Origin: Patescibacteria group bacterium UBA924
Lineage (GTDB): Bacteria > Patescibacteriota > Microgenomatia > UBA1400 > PJMF01
Reading direction: 5' to 3'
Assembly (NCBI GenBank): GCA_002293725.1
Contig: DBDU01000016.1
Span: 1-60,544, forward strand
Length of the DNA: 60,544 bases
Shown here: positions 1 through 60,544 of the stretch, one piece after another
Layout: every line of letters starts with the position of its first letter
Numbering within the stretch: the first letter of the stretch is position 1
Made by a program: the position numbers and the translations under genes
Notes under the pieces: generated by a model
What the model saw: only the letters and a program-made list of their open reading frames with translations
Databases searched by the model: none
Told to the model about the DNA's origin: nothing

Positions 1-120
1 GCTCCGCGCAGGTCAGCTCCGTACAGGTTAGCTCCGTACAGGTTAGCTCCGCGCAGGTCAGCTCCGTACAGGTTAGCTCCGCGCAGGTCAGCTCCGTACA
101 GGTTAGCTCCGCGACGGGAT
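1..120. repeat. Tandem 15-nt repeat (two alternating units, 8 copies, last one degenerate), coding for pentapeptide repeats
   Basis: GCTCCGCGCAGGTCA and GCTCCGTACAGGTTA alternate with perfect identity from nt 1 to 105. The 106-120 copy is degenerate. The repeat is in frame with the minus-strand CDS 1-221. Confidence 0.95.
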
Positions 121-221
121 GCCTCTTCAACCGTTTTTCGAAGTGAATTTTCTTCAGCTTCGTATTCGAACAGCAGGGATCCAGTGATCCAATGAGTGAT
201 TTGGATTTTCACTTTTGTCAT
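1..221 (-). CDS. Pentapeptide-repeat protein, N-terminal part (3' end runs off the left edge)
   Basis: Absent from the ORF track because it has no stop in the window. ATG at 221-219 is preceded by AAGGAG. Translation is MTKVKIQITHWITGSLLFEYEAEENSLRKTVEEASRRG followed by ANLYG/ADLRG units down to nt 1. The ATG overlaps the TGA of the upstream ORF (ATGA). Confidence 0.75.
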   Translation of the reverse strand, partial: MTKVKIQITHWITGSLLFEYEAEENSLRKTVEEASRRGANLYGADLRGANLYGADLRGANLYGANLYGADLRG

Positions 222-685
222 AAAAACGCTCCTTGTAGTTGATTAATAAATTGGTCAGGGTTACACCGTTTGAGAAGGTTGAGTTGAGTAGAGAAGAGCT
301 TAAAATCAATGGTGAGCCTATCTTTTCTTTTTCCCGTTGCTCCGTTTTCGATTTGCTGAGTGACTTCTTGAATTTTTGATTCAAGAACCCTTACCTTCTC
401 TTCAAGTGGTATAAGTGGTTTTTGCAAGACTTCTAAATCAGAATTAGTACTACAGAAGTGTGAAGTTTTGACATTTGACTGGTTATCATGAACAAGTTTG
501 AAATGACCTGGCTCTGTATTCACGATGTTGAACCCCTGATCTCTTAGCTCATATATTCGAGCGTTGTATTGTGCAATTCCAACCCCTTGCGGTTGTGGAG
601 CTAGCATCTCCCAAACATAAACGCCACGATCTCCACGTTCCTTAAGAAAACGGAGAAGAGACTGTTGTTGCGTTTTTGCTGACAT
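218..685 (-). CDS. Winged-helix DNA-binding protein, phage-like
   Basis: 155-aa ORF. The N-terminus LLRFLKERGDRGVYVWEM...AQYNARIYELRDQGFNI matches the wHTH pattern (ARI.ELR..G..I) common in phage regulators. The C-terminal part looks coiled-coil. Confidence 0.45.
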   Translation of the reverse strand: MSAKTQQQSLLRFLKERGDRGVYVWEMLAPQPQGVGIAQYNARIYELRDQGFNIVNTEPGHFKLVHDNQSNVKTSHFCSTNSDLEVLQKPLIPLEEKVRVLESKIQEVTQQIENGATGKRKDRLTIDFKLFSTQLNLLKRCNPDQFINQLQGAFL

Positions 686-686
686 G

Positions 687-1469
687 CTAGACAGCCCTCC
701 CCACTGTTTGACGAGCTTTGGAGAGTAACTCTTGGCTCTGTTCTTTAGTCATTGGGTTGACAATCTGTGGGGGTTGAAAAGTCGATTTTTGACTTCGGGT
801 TTTAAAGTCTTTTTTGACTGCGTTAAACAAAAAAGCTTTGTAGTTCTTGTACCTCACACCATGCTGTTTGCAGTAGTTGACAAGATCTTCAGCTTTTGAA
901 GTCAATTGTTTTTCTGTGAGCTCAAAGCGATGTACAAACTCAGTGACATCTGTTTGAGGAATATTTTGCAAGTACGAAATTGAAGCGGTGAGTATCTTCT
1001 TCTCTTCTTTTTCTTCTTCTCCTTCTTCTTCTATACCCGACACTGACACGATCTTGTCTCTATGCTGTTCCGACAATGTCGGAATATCATCGTGATGTTG
1101 TCGGGACTTTCTCCCGACTTGTTTTGATCTGGACTTTTGTTTAATTTTTGAAGCATATTCATCTAATCGTTCTAGAATTAACGGGCAATAGAGTTTTCCA
1201 TCTTTTTTATAAAGAATTTGTTTTTCATTACAAAACACTAGGAAATCTTTTAATTCTTCAATTGTGCACGCACATTCATCAGCCAAAGTACCCAAATCGT
1301 GACGCGCATCTACACAGCCCCATTCATCGATGTTATCGCTTTTGACGTTCTGAGCGATCACTTCTAAAAGAGAGCAGTAGATACCGTACCCAGCAGCACC
1401 AAATTGTTTTTTGATGATCTTTACTGAAATCTCATTTCTATCTGTAGCAAAATGTTTAAACCAGTTCAT
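687..1469 (-). CDS. DUF4373 (Lin1244/Lin1753-like) phage replication-associated protein
   Basis: The N-terminus MNWFKHFATDRNEISVKIIKKQFGAAGYGIYCSLLEVIAQ fits the DUF4373 N-terminal signature (F.H......D.K.......G..GYG.Y..LLE). An acidic linker and a C-terminal DnaD-like region follow. Confidence 0.5.
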   Translation of the reverse strand: MNWFKHFATDRNEISVKIIKKQFGAAGYGIYCSLLEVIAQNVKSDNIDEWGCVDARHDLGTLADECACTIEELKDFLVFCNEKQILYKKDGKLYCPLILERLDEYASKIKQKSRSKQVGRKSRQHHDDIPTLSEQHRDKIVSVSGIEEEGEEEKEEKKILTASISYLQNIPQTDVTEFVHRFELTEKQLTSKAEDLVNYCKQHGVRYKNYKAFLFNAVKKDFKTRSQKSTFQPPQIVNPMTKEQSQELLSKARQTVGRAV

Positions 1470-1521
1470 GTCCCCTCACCGGACGCTCTATACAGAGCCT
1501 CGCAAGACAATTATTTGACTT

Positions 1522-1797
1522 TTAACGTGTTACTCCGCTATCTTTCCAGATCTCATTTTCTTCGTCCCACTCTGACATTCTTCTCCCAGCAGAACAGCCC
1601 CTTGCGTAAGCGACATCCAAGCACATGAGTGTTCGGAGTGTGACCTCTGTAACTAAACGTTGAATCTTGGCAACACGGTAAATTTGTATATTTCGAAGCT
1701 GCTCATTCGAAAAATCCCCAGTCGCATCTTCAAGAATGGCGTTTGCCTCTCTTCCAATATGTTCAATTTGTGCTAAGAGAGAAAGTTCTTGAATCAT
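1522..1797 (-). CDS. Hypothetical protein
   Basis: 91-aa ORF. Its ATG overlaps the TGA of the upstream ATPase gene (ATGA at 1794-1797). Confidence 0.45.
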   Translation of the reverse strand: MIQELSLLAQIEHIGREANAILEDATGDFSNEQLRNIQIYRVAKIQRLVTEVTLRTLMCLDVAYARGCSAGRRMSEWDEENEIWKDSGVTR

Positions 1798-2789
1798 TTC
1801 TTCCTCCGTGTTGTTTTTTGTACTTCAAGCGCTTCACTTACATCATCGACGAACTCATCGCTGGTAGACTGATCAAACTCTTCTTCTTTAGGAGCCTCAG
1901 GTTGTTCAACATCGGGGTATTTACTGAGGTTGTTTACTACCTGTTCAAACTGCTTGAACGTAAGTCCATGCAGTGATTTCAATGAAAAGAACTCTAGGAT
2001 ACGCTGCACTGTCTTTCCTTTGCGCTCAATTAATGCTTCTAATGTTGAAATCTGATCAGGAGAAACCATGAGAGTCTCTACACCAGAATCAGCCCACTGT
2101 TGAAACATCTTTCCTATTTCTTGGGTAATAACGAACGGATCAAGATCAATAAAAATTCCAGTTCGATCTTTACTCGCAACAGCTAAATGCCCCTCACGAT
2201 CTATCGTAAAGTTTGCTGTTAACTCATACTCAAAACCATCGCGTTGTATCTCTTTCGTTCCTACTTTTTTCACCTTATTATCAACTTGAATGGTGTCTGT
2301 TTTTGAACGAAGTGTAGTGATGATGTGACAGCTTGAAGTTACAATCTTTTCAATAAACTTTTGGTGTCGTGGAGTCATTTTCGACCATGCGGCCCAAGTA
2401 TTTCCTTTAAACTTTGCATCAGCGAGAGATTGATTGAGCTCCAAAACACCACCTTTGCCATCCCACTCATGCGTGACAGAGTCAATGATGATCAGATCCA
2501 TACCAGCAACTTCAGCAGCGTGAATTGCCTCAATGTACCGTTCAGGACTATATGGTGCAGAGAGCTGAATAACGTTATAGGCACCTAAATGGTCATATAG
2601 ATCTGCACTTCCATTTTCAGTATCAATGATGCAAATCTTTTCAGCAGGACACATCCCTAACGCTAAAAGTAGCGCTGAGTATGTTTTTCCTGACCCAGAC
2701 GGACCAGAAAGTCCGATTCGAAGTCTCGCTTTTTGTTTTTGAGCTCTGCGAATTTGCAGCGTACTTCCTTGTTGTGCTATAGTGTCCAT
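1794..2789 (-). CDS. AAA_24-type (Sak4-like, RecA-fold) ATPase, phage-associated
   Basis: Walker A GLSGPSGSGKT. The downstream stretches IIDTENGS and LIIIDSVTHEW are Walker-B-like and typical of phage AAA_24 proteins. RBS AAAGGA precedes the ATG. Confidence 0.6.
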   Translation of the reverse strand: MDTIAQQGSTLQIRRAQKQKARLRIGLSGPSGSGKTYSALLLALGMCPAEKICIIDTENGSADLYDHLGAYNVIQLSAPYSPERYIEAIHAAEVAGMDLIIIDSVTHEWDGKGGVLELNQSLADAKFKGNTWAAWSKMTPRHQKFIEKIVTSSCHIITTLRSKTDTIQVDNKVKKVGTKEIQRDGFEYELTANFTIDREGHLAVASKDRTGIFIDLDPFVITQEIGKMFQQWADSGVETLMVSPDQISTLEALIERKGKTVQRILEFFSLKSLHGLTFKQFEQVVNNLSKYPDVEQPEAPKEEEFDQSTSDEFVDDVSEALEVQKTTRRKK

Positions 2790-2823
2790 ACAAGTCCTTT
2801 CTTACGACCCTGTTACAGCAGGG

Positions 2824-3135
2824 TCATTTAATTACTCCCTCACTAAATGCTTCTTGATCGGTCTCACACCAATAGGCTTCTTTAAATGGTTCATGCTCTC
2901 CAAACACATAGGTTTTAATTAGCTGGCTACCACACAATGGACAGAGCGCATTCACCTTTTCTGTTAACCGCTGTTCAATGCGGGATTTCAATCGATATTT
3001 CTTTCGAAGTTTATTGAGATATGATCTTGTCACTCGATACTTTTCTTCGGTTAATGTAGATCCGCGCAGTAGATAGTGATGCAAGATCTTTTTTTCTTCA
3101 TTTCCCGAGTACAACGGTCTTCTTCCACTAGACAT
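2824..3135 (-). CDS. Hypothetical small protein with Zn-ribbon-like CxxC
   Basis: 103-aa ORF with CPLCGS ... YWCE. The N-terminus is basic. Confidence 0.4.
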   Translation of the reverse strand: MSSGRRPLYSGNEEKKILHHYLLRGSTLTEEKYRVTRSYLNKLRKKYRLKSRIEQRLTEKVNALCPLCGSQLIKTYVFGEHEPFKEAYWCETDQEAFSEGVIK

Positions 3136-3137
3136 AT

Positions 3138-3773
3138 TTACTTTCTATACCAACTTGGCGTCTGGCAGCTGGCAAATGTATTCCCTTTGCTATCTCTAAG
3201 AATTGGACCCCATTCACGCGCCCAACCTTTTTGAATCGCATACGCAGTTGTTCTTGCTGATTCTTTAAAGTCATATCGAGATCCAATGTCTTGCGCGTGA
3301 CCATCTTTCATCATCTCTTTTCTCATACGAACCCATGTATCTTCATGAAACTGGAATGGTCCACCAGCAAGCCCACCATCCCCATGCGCGTCAGGGTTTG
3401 AACCATGACCATTTTCTCGGTGCGCTAAACAGTGCATGATCATGCGAGCTTCTGAGGAATGCGTAGGCAGAAACTCGTTTACAGCTTCACCAATCCACGT
3501 ATCAACGTTTTCGTTTTTATCAATGACGACTGTTTTTTCTTGAGTAACAACTTCAGTTTTTGCTTCCACAACAACACGCTCCGGACGAAGTTGCATTATG
3601 AGCAGGCTAAGAATGACAAAAGAGGAAAGAGCTATAACAGTCTGATATCTCCCGATGACTCGGTCAGATGAATGCTCATAACGGGAATGACCGATATAGT
3701 GTCGAAGTACGAGACCTTTGTTGTGAGGCCGTCGTGACTTGGCAAGTGTGTTATAGTTGCGCCCAATTAACAT
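3138..3773 (-). CDS. Membrane-anchored lysozyme-like / lytic transglycosylase-like protein
   Basis: One TM helix (VIALSSFVILSLLIM). The C-terminal region HRENGHGSNPDAHGDGGLAGGPFQFHEDTW resembles the SLT/lysozyme-like fold motif. ATG at 3773 with AAGGG RBS is preferred over the TTG at 3812. Confidence 0.45.
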   Translation of the reverse strand: MLIGRNYNTLAKSRRPHNKGLVLRHYIGHSRYEHSSDRVIGRYQTVIALSSFVILSLLIMQLRPERVVVEAKTEVVTQEKTVVIDKNENVDTWIGEAVNEFLPTHSSEARMIMHCLAHRENGHGSNPDAHGDGGLAGGPFQFHEDTWVRMRKEMMKDGHAQDIGSRYDFKESARTTAYAIQKGWAREWGPILRDSKGNTFASCQTPSWYRK

Positions 3774-3845
3774 AAAACCCTTACTTTTCAGTAAGGGTGA
3801 TGAGGGTCTCAACTTCTTTTTTTTTGTAGTTTTTTCTAAGGTGTG

Positions 3846-3917
3846 CTCCCCGGCTAGGATTCGAACCTAGAACCTTGTCGTTAACAGCGACCTGCTCTAC
3901 CGTTGAGCTACCAGGGA
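3846..3917 (-). tRNA. tRNA-Asn (GTT)
   Basis: Cloverleaf folded by hand. Acceptor TCCCTGG/CCGGGGA, anticodon loop CTGTTAA, T-arm CTAGG-TTCGAAT-CCTAG. CCA is not encoded. Confidence 0.9.
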
Positions 3918-4067
3918 ATGGTCAGGCTTGTATTGTATCAAGTTCCGTCTATTTTTGAACAGTCTCTCTCAGGACGGTCTCATCTTTAAGCCTGGAGTGC
4001 AATTCCCCACTACTTCGGCTCATTTGCTATACTGCTTCTACAGTACCTTTTTAGATGGAAGGTTTAT

Positions 4068-4436
4068 ATGCTTCTTGGCAACTTCTCGGTCAGTTTGGCT
4101 GTCAAAGATCTCAAGGTTTCCAAGGAGTTTTACCAAAAACTTGGTTTTACTGTCATTCACGGTGTGGAAGAACAAGGCTGGCTGATTCTGCAGAACGGCG
4201 AGACCAATATTGGTCTGTTCCAAGGAATGTTTAAGGACAACTTGTTAACCTTTAATCCTGGCTGGGACTCCAACGGCAAAGAAGTCGACTCTTTTATGGA
4301 CATTCGTGAAATCGAACAGCAGCTGAAAGCAGCCGGCATTACTTTAGACGAAGAAACGAAAGAAAAAACTGGCCCGGCTCACATCTCGCTGCGAGATCCT
4401 GACGGAAACCAGATTTTAATTGACCAACACCGCTAA
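4068..4436 (+). CDS. VOC (glyoxalase/bleomycin-resistance) family protein
   Basis: FSVSLAVKDLKVSKEFYQKLGF ... ISLRDPDGNQILI, a typical VOC beta-alpha-beta-beta-beta signature. GGAAGG RBS. Confidence 0.7.
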   Translation: MLLGNFSVSLAVKDLKVSKEFYQKLGFTVIHGVEEQGWLILQNGETNIGLFQGMFKDNLLTFNPGWDSNGKEVDSFMDIREIEQQLKAAGITLDEETKEKTGPAHISLRDPDGNQILIDQHR

Positions 4437-4463
4437 ATCATATAAAAGAAAGGTCACAAACCT

Positions 4464-4910
4464 ATGCCAACACTCCATTTCTCCACTGTCATTAACGCTC
4501 CAAAGGAACAAGTTTGGAAGACGATGTTAGAAGATGCTACCTATCGTCAGTGGACAGAAGCATTCATGCCTGGCTCGCACGTGGTGGGCAACTGGAAAGA
4601 AGGGAGCAAGATTCAGTTTTTGGCAGCAGATGAGAGTGGTAAGTTGTCAGGGATGACCAGCCAAATTGCGGTGAATAAGCAGCACGAGTTCATCTCGATT
4701 CATCACTTGGGTATCGTCAACCAGGGTGTTGAGGATACAACGAGTGCTGAGGCGAAGAAGTGGGTTGGATTTGAGAACTATACGTTCACTGAGCAAGATG
4801 GACAGACTACGCTGACGGTAGATCTCGACGTTCCCCAAGAATTTGTTGAAGAAATGGAAAAGGGTTGGTCTGCGGCATTAGCCAAGCTGAAAGAGATAGC
4901 CGAAAAGTAA
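4464..4910 (+). CDS. SRPBCC / AHSA1-like (START fold) protein
   Basis: The N-terminus FSTVINAPKEQVWKTMLEDATYRQW is typical of Activator-of-Hsp90-ATPase-homolog-1-like SRPBCC proteins. Confidence 0.6.
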   Translation: MPTLHFSTVINAPKEQVWKTMLEDATYRQWTEAFMPGSHVVGNWKEGSKIQFLAADESGKLSGMTSQIAVNKQHEFISIHHLGIVNQGVEDTTSAEAKKWVGFENYTFTEQDGQTTLTVDLDVPQEFVEEMEKGWSAALAKLKEIAEK

Positions 4911-4934
4911 AGCCATTACTAGCTAGTTGCGATA

Positions 4935-5312
4935 CTAAATCCAACCGTTCTTACGGTAGAGCTCAAGGCTTTTTTTCAAGGCGACGCGAATGTCACGCAG
5001 CAGCTCATCGTCTAACTCTTTAATGTGAAAGCAGGACTTTCCTTTCAGCATTTTTAACAGTCGGGCGGAAAAGTGACTTCTGGCTTCTTCATTGGTATAG
5101 AGAGGCATGTGGTAAAAACCAACATACGAGCTTTGGATAATTAAGCCGCCGAAGTAGATTTCTGGCCTTAACTTGCCAGCTACCACTGCTTCTTTCTTGG
5201 AAACGAGGATGTATCGGTTGGCTAAATCTTCAGTCGCGGTCAATGGTGGGACAAGCTTGGCCATTTCTTTACGTAAGGTAGTAAAGATTTCGAGTCGTTT
5301 GTCTTCGGCCAT
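4935..5312 (-). CDS. DUF1801 (YdhG-like) domain protein
   Basis: YVGFYHMPLY ... LKGKSCFHIKEL pattern. Strong AAGGAGG RBS. Confidence 0.45.
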   Translation of the reverse strand: MAEDKRLEIFTTLRKEMAKLVPPLTATEDLANRYILVSKKEAVVAGKLRPEIYFGGLIIQSSYVGFYHMPLYTNEEARSHFSARLLKMLKGKSCFHIKELDDELLRDIRVALKKSLELYRKNGWI

Positions 5313-5335
5313 CGTCCTCCTTGGCTCAACAGAGC

Positions 5336-6826
5336 TTAGTCTAAGAAGTCTTGCAACCGTTTCCGTTTACTTGGATGACGAAGTTTACGCAGGGCTTTGG
5401 CTTCAATCTGGCGGATCCGTTCACGGGTAACACCAAACTTTTGCCCCACTTCTTCTAAGGTCATTGGTCGGGAGCCGTTTAAACCAAAGCGCATCTTTAA
5501 AACTTTAGCTTCCCGGTCGCTCAATGCGTTCAACACTTCATCAACGTTCTCCTTGAGCATCCGTTGACTGGTTGCTTCGTAAGGAGAAATCTGGGTTTCG
5601 TCAGCAATGAAGTCACCCAGATAACTGTCATCTTCATCGCCAATTGGAGTTTCTAAGGAAGTTGTTTTTTGAGAAATCTTCAGGATCTCACGAACCCGGT
5701 CGGGCTCCATCTCCATGGCCTTGCCAATTTCTTCTGGGGTTGGCTCACGGCCTAAGTCCTGCATCAACTTGCGCGACGTACGCATTAACTTGTTGATGGT
5801 CTCGACCATGTGAACAGGAATACGGATCGTTCGAGCTTGGTCAGCAATGGCACGAGTGATGGCTTGGCGAATCCACCAAGTTGCATAGGTGGAGAACTTA
5901 AAGCCTTTGGTCCAGTCGTACTTTTCAACTGCCCGAATTAACCCTTTGTTTCCTTCTTGAATTAAGTCTAAGAAAGTCATGCCACGACCAATGTACTTCT
6001 TGGCAATAGACACGACTAAACGAAGATTCGAGGAAGTTAACTTCTCTTTGGCTTTCTTGTCACCAGCTTCGGTACGCTGGGCTAGGTCAATTTCTTGTTC
6101 ACGGGTCAGCAACGGAATTCGACCGATCTCTTTGAGGTACATCCGGACTGGATCAGTACCGGCTTTGGACTCAATACTACTGGTTAAGAGGTCAAGCTCA
6201 CGTTGAACGTCTGAAGGCTGTTCGTCTTTGGTATCTTCAGAAACAGACTCAAAAATGTCGATGTTATTTTTAAGGATTTGATCGTAAAAGTCGTCGAGCT
6301 GGGTAATATAAAGCTCTGGCTCGATGACGCTTTCCAAGACTTCTTCTTGGGTAACGTAGCCACGGCTGATTGCTTTTTGGAGCAAACTATCGAAGTCATC
6401 CTGCATCGACGTTGGCATGACAGCTGGGGTGGCTGGAGCTGCTGGCAAGGTGACGTTGACTTCCTCGTTCACCACTGAGGTTGGTTGAGTGACATCGGTC
6501 TTAGCTTTTTTGTCGGCGGCTTTCTCCGCTTTTGCGGTCGCTTTAGATGGCTTGGTCGCTGGTTTTGTGTTTTCGGCTGGTGCTTGTTTTGCAGCTTTGG
6601 AAACAACTTTTGGTGCTGCTTTCTTTGCTACTGTTTTTGCAGCTGATTTTTTGACTGTTTGAGTTGCGACAACTTTTTTGGTCGCTGGTTTAGATTTTGA
6701 AGCTGTTTTAGTGGCAGGTTTTTTAGCGGTCATTTTTCTTCCTAGTGCTTTCTTTACTACAGGCTTTTTTACCGCTGCTTTGGCGGCTTTTTTGGATGGA
6801 GTTTTTTTGGGGGTTGGTTTTGGCAT
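5336..6826 (-). CDS. rpoD: Primary RNA polymerase sigma-70 factor with Lys/Ala/Pro-rich N-terminal tail
   Basis: Regions 1.2-4 are recognisable: [75 protein letters not shown]. The ATG at 6826 with GAGGA RBS is chosen. The longer ORF to 7012 would overlap the upstream gene and its terminator. Confidence 0.9.
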
Positions 6827-6886
6827 TGTCCTCACTGATTTGCCGGCTGTCCGTACAACGCAGTTACTAACTTTACAGATTTCAGT

Positions 6887-6892
6887 ATTATA
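6887..6892 (-). promoter_or_regulatory. Candidate -10 box (TATAAT) for rpoD
   Basis: The minus strand reads TATAAT about 14 nt downstream of the dsbA-like terminator and about 60 nt upstream of the rpoD ATG. No good -35 is present. Confidence 0.3.
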
Positions 6893-6905
6893 CACACCAC
6901 TAGAG

Positions 6906-6933
6906 AAAAAAACACCCTTCTCGCGAAGGGTGT
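6906..6933 (-). terminator. Rho-independent terminator after the DsbA-like gene
   Basis: The minus strand reads ACACCCTT-CGCGAG-AAGGGTGT followed by TTTTTT. Confidence 0.75.
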
Positions 6934-6956
6934 CTCTGTTTCTAGTTAGGTAAACC

Positions 6957-7757
6957 TTAACTGTTGAGTGCGTTCTCGATTTCAGTCTCGAAGACACTGA
7001 TATCTTGTGCACCTACAACCATCTTGCCATTGATGAAGAAAGTTGGCGTACCACTGGCACCCACTTTTGTTCCCAATGCCATATCAGCTTCAACTTCTTT
7101 GCTGAACTTGCCATCTTTGACACATTGGGTCAAGGTTGCACCGTTCAAACCGTTGGCAGTAGCGTACTCACCAAACTTGGCAGCTGCTTGATCAGCACTT
7201 AAGTTTGACCACTCATCTTGTTTGTCAAACAAGGTGTCGTGCATGGCTTCTAACTTACCTTTGTTCTGCTCAACTGCACAGCGAACAGCAATTGCTGCTG
7301 GCTTAGCATTTGGATGGAATGGTAAGGCCTGATCACGAAGCACCAACTTCACTTTACCAGTGTCGATGTACTTCTCTTTGATGGTCTTATATGCCGTGGT
7401 GTAGTGTCGAGAACAGAATGGACATTGGTAGTCTGTGAACTCAACCATTGTTACTTTGGCATTGTTCTGTCCAATTACACCGACACCACCTTCTTGAACA
7501 GCTTTCCAGTCAGCCTCAGAAAGCTCGGTTGCTGGTGCAGGAGCTGCTGCTCCTGGATCACCGGCTCCAGCGGCGATCTGGGTTCCAGTTCCGCCACCGA
7601 TGCCTGCTTTTAACATTGCGTTTTCACGCCACATTGCGCCGCCTAAGAAGCCAACCACGAGTAACGATACACCCAAGAACAAAAGTCCTGCGTTATTTGT
7701 TACAAAATCGAGCATGGCGTTCATTGAGTACGGTGAGTTACTTTTCTCACTTGCCAT
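6957..7757 (-). CDS. DsbA-family thiol:disulfide oxidoreductase, membrane anchored
   Basis: N-terminal TM helix, a Gly/Ala/Pro linker, and a thioredoxin fold with CPFC active site ([10 protein letters not shown]). Confidence 0.8.
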
Positions 7758-7845
7758 AGAATCCTTTCATTCCTCTGTTTGGTTTTACAGCCAACCTTTT
7801 CTTTTGATGTACTATGTATACGATACAAGAATCAAGTCCGCAAGA

Positions 7846-9156
7846 CTAGACTTGCCCTCGCATAATCATTGCGTCAACCACCCGTTGAACCGCGGTCATA
7901 TATGCTGACACTCTTCCAGTTTGCCCAGTTTTTTGGTGCATCTGCCACATCTCAGTGAATGCAGTTTCCATTATTTTTTTTAAGCGAGTAGTGACTTCTT
8001 GAAGCGGCCAACTGTATCCTTGGAGATTCTGAACCCACTCAAAGTAAGAAGTGGATACGCCACCAGCATTGGCCAAGACGTCCGGCACAACAAATACGTT
8101 TCGGGCAGCCAAGACTTCATCTGCTTCTGAAGTGGTAGGGCCATTGGCCATCTCAATCACAGCCTTAGCCTGAATACGATGGGCATTTTCTTTATCGATT
8201 ACACCTTCTAAAGCGGAAGGGACGAGAAGATCTACAGCTAACTCTAGCAGCTCTGCATTAGAGATCTCTTGTACTCCATCACTTGGTAAGCTGCCATGCT
8301 CTTTCTTGTAGTTGAGAACATATTCTGGATCAAGACCTTGTGGTGCATAGATACCTCCACGAGAGTCGGAGATAGCTACTACACTGTAGCCTTTTTGATG
8401 AGCAAGATAGGCAAACCAGTACCCCACATTTCCAAAACCTTGTATAGCAACTGTGATCTGCTTTTTTTCTTTCGTTGGGAAAAGCTGTTCAACCAACTTT
8501 TCCATCACCACTACTCCACCCAGTCCAGTAGCTTCTTCTCTGCCTTCAGAACCTCCCAGAGTGACCGGCTTACCAGTAAATGTTGCTAACGGATTTTCGG
8601 CAGCTGAGTGAGAACTATCGACTACCTTTGCCTGTCGTCCAACTTCTTGTTGGTACTCCTCAACCATCCAAGCCATAGTTTGAGGCGTTGTATTTACATC
8701 CGGAGCGGGAATATCAACCTGAGGTCCGATATATGGGGTAATTAATCGCGCATAGGCACGGCTCAAACGCTGCAGCTCATTTTGAGAGAGCTTTTTAGGG
8801 TCTACGACGACGCCACCTTTCCCTCCACCATAAGGAATCCCTGTTACCGCACACTTCCAAGTCATCCACGTAGAAAGCGCTTTGACTTCTTCTTTTGAAA
8901 CATCAGGGTGGAAACGAATGCCACCTTTGTAAGGACCACGGGCATTGTTATGTTGGGCGCGATAGGCTTGAAATGTCTCACTACGCCCATCATCCATCTC
9001 TACTTCCAACTGACCTTCAATGACTCTGTCCGGCTCTTTCAAACGTTCGATCGCAGCGTCAAAACGGGCAGTATCTTCATCGTGATACTCGGAACGAAGG
9101 AGCCCCGCGACTTTTTCCAGTTGTTTGATCGCCTGTTGATGAGGGTTCATCGACAT
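7846..9156 (-). CDS. gdhA: Glutamate dehydrogenase (Glu/Leu/Phe/Val dehydrogenase family)
   Basis: KGGIRFHPDVSKEEVKALSTWMTWKCAVTGIPYGGGKGGV catalytic-Lys motif. GFGNVG dinucleotide fold. Confidence 0.9.
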   Translation of the reverse strand: MSMNPHQQAIKQLEKVAGLLRSEYHDEDTARFDAAIERLKEPDRVIEGQLEVEMDDGRSETFQAYRAQHNNARGPYKGGIRFHPDVSKEEVKALSTWMTWKCAVTGIPYGGGKGGVVVDPKKLSQNELQRLSRAYARLITPYIGPQVDIPAPDVNTTPQTMAWMVEEYQQEVGRQAKVVDSSHSAAENPLATFTGKPVTLGGSEGREEATGLGGVVVMEKLVEQLFPTKEKKQITVAIQGFGNVGYWFAYLAHQKGYSVVAISDSRGGIYAPQGLDPEYVLNYKKEHGSLPSDGVQEISNAELLELAVDLLVPSALEGVIDKENAHRIQAKAVIEMANGPTTSEADEVLAARNVFVVPDVLANAGGVSTSYFEWVQNLQGYSWPLQEVTTRLKKIMETAFTEMWQMHQKTGQTGRVSAYMTAVQRVVDAMIMRGQV

Positions 9157-9167
9157 GGCTTTCCTTT

Positions 9168-10364
9168 CTACTGAGCCGCGATGATCGCGTCAGCCACCTT
9201 CTCAGCCAACTCTGGTTGAAAAGGATCGGGCAGAATGGAAGTTGCAGTTGGATCTGGCACCATTTGCGCTAAAGCATGGGCAGCCGCGTACTTCATTTGG
9301 GTAGTAATTCGAGGTAGACGCGCTTTGATCACCGCCCGAAAAACACCAGGAAACGCTAGCACGTTATTAACTTGGTTGGCGAAGTCACTGCGGCCAGTTG
9401 CTACCACCACCGCACCAGCTTGGTGAGCGAGATCTGGCAGAATTTCCGGAGTTGGGTTTGCCATGGCAAAGACAATTGCTCCAGGTGCCATACTTTTGAC
9501 CATCTCAGCAGTAACTAAGTTAGGACCCGAAACACCAATGAGAACATCAGCACCTACTAAGGCGGCGGCCAAGTCGCCAGCTTCATCAGGTGTGTTGGAA
9601 AAAGGTAATAGCGCCGCTTTAAAACGGTTGTGATGCGTAGTTACATCTGGGCGACTGGGATAAACTACGCCGCGAGTATCCACCAGCTTTAACTGAGCCA
9701 CTCGTTCAATGTCTGACAGCTGACTTAAAGCAGTCCAAGGACCATCTAAACCGAGTAACATCTTGGCAGTGGCTAGACCAGCGGCTCCAGCTCCGACCAT
9801 CACTACTTTTAGATCGGCAAAGTTCTTTCCAACTACTTTGGCTGCATTGTGCAGCGCCGCCGTGACAACGATCGCCGTTCCATGTTGATCATCATGAAAA
9901 ACTGGAATCCCAATCTCTTGGAGTGCATCTTCAACTTCAAAACAACGTGGGGCGGCAATATCTTCTAAGTTAATTCCGGCAAATGAGGGTGCGACTTGTT
10001 TGACAAACTCGATAATCTGCGACGTTTCTTGCGTATCAATAACTAAGGGAATGCTATCGACGCCAGCGAACTCGCGCATTAATAAGGACTTTCCTTCCAT
10101 CACTGGCATGGCAGCTGCGGCTCCGATATTGCCTAAACCTAAAACAGCCGAGCCATCAGACACCACGGCGACGGTTCTGCCTCGCATCGTCAACTCAAAC
10201 GACTCGGTGGGATCTTTGGCAATCACCCGACAGGCTTCTGCGACTCCGGGGGTGTAGGCTAAAGACAGATCGTCGCGATTCTTCACCGAGACGAGCGACT
10301 GCACGCCCAACTTCCCTTTATGTTGACGATGGTACTCCACCGACTGTTGATAAACGTCTGACAT
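9168..10364 (-). CDS. NAD(P)-dependent malic enzyme (short type)
   Basis: LSLAYTPGVAEAC, FHDDQHGTA and GAGAAG motifs. The ATG at 10364 with AGGAG RBS avoids overlap with trxB. Confidence 0.85.
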   Translation of the reverse strand: MSDVYQQSVEYHRQHKGKLGVQSLVSVKNRDDLSLAYTPGVAEACRVIAKDPTESFELTMRGRTVAVVSDGSAVLGLGNIGAAAAMPVMEGKSLLMREFAGVDSIPLVIDTQETSQIIEFVKQVAPSFAGINLEDIAAPRCFEVEDALQEIGIPVFHDDQHGTAIVVTAALHNAAKVVGKNFADLKVVMVGAGAAGLATAKMLLGLDGPWTALSQLSDIERVAQLKLVDTRGVVYPSRPDVTTHHNRFKAALLPFSNTPDEAGDLAAALVGADVLIGVSGPNLVTAEMVKSMAPGAIVFAMANPTPEILPDLAHQAGAVVVATGRSDFANQVNNVLAFPGVFRAVIKARLPRITTQMKYAAAHALAQMVPDPTATSILPDPFQPELAEKVADAIIAAQ

Positions 10365-10369
10365 GGCAA

Positions 10370-11437
10370 CTATCTCCTCTCCAACCAACGCTCTGCATCG
10401 ATAGCTGCCGCACATCCTTGCCCAGCTGCCGTGATTGCTTGCCAGTACCGGGTATCAACTGCGTCACCACCGGCAAAGACACCTTCAACCGAAGTCATAG
10501 ACGGAAAGGCTACTTTGCCTTCTTCGTCCAGCGCCGCCTTAGCCATCTCTACGCCAGCGGCTGTCACACTCTGACGAGTCAGAATAAAGCCGTGTGAATC
10601 CAACTGGAGTTGACCTTCAAAAATTCCGGTCATAGGCATATGACCAATCGCGATAAAAACGCCATCCACTGAGCGGCTCTCGGTAGCCTGAGTAGCTGTG
10701 TTGACCAATACGACTTCTTTAACTGCACCTTCACCTTTAATTTCTTGAATGCTGGTGTTGTAAAGGACGGTAACTTTTGGATGTGCCTGAACACGATCCT
10801 GCATAATCTTGCTCGCACGCATCTTCTCACCCCGAACTAAGACTGTAACCGTATCTGCAAACTTCGTCAGAGCTAAGGTATCTTCCATCGCTGCGTCACC
10901 GCCACCTACAACGATGGTGTGTTTACCACGATAGAAAGCGGCATCACAGACAGCACAAGTACTGACGCCTCTGCCTAAGAAACTACTCTCGCCAGTAACA
11001 CCTAACATTCGAGAACGAGCTCCCACTGCTACTACGACTGAGTCAGCTTCAACGTCGTGCGGTTCAGCTTTAAGTGCCTCACGCATTTGGGCAAAGTCAG
11101 CTGCAGATCCTTTTTCCAGGATCTCACTGTCAGTTCCGGCGGGAAGATGCGTCCACAGTTTGAATGGTCGAGCTGAAAAGTCGACGGCGTACACATATTG
11201 GTCGATAATTTTGGCGCCGAAGCGTTCAGCTTGTTGCCGCATCTCAATCATCAACTCAGGTCCCATTTTGCCCTGAGCGAAACCGGGAAAGTTCTCAACT
11301 TCAGTAGTCAGCATTAACTGCCCACCACTTTTTTGTCCAGCAAAAAGAAGGGGTTCTAAGCTCGCCCGGCCAGTATAAATGCCAGCCGTATAGCCAGTTG
11401 GTCCACTGCCAATAATGGCAACTTTAGTCTGTTGCAT
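10370..11437 (-). CDS. trxB: Thioredoxin-disulfide reductase (with two internal insertions)
   Basis: GSGPTGYTAGIY FAD motif, redox CAVCD, and GGGDAAMED NADPH motif. At 355 aa it is longer than the usual ~310-320 aa. Confidence 0.85.
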   Translation of the reverse strand: MQQTKVAIIGSGPTGYTAGIYTGRASLEPLLFAGQKSGGQLMLTTEVENFPGFAQGKMGPELMIEMRQQAERFGAKIIDQYVYAVDFSARPFKLWTHLPAGTDSEILEKGSAADFAQMREALKAEPHDVEADSVVVAVGARSRMLGVTGESSFLGRGVSTCAVCDAAFYRGKHTIVVGGGDAAMEDTLALTKFADTVTVLVRGEKMRASKIMQDRVQAHPKVTVLYNTSIQEIKGEGAVKEVVLVNTATQATESRSVDGVFIAIGHMPMTGIFEGQLQLDSHGFILTRQSVTAAGVEMAKAALDEEGKVAFPSMTSVEGVFAGGDAVDTRYWQAITAAGQGCAAAIDAERWLERR

Positions 11438-11443
11438 ATGAAG

Positions 11444-11833
11444 TTAGGCTGCTTGAGCTGTTGGGGCATCACCCACAACTTTAGTAATCATTTGACGATA
11501 TCCTTCTTCGCCAGGGAAGCCGATCTTTCGATCAACTTCCACAACTTTGCCATCTTTTTTGTCAAAGATAATCACCGTTGGGATACTCATCACCCCAAAC
11601 TGCTGAGCGAGTGAGCCAGCTTCGTCGGTGTTAACTTTAGCAATCGTGATCTGCTCTTTCATCTCGGTTGACAGCTTCTCCAATACTGGAGCAGCCATCT
11701 TGCATGGACCACACCAATCGGCGTAGAAGTCAACCATAACTGGCTTTGTAGACTCTTCGATGGTTTTCTGAAAGTTATCCTCGCCGAGGTGTAAAAGACC
11801 TTGTGGAGAGGTCGCTGTGTTTGTATCTGTCAT
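11444..11833 (-). CDS. trxA: Thioredoxin
   Basis: WCGPCK active site. The ATG at 11833 with AAGGAAG RBS is preferred over the GTG at 11866. Confidence 0.9.
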   Translation of the reverse strand: MTDTNTATSPQGLLHLGEDNFQKTIEESTKPVMVDFYADWCGPCKMAAPVLEKLSTEMKEQITIAKVNTDEAGSLAQQFGVMSIPTVIIFDKKDGKVVEVDRKIGFPGEEGYRQMITKVVGDAPTAQAA

Positions 11834-11883
11834 ACTTCCTTTCTTGGTGAGATCACCAGAGATCACTTGCCAAAAATACTACT

Positions 11884-12120
11884 TTAATAGCGGAAGAGCT
11901 CTTTTAATACTTCTTCTAACTCTTCTACTTTTCTCTCTTTATGGCATCGACTGGCTTCATTCGTCAATAAGTCACGAGCGACTCTGCCCAACGAGTTACG
12001 GGCTGCGACCACCTGCCGAACAACATCGACGCAGGCTTGGTCATTTTCATACATCGTAATTACGCCTTCGAGCTGGCCTTTAATCCGTTTTAGTTGGAGC
12101 ACAATTGGGTCGTTTGACAC
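11884..12120 (-). CDS. CsoR/RcnR (DUF156) family metal- or thiol-sensing transcriptional repressor, non-canonical ligand set
   Basis: LKRIKGQLEGV...ENDQAC(30)...E(55)ASRC(59)H. The spacing is identical to the C/H/C ligands of CsoR, but Glu replaces His. GTG start. Confidence 0.8.
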   Translation of the reverse strand: MSNDPIVLQLKRIKGQLEGVITMYENDQACVDVVRQVVAARNSLGRVARDLLTNEASRCHKERKVEELEEVLKELFRY

Positions 12121-12126
12121 TCACTT

Positions 12127-12156
12127 CTTATACCCCCAGGGGGTATGTAGTGTCAA
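12127..12156 (-). promoter_or_regulatory. Promoter with embedded CsoR-type palindromic operator
   Basis: The minus strand reads TTGACA (12156-12151), an 18-nt spacer, then TATAAG (12132-12127). The perfect palindrome ATACCCCC-N-GGGGGTAT (12130-12146) spans most of the spacer and overlaps the first three bases of the -10. The GTG start lies 6 nt after the -10. Confidence 0.65.
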
Positions 12157-12191
12157 GAGGGTGAGAAGAGTTAAAAAGATTGATAAATCAT

Positions 12192-13997
12192 CTATCTCAT
12201 CTGGACAACTTGTTGAAGAAGTTCATTATACTCAACTTTTTGATCAGCAGACATCTCATTCAAGGACTCGAGTTCTGAGATTCTGGCAGAGATCACCGCT
12301 TTCCGATCACTGAGCTGCAGCTGCTGAATATCAGCCCAAGTTTTATTCCACTCTTTACTATACTCTTTGTCACGATCAAGATCGTTAATAATTCGTAAGA
12401 ACTCTTCTTCAGCGGTAATCTCAAACAAGCGTTGTTGCAGATCTTCCGCCAAACCTTGAGCAAATGTTTGCAGCGACCAGTTTTTATCAGCTGACTGCTT
12501 GGCTAAGCTTGCGACCAGTTGTTTAGCCGCAGGAACTTGCCATTCGAACTCTACAACCTGGCGTAGGAAAGTTGGCATTTGACTCGGGGCTGCCTGGAAG
12601 AGCAAAAATAAAAGGTACTGCTCCAGTCGCACTCGGCGGCTGAGTGGCTGTTCTTTGGTTGTCTGTTCTTCTGGTTCATTGGCATTCTTACGTGGTACTT
12701 TTTTCCGCTCACCCAGGACTCCAAACTTCTGTAAGTCTGTTTGGAGTGTCGACTCTTTAACCTGGAGTGTCTCTGCCAGTTTCTTAATGTAGTACTCTTT
12801 TTCGACTGCGTGACTAATCTGGCTAAAGATCGGTGCCAGCTGATTCACCACTTTTCGTTTGCCTTCCGGAGTAGAAACATCTTGCTCACTGACCGCTGCT
12901 CTCATCAAAAACTCATAGACAGAGATTGAAGAACGGACTACTTGTCGCCAGTGTTGGGGATTTGTCCGAGCTAGCTCGTCAGGGTCTTTTTGCGCTTCCT
13001 CACCAAAATCGAGCACCCGCAGCTCAATCCCAAATGGCTTGGCGACGGCGATTGCCCGCCGAGTTGCTTCAAGCCCTGCACTGTCAGTGTCAAAACAGAG
13101 CAGAACTTTCTCGACTGTTCTACTTAACAAACGCATGTGCTCTTCTGTCAGGGCTGATCCTTTGACTGCTACCACGTTATTTACATGTGCTTGAGCAGAA
13201 GAGATGACATCAAACTCGCCTTCTACCACCACCACTTCGTTTTCTTTGCGAATGTTCTGATACAGCTGGGAAAAGCCATACAGCAGCTGACTTTTATGAT
13301 AAAGCAACGTTTCTGGAGTGTTGATGTACTTGGCTTCTTTAACCGCAGAGTCTAAAACTCGCCCCGAGAAACCTACTACTCTGCCACGATGATCGGTTAA
13401 AGGAAACATTAAACGATCACGAAATCGGTCATAGCTTCGGCCTGTTTGATTCTTTACCAACAAGCCTGAAGCATGAATATCTTCCATGCTGTAGTGCTTC
13501 TTATGATTGAGATACTTTAATAGGCCATCCCAACTCGGTAGCGAGTAACCGAGCTGAAAGACTTTAATCGATTCTTGGGTAGTACCGCGTTCTTTGAGAT
13601 ACGCTAAGGCTTTTTTACCCACTTCGTGTTCGGTGAGTAAGTAGTAGTAGTACTCTCGTGCAAGGTTGAGAATTTCTAGCAGCCGTTTGCGCTGTTCGTC
13701 TTCGTCGGTAAAGGTTTGCTTCGTTAAGGTAATTCCGGCTCGGTCGGCTAAGTACTGTAAGGCTTCGGCGAATGTCATTCCTTCGTACTTCTCTAAAAAA
13801 GTAAAGGCATCTCCTGACTCACCACAACCAAAACAGCGATAGCGTTGCAGCTGCTCGCTAACGAAAAAGGAAGGTGACTTCTCGGAGTGAAAAGGACAGA
13901 GTCCACGCCAGTTGGCACCCGATCGCTGCAGCGTTACACGCTCAGAGATTAACTGGACGACGTCAGTTGCAACTTTAACTTCTTGAATCTGGGACAT
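12192..13997 (-). CDS. dnaG: DNA primase
   Basis: CHC2 zinc finger (CPFHSEKSPSF...CFGCG). Toprim region (VVVEGEFDV, DTDSAG). Confidence 0.9.
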   Translation of the reverse strand: MSQIQEVKVATDVVQLISERVTLQRSGANWRGLCPFHSEKSPSFFVSEQLQRYRCFGCGESGDAFTFLEKYEGMTFAEALQYLADRAGITLTKQTFTDEDEQRKRLLEILNLAREYYYYLLTEHEVGKKALAYLKERGTTQESIKVFQLGYSLPSWDGLLKYLNHKKHYSMEDIHASGLLVKNQTGRSYDRFRDRLMFPLTDHRGRVVGFSGRVLDSAVKEAKYINTPETLLYHKSQLLYGFSQLYQNIRKENEVVVVEGEFDVISSAQAHVNNVVAVKGSALTEEHMRLLSRTVEKVLLCFDTDSAGLEATRRAIAVAKPFGIELRVLDFGEEAQKDPDELARTNPQHWRQVVRSSISVYEFLMRAAVSEQDVSTPEGKRKVVNQLAPIFSQISHAVEKEYYIKKLAETLQVKESTLQTDLQKFGVLGERKKVPRKNANEPEEQTTKEQPLSRRVRLEQYLLFLLFQAAPSQMPTFLRQVVEFEWQVPAAKQLVASLAKQSADKNWSLQTFAQGLAEDLQQRLFEITAEEEFLRIINDLDRDKEYSKEWNKTWADIQQLQLSDRKAVISARISELESLNEMSADQKVEYNELLQQVVQMR

Positions 13998-14082
13998 GGG
14001 TATTCCTCACCTGCCAGAAGTATACCCGAAAAAGAGCCATTTGCTGAAACAACTTTAAGGGAACCTGCTACAACACTAACCC

Positions 14083-14748
14083 TTAATCAATGTGCAGTTC
14101 AGGGTTCTTCTTGTGCTCCATCTTTGCTTTGACAAACTCAAAGATCATTGGCACTACAGAGATACCAATGATGGCAAAGACAACAATAGTGAAGTTTTCT
14201 TTCACCGCCGGGATGTTACCAAAGAAGTAACCAGCTAAAGTGAAAGACAGTACCCACACCACACCACCAATAATGTTGTACAGAATGAACTTGCTGTAAT
14301 CCATCTTACCCACACCGGCTACGAAAGGAGCAAAGGTGCGAACAATCGGCACAAAGCGAGCTAAGATAATAGTCTTACCACCATGCTTAGCGTAGAAAGC
14401 TTGTGTTTTATCAATATGCTTTTGATTGATAAACGGGACCTTTGGACTATCAATAATTTTTTGACCCAAGAAGTGACCAATCCAGTAGTTAACCGTGTCA
14501 CCTAAAATCGCCGCAGCAACCAAGATGGCCAAAACAAAGAAGATATTCAAGTCACCAATGGCTGCAATTGCTCCGGTAGCAAAAAGAAGTGAGTCTCCTG
14601 GAAGGAAGGGCGTCACCACTAACCCTGTCTCAGCAAAAATAATTAAGAATAAGATTGCGTAAGTGAGAAACCCATAGTTAGAAACGATCTCGACTAAGTG
14701 TTTATCGAGATGAAGAATAAAGTCAACAAAAAGATGAATAATTTGCAT
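14083..14748 (-). CDS. DedA-family (SNARE-associated/VTT domain) membrane protein
   Basis: ETGLVVTPFLPGDSLLF and RFVPIVRTFAPFVAG motifs. The ATG at 14748 is chosen. The longer ORF approaches the tRNA promoter region. Confidence 0.8.
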   Translation of the reverse strand: MQIIHLFVDFILHLDKHLVEIVSNYGFLTYAILFLIIFAETGLVVTPFLPGDSLLFATGAIAAIGDLNIFFVLAILVAAAILGDTVNYWIGHFLGQKIIDSPKVPFINQKHIDKTQAFYAKHGGKTIILARFVPIVRTFAPFVAGVGKMDYSKFILYNIIGGVVWVLSFTLAGYFFGNIPAVKENFTIVVFAIIGISVVPMIFEFVKAKMEHKKNPELHID

Positions 14749-14816
14749 ATCCGTATATCTTACCACCGCCTTAAAGCGACTTGTATCATTCCCCAACAAG
14801 GAAGACAAAAATACGC

Positions 14817-14822
14817 TATAAT
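14817..14822 (+). promoter_or_regulatory. Candidate -10 box (TATAAT) for tRNA-Ser(GGA)
   Basis: TATAAT lies 13 nt upstream of the mature tRNA 5' end. No clear -35 is present. Confidence 0.3.
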
Positions 14823-14835
14823 CTCGAGTGCACTT

Positions 14836-14923
14836 GGAGGTGTCGCATAGTGGTCAATTGCACACGCCTGGAAAGCGTGATCCTTCACGGGATACAAGGG
14901 TTCGAACCCCTTCACCTCCGCCA
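14836..14923 (+). tRNA. tRNA-Ser (GGA), CCA encoded
   Basis: Acceptor GGAGGTG/CACCTCC, anticodon loop CTGGAAA, long variable arm, T-arm AAGGG-TTCGAAC-CCCTT. Confidence 0.9.
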
Positions 14924-15096
14924 AAGCGTCTTGGTTTGCTCCAAGACCCATCATCTATATTGAAATAGATTGATATATACTTACCAATTCCCACAAATAG
15001 CATCAAGGTCGCAAAAAAGGCCCGTAAGCTAGAAAATCGCTCAAAAATACTCAGAAGGAAAAGTCTTCGACTCTAAGCTTTTGTTATAATTTAGGT

Positions 15097-15468
15097 ATGA
15101 ATAATGTTGAAAACAACAAAAAAATAGCAGTTCAATTTCTTGAACATATTGTTAATAGAAAAATTGATGAAGCCTACCAACTAGTAAACATGGACGGCAA
15201 ACATCATAGTCCTTTTTATCCGGCTGGTTTTTCCGCTCTGCAAAAAGGTATGAAGGAAAATGATGGCAACATTCCGGAAAAAAAACTAACCGTCCATCAG
15301 GTTATTGCAGAAGATAATATGGTCTCCGTATTTGTTCATCTTGCTCTTAAACCGTATGAAATGGCCGTAGTGTATATCTTCAAATTCAAAGATGGAAAAA
15401 TCGATGAGCTTTGGGATTGTGGCATGCCAATTCCTGAAGAGATTAAAAATAAAGATGGTATCTTTTAA
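15097..15468 (+). CDS. SnoaL-like / NTF2-fold protein
   Basis: 123 aa. Shows the NKKIAVQFLEHIVNRKIDEAYQLV ... FKFKDGKIDELWD pattern of SnoaL-like cyclase-fold proteins. The gene is AT-rich. Confidence 0.5.
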   Translation: MNNVENNKKIAVQFLEHIVNRKIDEAYQLVNMDGKHHSPFYPAGFSALQKGMKENDGNIPEKKLTVHQVIAEDNMVSVFVHLALKPYEMAVVYIFKFKDGKIDELWDCGMPIPEEIKNKDGIF

Positions 15469-15473
15469 ATCTC

Positions 15474-15791
15474 ATGCCTGAAAACAAAAAAATCGACCAT
15501 ACTAGTCATGACTGTACTGAAAATGGGTGCGATGTTGTCATGCATTTAAATGGTGTTAAAGAAAAGAAAATTGAAATTATTGATGGATATACCATAAAAT
15601 ATCATGCAAATGGTGTAACTCGTTGGTCAAAAGGTAAAATTGTAGGTGGAAAAACGGATGGGTATTGGGAATGGTATCGACCTGATGGAACTTTAAAACG
15701 CTCCGGACATTTTAATATGGGAGAAGCTGTTGGTGAATGGATAACATATGACAGCAACGGTAAGCCTTATAAAGTGACTAATCGGTCTTAG
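15474..15791 (+). CDS. MORN-repeat-variant (YwqK-like antitoxin/immunity family) protein
   Basis: Repeated G.W..Y..dG.l units: GYWEWYRPDGTLKRSGHFNMGEAVGEWITYDSNGK. Confidence 0.55.
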   Translation: MPENKKIDHTSHDCTENGCDVVMHLNGVKEKKIEIIDGYTIKYHANGVTRWSKGKIVGGKTDGYWEWYRPDGTLKRSGHFNMGEAVGEWITYDSNGKPYKVTNRS

Positions 15792-15863
15792 TACAAGGCA
15801 TGTCTTCAGCGAGCTCGTATTTTTCGGGTTCTCACAACGCAGATTGTCTGTAAAATACAGCCC

Positions 15864-16874
15864 ATGAATCAAAAGAGTAGTTCCAATAATCTAATTAAAG
15901 ATACAATTCGGCTTTTCTTGACAGGCTTTTTGATGGGGTCTGCTGATTTAGTTCCAGGAGTTTCAGGTGGAACTGTAGCCTTCTTGCTTGGTATTTATGA
16001 AGAGCTCATTTACGGAATTAAAGTTACTAGTGGACAAGCACTGCGATTACTTATTAAAGGCAAGATTAAGGAAGCAATCGCTTTAGTTCCATTTCGTTTC
16101 TTTATTCCACTTGGTCTAGGTTTGGCTTCAGCAGTCATTACTCTTTCTGGCCTTATCACACACTTCTTGGTTACTTATCCATCACTCATGTGGGCGTTTA
16201 TTTTTGGACTATCAGTAGCTTCCATCATAGTAGTTAGTAAACGCGTAGTAACTTGGGATCTACATGACTATGTTGCTACTGCAGTAACAGCCGTGATTGC
16301 CTACTTTGTAGTAGGAATGGTGCCTGTTTCAACTCCTGACACTTGGCTAGCGTTCTTCCTCAGTGGAGTAATCGCAATTTGTGCCATGATTCTGCCAGGC
16401 ATTTCTGGATCATTTATTTTAGTGATTCTAGGTAAGTATGAACAAGTTTTAGGAGCGATATCAGATCGCAACTTCCTTGTAATATTTATTTTTGGACTAG
16501 GGGCGTTAGTGGGTATTGCAGTTTTCTCAAGAGTCCTGAGTTGGCTATTTAAAAAACATCATGACATCATTGTCGCTCTTCTCACTGGAATAATGATTGG
16601 CTCTTTGCGCAAAGTGTGGCCATGGAAAGAAACAATTTCTACTCGCTTAAATAGCCATGGGGAGCTCGTTCCACTTGTAGAGCAGAATGTTATACCAGAA
16701 GCATTTACAAATGATGTGCTCTTCTCGCTTCTGCTTTTTGGATTAGGAGTTATAACTGTGCTTGGCCTGGAGAAGTTACAGGCTACTAAAGAAGTTACTA
16801 CCGATATCGACAATCCAGCATTTACAAAAGAACATGCTAAAGCTCTCAAATCACAAGAGAGCCATCAAGTCTAA
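15864..16874 (+). CDS. DUF368-family membrane protein (PopT-like polyprenyl-phosphate transporter family)
   Basis: Duplicated GSADLVPGVSGGTVAFLLGIYE / LPGISGSFILVILGKYE motifs. About 8 TM segments. Confidence 0.75.
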   Translation: MNQKSSSNNLIKDTIRLFLTGFLMGSADLVPGVSGGTVAFLLGIYEELIYGIKVTSGQALRLLIKGKIKEAIALVPFRFFIPLGLGLASAVITLSGLITHFLVTYPSLMWAFIFGLSVASIIVVSKRVVTWDLHDYVATAVTAVIAYFVVGMVPVSTPDTWLAFFLSGVIAICAMILPGISGSFILVILGKYEQVLGAISDRNFLVIFIFGLGALVGIAVFSRVLSWLFKKHHDIIVALLTGIMIGSLRKVWPWKETISTRLNSHGELVPLVEQNVIPEAFTNDVLFSLLLFGLGVITVLGLEKLQATKEVTTDIDNPAFTKEHAKALKSQESHQV

Positions 16875-16927
16875 TTACGATTTGAGCTCCATTTTACTTG
16901 TGTGAGTTCTGTTGCTACGATCTTGGA

Positions 16928-17917
16928 ATGACAGATGAACAGCAACGAGCCACCACCGAAGTTGCTTCTCAAACCCCAGAACACTCTGCAGCACCTGACG
17001 TTCCCCAACCTAAAACTTCCCTTTCCATAAATGAAGCGGAAGTAAAAAGATGGATTACTAGCGAACCTAATCCCCAGTTTCAAGAAATCAAACAAAAGTT
17101 AGTCGACAACTTGGCGCTCGTCCCACATGAGGTTTTCCTTTCAGCACTGAAACGGTGTGTTTCCACATTAAACGAAAAAATCCAAGGGAGTGATTATGTA
17201 GTTCTGTGGGACAGTAAGCCACATTCCTCTAAGCGATGGGTCTACGAGCAAGCTCAACCTGAGCTCACTACCCAACCTGTGCAAGAAACGTACTTTGGCG
17301 TGTACGATGCGATGGAAGATTTTGAGTCTTTCAGAGAAATCTTAGACAAAGGCGTTGACACTTTTGTAGTGATGGATGATGCAATTTACTCGGGTGAGCA
17401 GTTTCGCAACGCAACTCTAAAGAAACTCATTGAGGTGTATAAAAAGTTTGGCTACTATCCATCCCGATTTCCTAAGATCCTTTTAGTTGCACCATACTCC
17501 ACCCGAACTTTTCAAACCAATGAAGTAACACAAGCTGCCCAAGAACAAGGCATTTTGACTCTTTTAACTGAGCAGACAATGCCTACTTTAAATGATGTTC
17601 TCTCTCCGGCAGAGAGACAGGCTATTCAAGAAAGAGGTGGGACGCTTGACCTTCCTGAAGATGCTAAAGAACGGGGGATGCTTGATCCCAATGATAACCA
17701 AGTCTTTTTTGGAGCAACGCTGACAGCATTTGACCATCGTGTAGCCGACGCACACTCTTTCTGTGAGCCACTCGCCTATAGACTTGGTGTCCAAACCGAT
17801 AAACCATATGCTGACTCAACAACTTCGTACTTTGATAAAGAAGAACAAGAGTATAAAGCCTACCAAACAAAAAGACTCCAAAAAGCTGAAGAGATTAGAG
17901 CACAAAAGACGACATAG
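16928..17917 (+). CDS. Hypothetical protein with PRTase-like PRPP-loop motif
   Basis: FVVMDDAIYSGEQF resembles the phosphoribosyltransferase motif (hydrophobic x4, DD, xxx, S/T-G). The ATG at 16928 is preferred over the TTG at 16898. Confidence 0.4.
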   Translation: MTDEQQRATTEVASQTPEHSAAPDVPQPKTSLSINEAEVKRWITSEPNPQFQEIKQKLVDNLALVPHEVFLSALKRCVSTLNEKIQGSDYVVLWDSKPHSSKRWVYEQAQPELTTQPVQETYFGVYDAMEDFESFREILDKGVDTFVVMDDAIYSGEQFRNATLKKLIEVYKKFGYYPSRFPKILLVAPYSTRTFQTNEVTQAAQEQGILTLLTEQTMPTLNDVLSPAERQAIQERGGTLDLPEDAKERGMLDPNDNQVFFGATLTAFDHRVADAHSFCEPLAYRLGVQTDKPYADSTTSYFDKEEQEYKAYQTKRLQKAEEIRAQKTT

Positions 17918-17961
17918 TTCTTTAGGTTTACACCACTGTCTGAAGTTGATACAACAACTAC

Positions 17962-18888
17962 ATGACTTCATTTCTTCCCCTCCATACCGGCCAGCAGTTC
18001 CCAATCTTAGGACTTGGAACTTGGAATACCCCCAAAGACAAAGTGGGCACTGCGGTAAAGTTTGCTCTCCAAGAAGCCGGCTATCGTCATCTCGATTGTG
18101 CCAGTATCTACGGGAACGAGAAAGAAATTGGTGCAGCACTAGGTGAGCTGTTTGCTAGCTCTAGCATAAAGCGTGAAGACATTTTTATTACCAGTAAGTT
18201 ATGGAACACTGACCATGATCCTGCTGATGTTGAAGCAGCGTGTCGCAAAACTTTGCACGACCTTCAACTTGAGTATCTTGATCTCTACTTAGTTCACTGG
18301 GGCATCGCTTTTCCCCACGGTAAAGACTTAGAACCACTTGATCCACAGGGTAAAGTGAAACGTATTCCAGTTTCTATTCAAGCAACTTGGAAAGCAATGG
18401 AGAGCTTAGTGGATAAAGGCTTAGTCAAGGCAATCGGCGTCGCAAACTTTACGACTACGATGTTAATTGACCTGCTTACCTATGCCGTAATCAAACCTGC
18501 AACGAATCAGATTGAGCTTCATCCCTACAACGTCCAAGCAGGATTAGTAAAGTTCTGCCAACAAGAAGGAATTGTAGTTACTGCGTACTCACCATTGGGT
18601 TCACCAGGCGGTCTCAGAGAAGGTGATCCTACTTTGCTCGATGATGAGGTAGTCCAGCAGATTGCTCGTGTCCACAAAAAACCAGCTGCACAGGTGTTAA
18701 TTAGCTGGGCTTTACAACGGCAAACGGTTGCCATACCTAAAAGTGTCTCACCAGAACGAATCTTGGAAAATATTGGAGCATTAAATCTTGAATTGAGTGA
18801 AGAAGAAGTCAGTCGCTTAGACCAACTAGATAAGAAGTATCGTTTTGTGAACCCAAGTAGATGGTGGGGAGTCTCCTACTTTGAGTAG
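17962..18888 (+). CDS. Aldo/keto reductase family oxidoreductase
   Basis: GYRHLDCASIYGNEKEIG, LVHWG, NQIELHPY and AYSPLGSPG motifs. Confidence 0.85.
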   Translation: MTSFLPLHTGQQFPILGLGTWNTPKDKVGTAVKFALQEAGYRHLDCASIYGNEKEIGAALGELFASSSIKREDIFITSKLWNTDHDPADVEAACRKTLHDLQLEYLDLYLVHWGIAFPHGKDLEPLDPQGKVKRIPVSIQATWKAMESLVDKGLVKAIGVANFTTTMLIDLLTYAVIKPATNQIELHPYNVQAGLVKFCQQEGIVVTAYSPLGSPGGLREGDPTLLDDEVVQQIARVHKKPAAQVLISWALQRQTVAIPKSVSPERILENIGALNLELSEEEVSRLDQLDKKYRFVNPSRWWGVSYFE

Positions 18889-18903
18889 CGTGATGCTGCA
18901 ACT

Positions 18904-20202
18904 ATGGTTATCATCGGACACGATCAAGAGTCATTTCTCCAGATGGAGCCGCAAGAGCGTAAGCGTCGGGAGATTGCTGACTTAGTATATGCGAGTGACG
19001 ACGTTCGCCAACGTATTCGTAACCACGCCTTTGATCTGCCGAATGGCAAGTTAGCTCCTTCCGAGCAAGTCTTTTGGCAGATTCATAATCTCCATGCTGG
19101 CAAGAACTTTTACCGAGCAATTAATGTTGACCACTCTGGCCAACAGATCAGTGAAAACGTGCAAACGCTCGCGAACTACTTTTCCGAGTCCGAGTCTACG
19201 GACCAAGTTGGAAGGCTGAGAACAGTTTCGACGAGTGTTGATGGCTTTTTAAATGTACACGTTGAGTCCTTACCTACTTTAGAACGTGCATTTTTTGCCG
19301 CGATCGATAAGCTCCTTCAGCTCTCAAACCTCACCGAGCTGCCACTGGAAACTAAGCTACAGTTCTTAGCTCGAGTCGAAGTTATCCAGACACTTTGTCA
19401 CTTTCCAGTTGATTTGTCTGGCAGAACGATTGAAGACTTCATGGTGTATATTGCGGATCGAATGGGGGTTCAGCTCACGTTTTCCGAGTCAGGATTTCGA
19501 GGATTTATTAAAGGAGAAACAATTGAAGAAGCAGATCGCTGGCGAGATAGGCTCAGACGCGCTACTCTCCAAGAAATCACAGCCAGTGCAGTTGATCTTT
19601 TCCCTGATATTCCCGAAGAAGCTGCGCGTCAATTTGTCCATGGTTTGTATAACAAAAATACCCAGTCACCGCTGGAAAGTACTCAAGAAGCGGCAGAGTT
19701 TCTCTCTGAGTTCGCCTTAGATACAGGCGTTTATAACTCGACACAACAGCTAGAAGTTGTGGACACGTCTTACTATCTTTTACGCCACGAACTCTCGAGA
19801 TTAACGACAGAGTTAATTGGCACATTTTTCCTCCAAACAGAAGGATCACTGTGGGAAGTTTTTCATGAACAGCTTGATGAGTTTGTGGAAACACTTGAAA
19901 AAGGAACGCGAACAACCTATCACGAAGATCCTCATTACGGACTTGCTTATGTCATGAAACATCTCTCAATGGCACAAGGGAGTATCTTCAAGAGTGATTA
20001 CGCGGAAGCTTGGACAGAAGTGGAAAAAGCTGCTCAGCTTTTACGAAAGGTAACCGTTAAAGTTGAGAAGAGACAACAGGCAGATCGTCAAACTGTTGAT
20101 CAAACATGGTTCTTAACTCACTTCTCCAAAAAAGTTCAGGCGGTGTATCGCCTCTTAAAGCAGTACGAACATAAAAAAGAAAAAGTTGTAACAGAAAGCT
20201 AA
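18904..20202 (+). CDS. Hypothetical protein (degenerate Fic-like motif)
   Basis: 432-aa helical ORF. HFPVDLSGR at 19399-19425 matches H, D, G and R of the Fic motif HxFx(D/E)GNGR. Confidence 0.4.
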   Translation: MVIIGHDQESFLQMEPQERKRREIADLVYASDDVRQRIRNHAFDLPNGKLAPSEQVFWQIHNLHAGKNFYRAINVDHSGQQISENVQTLANYFSESESTDQVGRLRTVSTSVDGFLNVHVESLPTLERAFFAAIDKLLQLSNLTELPLETKLQFLARVEVIQTLCHFPVDLSGRTIEDFMVYIADRMGVQLTFSESGFRGFIKGETIEEADRWRDRLRRATLQEITASAVDLFPDIPEEAARQFVHGLYNKNTQSPLESTQEAAEFLSEFALDTGVYNSTQQLEVVDTSYYLLRHELSRLTTELIGTFFLQTEGSLWEVFHEQLDEFVETLEKGTRTTYHEDPHYGLAYVMKHLSMAQGSIFKSDYAEAWTEVEKAAQLLRKVTVKVEKRQQADRQTVDQTWFLTHFSKKVQAVYRLLKQYEHKKEKVVTES

Positions 20203-20285
20203 AAAAGGTGCGTCTCAACTGTTTATTGACCATCACCATTTTTATGAAATAATCCTGAAGCTAGCAATTTCACATTTAAGGTAGT

Positions 20286-21344
20286 ATGACGCGTCTCGAG
20301 ATAAATCGTCCCACCACGGATGAGTCTGAAGTCGTGGGGCAACGTTCAACAGAAATTCAACCAGAAAACCCTAATATTGGGGCTTTAGGTTCTGCTGGCT
20401 ATCAGCAAGATAGCTTACGTGTCAAAGGCTTCTGTGCTGAAATTATCCACGATGCTGACGTCTATCTTCATCACCTCGCTACTCGAGTCCTTCCTGTTTT
20501 GACAGATAATCCGACTGCTACTCGAATTATCGATCGAGCTATCATGAAACGAGGACTGACAGTTCCAACTGAGGGACTTTCGGTTCCTCTACAACGTGAA
20601 GTTGTCGTTCCCCTTGGTGGTGAGTGGGAAGGATATGATTGGGTGATGACCGGTGCACACATGCCTGGCCGCCGACTTTCAGAAGGAACAAAAACTGCTT
20701 TAGTAGACCTTGCCAATCAAGCTGCACAGTTAAGTTACGAAGCCCCCAAAGCACTTCCACCTGGGTTTTCAATGGAACGCATTACTGCCGAAAATGTTAC
20801 TTTGACTGATTTAGAAACCCTCGCTGCTATTTTTGGAGCTGCGTTTAAAACATACATTAGTCCACTTAGTACGCCAGCAGACGTGCAAGCTTGGGTCTCT
20901 AGCGAGGGTATCTTCCCAGTAGTCGTCCGTAATGAGCGAGGTCGAATCGTAGCCATTGCGAATGGTGATATGGGCGAGATCATGATTAGCGGCAAACCAT
21001 TCAAGTTTTTAGAGATTGGTGACTCCGCTGCTGATACACAGTACCAAATGCTGGGCTTAAACCGAAATATCAAACATCACATTATTGGTCAGGCTATCGG
21101 GATGGGCTTCCACTCTGTTCACACTGAGACTCGCGCAGCCTGGGGCTCACCCAACTTTGGTAATGCTAAAAATGGGATGGATTATCGTGGTACGCTATTC
21201 TTAAACTGTATGATTAGCGGAGAAGAAGAAGTCGCCGAAACTCAAGATCCAGAAATCGACGAGAGCTCACGCGTAATGGGCAGTTTAAATGTTTGGGCAA
21301 TGACCGAGGCCAATCCTCACTGGAAGCGATACACGGAAAATTAA
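20286..21344 (+). CDS. Hypothetical protein, C-terminal half GNAT-like
   Basis: IVAIANGDM...FLEIGDSAADTQYQMLGLNRNIKHHIIGQAIGMGFHSVHTE resembles the GNAT beta4-alpha3 core. AAGGTAG RBS. Confidence 0.4.
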   Translation: MTRLEINRPTTDESEVVGQRSTEIQPENPNIGALGSAGYQQDSLRVKGFCAEIIHDADVYLHHLATRVLPVLTDNPTATRIIDRAIMKRGLTVPTEGLSVPLQREVVVPLGGEWEGYDWVMTGAHMPGRRLSEGTKTALVDLANQAAQLSYEAPKALPPGFSMERITAENVTLTDLETLAAIFGAAFKTYISPLSTPADVQAWVSSEGIFPVVVRNERGRIVAIANGDMGEIMISGKPFKFLEIGDSAADTQYQMLGLNRNIKHHIIGQAIGMGFHSVHTETRAAWGSPNFGNAKNGMDYRGTLFLNCMISGEEEVAETQDPEIDESSRVMGSLNVWAMTEANPHWKRYTEN

Positions 21345-21347
21345 GAT

Positions 21348-22484
21348 ATGCCACAACAGCTCCTTTCCTCTCTAGTGGCAATTGACTCAGTCTTCCCTAA
21401 AGAGAAGGCGCTGAGTGAGTTTATTCAAGCCTGGGCAAAAGACCACACCAGTTGTGAAGTTCGCACCCAGCGTGTCGATGATGGTCGTTTTAATGTCATT
21501 CTGACTAAAAAAGCCAAGCACTCTACTGGCAAAGCTATCTTGCTTGCTGGTCACATCGATACTGTCCCCGTAGTAAATGGTTGGTCACAAGATCCTCATA
21601 CACCGACGGTGAAAGATGGCAAACTAGTTGGGCTCGGAGCTTGGGACATGAAAGCTGGTAACGCGGTTCTGTTGGAGTGTGCCAAAGAGTTTACCCCTGA
21701 ATACCTTGATCTAGTTATTGCCTTTACTGTTGATGAAGAGAACTACTCCGCTGGCGCACACGCCTTAATTGATGGTGGTTTTTGTGAAGGTGTGCAGTAT
21801 GTGCTCGTACCGGAACCTGGCTTTACGTATGGTGACAGTGGTATCACTATCGGCCGAACTGGTCGTGCTTCTTTCTTAGTAAAGATTATTGGCAAGTCTG
21901 CACATGGCAGCTTTCCCCAAGAAGGAGTGAACGCTATTACCCAGGCGGCTCGCTTCTTAGATGAGGTGAGTGCAATCAAGTTTGCGCACGATGAAGACAT
22001 GGGCGATACGATTGCCTATCCTCGCTACATACACTCACTTGCCCCTGGCTTTTCGGTTCCTGACGTTTGCGAGATTGAGATCGACTGCAAGATGGTACCC
22101 CCTGACACTGCTACCTCGGTGCTGGCACAGCTGCAAGATATGGCTAAGAAGTTGCATAAGAAGAAGGTGCTTCTGCACCTACCTGAAATTCGCTTTAAAC
22201 CACGCCCAACCCCTTTTTGCTCTCCATATAAACTGGATCGAGAGTCAGCGTTCGTTAAGACCTGCCAAGAGATAGTCAAAGAAGTGAAAGGTAAAGCGGT
22301 GGTCTTCATCCGAGAGTCAGTAGCTGATGAGTGCATCTACGCTGAAAGACTCCAAGTCCCTGCCATCTGCATCGGTCCTGCCGGTGGAAATGCGCACCAA
22401 GCCGATGAGTATGTTGAGCTCAAGAGTGTTGAAGACCTAAAAAAAATATATCTCAACATTTTAGATAAATTAGATATTAGATAG
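21348..22484 (+). CDS. M20-family metallopeptidase/deacylase (ArgE/DapE/ACY1 type)
   Basis: LLAGHIDTVPV, GLGAWDMKAGNA and VDEENYSAG motifs. The gene starts 3 nt after the upstream stop. Confidence 0.75.
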   Translation: MPQQLLSSLVAIDSVFPKEKALSEFIQAWAKDHTSCEVRTQRVDDGRFNVILTKKAKHSTGKAILLAGHIDTVPVVNGWSQDPHTPTVKDGKLVGLGAWDMKAGNAVLLECAKEFTPEYLDLVIAFTVDEENYSAGAHALIDGGFCEGVQYVLVPEPGFTYGDSGITIGRTGRASFLVKIIGKSAHGSFPQEGVNAITQAARFLDEVSAIKFAHDEDMGDTIAYPRYIHSLAPGFSVPDVCEIEIDCKMVPPDTATSVLAQLQDMAKKLHKKKVLLHLPEIRFKPRPTPFCSPYKLDRESAFVKTCQEIVKEVKGKAVVFIRESVADECIYAERLQVPAICIGPAGGNAHQADEYVELKSVEDLKKIYLNILDKLDIR

Positions 22485-22507
22485 CAGTTGCTATAGAAAA
22501 GACTACA

Positions 22508-23659
22508 ATGACAGTTAAAGAAAATGTACAAAGAACGCCGGATGATGCCGACAACTTACCGGTTAACGGAGAAAGTGCTATGCCAACTCATGAATCAACT
22601 ACCGAGTTTCTTGATCACTTAGATACGATGACTCGAGTGTTTGAAGGCTGTGGCAACATGTTGGGCATCGTGCCCTTAACGGCCGCTGGATACGAGCCAA
22701 GCGCTGATTTTCGCCAAGATGCTACTCTTCGTGCTCACTTGGCTCAATGGGGTAGACAGATTCAAAGTGATAGTGTGATGGTGTTGGTTGGTGATCCTCG
22801 CAATCGCGAAGCCCAAGGCTATCACACCTTCATGTATGTCTTTGAACCCAATGGCAGTGATGACTCAGGAATGGACGGTGGTGTCTCTACCATGTGTGGA
22901 AACGGTATCCGCGCTGTAGCAGCGTATATCCACGAGCTCGATCCTCAAGCTGAGCGCGCTGAGATCATGGCCATGAGTGGGCTTCGTTCAGTAGAGTTTG
23001 TGGACGACATGTATGCTGTCCAGATGGGAACGTTGACCCAAGCTGAAGAAGACTTGGCTAACTACATTAAGCCAGGAGCACTAGAAACCACTAATGGTGA
23101 GTACTTTAACTCACCTATCCCTGAACCTATCGTTCAGCGGCTAGCCGAGCATGGCATTAATGCTCAAACCTGGAGCATTGGTTTTAATGGTGATCGTGAC
23201 GAAAACGGTAATATTGATGGCGAGCCACACTTGATCATCGAAGTCCCCGCTGACCAAGTAAAAGACATTGTGCAGTTACGCCAGTTGGCCGTAGAAGCAG
23301 GCCCAATTATCACTAAAGACACTGCTCGCTTCCCACGCGAGATCAATGCTAACTTTATTGTAGTCCAAGGATTAGACAGCGAGACGGGAAAGCTTCATGT
23401 ATTGATTGCCACTCATGAGCGAAATCTGGGTGACGATGCGGATCATAGTGTTACCGCGGCTTGTGGAACCGGATCCACGGTCTCTGCTGGCACGGTACTA
23501 GGTCGATACGCGCCAGATGTACCAGACCAAGTCATTGTGGTTCACAACACTGGTGGAGATTTAGAGATCTCAAGAGACACGGACAACCCTCAACGTTTGG
23601 TAATGGTTGGTCCAGCTAACGCTTGTGACGTCGAACCACCTACTACTGTCGAAGAATAA
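22508..23659 (+). CDS. Diaminopimelate-epimerase-family protein (DapF-like, extended)
   Basis: Both catalytic-Cys motifs are present (NGSDDSGMDGGVSTMCGNGIRAVA and TAACGTGSTV), as are GEPHLIIEV and GGDLEI. There is an N-terminal extension plus insertions (383 aa). Confidence 0.6.
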   Translation: MTVKENVQRTPDDADNLPVNGESAMPTHESTTEFLDHLDTMTRVFEGCGNMLGIVPLTAAGYEPSADFRQDATLRAHLAQWGRQIQSDSVMVLVGDPRNREAQGYHTFMYVFEPNGSDDSGMDGGVSTMCGNGIRAVAAYIHELDPQAERAEIMAMSGLRSVEFVDDMYAVQMGTLTQAEEDLANYIKPGALETTNGEYFNSPIPEPIVQRLAEHGINAQTWSIGFNGDRDENGNIDGEPHLIIEVPADQVKDIVQLRQLAVEAGPIITKDTARFPREINANFIVVQGLDSETGKLHVLIATHERNLGDDADHSVTAACGTGSTVSAGTVLGRYAPDVPDQVIVVHNTGGDLEISRDTDNPQRLVMVGPANACDVEPPTTVEE

Positions 23660-23670
23660 GAAATAGCCTT

Positions 23671-23710
23671 CGTAGGCGAGTCAGACATTCTGTCTCGCCT
23701 ACGCTGTTTT
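23671..23710 (+). terminator. Rho-independent terminator after the DapF-like gene
   Basis: Perfect 10-bp stem CGTAGGCGAG / CTCGCCTACG with a 13-nt loop, followed by CTGTTTTACTT. Confidence 0.6.
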
Positions 23711-23750
23711 ACTTCAACTTCCATATCCGCTACCATGAATACTGCAGTTT

Positions 23751-24425
23751 ATGCATCATCCATGGCGCACTCTTATCCTACTTTGGTTAGTTCTTTTAAC
23801 AATTGGTATAGCTGTAGTAGGTTGGAGCGTATTTCAATCACGACAAGAGATTCTCTCGATCGTTGACCAAAAACAAAGGACAAGCGGTAATCAAGAAGAG
23901 CAACCCTCTGACACCTTTTCTCCTGAATCACTTCAAGCTGAAGTAGCTTCGTTGAGCACACAAGTTCAGCAGCTTACACTTCAAGCTACCGCCGCGGGAA
24001 GCACGAAAACAGTCGTAGTGAATAACACCACCACTACCGTCACTCCACCTGCTTCATCAGGGAAAGTTCGTGAAGAGTTTTTACCCATGGGAGGCGGCAG
24101 CACTAACAACCGCGACTGGACGAATATGACCGCAGCTCAAATCATGTTTGACCCCAAGAAATTTGGTCAAGTTATGAGTGTCCGATTTGAAGCAGCGGGC
24201 TCGATTATTGGTGGTGAAGTACATGCTCGTCTGATTGACGTTACCCATAACGTGATCTATTACAATACGGAGCTGGTGATGAACACTAGTACGCCTACTT
24301 GGGTGAGAAGTGCGAAGTTCAGTATTCCTAACTCACCTGCCACGTATCAGGTTCAATTGCTTTCTACCAGCGGCGAAACTGCCTATCTCGAAGGTTCTCG
24401 TTTGGTCATTGAGAGTAAGTACTAA
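23751..24425 (+). CDS. Membrane-anchored hypothetical protein
   Basis: N-terminal TM helix (LILLWLVLLTIGIAVVGWSVF), a coiled/Thr-rich linker, and a beta-rich C-terminal domain. Confidence 0.5.
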   Translation: MHHPWRTLILLWLVLLTIGIAVVGWSVFQSRQEILSIVDQKQRTSGNQEEQPSDTFSPESLQAEVASLSTQVQQLTLQATAAGSTKTVVVNNTTTTVTPPASSGKVREEFLPMGGGSTNNRDWTNMTAAQIMFDPKKFGQVMSVRFEAAGSIIGGEVHARLIDVTHNVIYYNTELVMNTSTPTWVRSAKFSIPNSPATYQVQLLSTSGETAYLEGSRLVIESKY

Positions 24426-24827
24426 CTAGCTCGCCAAGATGCTGTACACAATCTGCTCAACTTCATCTCTGACCTTTCGTGCGGCTTGAAGCTGGTAAGC
24501 CGAAAGGTCTTTGACTGGTTTAAATACTACTCGTCGTAGTTTGAGTAGAAAAGTTGGACAGAGTGCTCGATCACACAGGACCACTACTTTTCTGGCTTCC
24601 TGACACATTTCAGGCGTTAAGAGCTTAATCTGATGATGACTGATATCAACCCCTCGCTCTCTCATTACTGTGACGGCTTCGGGAGGAAGTGCGTTGTTTA
24701 CCTTAGCCCGTACATCCACCACTCCAGCACTGGTTGCAAAGTCCGAGTGGGTTAAGAAGTTATAAAAGCCTTCAGCCATCTGGCTTCTGCCAATATTCGC
24801 TTGGCAGACAAACAAGATGTCTTTCAT
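24426..24827 (-). CDS. LMW-PTP-fold protein, thioredoxin-coupled ArsC-like arsenate reductase / phosphatase
   Basis: CQANIGRSQMAEG P-loop (CX5R-S) and a distal LCDRALCP Cys pair. The ATG at 24827 with AAGGAAG RBS is chosen. The longer ORF to 24920 would read through an intrinsic terminator. Confidence 0.7.
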   Translation of the reverse strand: MKDILFVCQANIGRSQMAEGFYNFLTHSDFATSAGVVDVRAKVNNALPPEAVTVMRERGVDISHHQIKLLTPEMCQEARKVVVLCDRALCPTFLLKLRRVVFKPVKDLSAYQLQAARKVRDEVEQIVYSILAS

Positions 24828-24842
24828 CTCTTCCTTTCCGAC

Positions 24843-24868
24843 AAAAAAAACACCTCTGTTGGAGGTGT
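24843..24868 (-). terminator. Intrinsic terminator inside the 5' leader of the ArsC-like gene (attenuator)
   Basis: The minus strand reads ACACCTC-CAACA-GAGGTGT followed by TTTTTTT. It sits 15 nt upstream of the ArsC-like ATG and is bracketed by the promoter at 24983-25010. Confidence 0.65.
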
Positions 24869-24982
24869 GATTCTTGCCGTGACGTATATATTTTTTTAGC
24901 TTATACCAGCAACAACACACCTCTCTGAAGAGGCTTCTTACCGTTTCGCTTGAATTGAGCGGTAATGTGTTGCATCGACACG

Positions 24983-25010
24983 ATTATAGTGCTGTTCGCG
25001 TATTTGTCAA
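24983..25010 (-). promoter_or_regulatory. Near-consensus sigma-70 promoter (TTGACA-16 nt-TATAAT)
   Basis: The minus strand reads TTGACAAATACGCGAACAGCACTATAAT. It lies between the upstream gene's terminator and the leader. Confidence 0.65.
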
Positions 25011-25040
25011 AATCCGTTTAAACCAAAGCAAAAAAGCATC

Positions 25041-25072
25041 AAAAAAGCCGCTCTCCTTTTGGGAAAGCGGCT
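25041..25072 (-). terminator. Rho-independent terminator after the Cys-rich surface protein gene
   Basis: The minus strand reads AGCCGCTTTCC-CAAAA-GGAGAGCGGCT (11-bp stem with one G-U) followed by TTTTT. Confidence 0.75.
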
Positions 25073-25087
25073 CTTCTTCTATCTTAT

Positions 25088-26752
25088 CTAGAGGGCAAGG
25101 AAGCCTACGATACCGAGGATGATCGCTAGTGCTCCAACTCCCATAGCTTTGAGCACATCTGCACTTCCGGCCACTGGCAAGCTGGTTGGCTGCTGTGGTT
25201 GTGGTGAAGGTTGCCCTTGAGCAACTGCTTGACCAGCTGGTGTACAGGTGTCGCTAGTAATGTTCGTCTCTAAGCGGCAGCGGCGTCCACTTGTAGTGTC
25301 AACACAGATCTGGCTTGCTGATTTACAGTCAGAGTTGTTGACACAAGTGTCATTACATCCAAGGACTGGTGAAGCCACTGGTGATGGATTGACGATCGAA
25401 CATTGATTACTGTCACAGTTCGCTCCGTTGACACAAGCCGTTAGCTTACATGTGCCACCATTACAGGTGTGATCATTTGGACAGTCTGCATTGGTGCTAC
25501 AGGTACTTCCACAAGCAGTCACTCGACATTGATCACCGCTACAACTGGCGCCGTTGACACATGCATTGAGTTTGCAAGTCCCATTGTTACAGCTATGGTC
25601 GTTTGGACACTCACTAGTGGTACTACATGAGCTGCCACAAGCAGTGACGCGACATTGATCGGTTGTACAGGCTGCTCCGTTGACACAAGCTGTGAGTTGG
25701 CAGGTTCCGTTGTTACAGGTGTGATCCTGAGGACACTCACTAGTGGTACTACATGAGCTGCCACAGACAATAGGTGTTGGCGATGGACTTACACCTGGGG
25801 TTGGGCTGACCACTGGGCTTGGAGTCACACCAGGAGTTGGTGAAGCTGCAGGACTTGGGCTCACACCTGGGGTCGGGCTTGGCTGTGGTGAAGTACCAGG
25901 AGGGACTGAAGGTTGAGGAGATGATCCTGGTGGAGTAGTTGGGGTTGGAGGCGTACATGCCACATTTGGACAGACAACCACTGCACTGACTAATGTTGAG
26001 TAGTCATTGTTAATATGTCCATTAACACATGAGTTGCTGCCACCTGTTAAGACGTCGACCTGGACACATTTACATGATTGGTTGGCGATCTGTTGGGCAT
26101 TTACTGTTCCAGTAGTAACTTGAGGATTGAGCACTGTACAGTGGCCGTTAGAGTCTAACTGATCACATTGATGAATAGCGATACAGCCGCCAGGTTGGCT
26201 ACTACAAGTTGTTCCCTGACAAACATCTCCACCACCACCGGTTCCTGGAGTAGCTGAAGGTCGAGGAGTAGGTGAAGATGTACCAGCGGGACCGCCACCA
26301 CAGCGACCACTGCTACAGGTTACATTTGCATTACAACTTTGCTCGTTAACAAAGACGCCGTCTTGACAGGTAACTTGGGTTCGAAGGTCTTTACACGCTG
26401 TTTGACCATGGGCGACACCACCAGCACAACTGCGCTGAGTGGCGACACATTTAGAGGCATTACTTGCTCCAGCGTCGCAAACTTGACTACTAGAACACGC
26501 CGCCATCATCTCGAAAGCACCGTTATTACAACGAGCTGGTTGACGGAAACCGGCACAGGCATACCCACCACTTGGAACTCCGCCAGCACAACTGGCATAT
26601 CCTGCAGCTTGTTGACGAATTTCTTGAGGTCGGCTGACTAAGTAAAGACCTACCGCTCCGCCAATCACTAAAAGAAGCAAAACAAGTCCAAGGAGAACGT
26701 ATCTCAACTTAATTTTTTTCAAGCTTTCGGAGTTGATTTGGGGTAACTGCAT
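25088..26752 (-). CDS. Cys-rich modular cell-surface protein (N-terminal signal anchor, PT-rich linker, LPVAG-type C-terminal anchor)
   Basis: N-terminal TM helix and many Cys. A 62-aa Pro/Thr/Ser linker. Three 42-aa repeats of the form [42 protein letters not shown]. The C-terminus is LPVAGS plus a hydrophobic helix. Confidence 0.7.
25388..25765. repeat. Three tandem ~126-nt coding repeats (42-aa Cys-rich modules)
   Basis: Residues 330-371, 372-413 and 414-455 of the surface protein are near-identical in Cys spacing. A fourth degenerate module follows. Confidence 0.85.
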
Positions 26753-26884
26753 AGAGAACCAAAGATACCAATTGTTTCAATACTAAATTTATACTCTGGT
26801 TTTTTTGGCAGAGCAACTAGAGTCTTTTCAGTGTAACAAAAAGAAGAGTCTTCGCGAAAGTACGAATATTGAGAACTGACGCTG

Positions 26885-27625
26885 CTACTCAGCAATAAGC
26901 TTAGTCAGGGCAAACAGAATCACGATCCCCAAGATAAATGGTACTGTTTGTTGCCAGCGTCGATCTTTCTTAAAGTCCTGATGTAGCTCTGGAATGAGGT
27001 CGGAGCTAGCGATATACAGGAACATTCCACCCGTGAAAGCTAAGAAGATCCAGATATATTCCTCGAGATTTCGTAAAAAGAAGTAACCCAACACAGCACC
27101 CACCAAAGAGGTTAAAGCTGAGAAAAAGTTCCACAGTAAAGCTTTTGTACGAGACATTCCCCCAGCAGTTAAGATAGAAAAGTCTGCAATTTCCTGAGGA
27201 ATTTCATGTGCGGCAATGGCTAGTGTCGTCGTTAAACCCAGCACTGGTGAGACAAGAAATGCAGCCGTGATCGCCAAACCATCCAGCAAGTTGTGGATAG
27301 CGTCACCAACCAGGACTAAAACAGCTGATGGCTTTGTTCCATGGTCACCATGATGATGGTGAAACCAGAGTACAAATCGCTCTAAGAAAAAGAAAACCAA
27401 GATACCTCCAAAAATTGCTAGGAACAGATCTGGTTCAGGGTGAAGCTCTAGGGCTTCGGGGAGAACATCGAGGAGCGCTGCACTTAACATGACTCCTGCC
27501 GCAAAACTGACAAACCCTGAGGCGTAGTTTTGACTTTGTAACTTTTTGCTAAAGATGGTCAAAATTCCCACTATGGACACAAGACTGACAAAAAGACTAC
27601 TAATCAAGATAAAAAGGAAAATCAT
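26885..27625 (-). CDS. ZIP-family divalent metal (zinc) transporter
   Basis: HHHHGDHG loop and the HEIPQEIADF signature of ZupT-like ZIP proteins. Multiple TM segments. Confidence 0.8.
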   Translation of the reverse strand: MIFLFILISSLFVSLVSIVGILTIFSKKLQSQNYASGFVSFAAGVMLSAALLDVLPEALELHPEPDLFLAIFGGILVFFFLERFVLWFHHHHGDHGTKPSAVLVLVGDAIHNLLDGLAITAAFLVSPVLGLTTTLAIAAHEIPQEIADFSILTAGGMSRTKALLWNFFSALTSLVGAVLGYFFLRNLEEYIWIFLAFTGGMFLYIASSDLIPELHQDFKKDRRWQQTVPFILGIVILFALTKLIAE

Positions 27626-27664
27626 AGATAGCGGAGATTATCTCAAATATGCAACTATTTTGCA

Positions 27665-28573
27665 TCAAGCAGATTCGCTCGGAGGTCGTTGAAACTCTGC
27701 CCATGCTTCCAGGTAGCAACTATCCCCTTGTTGTGCTTTCCATAGCCAATACTCCACTCCCCAAAACAGAATAGTCGAGACGGGAAGTTGTGAAGCACGT
27801 TGCACGAACTGACGAAGAAGATCTGGGCTACAACTTTTGGGAGTAGAAGCTAGGTATCCCGCTTCATCCTTTTCCCAAGGCTCTGCTTGTAGCTCAGTTA
27901 TCCAAACTTCTTTCTCTGCTTCGTCTAATAGGGCTGTCATCCGAGTGGTGCTGTCATCAGGTCCGATGTACCTCTCCCCACGCCAAGTATCAGCGTACTG
28001 TTGATAGTAGACATCAATCCCCACAACATCAGCATTCTCAGCTAAGACTGGTAATAACTGTCGTTTACTCAATGTATTTCCCCAGGCTGTGAGCAAGACT
28101 GGACGAGAATCGTGCTGACGAACGAGATCAACTTCTCTATCTAAAAGTGAAGTTGGAACTGTCCACTCATGCTCCCCACTTGGATCTAGTGGCTCATTCT
28201 CTACTTGCCAATGGCTAATGCAGCTAAACGTAGCGAAGTGAGAGACCGCGTGTTGTAAAAAAGTAAGTACTGCTGTCTGTGTTGCTGGTGAGTGAGGATC
28301 TTGGGCAGCCCAACTGGGGATATAAAACTCTGGCCAACGTGGCGCTTTCATGCCTAGTACTAACACCACGTTTTGCCCGTACTTCTCGCACTGATGAAGT
28401 AGCTCTTCGATGACAGTAAAGTCATACGTACCTTGCTGTTGTTCTACCTCATTCCAGTACACACACAACCTGATGTATGAAAAGCCTAGGTTCAAACACT
28501 CCTGAAAAGCCTGCTTCGGATCAAGTCCTAAGTATTGAGCTTGTCGATGACTAAAAGTAATGCCGTACTGCAT
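27665..28573 (-). CDS. Glycoside hydrolase, clan GH-A TIM barrel (GH5-like)
   Basis: WQVENEP (acid/base NEP) and WITELQAEPW (nucleophile Glu) with appropriate spacing. The start is uncertain: ATG 28573 is preferred, with alternatives ATG 28651 and TTG 28693. Confidence 0.6.
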   Translation of the reverse strand: MQYGITFSHRQAQYLGLDPKQAFQECLNLGFSYIRLCVYWNEVEQQQGTYDFTVIEELLHQCEKYGQNVVLVLGMKAPRWPEFYIPSWAAQDPHSPATQTAVLTFLQHAVSHFATFSCISHWQVENEPLDPSGEHEWTVPTSLLDREVDLVRQHDSRPVLLTAWGNTLSKRQLLPVLAENADVVGIDVYYQQYADTWRGERYIGPDDSTTRMTALLDEAEKEVWITELQAEPWEKDEAGYLASTPKSCSPDLLRQFVQRASQLPVSTILFWGVEYWLWKAQQGDSCYLEAWAEFQRPPSESA

Positions 28574-28649
28574 GGGTGCGTAAGAAGATTCTAGTTGTAG
28601 ATCATACCCTTCTTTAGTACCGTGGATAAAAGTACTTTTGAAAGACGTC

Positions 28650-29846
28650 ATGCACGAATATGAACAGGGTATAGATATTACTGATCGCGTCAATAAACTG
28701 GAGAACGGCCTGCTCCGAGAATCTTATAACCCACAGGGCCACAAAGAGAGTCACTTTACGCTTTTACTTGGACAAGTAGAGGGTGTCGACTTCAATCTTA
28801 CAGACCCAGACGGACCACTGGGTGATCGGGTAATCATGAGCGGCTTTTACCGCGCACTTGAGTATCTCATCGCTCGTTACTATCCCCAAACGGTAGATGG
28901 AGAGATGGGTTCAAGAAATCATATCTTGATGTTACCTCAGGTAATGCCACTTTTTTCTCGATCAGGAAGAGAAGTATCGCCATATATTCAAGCCGGTACT
29001 ACTTTTCCTCGAAGTAGTGAGCGACTCGCTGTGAATGCTACGATCGCCATGGTCATTAATGCCAAAATGAGAGTCTTATTAGAAGGAGACCCTACTAAGT
29101 TCTTGCTGTACCAACAGTTCGGAGAGAAAAAAAAGTCAATTGAAGTAGATTACGCCGGAGCTCTTTATACCGTTACATATGACAAGTATCAGGAGCGTCG
29201 ATACATCATCGCTGCCGCACTGGCGCTAGGAATTCCGGAGAGTCAATGGGACGATCTTCCCACTATCATCCCAGAGGTTCTCCCTCCATCTGCTGAAGAG
29301 CTGACTGCGGCTCAACAAAAGTTTGAGATTGAACCTGGAGCACTTCACCTCGGAGTAGTGATTAACACCTCCTTAGAAGAAAAGTTCGTTCCTCTAGCTC
29401 AATGGAAAAAGATGCTGGTAAGGATAGAGCAAGACCTCCAGCAGCAAGGGTACGACTTTGAGAGTCGACCTGTACATGTTCACGTTTTTTATAATCCTCG
29501 CAGTCCAGGAGCTCTTGATTTTCCGTTAGATCAAGTCCAGTCAACTTTTGGTGATAAACTCGGTCAGTTAAACATCCATTATTTAGGGGCAGAACTGAGT
29601 GAACTTCCAGCTGCACTACAACTACAAACGGTTCTCTTGTCTGTAGACACTGCCTTAGCTCATATTGCCGCTGCACTGCCTGAAGGCCCAGAAGTAGCGA
29701 TGATCTTTGAAGATTATCACTGGCCAGCTAATGTCTGGCAGTCCAATCATAAGCAGCATCCTATTTTTAAAGGCGATGCACTAGAAGATCAGTTTCATCA
29801 GACTTCAATGTCACTTATTCACCAACAGATGAAAACTGGGAAGTAA
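28650..29846 (+). CDS. GT9-like glycosyltransferase (heptosyltransferase-family fold), paralog A
   Basis: N-terminal PLGDRVIMSGFYRALEYL (GT9 LGD motif) and C-terminal LLSVDTALAHIAAAL (GT9 DSGPMHLAAAL-type motif). The ATG at 28650 is preferred over the TTG at 28638. Confidence 0.5.
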   Translation: MHEYEQGIDITDRVNKLENGLLRESYNPQGHKESHFTLLLGQVEGVDFNLTDPDGPLGDRVIMSGFYRALEYLIARYYPQTVDGEMGSRNHILMLPQVMPLFSRSGREVSPYIQAGTTFPRSSERLAVNATIAMVINAKMRVLLEGDPTKFLLYQQFGEKKKSIEVDYAGALYTVTYDKYQERRYIIAAALALGIPESQWDDLPTIIPEVLPPSAEELTAAQQKFEIEPGALHLGVVINTSLEEKFVPLAQWKKMLVRIEQDLQQQGYDFESRPVHVHVFYNPRSPGALDFPLDQVQSTFGDKLGQLNIHYLGAELSELPAALQLQTVLLSVDTALAHIAAALPEGPEVAMIFEDYHWPANVWQSNHKQHPIFKGDALEDQFHQTSMSLIHQQMKTGK

Positions 29847-29855
29847 AACACGGCC

Positions 29856-31157
29856 ATGCCAACTCGTAACTTTGATCAACGTGCACAGTTCATGCCAGCC
29901 GATGAGAATAAAGGTGAGAACATTACCTTTTTGATTGACCGAGGCGAAGACGTGATGACTGCTCAGTATGAGGCAGCTGTTCAGCAAGCAGCTGAAACGC
30001 ATCCTGGCTCTGAGCGCTTCATCTATCGACCCACATTCTTAGGGAAGCAACTGGAGAGTCGGGACGGGATTGACTTTAATCTTGCTGATCCGGGAGCTGC
30101 ATTAGGTGACAGATTAATTTGGACTACTTTTTTCCGCGCTTTTGATGTTCTCTCACAACTGTATGCGGATAAGTTTCGCCCTGGGGAGCTGCCTCCGCTC
30201 CAAAATACACTTTATATCACTCCTGAAATCTTGCCCTTATTTGAAAGAGACGGACGAACAGTCTCATCACTCATTACAGGAGCGCCTCAATCCCCAAGAA
30301 CCTCTGGCCGACTAAGTTTTGTGGCGCATTACTCTATGAGCGCGATGGGGGCAGCGCATGCTCGGATGGTAGGTAATGAAGGTCGCTTCCTTTCTTACCG
30401 TCAATTTGACCTTCCCGATCAGAAGAATAGTTTAGAAGTAGAGTACGGTGGGGCGTTAGCTACAGCTACTTATGATAAGTATGGTCCGAAGCGCTACACG
30501 ATTGCGGCAGCCCTTGCTCTAGGTATTCCTGAGGGTGAGTGGGACTCGCTACCCACCATCGTCCCCGAAGTTTTGACTCCCCATGATGATGAGTACCGCC
30601 AAACCATCGAGCGTTTTGGTGTAAATAATGAAGCTATTAACATCGGAATCGTGATTAACTCGCAACTGCGAGTAAAAATGGCAACACTAGAGGTGTGGAA
30701 ACATATTATGTTCGCCACTGGACTAGGTATCTTCCGTAAACAGCTGAATCCCAATCAACGACCCATCCATTTTAATGTTTTTTACAATCCATCCTCGCCC
30801 AGTCGGGATGACTATAAAGTAGAAGAAATGCAAGCCATGTTTCAAGACAGAATTACTTATATTTCCCCCAAAAGTGATAATGAGACAGTTGGTGAAGTAA
30901 AGTACATTGGAGCCAATTTAGCTGAGTTACCTGCGTTATTGGAAGCACAAGATGTGCTTCTTTCTGTCGATACAGCGTTGGCACATATTGGAGCAGCACT
31001 AGAGTTTGGCCCTGAGGTAATCATGATGTTTAATAACAGTCAGTTTTCTCAACAAGAGTGGCAGTCGAGCAGTAAACAACACCCCGTGCCGATGACCGGA
31101 GGGTACTCCGATCAAGTAGCTAACTTAGCCTTACAACACCTTCGCTTAAAAGCGTAA
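29856..31157 (+). CDS. GT9-like glycosyltransferase, paralog B
   Basis: Collinear with paralog A (ALGDRLIWTTFFRAFDVL; YDKYGPKRYTIAAALALGIPEGEWDSLPTIVPEVL; LLSVDTALAHIGAAL). Starts 9 nt after paralog A. Confidence 0.5.
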   Translation: MPTRNFDQRAQFMPADENKGENITFLIDRGEDVMTAQYEAAVQQAAETHPGSERFIYRPTFLGKQLESRDGIDFNLADPGAALGDRLIWTTFFRAFDVLSQLYADKFRPGELPPLQNTLYITPEILPLFERDGRTVSSLITGAPQSPRTSGRLSFVAHYSMSAMGAAHARMVGNEGRFLSYRQFDLPDQKNSLEVEYGGALATATYDKYGPKRYTIAAALALGIPEGEWDSLPTIVPEVLTPHDDEYRQTIERFGVNNEAINIGIVINSQLRVKMATLEVWKHIMFATGLGIFRKQLNPNQRPIHFNVFYNPSSPSRDDYKVEEMQAMFQDRITYISPKSDNETVGEVKYIGANLAELPALLEAQDVLLSVDTALAHIGAALEFGPEVIMMFNNSQFSQQEWQSSSKQHPVPMTGGYSDQVANLALQHLRLKA

Positions 31158-31163
31158 TTAAGT

Positions 31164-31823
31164 ATGCAACAGATCACACAATGGCTTACTCATCTCGCAA
31201 CCGATGTTCCTCTCGAACTGTTTGTTTTTATTGGTACTGTTATTGAAGAAATTATTGCCCCGATTCCGACGCCAGTGGTTTTAGGGACGGCGGGCTACCT
31301 AGCACATCAGGCTGGTCAAGGCTGGTTCTTCCTCTTTTGGCTGGCTGCGGTAAGTTCTGTTGGCAAAACACTGGTCTCTGTGGTGTTTTACTTCTTGGGT
31401 GACAAAGCAGAGGACTTTTTCGTTCACCGCTGTGGCAAGTTCTTTGGCATTAGTCCAACAGATATCCAAAAAGCTGAACGGTGGATGAATAAAGGATGGT
31501 GGGATGAAGTCATCCTGGTTGGGTTGCGGATCGTGCCTATTGTGCCCACCTTTGCGGTATCCATTGTCTGTGGTGTCCTGCGAGTGAAAATGCGCACTTT
31601 CATTTGGACCACTTTTATTGGAACGTTAGTCCGAAGTTTCATTATTCTTGGTGTGGGTGCATTAGGTACTCAATACGCAGTCGATGCTTGGAAAACTACG
31701 GGCTCAGACCTCTTTCAAGATCCACTCACCGTAGCTTCCGGAATTATTGGTTTAATTTTGGGCGCTGGAATTGCCCTTTATCTTCGCAAGAAGATGCTTC
31801 GTCGGACTCCCCAAAAAGAGTAA
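31164..31823 (+). CDS. DedA-family (VTT/SNARE-associated) membrane protein, second copy
   Basis: VFIGTVIEEIIAPIPTPVV and LRIVPIVPTFAVSIVCG motifs. Starts 6 nt after GT9-like B. Confidence 0.7.
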   Translation: MQQITQWLTHLATDVPLELFVFIGTVIEEIIAPIPTPVVLGTAGYLAHQAGQGWFFLFWLAAVSSVGKTLVSVVFYFLGDKAEDFFVHRCGKFFGISPTDIQKAERWMNKGWWDEVILVGLRIVPIVPTFAVSIVCGVLRVKMRTFIWTTFIGTLVRSFIILGVGALGTQYAVDAWKTTGSDLFQDPLTVASGIIGLILGAGIALYLRKKMLRRTPQKE

Positions 31824-31868
31824 CGAAAACTACACTTATTGAAAGCTTCTTTTTCTATACTCTGGCCG

Positions 31869-32501
31869 ATGTCTACATTAGCTCCCAGAGAAAAATTACA
31901 ACTCCACGGCGTAAGTCAATTGAAGACAACTGAACTGGTTGCTTTGGTACTCGGCACGGGAACTGCGCAGCACTCCGTCACCGAGTTAGCCAATGAAGTT
32001 GTTGAACGTTTACAGCAACATCCATTGACTTTAGAAAAGTTAACTCAGGTGCCGGGAATTGGCATCGCAAAAGCTTGCCAGCTTTTAGCAATGATTGAGT
32101 TTGTGGAGCGAGTTCGCCCCATTGGTTTTCCAGTTATTGATCAACTAGACAAAGTTACTTCCCTTGTACCTGAACTGAGATCGGCACAAAGAGAACATAT
32201 TGTGGTACTTTACCTGAATGCTCGACTTCAGCTGTTGCTAAAAGAAACGGTGGCTATTGGCAGTGTTAATCAGTCTATCGTCTCAGCCCGAGATATTTTT
32301 TCAGTTATTAAGTATCATCCGGTTAGTTCATTAATTCTTGTTCACAATCACCCCAGTGGGGTACCTCTTCCTTCCCCTGAAGACTTCATTTTTACGCAAC
32401 GAATAGTTCAGGCAGCCGAGGTACTCGGAATTGAAGTTTTGGATCACGTCATCATCGCTGAAAAAGGTTGCTACTCATTTAAGGAACATCAACAGCTGTA
32501 A
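31869..32501 (+). CDS. radC: RadC-like JAB/MPN domain protein
   Basis: PREKL...G...L...EL N-terminus, HhH region (VPGIGIAKACQLLA), and JAMM motif LVHNHPSG. The ATG at 31869 is chosen. Confidence 0.8.
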   Translation: MSTLAPREKLQLHGVSQLKTTELVALVLGTGTAQHSVTELANEVVERLQQHPLTLEKLTQVPGIGIAKACQLLAMIEFVERVRPIGFPVIDQLDKVTSLVPELRSAQREHIVVLYLNARLQLLLKETVAIGSVNQSIVSARDIFSVIKYHPVSSLILVHNHPSGVPLPSPEDFIFTQRIVQAAEVLGIEVLDHVIIAEKGCYSFKEHQQL

Positions 32502-32507
32502 GTGATT

Positions 32508-32822
32508 TTATTTTTCTTCCACGATCTGCTTCAAAATTGCTGAAAGCTCCTCAAGCTCTACTTTCAACTGCTCCACCCTTGCCAACGCTTCGGCTACCTT
32601 TTGGCCAGTAAAAAAATGTACGGGACGCTGTGTGTGATAAGCAATTTTTTCGATGTACTCACGGTCGGGTGGAATCTTCCCACTCTCAAATGCTGAGATA
32701 GACTGGGGAGATAGTCCGATCAACTTGGCAAGATCTGCTTGACGAAGATTTTTAGCTTGCCTCGCCTGCTTAATCTTTTCGCCTAGAACTTTCGCCGCTC
32801 GTGGAGTGAGTGAACTTGCCAT
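32508..32822 (-). CDS. XRE-family helix-turn-helix transcriptional regulator
   Basis: IKQARQAKNLRQADLAKLIGLSPQSISAFESGK HTH_3 pattern with a C-terminal coiled coil. Confidence 0.8.
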   Translation of the reverse strand: MASSLTPRAAKVLGEKIKQARQAKNLRQADLAKLIGLSPQSISAFESGKIPPDREYIEKIAYHTQRPVHFFTGQKVAEALARVEQLKVELEELSAILKQIVEEK

Positions 32823-32845
32823 AGTACGGTCATCTTAACATTGTG

Positions 32846-33496
32846 CTATGTTCTCTGGAATCCTTGAGCTTCAAGCTGATGGACGGCGTTCCAAATACTC
32901 ATCGGAACTTCCTGCTCAACTTGAAAACCCTGTTGAGCATAATCTCGCATTCGATAGACATATCCAATCATCGCGTTGATCACTCGCCTGGCACTGTGTC
33001 GTTCGTCCAAGAATGAAGTAAAGATACTAGGAAGACTTGTAATCACTACCTGTTGATTCGGCCAAATTTTTTGGAAGGTAGCGAGTGCTCGTCGTTCCAT
33101 GTATGGCTTTGTGACTACTAAAAAGCTGTGGAGTTGAAGTGATTTCTCAGCTAGCAACTGACGTGTAAAAGTAATGTTTTCGCCTGTGTTCGTCGCACGA
33201 TGTTCAAGCAACAGTACAGCTCTACTTACGCCATTTGCTTCCATCACCTGGGCAAACTTTTCGGCTTCCGAGAATGGTAAAAAATGACTAGAATGCCGGG
33301 AAGCCTGGCCCGTGATTACAACATACTTCGCCATTCCTCGATTGAAAAGATCTGCAGCATACTTCGCTGTTCGTAAGTCGTCATTTCCAAGAACGATCAT
33401 GCACTCTGCTGGTTGAAGTGATTGATGCAGGCAGTGGTAGTTCCACAGTAAATCCGCATATGAAAGGAGTTCAGTCGAAAGAAGCTGTGCCATCAT
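32846..33496 (-). CDS. DUF218 (YdcF/ElyC/SanA-like) domain protein
   Basis: CMIVLGNDDLRTAKYAADLFNRGMAKYVVITG ... NTGENI, typical of the DUF218 Rossmann-like core. Confidence 0.65.
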   Translation of the reverse strand: MMAQLLSTELLSYADLLWNYHCLHQSLQPAECMIVLGNDDLRTAKYAADLFNRGMAKYVVITGQASRHSSHFLPFSEAEKFAQVMEANGVSRAVLLLEHRATNTGENITFTRQLLAEKSLQLHSFLVVTKPYMERRALATFQKIWPNQQVVITSLPSIFTSFLDERHSARRVINAMIGYVYRMRDYAQQGFQVEQEVPMSIWNAVHQLEAQGFQRT

Positions 33497-33513
33497 TACA
33501 CCGCTATTCTACG

Positions 33514-36500
33514 TTATCCTGACAGAGTGTTGGCCATAAACTGTTGCATAAATGGTGAAGCGCTGTGATACAGCGAAAGCTTCCGGTACATCCACCAAAG
33601 TAACTTGTGAACCAGCACGGTGTGTTCTCCTTTTGGCGAGCGGAAAAAGACTTGGCGGAACTGCTCAATTTTTTGAGCTAGCTCCATTCCTGCTAAGTTA
33701 GGAACATCTGCCTCAATACCTAGGGCAAGGAGTGCCCCTCGTAGGGACTTCTCATCACCTGAAAGTAAACCCCGGACCAGCTGGACAATGACTTGGTGAA
33801 GCTCGGGTTGTTGGCGTAAGTCTAAAGTAAAGCCACCATCAATTGAGGCGAGTTGCTTCTCCGTTCCGTCTGGCTGACGAATAAAGTTCCCAAGATGGTC
33901 ATCTAAGTTAAGTAAACCAATCTGCAGATCCTGAAATGCTCCAAAAAGCAGCTGCATAATTTCCTGGTCATCATGGCCAGCATCTGCCAATACTTTTCCT
34001 TCTACAAACTCAACCATAATCATGTACTGACCCGTAGCAATTACTTCTGGTGTGTCAAAGGTAACCGTTCGCTGATCATTACTTGATTCGTACTCAGAGA
34101 AGTACTGCGCTTCTCGTTGTTTGCTCCGCTCTTCTAAGATAATAGTGGTGATTACGTCAGTCAGGTCAACCGGAATGTCCATTTGATGACCTCGTCGCTT
34201 CATCTCAGTGAGGAAGCGCTGTAGATCTCGCACATCATGGGCAATTTGACGCATACCAATTACACCTGGTTTAACAACTTTGATCACTAGCTCTCGCAGA
34301 ACTTTCTGACCATCGGGTTGAGTCTGTGCAACTTCTACTAAGTAGGCCTGACAAATTCCTGCTGATCCCAGCGGGCGAAGGTAACGGGTAATCTCAAAGT
34401 CGACGAAGTTTCCTAACTGATTCTTTTCATACTCAAAGACTTTTTGGAGTTCAGCTGGACGAACAAGCTCAGCGTTCCACAACCCTTGTTTGAATACTTC
34501 TTTTAGCTCAGTGGGAACCCACGGATAGTCTGCAACGAGCTGTGCAGATTTGATTCCTACGCTGCCAAAGCTCAGTACAGCGATATACAACATATCTTCC
34601 ACTGCTAAGCGTTGCCCCATTCGATCAAGCTCAATCATCTTATTGACGATGTTACTAATTACTGTCGAGGCTTTCAGCGGTTCCATACTAACTAAAGCGG
34701 CACTTAAAATCTCTCGATACCGAGCAGTTGTTTCTGGGGTATGTCGATCACTGTCCTTGATGAACAAGGTAGCTAAGTTTTCGGCAAATGATTGACGGTC
34801 GACCCGCTCATCGTTACTGACAGAAGGGTGGAAAACATCGCCATCAGCAGAGTGCGGTAAAGAGAGTGTTGCTTCTGGTCCATACACCAATCTTTGAATA
34901 ACTTGCTTTCGTTCCGCGACCGTTGCCATCAAAAATGATGTTCGTAAGTTAGAAAGGTCTGCGTTAGCCTTCCGTTCGTACTCAACAAAGATTTTTCCAG
35001 TCGGTTTAGGACTGTTTTCATCAATCAGATAAAACAAAAGCTGCCCTTTTTGATCTACGGCGAGGTCGCCAATTACATCGAAGAGCGTAACTTTATGTCG
35101 TTCTCGTTCTTGATCTTTTTGGATTCCAGATTCATCGACGATGTAAGACTCAATGACCGCAACTTCTGCGGGTGTCACAGTACACCGTGTCTGAAGCTCA
35201 GCCATAAACTCATTTCGTTCAAAGCTTCCTTCAGGAAGGTACTGCAAGATAACTTGGAGAGCGCTGGCATAATCGGTAAAAAATTGAGCGTCTGTGTCAA
35301 TTCTCTTTCGTAACAAGGGGGCATCTAAGTGCGAGTTTTTCGCTGCACTTTCGGGGAAGAGTAAGAACTCTTGGTAAAGATACTCTGCATCCTCTTTTAC
35401 TAGATCATCTCGCTGAAGTGCACGGCGAATGATGTACTCAATATAAATGGTAACTACTGCAGTCTCGATTCCCCGACTTACTTCTCGAACACGTGCAATG
35501 GCGGCTCTAAAGTTTGTTGCAGTTAACTCAGCCAGTTCAGTATCGTTATCAAGTAACCGCCGGGCAATGAAGTACTCCGTAAACCCAACTGAGATACCTT
35601 TAGAAAAATCACTCTCTTCTGTGTCTCTACTACCAGCTGAACCAACAAAAAATGGGTACTCTAGAGCCGACTCATATGCATATCGACGTGTACCAACGGT
35701 CTCATAGATTTCTTGAGCAAAAAACTTGTAACCAATTGTGTGCTCTAAGTAATCTGGCGTCCGTGACTCTTCAGACATGTAGTAAGAAAGCGTATCGACT
35801 TCAGTAGAGCTGCGGCCAATAGTTTTCCAGTCTTCGCCAGTAAAGAGGGAAAGTAAGTACTCTGATGCTTCTCTCATCTCACTTTTGTGACGATGATCAG
35901 CGAAGTGGTCGTAGAGTGCCCAACAGTAAGCAAAGAGCTCATCTTGCAGGGGCCCGGGAACTGGAAAGTTCTCCTGAACCAGCTGAATCATCTGTTTGAA
36001 GTCAGCAACTCGTCGCAAACCGTTGAATCGTTCGGCAATCTGCTGCTGTTGCCAAATCGGGATGTTCTTTTCCAGTTTCTTTTTTCGTTCCCATCCTTTA
36101 TCCATCGCTCGGATATACTGTTTAGCAGTTGCATAATCTTTGAAATCTACCTGTCTTTTTAACGGGGCATACATCTCTGCAATTTGGTCTCCATTCCCCC
36201 CTAAAATCAGATTCAAAAGAATTACTCGGGCATTATCATCTTTGTGCCATTTATGCGTAGCAGATGAAAGGTGCCCTTGGAAGAATGCTTCGTTACCTTT
36301 CTGCCCCAACCAATTATTTCTGGTTGCATAGGCGTATACGGAGAGACGATCTTGAGTTCTCATGGGCAGAGGTGAGACTCGTCTTTCTATTCCACCATAT
36401 GGGTCGTGAGCAGTTTCCATAAACAAACCACGCTCTTCAGCCAAGCGAATGAACTGTAATAACTTCTCAGAACGCGTGATGAGTGCTGAGTGTACTAATG

Positions 36501-39500
36501 GCTTTCCCATCCAATCTGCTTTAGGAACAGGGATGTTATTGGCTAAAACAAAGTCTAGAAAGCCATCAAGCTCAATTGGGGTGTCTACTCGTTCTGTACC
36601 TCGCCATTTTTCAGCAGACTCTTGAAAGGAGTAGTTTGTACAGAAGTACTTGGCAAACCACCAAAAGTCTTTTTCATACAGATGGGCCGTGTGATAGCTC
36701 TTCCAATGTTTTTCATCATCTTCTACTACGGCAACTTGATACTTACGATATCTCGCTCGTAAGACATCAGCCATCATCCGTTGCATCGGTTTTGATCGAT
36801 TATCGTACTGCCCCCAGCCAGCACGATGTTCAAACAGGATATTGAGCGACAGATCTCCGTTGCCAGTAAAATCGAGTTCGACTACACCAGCCCTAAGAAG
36901 AATGCCATACTCTTTGAGGGATAATTTCAACGTTGAACGGCGTGGGTAACTGATATCACAAGCCTTGACCGTTTTTTTCAACTCAGCCACCAGTTGTGGA
37001 TCGGGACTATCTATGTCACCTGCTTTTAATTGCTTCATTAAGTCTGCAAAGAGTTCTGGATCTTCGTATGAACGTTCTTCTAAGGTCCCATGAAGGTAGT
37101 GCCACTCCCAGTCATCAGCGAGAACCTCTCGGATTGGATATAACAATGCCATTGACTCTTCTGACTCCCGGATATGCCAGTGTGACTCTGTACTTTTAAT
37201 GCGGCCATCGTCTTCAAAAACTAACACTCCGTCAGGTAAAAAAGCTCTAAAGTAAGCATTCAAGCAAGCGCTTTTAAAGCGGCGATTACTAGTAGAGAAG
37301 TGACCATCTCTGCCCTCTGAAGTCGCGTGCTCATCTTTCATACGCGCACCTAACCAATCACCACCATTTTCCGGAGAGAAGTTTTCCAGGTTAGTTTCAA
37401 TATTGTTCGGCAAGTAGACTTTATTTTTAAACTTATCTAACAGCGTAATAATCTTGCGAGCATATTCTGGATCCGCTTTCATCTCTGTTTCAGCTATACG
37501 TTCAACGGCCAACCAATCATGAGTTAAGACTGCTGACAGCCAAGCTGCAACCAATTCTTGGGAAAGAAAAGCGAGATCTTCACGTTGTCTTAATAAGAAA
37601 GCTGCGTGGTCAACAAAAGGCAGTAGTGTTTCCAATCGACGAGTTTCTAACATCCCCACCGTCACCCCGATTGCTTGGTGAGCATCTACATAGTCTTCCC
37701 CGGAAAGAAAGGGTCTCGGTTCTGGGGCTACTTTACTGCCAACTCCACGCGCACGTTGCTGCGCAAAGCGAGCTAGTTGAAGCTGCTGTGCTAGCTGTCC
37801 ACCTATTTCGGGCAGTGACCAGTCGTAGACTTCTTCTGACAGTAAATCTTGATTGTACGTTTCAGTTGTAGCTTCCTGATGAAGCTCTTCAATATGTGTC
37901 AACAACAAAGAGTACATCTTACGCTCTTCGTCGCTTTCTACTGTAGCCAAAAGATGACGAACCGTTTCTGTAACTGCCCAGAATAAAAGCTGTTGAAACT
38001 CAGCTAATGATTGGAAACCACCCTCATCACTTTGATCAGCAAAGTGACTTGCCAAACTGTAGTCAATCATTTGGGTCGGAGTTTTTGACTCATCAGTAGT
38101 TGTTGAGTACTTGCGTTGTTGGGGCCAACGCCGTTTTGAGTAAGCTTTGAGCCAAGCAGTAAGTTGATCCAAAATATACTGGCGATCTGGATACGAACCC
38201 TCTTGATACTCATCTCTTTCCATGTACTTTCCATAGAGCGAGCGCAGAATATCAGAGAGATAGTTAAGTCTCAGCTCAACAATGTCCGCTTCTTTTGAAG
38301 CGAAAGGGTAAGTATGTTGAGAAGGAAGATTAGGTTGAGTGTAAGCAATGACATCTCGGAACAGCTGTCCATCTTTGTTGGTGATAACTGCTTCTGGCTG
38401 ATGGATATCCCAGCTCCCATAGCTTGAAGCATTTAACTGATCGCCATGTCCCTCTGCCATTACTTCTGCTAAAAGGGTTTCGGGAAGTTCTTCACCACCA
38501 GCGATATACTCTGCTTTTTTCTCCTGGAGACGATAGTAGAACTTGAGTGCTCTTCCGACTAAAACGAGCTTAGACAGATGATAGTAAGCCGAGGTAGGCG
38601 TATCGTAGCGCTGTTGAGCTACCTCTACATTGATGCGGACGTCGTAAGCGAGATATGCTTCCCAAAAGTCAGCAAACGAGCTTGCTTCATTCATGCGTTG
38701 AATGAGTTCGCTAGAATTACTCGTAAAGAGTTTACGTTGTTGTTCTAACTTACGTCCTCGTTCTTCATCATTAAAGAGATTTTCTAGTACCTCTTCCGGA
38801 ATATCTTGATCTTCAAGAATGTTCTCTAAGAGATGCGGTCGGGCGGCATAGACTTCATCAATAGTCGCCTGCATTCGCGCAATTCGCGAGTGAGTGAAGG
38901 GATGACTTGGCGCGAAGCCGGCTTCTCGTTTCCGAATCATCAGCTCATGAGCTTGCAGGGCTTCGATAAAATCTTCAGGATCGTAACCCAACTCAATCAT
39001 GGCAATGATAGCCGCACGGTCAGCGTTGTACTCCTCAGGATGCCCACTAAACTTAAAGGGATGAAAGTACTCATGGAGAAAGACCCCCATGATATGACCT
39101 TTTTTCAGCTTCTTGCCCCCTAAGGACTCAGATAACACTTTTCGGACGTAGTACCATGAACCAACAGTCAGGTAGATGACTCGCTTGGTCCGCTCTTTAT
39201 CAGTGGACACGTAAGAAGAGTCTTTACTCTCACCCGTATTAAGCACCACCAAGTTGACTTCCTGGGGTTTAGATAAGCGACCCTCAGCACTGAAACGATC
39301 CGTTAACGACTCTAAGAGTTGTTCTACTTGTGGAGTAGCAATCAGTGACATCAAGAGCTCTACGAAAGGATGATCTGCCGATAAGACATCAGCTGATTTG
39401 GAAGGATCAGTTTCACCGTAGAGGATAGGAAGTCCTTCCATCTGATCAAACTGTTCACACAGTTCAATGAGGGAAGTTAAGGCTGCAAAGCTTTCAAGTT

Positions 39501-39513
39501 GTCGAACTGACAT
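33514..39513 (-). CDS. Giant (1999 aa) multidomain protein: N-terminal M48-type Zn-metalloprotease motifs, ~1400-aa helical middle, C-terminal ABC1/UbiB kinase-like domain
   Basis: N-terminus: HEYFH (res 147-151), EEYNADRAA, SHPFTHSRIARM (the M48 HExxH...ExxAD...HPxxxxRI set). C-terminus: KSAQLVADYP..., LGSAGICQAYLVEV...VIKVVKPGV, IMVEFVEGKVL, LDDHLGNFIRQPDG...ASIDGG (ABC1 pattern). No signal peptide or TM helix is evident. Confidence 0.6.
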   Translation of the reverse strand: MSVRQLESFAALTSLIELCEQFDQMEGLPILYGETDPSKSADVLSADHPFVELLMSLIATPQVEQLLESLTDRFSAEGRLSKPQEVNLVVLNTGESKDSSYVSTDKERTKRVIYLTVGSWYYVRKVLSESLGGKKLKKGHIMGVFLHEYFHPFKFSGHPEEYNADRAAIIAMIELGYDPEDFIEALQAHELMIRKREAGFAPSHPFTHSRIARMQATIDEVYAARPHLLENILEDQDIPEEVLENLFNDEERGRKLEQQRKLFTSNSSELIQRMNEASSFADFWEAYLAYDVRINVEVAQQRYDTPTSAYYHLSKLVLVGRALKFYYRLQEKKAEYIAGGEELPETLLAEVMAEGHGDQLNASSYGSWDIHQPEAVITNKDGQLFRDVIAYTQPNLPSQHTYPFASKEADIVELRLNYLSDILRSLYGKYMERDEYQEGSYPDRQYILDQLTAWLKAYSKRRWPQQRKYSTTTDESKTPTQMIDYSLASHFADQSDEGGFQSLAEFQQLLFWAVTETVRHLLATVESDEERKMYSLLLTHIEELHQEATTETYNQDLLSEEVYDWSLPEIGGQLAQQLQLARFAQQRARGVGSKVAPEPRPFLSGEDYVDAHQAIGVTVGMLETRRLETLLPFVDHAAFLLRQREDLAFLSQELVAAWLSAVLTHDWLAVERIAETEMKADPEYARKIITLLDKFKNKVYLPNNIETNLENFSPENGGDWLGARMKDEHATSEGRDGHFSTSNRRFKSACLNAYFRAFLPDGVLVFEDDGRIKSTESHWHIRESEESMALLYPIREVLADDWEWHYLHGTLEERSYEDPELFADLMKQLKAGDIDSPDPQLVAELKKTVKACDISYPRRSTLKLSLKEYGILLRAGVVELDFTGNGDLSLNILFEHRAGWGQYDNRSKPMQRMMADVLRARYRKYQVAVVEDDEKHWKSYHTAHLYEKDFWWFAKYFCTNYSFQESAEKWRGTERVDTPIELDGFLDFVLANNIPVPKADWMGKPLVHSALITRSEKLLQFIRLAEERGLFMETAHDPYGGIERRVSPLPMRTQDRLSVYAYATRNNWLGQKGNEAFFQGHLSSATHKWHKDDNARVILLNLILGGNGDQIAEMYAPLKRQVDFKDYATAKQYIRAMDKGWERKKKLEKNIPIWQQQQIAERFNGLRRVADFKQMIQLVQENFPVPGPLQDELFAYCWALYDHFADHRHKSEMREASEYLLSLFTGEDWKTIGRSSTEVDTLSYYMSEESRTPDYLEHTIGYKFFAQEIYETVGTRRYAYESALEYPFFVGSAGSRDTEESDFSKGISVGFTEYFIARRLLDNDTELAELTATNFRAAIARVREVSRGIETAVVTIYIEYIIRRALQRDDLVKEDAEYLYQEFLLFPESAAKNSHLDAPLLRKRIDTDAQFFTDYASALQVILQYLPEGSFERNEFMAELQTRCTVTPAEVAVIESYIVDESGIQKDQERERHKVTLFDVIGDLAVDQKGQLLFYLIDENSPKPTGKIFVEYERKANADLSNLRTSFLMATVAERKQVIQRLVYGPEATLSLPHSADGDVFHPSVSNDERVDRQSFAENLATLFIKDSDRHTPETTARYREILSAALVSMEPLKASTVISNIVNKMIELDRMGQRLAVEDMLYIAVLSFGSVGIKSAQLVADYPWVPTELKEVFKQGLWNAELVRPAELQKVFEYEKNQLGNFVDFEITRYLRPLGSAGICQAYLVEVAQTQPDGQKVLRELVIKVVKPGVIGMRQIAHDVRDLQRFLTEMKRRGHQMDIPVDLTDVITTIILEERSKQREAQYFSEYESSNDQRTVTFDTPEVIATGQYMIMVEFVEGKVLADAGHDDQEIMQLLFGAFQDLQIGLLNLDDHLGNFIRQPDGTEKQLASIDGGFTLDLRQQPELHQVIVQLVRGLLSGDEKSLRGALLALGIEADVPNLAGMELAQKIEQFRQVFFRSPKGEHTVLVHKLLWWMYRKLSLYHSASPFMQQFMANTLSG

Positions 39514-39514
39514 A

Positions 39515-39551
39515 TTTTGAACTAGTTATTATAACCTATAACTGTTCAAAA
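39515..39551. promoter_or_regulatory. AT-rich 14/15-bp inverted repeat abutting the giant gene start codon
   Basis: TTTTGAAC(T)AGTTAT - TATAACCT - ATAACTGTTCAAAA. On the minus strand the distal arm ends 1 nt before the ATG at 39513. Confidence 0.35.
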
Positions 39552-39608
39552 TGGGGTGTAACTAAGTGTGCTAAGTCAAGCTAAAGTAGCTATGCATCCT
39601 GTCGGATA

Positions 39609-40232
39609 TTAGGTACCAAAGTAACGGTCACCGTAATCACCTAGTCCAGGCACGATATACTTCTTGTCATTGAGTTTCTGGTCGATAGCTGCAGTGAAGA
39701 TTTTGACATCTGGAAACTCAGTTGTAATCGCCTCAACTCCTTCGGGTGCGGCTATGACACAAACGACTCGTAACTCTTTAAACTTTTCTTTAGAAACTAA
39801 GCGGAGTAAGTGCAGGATAGAACCACCAGTTGCCAACATGGGATCGGTAATTACCACCACACTTTCTTCTGTTAAAGGAGGTAGCTTCCAGTAGTACTCA
39901 CTAGCCTGAGCCGTTTGTTCATCTCGTTCCATGCCAACAAAGCCTACTTGAGATTTAGGTAACAGCTGTAATGCCCCGAACAGCATACACACTCCAGAGC
40001 GCAGTACGGGAACGATCACGACATTATCTGCTAACTTCTTCACGCTCATAGACGCTAATGGGGTCTCAATCTCTTCTTCACGAAAACGCAGGTCTTGAAT
40101 AGCTTCCGCGAAGAGCAGCTGGCAGATACGATCGCTATGACGACGAAACTTGTCGACAGGTGAGTTCTTATCACGTAGATGAGAGAGAGAGTCGATCACT
40201 AATGGATGCTGGCTAACAGAAACATTTTTCAT
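39609..40232 (-). CDS. upp: Uracil phosphoribosyltransferase
   Basis: VVVITDPMLATGGS PRPP loop and C-terminal YIVPGLGDYGDRYFGT. The ATG at 40232 has an AAGGAG RBS. Confidence 0.9.
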   Translation of the reverse strand: MKNVSVSQHPLVIDSLSHLRDKNSPVDKFRRHSDRICQLLFAEAIQDLRFREEEIETPLASMSVKKLADNVVIVPVLRSGVCMLFGALQLLPKSQVGFVGMERDEQTAQASEYYWKLPPLTEESVVVITDPMLATGGSILHLLRLVSKEKFKELRVVCVIAAPEGVEAITTEFPDVKIFTAAIDQKLNDKKYIVPGLGDYGDRYFGT

Positions 40233-40239
40233 ACTCTCC

Positions 40240-41610
40240 TTATACTCCGATATCCTCAAGTAAAATTCCTTGTTCCCGCTGTGGTCCAGTGGTGATCATA
40301 ATTACTGGAACACCGACCTGTTTGGCAACAAAGTCTAGAAAGTCGCGAGCCTCTTTGGGAAGCTCTTTACGGCTGTCTGCCTGCATCAACTGTTGTGCAT
40401 CCCAAGGCTTAAACTCTTTGTAGATAGGTTTGACTGCATCTAAAAAGACCTGATCAGGGCGGTAACTAACTTTCTTCCCCGCTACTTCGTAGCCCACACA
40501 GACCTTAACAGGTTGGTCCGGATAGATCACATCCATGTGGGTGAGAACGAGCGAGTCGATCTTTCCTACTTGGCTGAAAAACTTGAGTGCGGGTAAGTCA
40601 AGATAGGCAATATCTCTTGGGCGTTTGGTAGTCGCTCCGTACTCGTGAGCATCATGACGAATCAGATCCGCTAACTCAGTTTTCATGAGCGTGGGCAGCT
40701 TGCGTGTTCCAACACTCGACATATATGTGGCCTTAATCACTCCAGCTTTGACCTTGATCTGATTGGGATCAATTACCCCTTCAGTTGCAGAAAAGATGCC
40801 AGCAAAAGTAGTGTCGGAGGCAGTCACATCAGGATACACTCCCCACCTACAGTCGAGTCCAACTGCTTGTGCTTTTTCAAATACGAACCCTACCTTATGA
40901 TCTGCCCACTGCTCAGCTAACCAATCATGAACACTTTCAGCATACTTTTTGAGTGACTGTGCTTGAGACTTCAGACGCGCGACGAACTCATCTTCACTTC
41001 CTACCACAATTTTTTGACCAGCTAGAGTTGGTACTTCAATGGTGGCAAGATCTTGACCCAAACCTGCAATCAGCGCCGTGTACATTTTGTAGTGCTGTTT
41101 GACTTTCTCATCTTGAAAATGAGTAATGTCACGAACGCGTAAAGGATGACGTAGTAAGACATCTGCATAGGCTGGTGCAATTCCTCGACCAGTTGAACCC
41201 TTACCACCAGACTGCCAATCTTTGAGCACAGCTTCAAATGCACGGTGGGTGTCTAGTGACAGCAGCGCCATCTCATCAATCTTAATCTCTGCCCGGTCTT
41301 TTGTTACTGTGACAGCTTCTACTTGCGACAGCTCTTCCAAGAGATCCCCAGGATGGAGGACCATCTCTTTTCCCAAAACTACCACTGCACCCTGGATAAA
41401 CACCCCAGAGGGAAGTTGGTGAAGCGCTACTCTTTGGCCATTCGGAAACTCAACCGTGTGGCCAGCGTTAGCTCCGCCATTGTCGCGGTAGACAACAACT
41501 AAACCATCTTTGCTGAGCTTATGAACTAACATGTCAACAATTCTGCCTTTGCCCTCATCTCCAAATGCACCACCACAGATAGCATAACTTCGAGGTCGAA
41601 CGTTCTTCAT
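40240..41610 (-). CDS. purA: Adenylosuccinate synthetase
   Basis: GGAFGDEGKGRIVD P-loop, GGANAGHT, and GSTGRGIAPAY. Its ATG overlaps the purB stop (ATGA). Confidence 0.85.
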   Translation of the reverse strand: MKNVRPRSYAICGGAFGDEGKGRIVDMLVHKLSKDGLVVVYRDNGGANAGHTVEFPNGQRVALHQLPSGVFIQGAVVVLGKEMVLHPGDLLEELSQVEAVTVTKDRAEIKIDEMALLSLDTHRAFEAVLKDWQSGGKGSTGRGIAPAYADVLLRHPLRVRDITHFQDEKVKQHYKMYTALIAGLGQDLATIEVPTLAGQKIVVGSEDEFVARLKSQAQSLKKYAESVHDWLAEQWADHKVGFVFEKAQAVGLDCRWGVYPDVTASDTTFAGIFSATEGVIDPNQIKVKAGVIKATYMSSVGTRKLPTLMKTELADLIRHDAHEYGATTKRPRDIAYLDLPALKFFSQVGKIDSLVLTHMDVIYPDQPVKVCVGYEVAGKKVSYRPDQVFLDAVKPIYKEFKPWDAQQLMQADSRKELPKEARDFLDFVAKQVGVPVIMITTGPQREQGILLEDIGV

Positions 41611-42998
41611 GACACTCCTTTGAGATAGGTTGTTATACGTTTGTTTGCGGCTTTAGTTAACTGTGGGGCTACTCCAATGTAGTTCTGCGGCGTTAGGCGA
41701 TGAAGCTGCTTCTTTATTGAAGAAGGAATCTCAAGACTTTCGACAAATCGCTGCCACTCAGGCTGGGTAAGCTGTTTTCCTTGCGAAAAGCTTTTTAATT
41801 TTTCATAACCGTCAGGTTGACCACTTTGACGCAGGACAACTTGTACCGCTTCAGCCAGTACTTCCCAGTGTGTGTCTAGCTCGCTTACCAGCTTCTCTTG
41901 ATTAACAGAGATCTTTCCCAACCCTTTCGCCAAAGAGTTATACGCCAGCAAGCAGTAACCGAAAGCCGAACCAATACTGCGCTTAACAGTACTGTCTGAC
42001 AAATCTCTTTGTAACCTGGAAACAGACAGTTTCTGGACAAAGAAAATCAGCAGTGCATTGGCCAGACCAAGGTTTCCTTCGGCATTTTCAAACTCAATTG
42101 GGTTGACTTTTTGCGGCATCGTTGACGAGCCTACCTGTCCTTTTTCTTTCTTCTGAATAAAAACTCCGTCACTGATGTAACGCCAAAAATCTTGACTACA
42201 ATCCAAAAGGATGCCGTTAATTCGCTGTAAGACAGCAAAAACTCGGTTGTAACTTTCAGCTGGTAATACCTGAGTGGTGAAGAGATTAGGAACTAGATCA
42301 AAGGAGCTGACAAAATCTGAACTTAGCTCTGTCCAGTTGTGTTCTGGAAAAGCAACCACATGAGCGTTAAAGTTACCAACTGCCCCCGTCAGTTTTGCCT
42401 CAATAGGTAATGTCCTCAAAACCTTCACTTCATCCAAAAGACGAGAAGCAAACACTACTACTTCTTTTCCTACAGTGGTGGGAACTGCCGCTTGACCATG
42501 CGTACGTGCCAACATCGGAGTCTGGAAATGTTCTTCAGCAAGCAAAGAAAGCTTTGATAGTAACGTATGTAGAGCTGGCACTAATACTTCTTGTACTGAC
42601 TCTTTAACCATTAAAGAGTAGGCCAATGAGTTGACATCTTCACTCGTTAGCGCCAGATGGACTAAAGCAGATGAAGGCAGCTCTAACTTTTCCATCTTTT
42701 CTCGAAGAAAGTACTCTACTGCTTTGACGTCGTGCTTCGTCTCTTTCTCTAGCTCCTTTATCCGAAGGGCATCAGCTTCATTAAAGTTGGTCAAAATACG
42801 GAGCAACTGTTCTTGCTGCTTCTTAGTAAACGGGGAGATACAGCCTTGTTCGGCGAGAAATAAAAGGTAAGCAATCTCTACCCGCACACGTTGACGAATG
42901 AGGGCGTACTCAGAAAAAAGGTTGCAAAGATCAATCAGCTGGGAGTGGTAACGCCCATCCAAAGGCGAAAGTGCAGTAAGCGCAAAGTTACTAAACAA
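41607..42998 (-). CDS. purB: Adenylosuccinate lyase
   Basis: LSPLDGRY N-terminus and the SSTMPQKVNP fumarate-lyase signature. TTG start. Confidence 0.85.
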   Translation of the reverse strand: MFSNFALTALSPLDGRYHSQLIDLCNLFSEYALIRQRVRVEIAYLLFLAEQGCISPFTKKQQEQLLRILTNFNEADALRIKELEKETKHDVKAVEYFLREKMEKLELPSSALVHLALTSEDVNSLAYSLMVKESVQEVLVPALHTLLSKLSLLAEEHFQTPMLARTHGQAAVPTTVGKEVVVFASRLLDEVKVLRTLPIEAKLTGAVGNFNAHVVAFPEHNWTELSSDFVSSFDLVPNLFTTQVLPAESYNRVFAVLQRINGILLDCSQDFWRYISDGVFIQKKEKGQVGSSTMPQKVNPIEFENAEGNLGLANALLIFFVQKLSVSRLQRDLSDSTVKRSIGSAFGYCLLAYNSLAKGLGKISVNQEKLVSELDTHWEVLAEAVQVVLRQSGQPDGYEKLKSFSQGKQLTQPEWQRFVESLEIPSSIKKQLHRLTPQNYIGVAPQLTKAANKRITTYLKGVS

Positions 42999-43072
42999 AA
43001 AGTACCTTACTCAAATGTACCAGCTGCATTATGCCATAAAAAAGCGACTGCAACTTAGTAATTTTTACAAAA

Positions 43073-43567
43073 TTACCAAGCCGTAACTGTGACTGGTCGT
43101 GACCAAACTTCTCCATCTTTACGCACTTGGAAACGATAAGTCTTTCCTTGTGCTAAACCACCAATGGTTAAGCCGCCATCATCACAACTGGCTGAAGTAC
43201 TGTACTTATAACCCCTACTGGTAACTTCACTGTACCGAATATGACAACTTCCCCCACGCATCTCCCACTCAATTCGTGCCTGACCATCTGTTGAAGGCAC
43301 AGACCAACGTGGTGTATTCCAGCGAGGCGTAGAAACAGCTCCTCTAGACTTGAACTGACTGCCGTGAGTTACTACCTTCTGTGACTGCTTGCCCCAATTG
43401 TTACTTTCAGCTTCAGCTTTGACGTCAGTCCCACCTTCAACTTTAACATAGGAAGAAGTACTCATTTCTTGTGTTTGTTTGATGACTAAGGCTTGAGCGG
43501 GTTGAGCCAGGAACAAACCCAGACTCACAGTTAAGAGACTCGCTGAGAACAACTTGGCTGATTTCAT
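43073..43567 (-). CDS. Secreted protein with FN3-like C-terminal domain
   Basis: Signal peptide MKSAKLFSASLLTVSLGLFLAQPAQA. C-terminal GGLAQGKTYRFQVRKDGEVWSRPVTVTAW. AAGGAG RBS. Confidence 0.5.
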   Translation of the reverse strand: MKSAKLFSASLLTVSLGLFLAQPAQALVIKQTQEMSTSSYVKVEGGTDVKAEAESNNWGKQSQKVVTHGSQFKSRGAVSTPRWNTPRWSVPSTDGQARIEWEMRGGSCHIRYSEVTSRGYKYSTSASCDDGGLTIGGLAQGKTYRFQVRKDGEVWSRPVTVTAW

Positions 43568-43648
43568 ACGGCTCCTTTAGGCAGTAGTTTGATTTACTAT
43601 AACGCCCCACTAAGAAGAGTCAAGACAGCTTCAAGCTATACCAAGCAG

Positions 43649-44047
43649 TTACACTTCGGTACTTTTAGAGAAGAGCAGAATCACTCGGTCAATGAGTAAG
43701 ATGGCCAGGTAGTACATGATGATGGCCAGCAAGGCCGCTGTATCAAAGAAAGACTCACCGGTGCGAACATTGGGAAAGATACCGCGAAACGGCGCTACGA
43801 GCACATTGGTAATGTTATAGATGAACAACACAATACCTGTTAGATTAGCTCCCAAAAGGAGGAAGATAAAACGGAGCGCTAATAAGACTGCAATCACGTG
43901 TCCTATAAACCAGAAAAACTGGCTGAACTTTGCTAACGCAAACTCACCAGGATCTTCTTCTTCAGTTGCGTTCACCTTTTCCTCGATCACATCGGTGTTG
44001 CCGAAACGTTTCGTTTTGACGGTTTTGCGAACGGTGGTTTCTGTCAT
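43649..44047 (-). CDS. YggT-like small membrane protein
   Basis: Two or three TM helices with a VLVAPFRGIFP loop typical of the YggT family. Confidence 0.45.
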   Translation of the reverse strand: MTETTVRKTVKTKRFGNTDVIEEKVNATEEEDPGEFALAKFSQFFWFIGHVIAVLLALRFIFLLLGANLTGIVLFIYNITNVLVAPFRGIFPNVRTGESFFDTAALLAIIMYYLAILLIDRVILLFSKSTEV

Positions 44048-44109
44048 ATAGATAATTGTAGATCGGACTGATAGATCAATACAAGCGAACTTTCACAACT
44101 CTTACAATC

Positions 44110-44760
44110 TTATTGTGAGTTTCTTGCTTGACGCTTCTGCAACTCGACTTGATCAAGTTTATCTAGCCTACCCGCTTCGTTCACTTTAGAAATTGACCAC
44201 TGGTCAAGTTGATCTTTGAGCTGGCGAAGGATCTCGTCCAAGTCAAAGAAACTATCTTGTAAAGGAGAAAGCTGCCAGAGATAGTCATTATCATCCCAGG
44301 TATGCAAATCGGTCGTATTGTGCTGCGCGATAACATCTAGGGTATCCAGAGCCTTAACAAAAAGAGCTTCAGTAGAAGTACGCTGCTCGTACTCCTCCCA
44401 GAGTTGCAGTAGATCCGTTGAGAGGTCATCAGGAAGTGGCTTCAAAAGGAGCTCCATTGCTTTGCGTTCGGCTTCAGCCTTCTGTTCCTTATGAACTACT
44501 CCATCCCAAACTGGCATGTCTTCGGTTACCGCTTCAGCAAGATCGTGAACTGCGATCATCTTTAAAACTTTAGTTTGATCTAAATCTAACTTCACTTTGG
44601 GCATCAAGATGAGTGCCAGCAAGCTCATCATCCACGTGTGTTCTGCCACACTCTCGCGACGCTGCCCGTCGCTCAGCCAACTATGTCGCATAACCAACTT
44701 GAGTTTTTCCGCTAAGCGGTAAAACTCGAAAACAGTTGCTGGAAAAGCGGACGTACTCAT
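44110..44760 (-). CDS. HD-domain phosphohydrolase (YfbR-like 5'-nucleotidase family)
   Basis: ESVAEHTW...AVHDLAEAVTEDMP HD motif. Its ATG overlaps the stop of the P-type ATPase gene. Confidence 0.7.
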   Translation of the reverse strand: MSTSAFPATVFEFYRLAEKLKLVMRHSWLSDGQRRESVAEHTWMMSLLALILMPKVKLDLDQTKVLKMIAVHDLAEAVTEDMPVWDGVVHKEQKAEAERKAMELLLKPLPDDLSTDLLQLWEEYEQRTSTEALFVKALDTLDVIAQHNTTDLHTWDDNDYLWQLSPLQDSFFDLDEILRQLKDQLDQWSISKVNEAGRLDKLDQVELQKRQARNSQ

Positions 44761-47519
44761 GACTTTTTCTCAATGACGCGGTACCTAGTGCCCGCTGGAA
44801 AGAAGAGCTTCGCTGCTTCACCCAAGAAGAACACGCTCAATGACAGAACGGTTAAAACAGCAATCTCCGCATAACTCAAGGTAACAAAGCCAAAGACTTG
44901 TCGGAAGAAAGGCAAGTAGAGCGCCATCATGCCTAGTCCTAGCGAAAGAACAAATACTTTATTAATGGTGGGATTAGAGAACAGCCCAATGGAGAGAACC
45001 GGCTTATGTAAAGCTCGCAAGTTAAACATGTTGAGCAGCTGGGTAACAGAAAGAATAATGAATACACCAGTGCGCGCTTTTTCGACACCTTGTGGCAAGT
45101 AGTAAGCAAAAACGCCCAAGACGAGAATAACCATGGAAATAACAATAGTGAGGAAGAGTGGCAGTAATGTTAGAGTCAAGATATTTTCTTTGGGGTCACG
45201 TGGAGCAACCTTCATCATGTCATCATGGCTTTGTTCCGTCGCTAAAGCAAAGTCTGTGACTCCACCAGTAACGATGTTTAGCCATAGAATCTGCAGTGGC
45301 AGTAATGGTAGCGGATATCCTAAGAGCAAAGTAAGTAAAACGGCTACACTTTCTGCGACATTGGTAATAATTAAGAATGCGCTGGTACGACGGACGTTTC
45401 CAAACTGGGTTCTGCCTTCCCTAATGGCATTAATAATCGAAGCAAAGTTATCATCTGCCAAAACAATCTCACTCGCCTCCCGAGCCACATCTGTACCTAC
45501 CACACCCATCGCAATTCCCACATCTGCTTGCTTCAGTGCTGGAGCATCATTCACGCCATCACCAGTCATGGCTACTACTTCTCCTTGGCTTTGGAAGAGC
45601 GCTGCAATTCTCAACTTACTACTTGGTGTTAAACGGGCAAAGACAGCCGTTGTCTTGAGCGCTTTCAATAACTCTTTGTCACTCATCTTCATCACTTCTG
45701 TTTCGGTTAACACCGGATGCTGCTCATCTGTATCCGTTAGTAAGTTGATGTCACGAGCAATTGCCCGAGCAGTGAGTGGATGATCACCAGTTGCCATCAC
45801 CACTCGAATTCCAGCTTGTTGAGCAGTGGCAATTGCTTGGCGCACTTCTGGCCGTGGTGGATCGATCATGCCAATCAATCCCACATAGACAAGGTCTTTG
45901 ATATCTGCAGCTTGAATCTCGTCGTACTCAGCCCCCACATTTTTGTAAGCCAATGCCAGCACTCTCATTCCATGGCTAGTCATTTCTTCAATTTGAGCAC
46001 GGAGGTCTTTCTGTTCTTCTTTCGTCCAAGCGTGTGTTTTGTTTTTGTTCAAATATAACTTTGAACGTTCGATAACTGATTCCGGAGCACCGACCACGAA
46101 TAACGACCGTTTCTTTTTCTCACCTGAAGATACTAATGATGCCCGTAGGCGAAGGTCTTGAACAAAAGGGAAGTCCTCAATCTTCTTTGGCAGCTGCCAG
46201 CCGTTTTCATCTAAACCCACTTGATGAGCCAGAAGATACAGCGCAATCTCGGTAGGATCACCAAGTAACTCCTTGCCCTTGCCCGTCTTGACGCTGTGAC
46301 AGGTACCAGCAATTTGCAAAGCCAGCTCTAACTGTTGATGTTGATCAAAGACTAGAGGTTTACCATCTTGAATTAAGCTAGAGTCTAGCGAGTCATGTTC
46401 TTTACCAGTAGCTTGAATAGTAATGGGACTTTGAGCGGGAAACTGTAGCTGACGAGCACGCATTTGGTTTAAGGTTAAGGTGCCAGTTTTGTCAGTAATA
46501 ATGACTGAAACCACACCGAGTGTTTCCGTCGAAGCTAGACGACGCACAATAGCTTTTCGTTTAGCCATTCGTTGGGCACCAATTGCTAGCACCACCATCA
46601 ACACAATCGGTAAACTTTCAGGGAGAGCTGAAACAAGCGTAGCGGTGGTAAATGTCACCATCTCGTACAGATCAAAGTGCCGCCAATAGTAGCCAACGAA
46701 GAAGGTAATTAATGCGGACCCAATGGCAACTGCTCCCATCGTCTTGGTCAACTGTCGGGTCTTCACTTCGTAGTGAGTGGGAGTCTGAGAGATTCCCTCT
46801 AGCTTTTCGGCAATCTGACCCAGCTGCGTCTGTTTAGCAGTGAAAGTGACTACTGCTTCTGCGGTGCCACTAGCTACTAAGGTTCCCATGTAAACCATGT
46901 TTCGTCTGTCTCCCACCAGCGCCTCAGCCGGAACAGGGTCTGTATGCTTCCCGGCTGGCTCAGACTCACCCGTCAATGCAGCCTCGGTTGCCCGCATGCT
47001 ATGAACGAGCACCACTCTACCGTCAGCGGGAATTTTGTCACCGCTTTCTAAAAGCATCACGTCACCAGGAACCAACTCTTTGGGGTTAATTAAAACAATC
47101 TCTCCATCGCGCCGAATCTTCGTTTTAGTCTCAACTAGCTTTTTCAAGCTACTAACAGCTTGTTCAGCTTGAAACTCTTGGTAAAAACCAATCATCGCGT
47201 TGACACAAATGAGCACGATAATGACTCCTGCATCAACGGGATGACCGAGCATCCAAGACAGAGCTGCTGCCGCAGCTAAGATGATTACCATCAAACTTTT
47301 GAACTGACGGAGGAAGATTTGCCAAGGTTTAACTAATCCCTCTTCAGGTAGGATATTTTCGCCGTACTTTTCGCGTCTTTTTTTGACCTCGTGCTCAGTT
47401 AATCCTGCCTGGACATTCACACTCAGCTCAGCAACAACTTGTTTAACTGTGAGTGAGTGGGGTGAGAAGTTCTCTATCGGCACATCTTCCAGTATACGCA
47501 AGATTTTGGTAGAATACAT
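44757..47519 (-). CDS. Cation-transporting P-type ATPase, type II (Ca2+/Mg2+ class)
   Basis: DKTGTLT, TGES, PESLPIV (TM4), MTGDGVNDAPALKQADVGIAMG. There is no CPC/HMA, so it is not a copper pump. Confidence 0.85.
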   Translation of the reverse strand: MYSTKILRILEDVPIENFSPHSLTVKQVVAELSVNVQAGLTEHEVKKRREKYGENILPEEGLVKPWQIFLRQFKSLMVIILAAAAALSWMLGHPVDAGVIIVLICVNAMIGFYQEFQAEQAVSSLKKLVETKTKIRRDGEIVLINPKELVPGDVMLLESGDKIPADGRVVLVHSMRATEAALTGESEPAGKHTDPVPAEALVGDRRNMVYMGTLVASGTAEAVVTFTAKQTQLGQIAEKLEGISQTPTHYEVKTRQLTKTMGAVAIGSALITFFVGYYWRHFDLYEMVTFTTATLVSALPESLPIVLMVVLAIGAQRMAKRKAIVRRLASTETLGVVSVIITDKTGTLTLNQMRARQLQFPAQSPITIQATGKEHDSLDSSLIQDGKPLVFDQHQQLELALQIAGTCHSVKTGKGKELLGDPTEIALYLLAHQVGLDENGWQLPKKIEDFPFVQDLRLRASLVSSGEKKKRSLFVVGAPESVIERSKLYLNKNKTHAWTKEEQKDLRAQIEEMTSHGMRVLALAYKNVGAEYDEIQAADIKDLVYVGLIGMIDPPRPEVRQAIATAQQAGIRVVMATGDHPLTARAIARDINLLTDTDEQHPVLTETEVMKMSDKELLKALKTTAVFARLTPSSKLRIAALFQSQGEVVAMTGDGVNDAPALKQADVGIAMGVVGTDVAREASEIVLADDNFASIINAIREGRTQFGNVRRTSAFLIITNVAESVAVLLTLLLGYPLPLLPLQILWLNIVTGGVTDFALATEQSHDDMMKVAPRDPKENILTLTLLPLFLTIVISMVILVLGVFAYYLPQGVEKARTGVFIILSVTQLLNMFNLRALHKPVLSIGLFSNPTINKVFVLSLGLGMMALYLPFFRQVFGFVTLSYAEIAVLTVLSLSVFFLGEAAKLFFPAGTRYRVIEKKS

Positions 47520-47595
47520 CTTGACGCTTCTTATTCTACTGTTTGTCTTTTCTCTTCACCTCGTCTGCGTCCTCTCATTACTTACGTTCTAAAAC

Positions 47596-48513
47596 ATGAT
47601 TCGTTACCTTTACCGTACTATTCGTCATGGTAAACCTCGCCTTTTGGATAAGCCGCGAGTTGGTTGTTGGGTTGATGTCTTGGCCCCAAATCCTAAAGAA
47701 CTCGAAGAGCTAACCACCAAACTCAAGCTTGATCCTGGCATGTTGACGGACGCTTTAGACCCCTATGAAGTTCCGCGTATCGAAAAAGAGGGAAGTGCGC
47801 TTTATATTTTCGTTCGCGTCCCTTGTGTAATTAAAGGCTGGGAGACGACCACACCTATCTTGTTTGTTTTAAGTGAGACTTTTTTCGTCACCATCGCTCA
47901 AATTGAAACTGGCATTAGCCAACAGTTAGAGACAGATCCTTCCTTCTGTACCTCTCAAAAAAATAAGTGCTTTATCTTATTTATGAGTTATGTGTTGCAT
48001 CGCTACCAACATGCGATTACCCAAATTGGCAAGAAAGCCAATGCCATGTTGGCTCAGATTGAAACTGTGGGAAATAAAGAAGTTATCCAGTTGGTACAGA
48101 ATGAACAAGTTATCAATGAGTTTTTAAGTGCCATTATTCCTATTCACGAGTCGCTGCAACGTTTTATGAACGGTAAGCTAATTAACCTTTTTAAGGATGA
48201 TATTGAGCTGCTCGAAGACGTCTACCTCACCTCAGGACAGCTAATCGCGTTAGCTAAAAATCAGTTAATGTTGCTTCGCAATAGTAGGGATGCTTACTCC
48301 ACAATCATGACCAATAACTTAAATAGCGTGGTGAAACTCTTCACTGCCTTAACAGTAGTTTTGACGCTGCCAACAATTGTTTTCAGCTTCTATGGCATGA
48401 ACGTCCACCTGCCGCTAGCGGAGCACCCACTTGCATTTATTGCCATTCTGTTAGGCACAGTCCTGGCATTAATAGGAATGTTGTTGTATCTCTTTAAAAG
48501 AGACTGGATTTAA
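47596..48513 (+). CDS. corA: CorA-family magnesium/cobalt transporter
   Basis: YGMNV (GMN) motif between two C-terminal TM helices. Confidence 0.8.
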   Translation: MIRYLYRTIRHGKPRLLDKPRVGCWVDVLAPNPKELEELTTKLKLDPGMLTDALDPYEVPRIEKEGSALYIFVRVPCVIKGWETTTPILFVLSETFFVTIAQIETGISQQLETDPSFCTSQKNKCFILFMSYVLHRYQHAITQIGKKANAMLAQIETVGNKEVIQLVQNEQVINEFLSAIIPIHESLQRFMNGKLINLFKDDIELLEDVYLTSGQLIALAKNQLMLLRNSRDAYSTIMTNNLNSVVKLFTALTVVLTLPTIVFSFYGMNVHLPLAEHPLAFIAILLGTVLALIGMLLYLFKRDWI

Positions 48514-48520
48514 GACAATA

Positions 48521-48973
48521 TCACGACAGCTTCTTTGCTTCGCCTTCCCACCCCATCTGTGAGTACGGCTGCCCTTGCTGAAATAAAGTGATCGCCTGAC
48601 GAATATAAGGAATTGTGTTGGTTGGCAGTTTTTGAGGATCAGACCACTGTAAACAGTCGCACTTCTCTTTTTCGTTAATCTCAGGTTGACCTTCCCATAT
48701 CTTGCAAGAAAAGAAAAAATCAATTGACTCGCGATCTGTAGTGCGGTGCATGACATGGGCTAGCTGCAGATCGTGAGGTTGAATGAGGATGTTGATCTCT
48801 TCTTTTGCTTCTCTCACCATTGCCGCTAAACAAGACTCATTTGCTTCAACATGTCCTGCAGGCAAAGAGAACTTGCCATCTTCATAACCGGTATTAAAAC
48901 GACGAGCTAACAACACTTTTTGTTTTTGAAGTAAGAACAGGTGGACAGCCACTACCATGGTGAAACGAGACAT
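48521..48973 (-). CDS. NUDIX hydrolase
   Basis: Nudix box GHVEANESCLAAMVREAKEEINI. The start (48973 or 48958) lies 5-20 nt from the tRNA-Ser 3' end. Confidence 0.8.
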   Translation of the reverse strand: MSRFTMVVAVHLFLLQKQKVLLARRFNTGYEDGKFSLPAGHVEANESCLAAMVREAKEEINILIQPHDLQLAHVMHRTTDRESIDFFFSCKIWEGQPEINEKEKCDCLQWSDPQKLPTNTIPYIRQAITLFQQGQPYSQMGWEGEAKKLS

Positions 48974-48978
48974 ATGGG

Positions 48979-49061
48979 CGGAAGGGGAGGGATTCGAACC
49001 CTCGATCCTTTCGGATGCCGGTTTTCAAGACCGGTGCACTAAACCACTATGCGACCCTTCC
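48979..49061 (-). tRNA. tRNA-Ser (TGA)
   Basis: Acceptor GGAAGGG/CCCTTCC, anticodon loop CTTGAAA, long variable arm, T-arm GAGGG-TTCGAAT-CCCTC. The 3' tail is CCC, not CCA. Confidence 0.9.
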
Positions 49062-49106
49062 AAGAACGTCAGTTATTTTACCATTGATCATGGTACACTT
49101 AATCTC

Positions 49107-49817
49107 ATGACTGATTCTTCGTCAAACTCGGGGCAAAACGGCCAACTTTACCCTGAGCAACAGCTGCCGCCAACTGACGTCATTTCTCCCCCAGTAGAAG
49201 GTGATATTGATATTCAAGATGTCCCTGACACTGTCCAAGCAAGTGTGGACAGCGCCTCACAGGATCAAGTCGTTTCTCCACCCGTTCCTTCACCTTCCTT
49301 TTCAGATTACCCTGCCAATCCGGACCAACCTCTTCCAGAAACAGTTCTGCTTGAGTGGCAAGCTCCCAATCGACCTTTTAAGAAGCGAAATAGACAGTAC
49401 TACACTACTATTGGGGTGATTGTATTTCTAATCTGTATGATCTTATTTTTTGCTGGTCAGTTCTTACCAATTGCGGTGGTCATTGCCGTTGCTTTCCTCG
49501 CCTATGTTCTTTCAGCAGTCCCACCTGAGATGGTAACCAATCGCATTACTACCTATGGCGTACGAGCGGACGACAATTTATACCATTGGGACGAGTTTGG
49601 CAGATTTTGGTTTACTGAGAAGTACCACCAGAAACTGCTTCACTTTGAAGTGACCCGTTTCCCGGGTGAGCTAACCCTAGTAGTCACTGATCAGGATGAA
49701 GCTGAGTTAAAAGATATTTTGGGGACTGTGTTAATCAATGAAAAACCACCACTCGGCTCATTTGACAAAGCAGCCCAGTGGCTCCAAGAAAAGGTTCCAC
49801 TCGATACAGAAGCATGA
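49107..49817 (+). CDS. Hypothetical membrane protein (Pro-rich N-terminus, two TM helices)
   Basis: The ATG at 49107 is chosen because the track ORF start at 48957 overlaps the tRNA. TM pair YYTTIGVIVFLICMILFFAGQFLPIAVVIAVAFLAYVL. Confidence 0.55.
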   Translation: MTDSSSNSGQNGQLYPEQQLPPTDVISPPVEGDIDIQDVPDTVQASVDSASQDQVVSPPVPSPSFSDYPANPDQPLPETVLLEWQAPNRPFKKRNRQYYTTIGVIVFLICMILFFAGQFLPIAVVIAVAFLAYVLSAVPPEMVTNRITTYGVRADDNLYHWDEFGRFWFTEKYHQKLLHFEVTRFPGELTLVVTDQDEAELKDILGTVLINEKPPLGSFDKAAQWLQEKVPLDTEA

Positions 49818-49844
49818 TACAATTCATGCCTGGGAAAATGATAC

Positions 49845-49916
49845 GCACCCATAGTTTAATGGATAGAATCAAGGTTTGCGGAACCTTTGATCCAGGTTCG
49901 ATTCCTGGTGGGTGCA
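49845..49916 (+). tRNA. tRNA-Arg (GCG)
   Basis: Acceptor GCACCCA/TGGGTGC, anticodon stem AAGGT/ACCTT, loop TTGCGGA (U33, G37), 4-nt variable loop, T-arm CCAGG-TTCGATT-CCTGG. Confidence 0.8.
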
Positions 49917-49943
49917 CAAATAAGTTTTCAGTATGATTGAGTC

Positions 49944-51053
49944 ATGCCAGAAAATAGAAGCAGCTCAGTCATTCCTCTAGATCAAATCAAAAGTGTAGAC
50001 GCTTCCACAATCAAAGACTATCAGCGCAGCTATAACCATCATGGTTTTTTAAATGAGCTGTATGACCGGCTGGTCGATAAAAATACTTTCAGTCTCAGCG
50101 AAATAAGTTTCGGTTTTTCTCTTGAGTTGTTTCAAGGTGGTGGCGCTGCGAGCGAAAGTGGGATCACCATCAATGTGAACTTGTTTGAAGTTGCTGGAAT
50201 CCTTAAAGATTACTTTTCTCGTCATCCTGACGTTTTTGCAAGATACTTTCCTGATAGAGCTCATACCCCAGTTGATAATGTAATCAACGAGATCTATGGC
50301 TCAACCTTGCTGCAAATTGTACGAAAAGGGGATGTCCTGAGCACACTTGAAGGAATATATCCACTTTTAGATGAAGATCCCACTACTCATCAAAAACTGG
50401 AGGAACTCCTTCAAAAAATGTCAAAAACCATCGTTCATGAGAAAGCACACGTGACATTAAACAAGCTCAGTGAGTATTACGGGTTATCTCTTCAAAAATA
50501 TAGCGCCGATTTCATCTTAATCCTTAGGGGTGACCAGGAGTCGCACAAAAAATATGAAGAGATGATGAATCAAATAAGAGATGAAACAGATACGGATGTC
50601 TTGAAGAACATCGCTGAAGACTACCTTCGTTTCATTATCTCTCGTCTCAGAGCCAAGCAGGATGAAGGCGAACGGGAGACTGACGCGTTGAAAGAGTATC
50701 TGAAGAAACTCTACGCTGCTGGAATTGAAGAGGTAGTCATTCGCTTAATTGAGGCACAAATTAATCATCTCTCATCAGAACAAACCATTCAAAAGCTGAA
50801 AGATGAGCTGTTTCAAACAAGTGGATACTACGGGGCCGGGGCCGGAGCAATCCTTCCGGATGCTGATGAAGTTTACGCAGTTGTCCAGTCTATGTCTCTG
50901 GAACAGGCGTACCATCGCATCTTGGAAAAGTACAACGATAAGTCGTTTGATGAATACCTGGAAAAGTCGGGAGTCCTAAAGCAAACAAGAATGCAGATGC
51001 TGCTTGCTCGCGCCAGAAGCATGTGGGCAGGTTTGAGATCGAAAACTGTCTAA
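49944..51053 (+). CDS. Hypothetical protein with a single HExxH motif
   Basis: 369-aa helical ORF with VHEKAH at 50436-50450. Confidence 0.45.
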   Translation: MPENRSSSVIPLDQIKSVDASTIKDYQRSYNHHGFLNELYDRLVDKNTFSLSEISFGFSLELFQGGGAASESGITINVNLFEVAGILKDYFSRHPDVFARYFPDRAHTPVDNVINEIYGSTLLQIVRKGDVLSTLEGIYPLLDEDPTTHQKLEELLQKMSKTIVHEKAHVTLNKLSEYYGLSLQKYSADFILILRGDQESHKKYEEMMNQIRDETDTDVLKNIAEDYLRFIISRLRAKQDEGERETDALKEYLKKLYAAGIEEVVIRLIEAQINHLSSEQTIQKLKDELFQTSGYYGAGAGAILPDADEVYAVVQSMSLEQAYHRILEKYNDKSFDEYLEKSGVLKQTRMQMLLARARSMWAGLRSKTV

Positions 51054-51072
51054 GTTGTGATATTCTCCTTGC

Positions 51073-52002
51073 ATGAGAACCGTTCTTACTGGCTCAATCG
51101 CCATTGACCGTATCATGGTTTTTCCTGGCAGGTTTAGTCAGGTTATTCAAGCAGATAAACTGCACGTCCTTTCCCTCAGTGTTTTAATTGACCAGCTCAA
51201 AGATACTCGTGGCGGTGTCGCTGCGAACATTGCCTACACACTCGCTCTTCTTGAGGAAAGACCAGTGCTCTACGGTAGTATTGGCAAAGAAGCAGCTTCA
51301 TATATTGATGACTTAGCAAAGATGGGCATCAATACTGAGTTCGTTCATTTTTCTGATCTTCCTACCGCAACCTTTACTGTTATGACAGATCAAGCCGACT
51401 GTCAAATTGGTGGCTTTTATCCTGGTGCAATGAGCGATGCATCATTGTTGACTTTTAATGAGTTCAATGAGGAAGACTTTTTTGTCATCTCTCCACATGA
51501 CCCTGATCAAATGGCTAAACAAGTCCAAGTCTGCAAAAACAAAAAATTCAGAATGTTCTACGACGTGGGCCAACAAGTTTCCAATGTTTCTGCAGAAGAC
51601 CTCAGAGCTGGCATGGACGCTGCTGAGCTGCTCATCGTCAACGACTACGAAATGGGAGTGCTAATAAAAAAAACTGGATGGAAACACGAAGAGATCATCT
51701 CCAAGCTTAAAACTTGTGTGGTCACACTGGGAGAAAAAGGTTGCAAGATCTACCATCAGGGACATCCTCCGATTTCTGTCCCAGCAGTTCCGATAGATAA
51801 AGTTGTCGATCCAACAGGTGCAGGTGACGCGTTCCGCGCTGGATTCCTGTGTGGCTATGTGAGAGATTTCCCAGTTGAAGAGTGTGCAGAATATGGCTCT
51901 ATAGCAGCTGCCTACTGCATTGGGCAGCTGGGCACACAAACCCACACATTCACTACTGAAGAGTTTTTTGCCAGACATAAAACTAACTATGCAAAGGAAT
52001 AA
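51073..52002 (+). CDS. PfkB-family kinase (probable adenosine kinase)
   Basis: GGVAANIA and [13 protein letters not shown] motifs. Its stop is 1 nt before the ahcY start. Confidence 0.75.
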
Positions 52003-52003
52003 T

Positions 52004-53302
52004 ATGACAGCGAAATCCACCGACTACAAAGTGAAGGATATCTCGCTTGCTGAGTGGGGCCGCAAGGAAATTACATTAGCCGAAAAAGAAATGCCTGGAT
52101 TGATGAGTCTGCGCAAAGAGTTTGGCAAGTCTAAACCTTTAAAAGGTGCTCGAATTGCTGGCTCTCTCCACATGACCATTCAAACCGCAGTTTTGATCGA
52201 AACTCTCCAGGCTCTTGGCGCAGAAGTTCGTTGGGCATCCTGCAACATCTTTTCTACTCAGGATCATGCAGCAGCAGCCATCGCAGCTACGGGAACTCCT
52301 GTTTTTGCCTGGAAAGGTGAAACCGAAGACGAGTACTGGTGGTGTACGGAGCAAACCTTGTTCTTTGGCAATAAAGGTCCAAACATGATTCTTGATGACG
52401 GAGGTGACCTGACTGCATGGGTACATGACAAACACCCAGAAATGCTTAAAGACATCAAAGGTGTCTCTGAAGAGACAACTACGGGAGTTCATCACCTCTA
52501 TCAATTAATGGCAGCAGGTAAATTGAAGATTCCTGCGATTAACGTAAACGACTCGGTAACGAAGTCCAAGTTCGACAACCTGTATGGTTGCCGGGAATCT
52601 TTGGTGGACGGCATTCGTCGTGCTACTGACGTAATGATGGCTGGTAAGGTGGCCTTAGTCGCTGGTTTTGGCGACGTCGGGAAAGGTAGTGCGCAGTCAC
52701 TTCGCCATAATGGAGCTCGCGTAATCGTCACGGAAGTTGATCCAATCTGTGCACTTCAAGCTGCGATGGAAGGCTACGAAGTCAAACGTGTCGAAGACGT
52801 TTTAGATGAAGTTGATATCTTTGTTACCGCCACAGGATGTAAAGATGTCATCACCATCGAACACATGGCTAAGATGAAGGACGCTGCTATCGTCTGTAAC
52901 ATCGGACACTTTGACATTGAGATCCAAGTCAAAGAACTCAATGCATATCCAAAGATCAAGAAAGAGTCAATCAAACCACAAGTTGATCTGTACACATTCC
53001 CAGATGGTCATCGAATCATCTTGCTGGCTGAGGGCCGACTAGTTAACTTAGGCTGTGCAATGGGACATCCTTCCTTCGTGATGTCGAACTCATTCACGAA
53101 CCAGGTACTGGCTCAGATTGAACTCTTCACCAAGAAGTATAAAGTTGGAGTGCATCGCTTAGCCAAACACCTTGATGAAAAAGTTGCGGCACTTCACTTA
53201 GAGCACATTGGCGTTCACTTAACGAAGCTGTCGAAGGCACAAGCAAAATACTTGGGAGTTGAACACGCCGGTCCCTACAAAGCTGACCATTATCGGTACT
53301 AA
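52004..53302 (+). CDS. ahcY: Adenosylhomocysteinase
   Basis: [18 protein letters not shown]-terminus, [17 protein letters not shown] fold, and HLDEKVA C-terminus. The ATG at 52004 has an AAAGGA RBS. Confidence 0.9.
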
Positions 53303-53394
53303 TTATGGCCTTATCTATAACAATCTTGTAGTAAAAAAGAGGTAGCAATCGATCCTTTACCCCAAGAGTAAAGCCAGATATGATACCAACCATT

Positions 53395-53482
53395 GGAAGC
53401 GTGCCGGAGTGGCTAAACGGCCAGGTCTCGAAAACCTTGGGCTCGCAAGGGCACGAGGGTTCGAATCCCTCCGCTTCCGCCA
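53395..53482 (+). tRNA. tRNA-Ser (CGA), CCA encoded
   Basis: Acceptor GGAAGCG/CGCTTCC, anticodon loop CTCGAAA, variable arm with GCAA tetraloop, T-arm GAGGG-TTCGAAT-CCCTC. Confidence 0.9.
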
Positions 53483-53553
53483 AAGTTGGCTTGTGCCCCC
53501 CGTCGCGTGCATAGCACCCTCTGAGAGTACTCCACTGTTCAGGATAAAATTGC

Positions 53554-55308
53554 ATGCCCAAAACCACTGCTCATCAACTAGCATCGCCTCAAGCAAACGT
53601 TTTTGCTCTCCTTAGCCGTTATCGCACATACAGTATCTTCCTGATTTTGTTCACTATTTTGGCTAATGGACTCGGTCTCTTGGTTCCGAGAGTTATTGCT
53701 GCTGGTATCGATACCTTCTCGCTGACACAGACAGTGCCAAACTCTTTAATTTGGGAAGCCAGTGCAATCATTGCTGGCATTTTTGTCTTTTCCTTCGCTC
53801 AGAACGTCTTGCAAACATTTGCGTCTGAACGAGTCGCGCGTGACTTACGTAACGAGCTAGCAGCCAAGATCTCGCGGCAAGATAACAGCACGATTGAAAA
53901 ACTCACACCAGCAGTGCTGTTAACGAACTTAACCTCCGACATCGATGCGATCAAAACCTTTATTGCTCAGGCGGTAGCTGGAATTGTCTCGTCACTGTTG
54001 TTGATCATTGGATCAAGCATCTTACTGTTGATCACCGATTGGAAGCTGGCTTTAGTCGTGTTGTTAATCATTCCCATTATCGGAATCGCCTTTCGAGTGA
54101 TTTTCAGCCGCGTGCAGACGCTGTTTATTAAGGGTCAAGAAGTTATTGATTGGCTAAATAAAGTCATTAATGAAAGCATCTTGGGCTCCGGACTTATTCG
54201 CATTCTCGATTCACAGAACCAAGAGAACAATAAGTTTGCCCAAGCTAACCAAGCAGCCACCGAAACTGGCATGAAGATTTTGGGCTACTTTTCCAGCTTG
54301 ATTCCGATCATTACTTTCACTGGCAGCTTAGCGGTTTTAGCAATCGTTGTCTTAGGTGGTAACTTTGTGATTAATGGCGAGATGACTTTGGGAAGCTTCA
54401 CCGCTTTTAACAGTTATGTTTCGATCTTAATCTTTCCGATCATCATGATCGGCTTTATGAGCAACGTGATTGCCCGTTCAGCTGCATCTTACGGACGCAT
54501 TCAAGCTGTCTTACAGACGCCTGATCCTATTGAAGCTGGCACGCTGAGTGCTGATCATCTGCAAGGAAAAATTGAAGCCAAAAATGTTTCCTTGCTTTTG
54601 GGTCCAAAAACTATTTTGAAAGATGCTTCTTTTACGATTAAAGCGGGCACCAGAACCGCGCTAATTGGGCCCACTGCCGCTGGCAAAACCCAGCTACTTT
54701 CACTTTTAGTCGGACTGATTCCACCTACCAGTGGTTCGATTACTTTTGATGGCAAGAAAATTTCCGAGTACGATCGAACTTCACTCTTCCGCCGGGTAGG
54801 AATGGTCTTTCAGGAGAGCGTAGTCTTTAACATGACCATTAGGGAAAACATTAACTTTAGTCAGGATATTTCGGACGAAGCACTTCAGAAAGCTATTCAA
54901 ACAGCTGAATTATCTAGTTTTATCGAGTCATTACCTAAAGGACTAGAAACGGTTATTTCAGAACGTGGAACCAGTTTATCGGGCGGTCAGAAACAACGAC
55001 TGATGCTTGCCAGAGCTCTGGCTCTTAATCCACAAGTCCTTTTCTTAGATGACTTCACCGCTCGCGTTGACCTCAAAACAGAACGAAAAATTTTAAAGAA
55101 TGTGCAGCAAAACTATCCAGATATTACGTTGATTTCTGTTACTCAAAAAATTGCTTCTGTCCAAGATTACGATCAAATTTTATTACTGATGGAAGGCGAG
55201 ATTATTGCCAAAGGAACACATCAGCAGTTATTACAAGACTCACCAGAGTATATCCAGATGTATGAGTCGCAAAAGAGTACCAGTCAATATGAAGTATCAA
55301 CTGAGTAA
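53554..55308 (+). CDS. ABC exporter, fused permease/ATPase subunit 1
   Basis: Six-TM domain plus an NBD with GPTAAGKT, LSGGQKQR and FLDD. Confidence 0.85.
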   Translation: MPKTTAHQLASPQANVFALLSRYRTYSIFLILFTILANGLGLLVPRVIAAGIDTFSLTQTVPNSLIWEASAIIAGIFVFSFAQNVLQTFASERVARDLRNELAAKISRQDNSTIEKLTPAVLLTNLTSDIDAIKTFIAQAVAGIVSSLLLIIGSSILLLITDWKLALVVLLIIPIIGIAFRVIFSRVQTLFIKGQEVIDWLNKVINESILGSGLIRILDSQNQENNKFAQANQAATETGMKILGYFSSLIPIITFTGSLAVLAIVVLGGNFVINGEMTLGSFTAFNSYVSILIFPIIMIGFMSNVIARSAASYGRIQAVLQTPDPIEAGTLSADHLQGKIEAKNVSLLLGPKTILKDASFTIKAGTRTALIGPTAAGKTQLLSLLVGLIPPTSGSITFDGKKISEYDRTSLFRRVGMVFQESVVFNMTIRENINFSQDISDEALQKAIQTAELSSFIESLPKGLETVISERGTSLSGGQKQRLMLARALALNPQVLFLDDFTARVDLKTERKILKNVQQNYPDITLISVTQKIASVQDYDQILLLMEGEIIAKGTHQQLLQDSPEYIQMYESQKSTSQYEVSTE

Positions 55309-57049
55309 TACCACTAGCTCATCCGATTCTGTGCTAGGTGCTGTTCGCAGCTTCTGGCCGCTTCTACGTCATCAACGTGCCCAGCTGGTTGGCGCACTTG
55401 TGGCGGTGGTACTCGGATCTCTCGCCAACTTATTGGGTCCCCTTGTCATCGGTTACACGGTAGATCAGTTTATTGAAACCCGTAACTTCGGAGGTGTGCT
55501 ACAGGCTGGGGGAGTCTTACTGGTGATTTATATTGCCGCGGCTATAGCAAGCTACTTTCAAACCAGTTTAATGGGTGCCGTGGGTCAACGACTGTTATTC
55601 ACCTTACGCAGCGAGATCTTCGTTAAACTTCAGAGCTTGCCACTCGCTTTCTTTCAACAGAATAAAGTTGGTGATCTCATCTCCCGTATTAATAATGATA
55701 CCGACAAGTTAAATCAGTTCTTCTCCCAAGGTTTAGTCCAGTTCATGAGTAATATGTTCTTGATGGTAGGAGCTGCCATCTTTTTATTGATTCTCAATCC
55801 TCGCTTAGGCGTGGCAGCACTCCTTCCGGCAGTTGTTCTTTTTTTCCTCACTCAATTCTTATCAGCCTGGATCAAACAAGCGAATGCCAAAAGTTTGCGA
55901 GCGGTTGGGGGGATGAGTGCGGAAGTTTCTGAGTCACTCGAGAACTTCAAGTTAATTACAGTCTTTAATCGACGTGACTACTTCCGCGATCGTTTTAGCG
56001 AGGTCAATGAAGCAAACTATCAAAGCGCTATCAGCGCTGGCATCGCCAACAATACCCTCATCCCCATCTACGGTTTAGCTTCTAACATTGCACAGTGCGT
56101 GGTGCTGTTTTATGGCTTGATGCTCATCTTGCAAGGAAACTTATCGATTGGTCTGTTAGTAAGTTATGTCAGCTACGTCAACCGCTTTTACGATCCGATT
56201 CGGCAAGTTGCCAGCATTTGGTCTACTTTTCAAGTCGCACTCGCTGGGTGGGATAGAATTGCCGAGATTCTGGGACTCCACTCTGATATGGAGGTGACGT
56301 CCACCTCTGCAAAAACAGTTGCGAAAAAAACCGAACTGTTACGATTTGACCACGTCAGCTTTGCCTACGATCAAGGAAAAGACGTGCTGCATGATATTTC
56401 TTTTACCTTACAAGCGGGGAAGACGTATGCATTCGTCGGACCTACTGGTGGCGGAAAAACTACTATTGCTTCCCTGATGTCTCGCCTTTTCGACCCTACC
56501 AAAGGTCGTGTCTTGCTCGAGGGTCAAGATATCCGTAGCATTTCCAGCCAAACTCGCACTCAAAAAATTGGCTTTATCTTACAAGAACCGTTCCTATTTT
56601 CAGGCACAATTGGTGAGAACATTCTTTATGGGAATAAAGAGTTTGGCCAGCTAAGTCCGAAAGAGTTAGAAAAGGTTTTAGCAGACTTCGGTTTGGCGGA
56701 TTTACTGAAACGTTTCCCCCATGGTTTGGACGTTACCGTCGGAAGCAAAGGACAGTCTTTGAGCTTAGGTCAACAACAGTTGATTGCTTTCATTCGAGCC
56801 GTTTTACGAAAACCCCGCTTGCTTATTCTCGACGAAGCAACTGCAAATATTGATACCATGACTGAACAACTCCTCGATGAGATTTTAGCTAAGTTATCAA
56901 AAGAAACTACCAAAGTTATCATTGCTCACCGTTTCAATACAATTGAGAATGCAGACGAGATCTTCTTCGTTAATGCTGGTCAAGTGAAAAAAGCAGGATC
57001 ACTAAAACATGCGATGGAGTTACTCTTAAAAGAGAAGCGCGGTAGCTAA
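55289..57049 (+). CDS. ABC exporter, fused permease/ATPase subunit 2
   Basis: TM domain plus an NBD with GPTGGGKTT, LSLGQQQL (degenerate signature) and ILDEAT. The start at 55289 overlaps the subunit 1 end. Confidence 0.8.
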   Translation: MKYQLSNTTSSSDSVLGAVRSFWPLLRHQRAQLVGALVAVVLGSLANLLGPLVIGYTVDQFIETRNFGGVLQAGGVLLVIYIAAAIASYFQTSLMGAVGQRLLFTLRSEIFVKLQSLPLAFFQQNKVGDLISRINNDTDKLNQFFSQGLVQFMSNMFLMVGAAIFLLILNPRLGVAALLPAVVLFFLTQFLSAWIKQANAKSLRAVGGMSAEVSESLENFKLITVFNRRDYFRDRFSEVNEANYQSAISAGIANNTLIPIYGLASNIAQCVVLFYGLMLILQGNLSIGLLVSYVSYVNRFYDPIRQVASIWSTFQVALAGWDRIAEILGLHSDMEVTSTSAKTVAKKTELLRFDHVSFAYDQGKDVLHDISFTLQAGKTYAFVGPTGGGKTTIASLMSRLFDPTKGRVLLEGQDIRSISSQTRTQKIGFILQEPFLFSGTIGENILYGNKEFGQLSPKELEKVLADFGLADLLKRFPHGLDVTVGSKGQSLSLGQQQLIAFIRAVLRKPRLLILDEATANIDTMTEQLLDEILAKLSKETTKVIIAHRFNTIENADEIFFVNAGQVKKAGSLKHAMELLLKEKRGS

Positions 57050-57128
57050 AATTCGGTGAGATCTTCTTGTTAACTTCTTACGTTGTCTTCAAACTTTCTT
57101 AAACTGTGCAGGTCATGATCCTCGTATT

Positions 57129-58235
57129 ATGAAAATTGCACAAATCGCTCCCATTATTGAAAGAGTACCACCTCGTAAATACGGCGGTACCGAACGAGTC
57201 ATCTCAGCACTGACGGAAGAGCTTGTTCGTCGCGGTCACGAAGTTACGCTCTTTGCTAGTGGTGACACCATTACCGGAGCCGAACTCTCGGCAATCTGTC
57301 CCAAAAGCTTACGTGAAGCAGGAGTAACAGATACCCGAGAACGGAACGGGTGGACACTTCGTCATATCGGCGCAGCGTACGAGCGTGCCCCAGAGTTTGA
57401 CCTGATTCATGATCACTGTGGCGTGTTTAGCTTGCCTACGGCTCAGATCTCTCCGACTCCAGTCATTCAAACAATGCATGGAGCCTTTTTTGATCACAAC
57501 ATTGATGTTTTCCGTCAGTTAAGGAATACGCACTTAGTCACCATCTCTCATGATCATGCCAAAGACACTCTAGGGATGAATCATGTCGCTACTATTCATA
57601 ACGGCCTACCTATGGAGCACTATCCTTACTCTTTAGTTCATGGTGAGTACCTACTGTATGTAGGTAGAATTACACCCCAAAAAGGCACACACTTAGCAGT
57701 GCAGCTCGCTCATAAACTTAAACTACCTCTGATTTTGGCTGCAAAATGTGATCCAGAGCAGCAACAGTACTTTGACCAAGAAGTTGCCCCATATCTGTCC
57801 GATCGCATTCAGTGGGTAGGGGAAGTCAACGAAGCCGAACGCAACCAATTAATGATGAATGCGATGTGTTTTCTTCACCCTGGAACGTGGCGAGAGCCAT
57901 TTGGCTTGACCTTAATTGAAGCGATGGCCTGCGGCTGCCCAGTAGTAGCGCTAAGGAACGGATCTATTCCTGAACTTATTGAACACGGAAAAACCGGCTA
58001 CGTGGCTGAAAATCCTGATGAGATGGCGAGCTACATTCCGCAAACGACTTCGCTGAATCGCCTCTATTGCCGTCAACGTGCGCTACGTCACTTTTCGGCT
58101 AAAAAAATGGTAGATGAGTACGAACGTCTCTATACCCTAATCGCTTTAAAAAGAGCTCAACAGAGAGAAAGTGTCCCACTCCATCCATTCAGCTACGCAA
58201 CTTTGCCACTATCTGATTCATATCGATATAATTGA
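57129..58235 (+). CDS. GT4-family glycosyltransferase
   Basis: N-terminal YGGTERV and C-terminal EPFGLTLIEAMACGCPVVA (E-x7-E region). Confidence 0.8.
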   Translation: MKIAQIAPIIERVPPRKYGGTERVISALTEELVRRGHEVTLFASGDTITGAELSAICPKSLREAGVTDTRERNGWTLRHIGAAYERAPEFDLIHDHCGVFSLPTAQISPTPVIQTMHGAFFDHNIDVFRQLRNTHLVTISHDHAKDTLGMNHVATIHNGLPMEHYPYSLVHGEYLLYVGRITPQKGTHLAVQLAHKLKLPLILAAKCDPEQQQYFDQEVAPYLSDRIQWVGEVNEAERNQLMMNAMCFLHPGTWREPFGLTLIEAMACGCPVVALRNGSIPELIEHGKTGYVAENPDEMASYIPQTTSLNRLYCRQRALRHFSAKKMVDEYERLYTLIALKRAQQRESVPLHPFSYATLPLSDSYRYN

Positions 58236-58278
58236 TTGTAAGAAGATACTGTGGGATAGTAGCTACTTGAATTTGCCC

Positions 58279-59586
58279 ATGGTTGAACCTCTTAGTCCTG
58301 ATCAACTCCAGTTCCTTTATCAAACCGCGTACGACTCAATCCTTGATCTTGCAGATGAACAAGGGATTGCAGCCTCAAGTCGTCAGGAAGCGTATGGCTG
58401 TCTCTTTGGTAGAGATAGTGCGATTAGTATTCTCAAACTCTTAGAAGTGTGTAAGAAAAAACCGGACCAAAAGTTGCTCGATATCTGCCGACGTACTTTA
58501 CTCACTCACACTTTGTTGCAAGGTCAAAACTACGTTTTAGAAAGTGGGGAAGAGCCGGGAAAGTTTATTCATGAGTTTCGTCAGTCGAACTATGATCGGT
58601 TAATTAACCGCCCTAAACCGTGGTATGTCTATCCAGATAAGATTTTACGCAACTATGACTCAGTAGATTCAACACCCCTACTCCTTCTCGCCTACTATCG
58701 TTATTGGCAAGTAACCCAAGATAATGACTTTCTCTTACGAGTCCTCCCTCACGTAGAAGCAGGACTTAAATGGCTCATTACTGATGGCGATAAAGATCGT
58801 GATTTCTTGATCGAGTATGAACTCCCCTCTAAACGAACACACGGGGGTTTAGTAGTTCAGTCGTGGACCGACTCATTTGCATGTCTCACTTCGGCACAAG
58901 GTGAGTTCCCAATTTATCCTATTGCCGCTGTGGAAGTCCAAGCTATTGCCTGGGCAACCTTAAAAACTTGGGCAGCATTTTTCGCCGCCCGCGATACCCA
59001 GTACGTATTTGCTCAACAGCTGGAAGCGTTTGCCCAACAGCTGAAGGTAACGTTTAACAGACAGTTTGTGATCAGAGATAGGTTCGGTAAACCAATCTAT
59101 GCACACCAAGCATTGGATGGCAATAAAAAACCTGTCTCAACGGTGACTGGAAACCCTTTACTCTGTCTGTGGGCAGACTACCAACCGCAGAATGGACAAC
59201 CAGAAGCGATTATTGACCGTATCACTATGCATGCTTGGGTAGAAAGAGCATTTGCCAAAGACTTGTTTGATGAACTCGCCGGGATTCGCACCATGAGCCA
59301 ACTCTCACCCACCTTTGATCCGTCAAATCAGTCGTATCACAACGGGAGCTTCTGGCCGTTCTTCAACGGCCTCATTTATGAGGGTTTAGTAAAGTGGGGC
59401 TTTCATGCCCAAGCTTCAGCACTCAGAACAGCCTCGCTAATTCCTTTGTCTTACTTTGGCTGCCCAATTGAACTGTACTGTTCTGTTAAGCCAGGTGTGT
59501 ACTCTGAGTACATCTCTCCTACAGGCAAAAAAGGCTGCCGATATCAAGCCTGGACAGCTGCTGCACTCCTCGATTGGCTTTCTTGA
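58279..59586 (+). CDS. Amylo-alpha-1,6-glucosidase / glycogen-debranching-enzyme-like (GDE_C, six-hairpin) protein
   Basis: SWTDSF and YHNGSFWPFFNG motifs. The ATG at 58279 is chosen; the track ORF start overlaps the GT4 gene. Confidence 0.65.
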   Translation: MVEPLSPDQLQFLYQTAYDSILDLADEQGIAASSRQEAYGCLFGRDSAISILKLLEVCKKKPDQKLLDICRRTLLTHTLLQGQNYVLESGEEPGKFIHEFRQSNYDRLINRPKPWYVYPDKILRNYDSVDSTPLLLLAYYRYWQVTQDNDFLLRVLPHVEAGLKWLITDGDKDRDFLIEYELPSKRTHGGLVVQSWTDSFACLTSAQGEFPIYPIAAVEVQAIAWATLKTWAAFFAARDTQYVFAQQLEAFAQQLKVTFNRQFVIRDRFGKPIYAHQALDGNKKPVSTVTGNPLLCLWADYQPQNGQPEAIIDRITMHAWVERAFAKDLFDELAGIRTMSQLSPTFDPSNQSYHNGSFWPFFNGLIYEGLVKWGFHAQASALRTASLIPLSYFGCPIELYCSVKPGVYSEYISPTGKKGCRYQAWTAAALLDWLS

Positions 59587-59626
59587 TGTATAGTGTGTAT
59601 AGCGACAAAGACTTAAAGGGGTGATT

Positions 59627-60001
59627 ATGAACAGTGTCATTCACTTTGAACTTCCGGTCAAAGATATGAATCGTGCGCAAGAGTTCTATGCACGAGTATT
59701 TGGTTGGATTACGACTAACTTCGACCCTGATAACGTCCTCGTTTCAACTGCAGAATCTGGCGTCGACGGCCAACCCACTCGCCCAGGCGCTATTAATGGT
59801 TCTTTTAGAAGAGTAAACAATAGTAGTCCATTAGTGGTCATTGAGGTCTCAGACGTAGCACAGCAGTTAGAGATCGTTAAACGAAACGGCGGAACGGTCG
59901 TTGACGAACCAATTAGTATTCCAAACAGGGGTCTGATTGCCCGTTTCCGTGATAGTGAAGGAAACTTAGTCGGCCTTTGGCAAAACAAACCCACTGTTTA
60001 G
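59627..60001 (+). CDS. VOC (glyoxalase) family protein
   Basis: VIHFELPVKDMNRAQEFYARVFGW ... ARFRDSEGNLVGLWQ. AAAGGGG RBS. Confidence 0.7.
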   Translation: MNSVIHFELPVKDMNRAQEFYARVFGWITTNFDPDNVLVSTAESGVDGQPTRPGAINGSFRRVNNSSPLVVIEVSDVAQQLEIVKRNGGTVVDEPISIPNRGLIARFRDSEGNLVGLWQNKPTV

Positions 60002-60013
60002 AACTCTGTGTAC

Positions 60014-60525
60014 TTAACTTGCTTTAGCTAATAGCTTTCTGGCATTTTTCATCTGTTCTGCCCAGAACACTGTTCCAGTAATAACTTTTTCAGCTTGCTC
60101 ATTCTGTGCTTCGGTTGGCACAAACTTCTGCTCAGCATTAAGCTGATTCCAGTAATCAGGAATGACGATATGTTCAGAGAGATCGTACATTCTTAAGTGA
60201 GCTACTACTTGGCGAAGTTGCTCGATTGCCCTTGACCCTCCAGTTTGAGCGCCATAGCTGACAAAAGAGACGGGTTTATATCCCCATTCACGGGCCAAAA
60301 AATCAATCGCATTTTTTAATGACGCTGGAAATGAGTGGTTGTATTCAGGTGTGATAAAAATAAAGCCGTCGGACTCATCAATAACTTTTGACCACTTTTT
60401 CGTATGTTCATTCTGATACTGATCCATTGCCGGCGGAATTGGCTCATCTAAGAATGGCAAGTTCACATCCTTAAGATCAATCAACTCAAACTGTGCTTCC
60501 TTATGTTTTTGAGCAAGTTCGTTCA
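60014..60525 (-). CDS. NAD(P)H-dependent FMN reductase family protein, 5'-truncated by the contig end
   Basis: FIFITPEYNHSFPASLKNAIDFL motif. The expected N-terminal flavin-binding strand (xxxGSxR) is missing. The reading frame stays open up to the adapter. Confidence 0.7.
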
Positions 60526-60544
60526 CTGTCTCTTATACACATCT
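60526..60544. other. Tn5/Nextera mosaic-end adapter (CTGTCTCTTATACACATCT), not biological sequence
   Basis: Exact 19-nt match to the transposase mosaic end at the very end of the window. Confidence 0.95.

What the first reader, a model, noticed from the sequence alone, without database searches (positions are those of the whole stretch)
27665..31823. Candidate envelope-glycosylation locus: clan-A glycoside hydrolase divergent from two tandem, highly divergent GT9-like genes plus DedA
**The two paralogs.** ORFs 28650-29846 and 29856-31157 are collinear, with shared blocks such as YDKY..RY.IAAALALGIPE..WD.LPTI.PEVL. Both retain the two landmark GT9 (heptosyltransferase) motifs: an N-terminal LGD(R)(V/L)I...F.RA and a C-terminal LLSVDTALAHI(A/G)AAL. 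Both also have 50-80 aa N-terminal extensions.

**Operon context.** A DedA-family protein follows after a 6-nt gap, from the family that includes polyprenyl-phosphate transporters. A GH5-like hydrolase is transcribed divergently. A DUF218/ElyC-like gene lies 1 kb downstream at 32846-33496.

**Why it matters.** GT9 enzymes are classically LPS-core heptosyltransferases or autotransporter protein O-heptosyltransferases (TibC/Aah type). No other LPS genes are visible here. A Ser/Thr/Pro-rich surface protein (25088-26752) sits 1 kb upstream and is a plausible substrate. Together this suggests an undescribed lipid-linked or protein-directed glycosylation system.
Basis: partly seen in the sequence, partly recalled or inferred. 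Interest (0 to 1): 0.65.

Follow-up and report, generated by a model that had tools for sequence, protein, structure and literature searches.

The report
Tandem divergent GT9 glycosyltransferases plus DedA
An ultra-small bacterium that has no LPS carries two adjacent, very divergent copies of a sugar-transferring enzyme related to LPS heptosyltransferases, followed by a lipid-carrier-transporter-like gene; this is a real, lineage-specific three-gene block of unknown target, and the neighbouring hydrolase and surface protein do not belong to it.

Summary
ORFs 28650-29846 (A) and 29856-31157 (B) are 41% identical paralogs. They are followed after 6 nt by a DedA/VTT gene, and a clan-A glycosidase is transcribed divergently.

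- **Family.** Direct Pfam GT9 hits are below threshold. However, distant homologs pass the GT9 cut-off, a family profile hits the GT9 structure 3tov (1e-8) and WaaC/WaaF, and the AlphaFold model's best fold matches are GT9 structures.
- **Active-site residues.** The counterparts of WaaC Asp13, Lys192, Asp261 and His266 are kept in both copies.
- **Genome.** It is a ~1.1 Mb Patescibacteria (Microgenomatia-type) genome with no LpxC and no GmhA. These are therefore not WaaC/WaaF.
- **Subfamily.** A and B belong to a rare GT9 subfamily, found mostly in Patescibacteria MAGs, that also forms modules inside giant proteins.
- **Distribution.** None of 60 relatives has the pair.
  - In a same-genus genome the glycosidase abuts RadC directly.
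  - In another relative the site holds a truncated, stop-interrupted GT9 remnant plus an intact DedA.
  - So A-B-DedA is an accessory block, and the glycosidase, DUF218 and PT-rich protein are only neighbours.

Donor and acceptor remain unknown. Interest is moderate.

The parts
28650..29846 (+). GT9-like glycosyltransferase paralog A (398 aa). It is soluble and acidic, with pI 5.2. Key residues: Asp59 (nt 28824-28826), Lys245 (29382-29384), Asp333 (29646-29648) and His338 (29661-29663).
   Evidence: It is 41% identical to B. Its Pfam GT9 hit is sub-threshold at 15.1 bits. It scores 359 bits against the family profile A1, of which it is itself a member. dN/dS is 0.28 against a 97.9%-identical strain.
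29856..31157 (+). GT9-like glycosyltransferase paralog B (433 aa). It is soluble and acidic, with pI 5.2. Key residues: Asp85 (nt 30108-30110), Lys274 (30675-30677), Asp372 (30969-30971) and His377 (30984-30986).
   Evidence: An exhaustive HMMER search gave 26 hits in 1.84e9 representatives, and the distant ones pass the Pfam GT9 cut-off. Profile A1 hits 3tov at 1.2e-8 and WaaC at 0.0075. In the AF2 model the C-domain is confident, and the top fold hits are 3tov, 1psw and 2gt1. dN/dS is 0.10.
31164..31823 (+). DedA/VTT-family membrane protein (219 aa), a UptA-like candidate polyprenyl-phosphate transporter. It is the third gene of the block.
   Evidence: PF09335 scores 66 bits against a cut-off of 33.9. 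NCBIfam UptA models score 56 and 47 bits, far below their equivalog cut-offs. The gap after B is 6 nt. dN/dS is 0.03. The gene is intact next to the dead GT9 remnant in L028.
27665..28582 (-). Flank only, not part of the block: a cytoplasmic clan-A glycoside hydrolase (305 aa) with VENEP and ITELQ catalytic motifs. Its GH family is unresolved.
   Evidence: Pfam gives GH42 23.7, GH10 23.2, GH5 23.0 and GH35 16.2 bits. PDB hits are GH10, GH42, GH35 and PslG. It is present in 9 of 60 relatives, none of which has GT9. It lies next to RadC in G001.
31869..32501 (+). Flank: RadC/JAB gene on the same strand, 15-45 nt after DedA. It may be co-transcribed, but it is the ancestral neighbour of the glycosidase.
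   Evidence: PF04002 scores 117 bits. Synteny is seen in G001 (L020) and L028. No terminator-like site lies between DedA and RadC; the only + strand one lies inside the end of DedA, at 31760-31776.

Best explanation
**What is shown**
- Genes 28650-29846 (A) and 29856-31157 (B) encode two soluble, cytoplasmic, probably active GT-B glycosyltransferases.
- They belong to a rare, divergent subfamily of CAZy GT9 / Pfam PF01075. This subfamily is found mostly in Patescibacteria MAGs, both as solo enzymes and as modules inside giant proteins.
- The two genes form one lineage-specific clade, so they arose by tandem duplication in or just before this lineage.
- Together with the following DedA gene they form a 3.2-kb accessory block inserted between an older glycosidase gene and radC.
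- The host genome has no lipid A pathway and no canonical heptose pathway, so these are not LPS core heptosyltransferases.

**What is inferred**
- By analogy with WaaC/WaaF, the two enzymes use the conserved N-terminal Asp as general base. The Lys and Asp-x4-His motif would hold a nucleotide-sugar donor of unknown identity; an ADP-sugar is not excluded.
- They would add sugars, probably one after the other, to a non-LPS acceptor on the cytoplasmic side of the membrane.
- The acceptor I consider most likely is a lipid-linked glycoconjugate whose carrier lipid is handled by the co-transcribed DedA protein.
- The system is dispensable. It is absent in same-genus genomes and decayed in a relative, as expected for a variable surface-decoration trait.
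For: **GT9 identity**
- The paralogy is strong: 41% identity, E = 3e-95.
- Distant homologs of B (E from 7e-11 to 3e-6 against 1.84e9 proteins) pass the Pfam GT9 gathering score at 31-64 bits.
- Family profile A1 hits the GT9 structure 3tov across both domains (1.2e-8), WaaC (0.0075) and WaaF (0.035).
- The AF2 model has pTM 0.67 and C-domain pLDDT of 80-95. Its best Foldseek hits are 3tov, WaaF and WaaC.
- The counterparts of WaaC Asp13, Lys192, Asp261 and His266 are kept in A and B. Their roles are taken from bioRxiv 10.1101/2021.06.16.448588.

**Selection and cell location**
- Both genes are under purifying selection: dN/dS is 0.28 for A and 0.10 for B.
- Neither has a TM segment, and both have pI 5.2.

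**Not LPS**
- No LpxC and no GmhA were found in the 92%-complete genome.

**Block structure**
- Gaps within the block are 9 and 6 nt, with no terminator-like site between the genes.
- In G001 the glycosidase abuts RadC.
- In L028 a GT9 remnant and DedA sit at the same site.

**Subfamily placement**
- A, B and the L028 remnant form a clade with SH-aLRT support of 100. It sits inside a subfamily that includes giant-protein modules scoring 238-363 bits on the A1 profile over its full length.
Against: **Weak points in the family and structure evidence**
- Direct family hits for A and B are below every curated cut-off.
- The N-terminal, acceptor-binding domain is poorly modelled, with pLDDT below 50 for residues 107-193.

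**Weak points in the DedA and lipid-acceptor link**
- The DedA link is seen only in this lineage.
  - Other subfamily members sit among housekeeping genes with no DedA.
  - L028 keeps DedA although its GT9 gene is dead.
- The genome already has a second VTT/DedA gene and a DUF368 gene, so DedA need not serve the GT9 pair.
- Both enzymes are acidic, which is not what one expects for proteins docking on anionic lipid-linked acceptors.

**Gaps**
- No donor pathway was identified.
Confidence: 0.5

Rival explanations
1. A and B are protein glycosyltransferases, working like the TibC/Aah autotransporter heptosyltransferases. They would glycosylate a cytoplasmic protein or a not-yet-exported protein, for example a Ser/Thr-rich surface protein. 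DedA would be an unrelated neighbour.
For: - Both enzymes are soluble and acidic, with no membrane-binding features.
- The same GT9 subfamily occurs fused into giant proteins, some of which also carry PP2C/SpoIIE protein-phosphatase domains. This fits a protein-directed activity.
- Solo homologs lie in non-glycan contexts.
- A PT-rich, LPVAG-anchored surface protein lies about 1.9 kb upstream of A, and paralogs exist elsewhere in the genome.
Against: - A and B give no hit to the Aah/TibC model TIGR04414 at E <= 1.
- TibC-type structures are not among the top 50 fold hits.
- The PT-rich protein is conserved (65% identity over 268 aa) in L028, where the GT9 gene is truncated and interrupted by a stop.
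- Nothing links the PT-rich gene to the block. It lies on the other strand, with the ZIP and glycosidase genes in between.
Confidence: 0.25
2. A and B are free-standing versions of the interchangeable GT9 enzyme modules carried by giant Patescibacteria proteins. They would act on host molecules (host envelope glycans or proteins) using a host-derived donor such as ADP-heptose, and not on the bacterium's own envelope.
For: - They share a subfamily with the giant-protein modules, which match the A1 profile over its full length at 238-363 bits.
- The genome lacks GmhA, yet the residues that contact heptose in WaaC (Lys192, Asp261, His266) are kept.
- The distribution is patchy, evolution is fast, and the gene has been duplicated in one lineage and has decayed in another. 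This is typical of interaction genes.
- Earlier AI notes, which are unchecked leads, proposed that such giant proteins are secretion cargo.
Against: - There is no secretion signal and no link to secretion genes at this locus.
- In the tree A and B sit in a clade of solo enzymes, not among the giant-protein modules.
- The host is unknown.
- The idea is entirely inferential.
Confidence: 0.08
3. The pair is a decaying or functionless remnant (pseudo-enzymes) that drifts in this lineage. Only DedA would be doing anything useful.
For: - The pair is absent from 60 of 60 relatives.
- The homolog in L028 is truncated and carries an in-frame TAA in two samples, while its DedA is intact.
- dN/dS of A (0.28) and B (0.10) is higher than that of most neighbours (0.01-0.06).
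Against: - Both ORFs are full length.
- All four signature residues are kept in both copies after divergence to 41% identity.
- dN/dS is well below 1 for both.
- The genes are intact in a second strain and in five further cluster members.
Confidence: 0.1
4. They are ordinary WaaC/WaaF-type LPS inner-core heptosyltransferases.
For: The best-scoring named models are heptosyltransferase I, II and III, and two adjacent paralogs recall waaC and waaF.
Against: - No LpxC was found in the genome.
- No GmhA was found, and there is no heptose kinase beyond generic PfkB kinases.
- Scores of 18-21 bits compare with equivalog cut-offs of 185 bits.
- The genome is a ~1.1 Mb Patescibacteria genome. By established knowledge, this phylum lacks an outer membrane.
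Confidence: 0.02

Closest known systems
LPS heptosyltransferases WaaC (HepI, PDB 2gt1/2h1h) and WaaF (HepII, PDB 1psw), and the uncharacterised Veillonella parvula GT9 protein (PDB 3tov); CAZy GT9 / Pfam PF01075
   Same: - All have the GT-B fold, and these are the best profile and fold matches.
- The N-terminal Gly-Asp general base is conserved, as are the Lys and the D-T-x-L-x-H donor motif.
- There are two adjacent paralogs, as with waaC and waaF.
- All are cytoplasmic.
   Different: - The host has no lipid A-Kdo acceptor and no canonical ADP-heptose pathway.
- Identity to the GT9 structures in the fold alignments is only 14-16%.
- Scores fall below all curated cut-offs.
- A and B carry N-terminal extensions of 45-70 aa.
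- The proteins are acidic.
- The subfamily also occurs as modules inside giant proteins of 1200 to over 3300 aa.
Bacterial autotransporter heptosyltransferases (BAHT: TibC, Aah; NCBIfam TIGR04414)
   Same: These are GT9-related GT-B enzymes that act in the cytoplasm on a non-LPS (protein) acceptor. They show that this fold is not restricted to LPS.
   Different: - A and B do not match TIGR04414.
- There is no autotransporter substrate, and the phylum is regarded as lacking an outer membrane (established knowledge).
- BAHT structures are not among the top 50 fold hits.
DedA-family undecaprenyl-phosphate flippases (B. subtilis UptA/YngC; P. aeruginosa PA4029, PMC12893004; PMC11474028)
   Same: The third gene has a VTT/DedA domain, and its best named models are UptA.
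   Different: - It scores 56 bits against an equivalog cut-off of 250.
- It is one of three candidate polyprenyl-phosphate transporter genes in this window.
- Its lipid substrate is untested.
GT9 modules on giant Patescibacteria proteins
   Same: They belong to the same GT9 subfamily, matching the A1 profile over its full length at 238-363 bits.
   Different: - A and B are solo enzymes in a separate, long-branched clade together with other solo proteins.
- This genome has no giant-protein copy.

Membership tests
CAZy GT9 / Pfam PF01075 (Glyco_transf_9) | A match to the family model above the curated gathering score | tested here: inconclusive
   A and B score 15.1 and 16.7 bits against a cut-off of 22, over the C-terminal motif only. 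Their homologs P0005-P0015 (E from 7e-11 to 3e-6 to B) score 31-64 bits, above the cut-off. Profile A1 hits the GT9 structure 3tov at 1.2e-8 over both domains.
CAZy GT9 / Pfam PF01075 (Glyco_transf_9) | GT-B fold (two Rossmann-like domains) that most resembles solved GT9 structures | tested here: met
   The AF2 model has pTM 0.67. Its C-domain is confident, but its N-domain is mostly low-confidence. The Foldseek top hits are 3tov, 1psw, 2gt1 and 2h1h, at E from 3e-6 to 6e-4. Other GT-B families score weaker.
CAZy GT9 / Pfam PF01075 (Glyco_transf_9) | The catalytic Asp in the N-terminal G-D motif, the phosphate/sugar-binding Lys, and the D-(T/S)-G-x-x-H donor motif (WaaC Asp13, Lys192, Asp261, His266) | tested here: met
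   A has Asp59, Lys245, Asp333 and His338. B has Asp85, Lys274, Asp372 and His377. The roles of the residues come from 10.1101/2021.06.16.448588. The Gly of the DTG motif is Ala in both copies.
CAZy GT9 / Pfam PF01075 (Glyco_transf_9) | An ADP-heptose (or other defined nucleotide-sugar) donor | not testable with these tools
   There is no GmhA and only generic PfkB kinases. Two stand-alone RfaE-domain-II-like adenylyltransferases score 121 and 94 bits, below the cut-off of 181.5. One of them lies next to NadD and NadE. The donor is unresolved.
WaaC/WaaF LPS core heptosyltransferases | A lipid A-Kdo acceptor pathway present in the organism | tested here: not met
   PF03331 (LpxC) gave no match at E <= 0.1 in the 92%-complete genome, while the control genomes gave hits.
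WaaC/WaaF LPS core heptosyltransferases | An equivalog-level match to TIGR02193, TIGR02195 or TIGR02201 | tested here: not met
   The best scores are 20.6 and 18.1 bits against a cut-off of 185.3.
BAHT (TibC/Aah) protein O-heptosyltransferases | A match to TIGR04414 and an adjacent autotransporter substrate | tested here: not met
   A and B give no TIGR04414 hit at E <= 1. The neighbours are a glycosidase, DedA and RadC.
DedA / UptA polyprenyl-phosphate transporters | A VTT/DedA domain above the Pfam cut-off | tested here: met
   PF09335 scores 66.2 bits against a cut-off of 33.9.
DedA / UptA polyprenyl-phosphate transporters | A UptA equivalog score, or demonstrated C55-P flipping | tested here: not met
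   NF052604 scores 56.2 bits against a cut-off of 250, and NF052605 scores 46.9 against 300. Transport activity cannot be tested here.
Clan GH-A glycoside hydrolases (GH5, GH10, GH35, GH42) | A family-level model match, plus the Asn-Glu-Pro acid/base and the Glu nucleophile | tested here: inconclusive
   GH42 scores 23.7 (cut-off 21), GH10 scores 23.2 (cut-off 22.1), GH5 scores 23.0 (cut-off 23.5) and GH35 scores 16.2 (cut-off 27). The motifs WQVENEP and WITELQ are visible in the sequence. The clan is clear, but the family is unresolved.

The most novel reading that the evidence does not exclude
The two genes are solo members of a GT9 subfamily, found mostly in Patescibacteria, that has been freed from LPS biosynthesis. 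In other genomes this subfamily is mounted as a module on giant proteins. In this reading the enzymes act at the epibiont-host interface. They would use a scavenged or host-derived ADP-sugar (the genome has no GmhA but keeps the heptose-contacting residues) to glycosylate host envelope or host proteins. The tandem pair plus DedA would be a lineage-specific variant of that interaction toolkit.
Probability: 0.08. Interest if true: 0.8.

Novelty: new variant of a known kind. Interest (0 to 1): 0.4.

Why it matters
GT9 enzymes are textbook LPS-core enzymes. Here a recognisable but very divergent GT9 subfamily sits in bacteria that have no LPS and no canonical heptose pathway. In this subfamily the residues that bind ADP-heptose in WaaC are intact.

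Working out its donor and acceptor would show what this fold does outside LPS. It would also add a piece to the almost unknown envelope and surface chemistry of Patescibacteria.

For this locus itself the value is more modest. The block is lineage-restricted and dispensable, and it has no conserved partners beyond one DedA gene. It is best seen as a convenient pair of small, soluble, expressible representatives of the subfamily, which is otherwise often buried in giant proteins.

Tried and rejected
**Searches that added little or failed**
- Single-sequence AlphaFold of B failed, with mean pLDDT 32. Only the run with the 14-sequence alignment was usable.
- Single-sequence phmmer of B against PDB gave nothing significant.
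- The word-indexed homolog search found only the two window proteins, and with the profile only two more.
A trimmed alignment, A2, worked.
- The promoter and terminator scan was uninformative.
- PADLOC and PHROGs gave no hits for A, B or the glycosidase.
- Literature searches for GT9 or heptosyltransferases in Patescibacteria/CPR found nothing relevant.

**Ideas rejected**
- The glycosidase as a functional partner: its distribution and synteny are independent of the GT9 pair.
- The PT-rich protein as a dedicated substrate: it is conserved where the GT9 gene is dead.
- DedA as the genome's only Und-P transporter: tblastn found one copy, but Pfam found a second VTT gene at 14083-14808 and a DUF368 gene at 15864-16874.
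- DedA lying 5 kb from the glycosidase in G035 as a sign of linkage: the genes in between are unrelated.
- Two further weak GT9-motif ORFs in the genome (C19, C15) as members of the same subfamily: hhalign probability was 40% and 0.4%.
- A heptose pathway based on the RfaE-II-like genes: they score below the cut-off, and one sits in a NadD-NadE context.

Full report
**Observation.**
- ORF A (28650-29846, 398 aa from the ATG) and ORF B (29856-31157, 433 aa) lie 9 nt apart on the + strand.
- They align over 375 residues at 41% identity, E = 3e-95, and the alignment includes the quoted blocks.
- A VTT/DedA protein (31164-31823; PF09335, 66 bits) follows after 6 nt.
- A clan-A glycosidase is transcribed divergently, with borderline hits to GH42, GH10, GH5 and GH35.
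- DUF218 (32846-33496) and a PT-rich protein (25088-26752) are present.
- With the gene-caller's start the glycosidase is 305 aa (27665-28582), which leaves a 67-nt divergent spacer.

**Are they GT9?** Taken directly, the evidence is only suggestive.
- Pfam PF01075 scores 15.1 and 16.7 bits against a cut-off of 22, over the C-terminal motif only.
- NCBIfam heptosyltransferase I scores 18-21 bits against a cut-off of 185.
- Single-sequence phmmer against PDB found nothing.

The indirect evidence is consistent.
- An exhaustive HMMER scan of 1.84 billion representative proteins found only 26 hits. The distant ones (E from 7e-11 to 3e-6) pass the Pfam GT9 gathering score at 31-64 bits.
- A 14-sequence family alignment, A1, hits the Veillonella GT9 structure 3tov over both domains (1.2e-8), then WaaC (0.0075) and WaaF (0.035).
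- AlphaFold with that alignment gives pTM 0.67. The C-domain is confident (pLDDT 80-95) and the N-domain is weak. Single-sequence folding had failed.
- The best Foldseek PDB matches are 3tov, WaaF and WaaC, followed by other GT-B families.
- The alignments place A Asp59, Lys245, Asp333 and His338, and B Asp85, Lys274, Asp372 and His377, on WaaC Asp13 (general base), Lys192, Asp261 and His266 (donor contacts).
- Both proteins are soluble and acidic (pI 5.2) and have no TM segment.

I conclude that both are genuine, probably active, very divergent GT9-type enzymes.

**Not LPS.**
- The assembly is 1.13 Mb in 30 contigs and 92% complete.
- Earlier notes and the labels of related MAGs place it in Patescibacteria. 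The one same-class genome with a strong match is a Roizmanbacteria MAG, which points to Microgenomatia.
- LpxC is absent and GmhA is absent.
- The only PfkB kinases look like nucleoside kinases or ribokinases.
- Two stand-alone RfaE-domain-II-like adenylyltransferases exist, at 121 and 94 bits against a cut-off of 181.5. One sits beside NadD and NadE, so they are not evidence for a heptose pathway.
- Earlier notes of this scan claim non-canonical heptose routes in other CPR genomes. I therefore treat the donor as unresolved, not as proven non-heptose.

**Subfamily.**
- Giant proteins of 1200 to over 3300 aa, some also carrying PP2C/SpoIIE domains, hold a module that matches the A1 profile over its full length at 238-363 bits. 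Generic GT9 proteins score only 36-79 bits on the same profile.
- In a sample of 401 genomes of the phylum, only the window's genome and one Roizmanbacteria MAG gave strong matches. In that MAG the matches lie in a 1650-aa protein and an adjacent 598-aa protein. About 5% of the genomes gave weak, generic GT9 matches.
- In a quick tree, A, B and one remnant (see below) form a long-branched clade with SH-aLRT support of 100. This clade groups with other solo proteins and is separate from the giant-module clades.
- Two MAG contigs labelled Gammaproteobacteria also carry giant proteins with this module. I did not check those labels.

**Extent of the unit.**
- None of 60 relatives has a match to the A1 profile. 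The set comprises 2 same-genus, 34 same-family and 24 same-order genomes.
- The glycosidase is present in 9 of these 60 relatives.
- In the same-genus genome G001 the glycosidase lies directly next to, and divergent from, RadC, followed by the HTH gene. Nothing lies between them.
- In a metagenomic relative, L028, the order is ZIP, glycosidase, then a 181-aa fragment, a 69-aa fragment, DedA, RadC and HTH.
  - The two fragments are one reading frame. It lacks the N-terminal ~140-160 residues, including the LGD base, and is interrupted by an in-frame TAA. The sequence is identical in assemblies from two samples.
- A-B-DedA is therefore a 3.2-kb accessory block between two older neighbours. It is intact and duplicated here, decayed to a GT9 pseudogene plus an intact DedA in one relative, and absent in another.
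- Against a 97-98%-identical strain (L005), dN/dS is 0.28 for A, 0.10 for B and 0.03 for DedA. Most neighbours have 0.01-0.06. A and B are thus under purifying but relaxed selection.

**Links that fail.**
- The glycosidase is an ancestral neighbour and not a partner.
- The PT-rich protein stays conserved where the GT9 gene is dead.
- Other members of the subfamily lie among housekeeping genes with no DedA or glycan genes nearby.
- DedA is not the only candidate carrier-lipid transporter. The same window holds a second VTT gene (14083-14808) and a DUF368 gene (15864-16874), although most relatives lack DUF368 and about half lack this DedA.
- PADLOC and PHROGs gave nothing for A, B or the glycosidase. 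The promoter and terminator scan was uninformative, and read data were unavailable.

**Mechanism.**
- Shown: two intact GT9-type GT-B enzymes with catalytic and donor-site residues conserved, located in the cytoplasm, tightly spaced with a DedA gene, in an organism without LPS.
- Inferred: an inverting transfer from a nucleotide sugar, with the N-terminal Asp as base, probably in two successive steps by the two paralogs.
- Inferred acceptor: a non-LPS molecule at the cytoplasmic face. A lipid-linked glycoconjugate served by DedA is the leading guess.
- A protein acceptor (BAHT-like) is a serious rival, because the proteins are acidic and soluble and because the module occurs fused to giant proteins.
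- A host-directed role and functional decay are minor rivals.

**Verdict.**
- This is a new variant of a known kind: a GT9 subfamily outside LPS.
- The locus itself is a small, dispensable, lineage-specific block, so interest is moderate.

Noticed in passing
window 14083-14808 (-) and 15864-16874 (+): A second, divergent VTT/DedA gene (PF09335, 79 bits) and a DUF368/PopT-type gene (PF04018, 283 bits) lie in the same window. This 1.1-Mb genome therefore has three candidate polyprenyl-phosphate transporters. Only 4 of 40 relatives have DUF368, and both same-genus genomes lack DUF368 and also lack a homolog of the block's DedA.
   Followed up: partly
L028 6001-6876 (JGI 3300078830, Ga0654416_0000092), and L029: This is a GT9-like pseudogene at the syntenic site of a relative. 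The N-terminal domain is deleted and there is one in-frame TAA, identical in two samples. The adjacent DedA gene is intact.
   Followed up: yes
genome C19:6263-7498 (+) and C15:17169-17309 (-; 432-aa open frame around this Pfam hit): Two more ORFs (412-aa and 432-aa frames) carry weak GT9-like C-terminal motifs, for example VGVDSGTTHLA with a GLGD motif upstream. hhalign against the A1 family gave only 40% and 0.4% probability.
   Followed up: partly
P0009, P0012, P0016-P0023, P0025; L066 7993-12945 (G436, Roizmanbacteria MAG); L071-L074: Giant proteins of 1200 to over 3300 aa carry the same GT9 subfamily as an internal or C-terminal module, sometimes with PP2C/SpoIIE phosphatase domains. In G436 a 1650-aa carrier and a 598-aa carrier lie side by side on opposite strands, with their 3' ends facing each other.
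   Followed up: partly
L072 (CAZCCG010000001.1) and L074 (CAZGZD010000001.1): Two MAG contigs labelled 'uncultured Gammaproteobacteria' (393 kb and 119 kb, GC 45-47%) encode giant proteins with this GT9 module, at 326 and 270 bits. Either the labels are wrong or the family is not confined to Patescibacteria.
   Followed up: no
window 25088-26752 (-): The PT-rich, Cys-repeat surface protein ends in SLPVAGS followed by a hydrophobic tail, which looks like a sortase-type anchor. It has partial paralogs on contigs C10 and C7. It is extremely conserved between strains: 1 non-synonymous against 48 synonymous differences.
   Followed up: partly
genome C24:11474-12103 (+) and C3:12739-13233 (-): Two stand-alone nucleotidyltransferases have RfaE domain II (heptose-1-P adenylyltransferase) as their best NCBIfam model, at 121 and 94 bits, below the cut-off. 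The C24 copy directly follows NadD and NadE, which suggests a role in nucleotide-cofactor metabolism.
   Followed up: partly
window 32846-33496 (-): The DUF218 gene shows an unusually high dN/dS (0.28; 7 non-synonymous and 7 synonymous differences) between the two strains, compared with most neighbours.
   Followed up: no
L024 (G031:C4:51645-52508): In one relative the homolog of the clan-A glycosidase lies inside a 601-aa open frame, so it may be fused to another domain.
   Followed up: no

Follow-up and report, generated by a model that had tools for sequence, protein, structure and literature searches.

The window analysed here, the whole 60,544-nt stretch of DNA, encodes a giant protein that very probably carries an M48-type zinc metalloprotease domain and a UbiB/ABC1-type domain in one chain. 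The two enzyme families are known, but their domain architecture here is new and undescribed; the first-pass annotation knew of no described protein with this combination, and our literature search for M48 together with UbiB/ABC1 likewise found no paper describing it. When identity and architecture are taken together with the mechanism proposed below, our confidence in the whole is evenly balanced.

The gene and its upstream region

The giant-protein ORF is single and intact (33514..39513, minus strand), starts with ATG, and specifies 1999 amino acids followed by a stop codon. It takes up 9.9% of the window, as expected from the earlier description of one uninterrupted ORF covering about 10% of it. 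The assignment as a complete CDS was based on the ORF call, on dN/dS and on GCA_019454505.1, in which the same giant gene is found in the same synteny. The full-length gene occurs in at least five assemblies, with five distinct full-length variants (NCBI, IMG, ENA, Logan and GEM). Compared with the 2.6%-diverged strain GCA_019454505.1, there were 135 synonymous versus 18 non-synonymous codon differences, and dN/dS of the whole gene was 0.035. The values for its parts were 0.021 for residues 1–330 (N-terminus and M48), 0.045 for the middle, 0.023 for the pre-kinase module and 0.028 for the kinase; the seemingly featureless middle was thus close to the level of purA (0.045) and purB (0.034) in the same strain pair. 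The GC content of the gene equals that of the remaining window. We conclude that the giant gene is chromosomal and intact, looks expressed, and is subject to strong purifying selection over its full length.

A chimeric assembly had been singled out for checking at the outset, and one IMG assembly, in which a frameshift at residue 633 splits an otherwise identical gene, might suggest an assembly chimera, a pseudogene or a chance ORF with coincidental motifs. However, independent assemblies yielded the five full-length variants, the same architecture recurs in distant relatives, dN/dS is low, and both ends of the protein gave confident AF2 models. Such an artifact is already effectively refuted, and we regard its probability as negligible.

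No TM segment or signal peptide was found in the 1999-aa protein, as the first-pass annotation had also stated; the highest 19-residue Kyte-Doolittle mean was 1.61, in a helix confidently modelled within the kinase module. By sequence reading, the intergenic region 5′ of the CDS (39514..39608, minus strand, 95 nt) contains a perfect TATAAT box 14–19 nt ahead of the ATG, and the giant gene therefore probably has its own promoter. This assignment is tentative, as the consensus promoter scan reported no full two-hexamer promoter in 39514..39608. No obvious Shine-Dalgarno sequence was seen in the 95-nt region.

Two enzyme domains and the region between them

On the basis of Pfam, PDB profile matches and AF2, the N-terminus is predicted to be a zinc metalloprotease domain of the M48 type (residues ~85–225; 38839..39261, minus strand, as for all features below), whose active-site set is complete and invariant. 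The motif HEYFH (residues 147–151; 39061..39075), containing the two predicted zinc ligands and the catalytic Glu, was invariant in 24/24 aligned giant relatives. It is followed by the ExxAD motif EEYNAD (residues 160–165; 39019..39036), with the predicted third zinc ligand E161, and by SHPFTHSRI (residues 203–211; 38881..38907), the C-terminal HPxxxxR signature of M48, which aligns with tHPltseRi of PDB 3c37. All 24 aligned giants share H147, E148, H151, E161, D165, H204, P205 and R210. HExxH occurs only once in the 1999-aa protein, and composition would give roughly 0.1 occurrences by chance, so that HExxH alone is weak evidence. Peptidase_M48 (PF01435) matched the first 300 aa with 21.5 bits (E 2e-4), above its gathering cut-off of 20.3; the whole protein scored 18.4 bits, under the cut-off, with only the last quarter of the profile aligned. 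The N-terminal family profile matched M48 structures in the PDB, namely 3c37 at E 1.2e-11 and BepA at E 3.7e-7. In the AF2 model of this part (pLDDT 85.8), a three-stranded sheet is accompanied by the helices that bear HExxH, the Glu and HPxxxxR; a Foldseek search with this model against the PDB gave no significant match, with BepA in seventh place (probability 0.82, TM 0.43). E161 lies 14 residues past H147, as compared with 33 in most giant relatives and 56 in 3c37, and the HExxH-to-ExxAD segment is shortened to 9 residues in the subclade of the window protein, giving an unusual zinc site.

The C-terminus (residues 1641–1999; 33517..34593, including the KxGQ-type helices) is likewise assigned by TIGR01982, PDB and Foldseek matches as a UbiB/ABC1-type atypical kinase (ATPase) domain, with every predicted phosphoryl-transfer residue and the UbiB hallmarks, namely a KxGQ-type motif and an Ala-rich loop. 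KSAQ (residues 1655–1658; 34540..34551), within IKSAQLV (residues 1654–1660; 34534–34554), corresponds to the KxGQ motif of UbiB proteins, the glycine of which is Ala in most of the aligned giant family (consensus GKKxAQ). GSAGICQ (residues 1716–1722; 34348..34368) is the nucleotide loop, Ala-rich as is typical of UbiB proteins, and aligns with ASASIGQ of Rv3197. K1745 (34279..34281), by alignment the beta-3 ATP-binding lysine, lies in LVIKVVKPG (residues 1742–1750; 34264–34290) and aligns with the lysine of VAVKIQYP in Rv3197. Further on are MVEFVEGK (residues 1833–1840; 33994–34017), the catalytic loop DDHLGN with D1871 and N1876 (residues 1871–1876; 33886..33903), which aligns with gDaHpGN of Rv3197, and the DFG-equivalent IDGG with the predicted metal-binding D1892 (residues 1891–1894; 33832..33843). 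Q1658, G1716, A1718, E1795, D1871, N1876, D1892 and G1894 were invariant in the 24 aligned giants, and K1655, Q1722 and K1745 were each kept in at least 90% of them.

The TIGR01982 UbiB model matched the window protein with E 4.8e-10, and the best PDB sequence match of its kinase domain was the UbiB-family protein Rv3197 of Mycobacterium tuberculosis (5yjz; E 1.4e-5), while Pfam ABC1 was not reported at all for the window protein's own sequence. Foldseek analysis of the model of residues 1240–1999 placed COQ8A/ADCK3 (4ped) first (E 5.4e-10; TM 0.64–0.66 by target length), with an alignment spanning nearly the entire COQ8A chain, followed by Rv3197 and MSMEG_1954; the top matches were all UbiB-family structures. 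Profile searches, which the first-pass annotation had recommended, matched Peptidase_M48 and the UbiB model TIGR01982, and the motifs that it had read at the N-terminus and in the last ~350 aa lie where it had placed them.

If the UbiB-like domain were a true protein kinase, it might phosphorylate the protease domain, itself or clients, and so switch proteolysis on or off or mark substrates. The phosphoryl-transfer residues are all invariant, and Pfam Pkinase also matched in nine of the 24 giant relatives (best E 6.3e-06). The KxGQ glycine is replaced by Ala in most family members, and the loop of the window protein reads GSAG and not GAAS; these changes could alter a COQ8-type occlusion. Plant ABC1K6 is described in the title of PMC8956952 as a Mn2+-dependent kinase. 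On the other hand, the UbiB-specific helices ahead of the N-lobe are present, A1718 of the Ala-rich loop is invariant, and the model superposes on nearly the entire COQ8A, whose fold occludes protein substrates (PMC8346625). We therefore consider a true protein kinase unlikely.

The region between the two domains had been described as helical and devoid of recognizable motifs. This held for residues ~331–1239 (~900 aa; 35797..38523 for residues 331–1239) insofar as no Pfam match above the cut-off and no PDB profile match was found; this poorly conserved middle (mean pairwise identity 0.15) diverges quickly between lineages, yet is under the purifying selection noted above between close strains. 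The region as a whole is not uniform. Residues 226–330 (38524..38838), directly after the protease, form a conserved region (column conservation 0.39–0.44) modelled by AF2 as helices. Residues 1270–1640 (~370 aa; 34594..35706) constitute, by conservation and AF2, a family-specific, all-helical pre-kinase module (pLDDT mostly 80–96) with an invariant R1276-R1277 pair, for which no PDB sequence relative was found. The 760-residue AF2 model (residues 1240–1999) had a pTM of 0.81, suggesting that the pre-kinase module and the kinase form one compact unit.

A recurrent family of giant proteins

A full HMMER scan of 1.84 billion representatives with residues 800–1999 only, leaving out the M48 end, gave 40 matches, 24 of which are 1724–2447 aa long; these 24 giant relatives are full-length representatives at 50% clustering. 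The domain order, for which a database search had been suggested, is therefore that of a recurrent family and not a one-off. Although the query was the C-terminal 1200 aa alone, the N-terminal M48 motif set was present in the relatives retrieved. Pfam M48 matched in 22/24 (best E 6.2e-14) and ABC1 in 20/24 (best E 1.7e-25). Pairwise identities in the N-terminal block (residues 100–300) correlated with those in the kinase block (r = 0.89 over 276 pairs). As judged from these identities, the protease and the kinase co-diverged as one unit, and the fusion is hence old. The protease is neither required nor intact in every case: departures from the common pattern include shorter paralogues without any M48 domain (P0010, P0011 and P0012) and one paralogue in which HExxxH replaces HExxH. 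The named sources were Daviesbacteria, Roizmanbacteria, Peribacteria/Peregrinibacteria, WS6 and unclassified Patescibacteria, in addition to one record labelled Pseudomonadales. The giants thus represent a small uncharacterised family, whose named members are nearly all Patescibacteria (CPR). In public databases, they are auto-named “AarF/UbiB family protein”, and precomputed PF01435 and PF03109 matches are already attached to some of them.

Many Patescibacteria are episymbionts, and the first-pass annotation had raised the idea of an effector that is secreted or injected and acts on a host or partner cell. The occurrence in this group, the patchy distribution (8 loci in the scanned GTDB species genomes), the presence of several paralogues in one genome and the rapid divergence of the middle between lineages would all fit such a role. 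In contrast, no secretion signal or TM segment was found in any member of the family, and no secretion-system genes were found near the loci examined, the neighbours being upp, purA, purB, ribosomal proteins, ftsZ and similar housekeeping genes. In addition, dN/dS (0.035–0.045, middle included) is at the housekeeping level of purA and purB, and the GC content does not set the gene apart. The effector proposal was not sustained by these data, and we consider it quite improbable.

An anti-phage or conflict system, in which a giant NTPase and protease act as a sensor-effector that destroys phage or cell proteins upon infection, would agree with the great size, the nucleotide-using domain joined to a protease, and the patchy spread. 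Some copies adjoin mobile-element genes (a Y1 transposase; a serine recombinase and HTH genes; an AAA_14/DUF4143 ATPase), radC and a gene of the XRE-type HTH class are found directly downstream of the giant gene in the window, and weak TCAD9 matches were seen in two of the 24 full-length giants and in the shorter relative P0019. However, PADLOC gave no match, no members were found in the viral contigs searched, the surroundings of most copies are of the housekeeping type, no conserved neighbour or partner gene hinting at function was found across the loci examined, and purifying selection is strong and uniform. A defense role is, in our judgment, very unlikely.

Proposed mechanism and known systems

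As a tentative working model, which we hold to be possible rather than probable, the UbiB ATPase would gate or feed the M48 protease. The C-terminal module would be a COQ8/UbiB-like ATPase, or a nucleotide switch responsive to small molecules or lipids, rather than a classical protein kinase, and its cleft would be occluded to protein substrates. The helical scaffold might relay the ATP state of this module to the N-terminal protease and so govern either access to the protease or its supply of substrate. The protease would in turn cleave client proteins, either in the cytosol or on the cytoplasmic side of the membrane, and would serve quality control or regulatory proteolysis. Such a protein would amount to the ABC1K and PGM48 pair of plastoglobules in a single chain, with the FtsH-like logic of an ATPase plus a zinc protease. 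Nothing in the window and the loci examined pointed to prenyl-lipid bodies, the basis of the plastoglobule analogy, and we know of none in Patescibacteria. As precedents, the COQ8 fold confers ATPase activity and keeps protein substrates out (PMC8346625), ABC1K kinases share cyanoglobules and plastoglobules with an M48 protease (PMC12223511), and ABC1K7, ABC1K3 and PGM48 are co-expressed (bioRxiv 10.1101/2021.02.05.430006). Further, ADCK1 does not need its kinase activity to act upstream of the protease YME1L1, and the authors of that study suggested that it is an energy sensor switching between YME1L1 and OMA1, an M48 protease (PMC6553794).

FtsH resembles the giant protein in combining a nucleotide-hydrolysing module, predicted in the giant, with an HExxH protease in one chain. 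However, its AAA+ ATPase and M41 zinc protease belong to unrelated families and are in reversed order, and FtsH is a membrane-anchored hexameric unfoldase, whereas nothing about the giant protein points to an unfolding activity.

With COQ8A/ADCK3, Coq8 and bacterial UbiB (4ped, 5i35), the giant shares the fold over nearly the entire COQ8A chain, the KxGQ-type motif, the Ala-rich loop, the beta-3 Lys, the alpha-C Glu, the catalytic Asp/Asn and the DFG Asp. It is nevertheless no orthologue of UbiB (38.6 bits versus the TIGR01982 cut-off of 487.55 bits), reads KxAQ instead of KxGQ, lacks a TM helix and a mitochondrial or membrane anchor, has ~1640 extra residues, protease included, ahead of the kinase, and has no ubiquinone-pathway genes nearby in the window or the syntenic locus. 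The mycobacterial ABC1 ATPases Rv3197/MABP-1 (5yjz) and MSMEG_1954 (7cz2), are similar in sequence (Rv3197) and in modelled fold and are described as soluble, as the window protein would be from its lack of a TM segment, but they are stand-alone proteins of ~440–450 aa without a protease or a helical pre-kinase module. The soluble M48 proteins, Geobacter M48 (3c37) and BepA (6ait), have HExxH, ExxAD and HPxxxxR in equal order and were matched by the family profile; the giant differs in its shorter ligand spacing relative to 3c37, in the absence of a signal peptide and a TPR domain, and in the non-significant fold search of its N-terminal model.

At the level of families, the likeness extends to ABC1K and the M48 protease PGM48 (sll1280), the same two enzyme families, which are co-expressed and reside on one structure (PMC12223511; bioRxiv 10.1101/2021.02.05.430006). 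Those are separate proteins on the prenyl-lipid droplets of photosynthetic organisms, whereas the giant is a single soluble polypeptide of non-photosynthetic bacteria with reduced genomes, and it physically joins two enzyme families that elsewhere act side by side.

Integrity of the giant gene and its surroundings

The giant protein, which joins an N-terminal M48 zinc metalloprotease domain to a C-terminal UbiB/ABC1 kinase-like domain, is encoded at positions 33514–39513 of the minus strand by a single ATG-started ORF, which at 1999 codons is longer than any other in the window and has a GC content equal to that of the remainder of the window. Its 90%-identity cluster contained seven members, drawn from NCBI, IMG, ENA, Logan and GEM assemblies, among them five distinct full-length variants of 1999 aa. 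In one IMG assembly, the gene was broken into 640 and 1346 aa by a frameshift after residue 633. The two halves (proteins P0006 and P0004, on a 1.17-Mb contig) were otherwise identical to the window protein, suggesting that the split more likely reflects a sequencing indel than a pseudogene. The gene was also present, with conserved synteny, in the sister strain GCA_019454505.1 (“Patescibacteria group bacterium”). An assembly chimera was rejected because the full-length gene occurred in several assemblies and its synteny was kept in the sister strain.

The window and sister-strain alleles differed at 2.6% of bases; of the codon changes, 135 were synonymous and 18 non-synonymous. The dN/dS ratio between them, calculated by the Nei-Gojobori method, was 0.035 for the whole gene, 0.021 for residues 1–330 (the N-terminus plus the M48 domain), 0.045 for the middle (residues 331–1239), 0.023 for the pre-kinase module (residues 1270–1640) and 0.028 for the kinase domain, as compared with 0.045 for the neighboring purA and 0.034 for purB. 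These results indicated that the giant gene is constrained like core metabolism throughout, its domain-less part included. A pseudogene was rejected on the basis of the low dN/dS and the five full-length variants, and the probability that the ORF is an artefact of any kind was judged to be negligible.

The giant gene is flanked upstream by upp, purA and purB and downstream by a DUF218 gene and an HTH gene. The DUF218 gene (32846–33496, minus strand) follows the giant gene after 17 nt and is not its companion in other lineages; its dN/dS of 0.40, about 10-fold that of the giant gene, purA and purB (0.03–0.045), suggests relaxed constraint. The HTH gene (32508–32822, minus strand) encodes a small XRE-type protein that matched the HTH part of the RmrA, HTH_VI and capH models of PADLOC (best E 2.9e-15), and it lies back-to-back with a RadC/JAB-domain gene (31839–32501, plus strand). 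HTH-RadC type pairs often accompany mobile or defence elements; no link of this pair to the giant gene was established. Three further ORFs, of 402 aa (28638–29846, plus strand), 433 aa (29856–31157, plus strand) and 554 aa (25088–26752, minus strand), had no Pfam match, and none is on record for their sister-strain counterparts of 398, 433 and 554 aa, respectively. The window carries five tRNA genes (3845–3917, 14836–14923, 48975–49062, 49845–49917 and 53395–53482), three of them for tRNA-Ser with the anticodons GGA, TGA and CGA. The remainder is ordinary chromosome, with dnaG, rpoD, genes for glutamate dehydrogenase, malic enzyme and SAH hydrolase, two ABC exporters, a P-type ATPase and corA. 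A promoter and terminator scan found sites no more common than in shuffled sequence.

Anatomy and distribution of the giant family

To define the family, 1.84 billion representative proteins were scanned with HMMER, using residues 800–1999, which exclude the protease, as the query (E ≤ 1e-3). The scan recovered 40 proteins, 24 of which were giants of 1724–2447 aa. Although the protease region was outside the query, HExxH was found at residues 116–154 in 23 of the 24 giants, and in 23 of them ExxAD followed HExxH by 14 or by about 32–37 residues; in the protein P0027, with its long extension at the N-terminus, HExxH is at residue 862. The first-pass annotation had recommended a search for the same domain order and regarded the architecture as undescribed; the order proved to be shared by the 24 giants as a recurrent family, and it was not without public records. 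The window protein itself displayed an N-terminal M48 domain, an RR-bearing helical module, a C-terminal UbiB-like domain, a length within 1.7–2.4 kaa and no transmembrane segment, as expected of a member.

Column conservation and pairwise identities divided the family into five parts: a variable N-terminal leader (residues ~1–85), the M48 domain with conserved helices (~85–330; mean pairwise identity 0.31 on residues 100–300), a poorly conserved middle (331–1239; 0.15), a family-specific helical module (1270–1640; 0.27) and the UbiB domain (1641–1999; 0.35 on residues 1641–1960). The middle showed no detectable homology by pairwise search in most members. When the whole-family profile was compared with PDB sequences, the N-terminus matched only M48 peptidases, the C-terminus matched only UbiB or other kinases, and no match fell within the middle. 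The amino-acid compositions of the regions were all alike and did not distinguish the helicity of residues 331–1239. The pre-kinase module contains an invariant R1276-R1277 pair and the consensus motifs VRDxYLE, YLPxxSLARNxFL and LWLLG, and its profile had no relative among PDB sequences. Identity in the N-terminal block (100–300) correlated with that in the kinase block (r = 0.89, 276 pairs), indicating that the two ends co-evolved and that the fusion is old rather than repeatedly assembled.

Named members include a Candidatus Daviesbacteria protein annotated as “AarF/UbiB family protein”, a candidate division WS6 OLB20 protein annotated as “protein kinase UbiB” (UniRef100_A0A136LYL0) and that of the window's own “Patescibacteria group bacterium”. 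A scan of 185,579 GTDB species genomes located at least eight loci, in Daviesbacteria, Roizmanbacteria, three Peribacteria, one Peregrinibacteria, WS6 and one MAG labelled Pseudomonadales; the number is a minimum, since the scan used just two peptide patterns, taken from a closer 10-sequence alignment. A full-length member (P0016) is encoded at locus L013, on the 405-kb contig CAYSEI010000001.1 of a MAG labelled “uncultured Pseudomonadales bacterium”. As the remaining named members are all Patescibacteria, this label may be wrong. A genome-collection scan with the window protein as the query gave no match, and a word-indexed protein search, with either the whole protein or the 24-sequence alignment, returned only its own 90% cluster. 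Since family members are present in the word-indexed collection, its silence has to be ascribed to the search tool rather than to absence.

The genome GCA_041740055.1 contains three giant-family paralogues (loci L014, L015 and L016). One of them, P0009 (2019 aa), adjoins ftsH. A second, P0013 (1957 aa), has the zinc motif HEAVGH, that is, HExxxH in place of HExxH, so that its protease may be inactive. The third, P0012 (1361 aa), is without the M48 domain and adjoins a large serine recombinase gene and HTH genes, behind an unrelated secreted protein; its surroundings may be a mobile element. Two other proteins, P0010 and P0011, likewise lack M48 and retain the ABC1 domain. The existence of such forms indicated that the helical module and the UbiB domain are the invariant core, the protease being usual and not obligatory.

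Gene neighborhoods varied among the lineages, comprising trehalose genes, signal peptidase, ParB, ribosomal proteins L27 and L21 and FtsZ in Daviesbacteria, and a transposase and a lyase in WS6. As had been noted from the sequence alone, the giant protein has neither a signal peptide nor a transmembrane segment: its N-terminus is not signal-peptide-like, and its highest 19-residue hydropathy mean is 1.61, on which ground a transmembrane protein was rejected. Both features were absent in every giant-family member examined. The proposal in the first-pass annotation of a host- or partner-directed effector was not borne out, because the family lacks a secretion signal, the neighbors of the gene are housekeeping genes, and the dN/dS is low and uniform; a secreted effector is accordingly regarded as distinctly improbable. 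A role of the giant protein in a defence system appears very improbable, given the same neighbors and selection pattern, the lack of a PADLOC match for the giant protein and the absence of giant-family relatives among viral contigs.

The M48 and UbiB-type domains

The M48 motif set recognized earlier by eye was confirmed in the N-terminus as HEYFH (147–151), the sole HExxH of the giant protein, EEYNAD (160–165) and SHPFTHSRI (203–211). E161, in the ExxAD motif downstream of HExxH, is predicted to be the third zinc ligand, a Glu of M48 type, and SHPFTHSRI represents the C-terminal HPxxxxR(I/L) motif of M48, aligning with that of the M48 peptidase 3c37. In a MAFFT alignment of the 24 giants, H147, E148, H151, E161, D165, H204, P205 and R210 were invariant. 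The Pfam model Peptidase_M48 (PF01435) gave 18.4 bits with the whole protein, against a gathering cut-off of 20.3, and 21.5 bits (E 2e-4) with the first 300 aa alone; the match covered only profile positions 138–184 of 186, the part bearing the ExxAD and HPxxxxR motifs. Pfam matches to Peptidase_M48 were obtained in 22 of the 24 members (best E 6.2e-14), and an N-terminal family profile retrieved 3c37 (E 1.2e-11) and BepA (E 3.7e-7) from the PDB.

The spacing from HExxH to the Glu ligand is 14 residues in the window protein, 33 in most family members and 56 in 3c37; the window protein, P0009, P0013 and the protein P0029 form a subclade with a shortened segment between HExxH and ExxAD. A DDEHP(L/I)xNT motif about 19 residues past HPxxxxR (approximately 242–246 in the protein P0018) is conserved in most members outside this subclade and is missing within it; the motif may serve the protease as a regulatory or additional metal-contacting element. 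An AlphaFold2 model of residues 60–330, built from the family alignment (pLDDT 85.8), combined a sheet of three strands with the HExxH helix and the Glu helix, which are joined by a short loop, and with additional helices. When this model was compared with the PDB by Foldseek, no structure matched at E ≤ 0.001, and BepA ranked seventh (probability 0.82, TM 0.43); since this fold match is not significant, the M48 assignment rests on sequence.

At the other end, all of the quoted ABC1/UbiB motifs were in place: IKSAQLV (1654–1660), GSAGICQ (1716–1722), LVIKVVKPG (1742–1750), MVEFVEGK (1833–1840), DDHLGN (1871–1876) and IDGG (1891–1894). The NCBIfam UbiB model TIGR01982 matched residues 1685–1960 (E 4.8e-10), and Rv3197, a UbiB-family protein of M. 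tuberculosis (PDB 5yjz), aligned with the giant protein (E 1.4e-5), bringing into register the Ala-rich loop and beta-3 lysine as well as the hinge and catalytic loop. The Pfam ABC1 model (PF03109) did not report the window sequence even at E ≤ 10; it matched 20 of the 24 members (best E 1.7e-25), and P0008, the closest non-self relative (55% identical), passed its cut-off (31.6 bits against 22.9). Because PF03109 is silent on the window sequence, membership in UbiB/ABC1 rests on transitive homology and fold.

On the UbiB side, Q1658, G1716, A1718, E1795, D1871, N1876, D1892 and G1894 were invariant among the 24 giants, and K1655 and K1745 were kept in at least 90% of them. The residues predicted to make up the core phosphoryl-transfer set, namely the beta-3 Lys K1745, the alpha-C Glu E1795, the catalytic D1871 and N1876 and the DFG Asp D1892, are complete. 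The Gly of KxGQ is replaced by Ala (KSAQ in the window protein, KKxAQ in the family consensus), and an Ala-rich nucleotide loop, GSAGICQ, takes the place of a Gly-rich one and aligns with ASASIGQ of Rv3197. The AlphaFold2 model of residues 1240–1999 (pLDDT 85.0, pTM 0.81) consisted of about 400 helical residues, after which came the sheet of a kinase-like N-lobe and then a C-lobe, and its helices preceding the N-lobe superposed on COQ8A. The ten best Foldseek matches were all UbiB-family structures (COQ8A, Rv3197 and MSMEG_1954; E 5.4e-10 to 4.4e-8), whereas RIO and other kinases scored far more weakly. The best, COQ8A/ADCK3 (4ped; E 5.4e-10, TM 0.64–0.66 by target length), aligned over about 410 columns with the 387-residue chain. 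As judged from the model, the C-terminal domain is specifically UbiB-type, including the helices of the KxGQ-type motif, and forms one compact unit with the pre-kinase module.

A UbiB orthologue was nevertheless rejected, as the protein scored 38.6 bits against the TIGR01982 equivalog cut-off of 487.55. UbiB proper, which has C-terminal transmembrane helices, was further excluded by the lack of a transmembrane segment and of ubi genes nearby in the window; in the related loci examined, too, no ubiquinone-pathway genes were found near the giant gene. The name “UbiB” should therefore not be used for this protein.

A fusion of two divergent domains and its possible function

The giant protein belongs to two superfamilies, M48 and UbiB/ABC1, and is divergent within each. 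A literature search on UbiB in Patescibacteria/CPR and on M48-ABC1 fusions found no description of a protein joining the two domains, in agreement with the first reading. NCBIfam holds no dedicated model for the family, only UbiB models matching, far under their cut-offs; public records have been auto-annotated from the kinase end alone, and for some members precomputed hits to PF01435 plus PF03109 exist. The family is an undescribed ancient fusion architecture, almost exclusively patescibacterial among named records. Its gene occupies 6 kb in assemblies whose longest contigs are about 0.7–1.2 Mb, and selection as tight as on purine-biosynthesis genes suggests an important role, masked by labels such as “hypothetical” or “AarF/UbiB family protein”.

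What UbiB/ABC1/ADCK proteins do biochemically is debated, ATPase, lipid extractor and kinase having all been proposed, and the regulation of M48 proteases such as OMA1 and PGM48 is poorly understood. In the giant protein, the two domains are catalytically complete by residue set, have co-evolved, lack a membrane anchor and evolve under housekeeping-level constraint, and the conservation of an ancient fusion is a classical sign that both act in one process. As a tentative and possible reading, we favor an ATP-gated protease, in which the UbiB module would be a switch dependent on nucleotide and possibly on lipid, using the helical scaffold to control the M48 domain or to feed it. In COQ8, the UbiB fold confers ATPase activity and occludes protein substrates, and this activity may be coupled to pulling hydrophobic molecules out of membranes (PMC8346625); the giant protein keeps the helices specific to UbiB as well as A1718, the invariant alanine of the loop. 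Together with the UbiB-protease pairs known elsewhere, these features led us to this preference. A genuine protein kinase that regulates the attached protease seems unlikely.

To our knowledge, quinone synthesis is not known from Patescibacteria. We also considered a “Rosetta stone” reading, in our view rather improbable, in which UbiB-family ATPases and M48 proteases would be an ancient functional pair: working at the surface of a membrane or lipid, the ATPase would sense or extract a hydrophobic ligand or client, and the M48 protease would afterwards process associated proteins. If Patescibacteria indeed make no quinones, the giant family would under this reading reveal a quinone-independent core function of UbiB proteins and offer a soluble, single-chain system for working it out. 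The invariance of both active sites is a practical asset for such study, and the lack of a membrane anchor may make biochemistry and cryo-EM easier than for the membrane-bound eukaryotic pairs.

The fusion agrees with independent hints from plastoglobules and mitochondria. Three ABC1K kinases occur together with the M48 protease sll1280/PGM48 in cyanoglobules and plastoglobules (PMC12223511), and ABC1K7, ABC1K3 and PGM48 are co-expressed (bioRxiv 10.1101/2021.02.05.430006). In Drosophila, the protease YME1L1 lies downstream of ADCK1, whose action there does not need kinase activity, and the authors proposed an energy-sensing role in which ADCK1 selects either YME1L1 or the M48 protease OMA1 (PMC6553794). 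Under the Rosetta-stone reading, the pair joined in the giant protein would persist as separate proteins in plastids, as ABC1K with PGM48, and possibly in mitochondria, as ADCK with OMA1.
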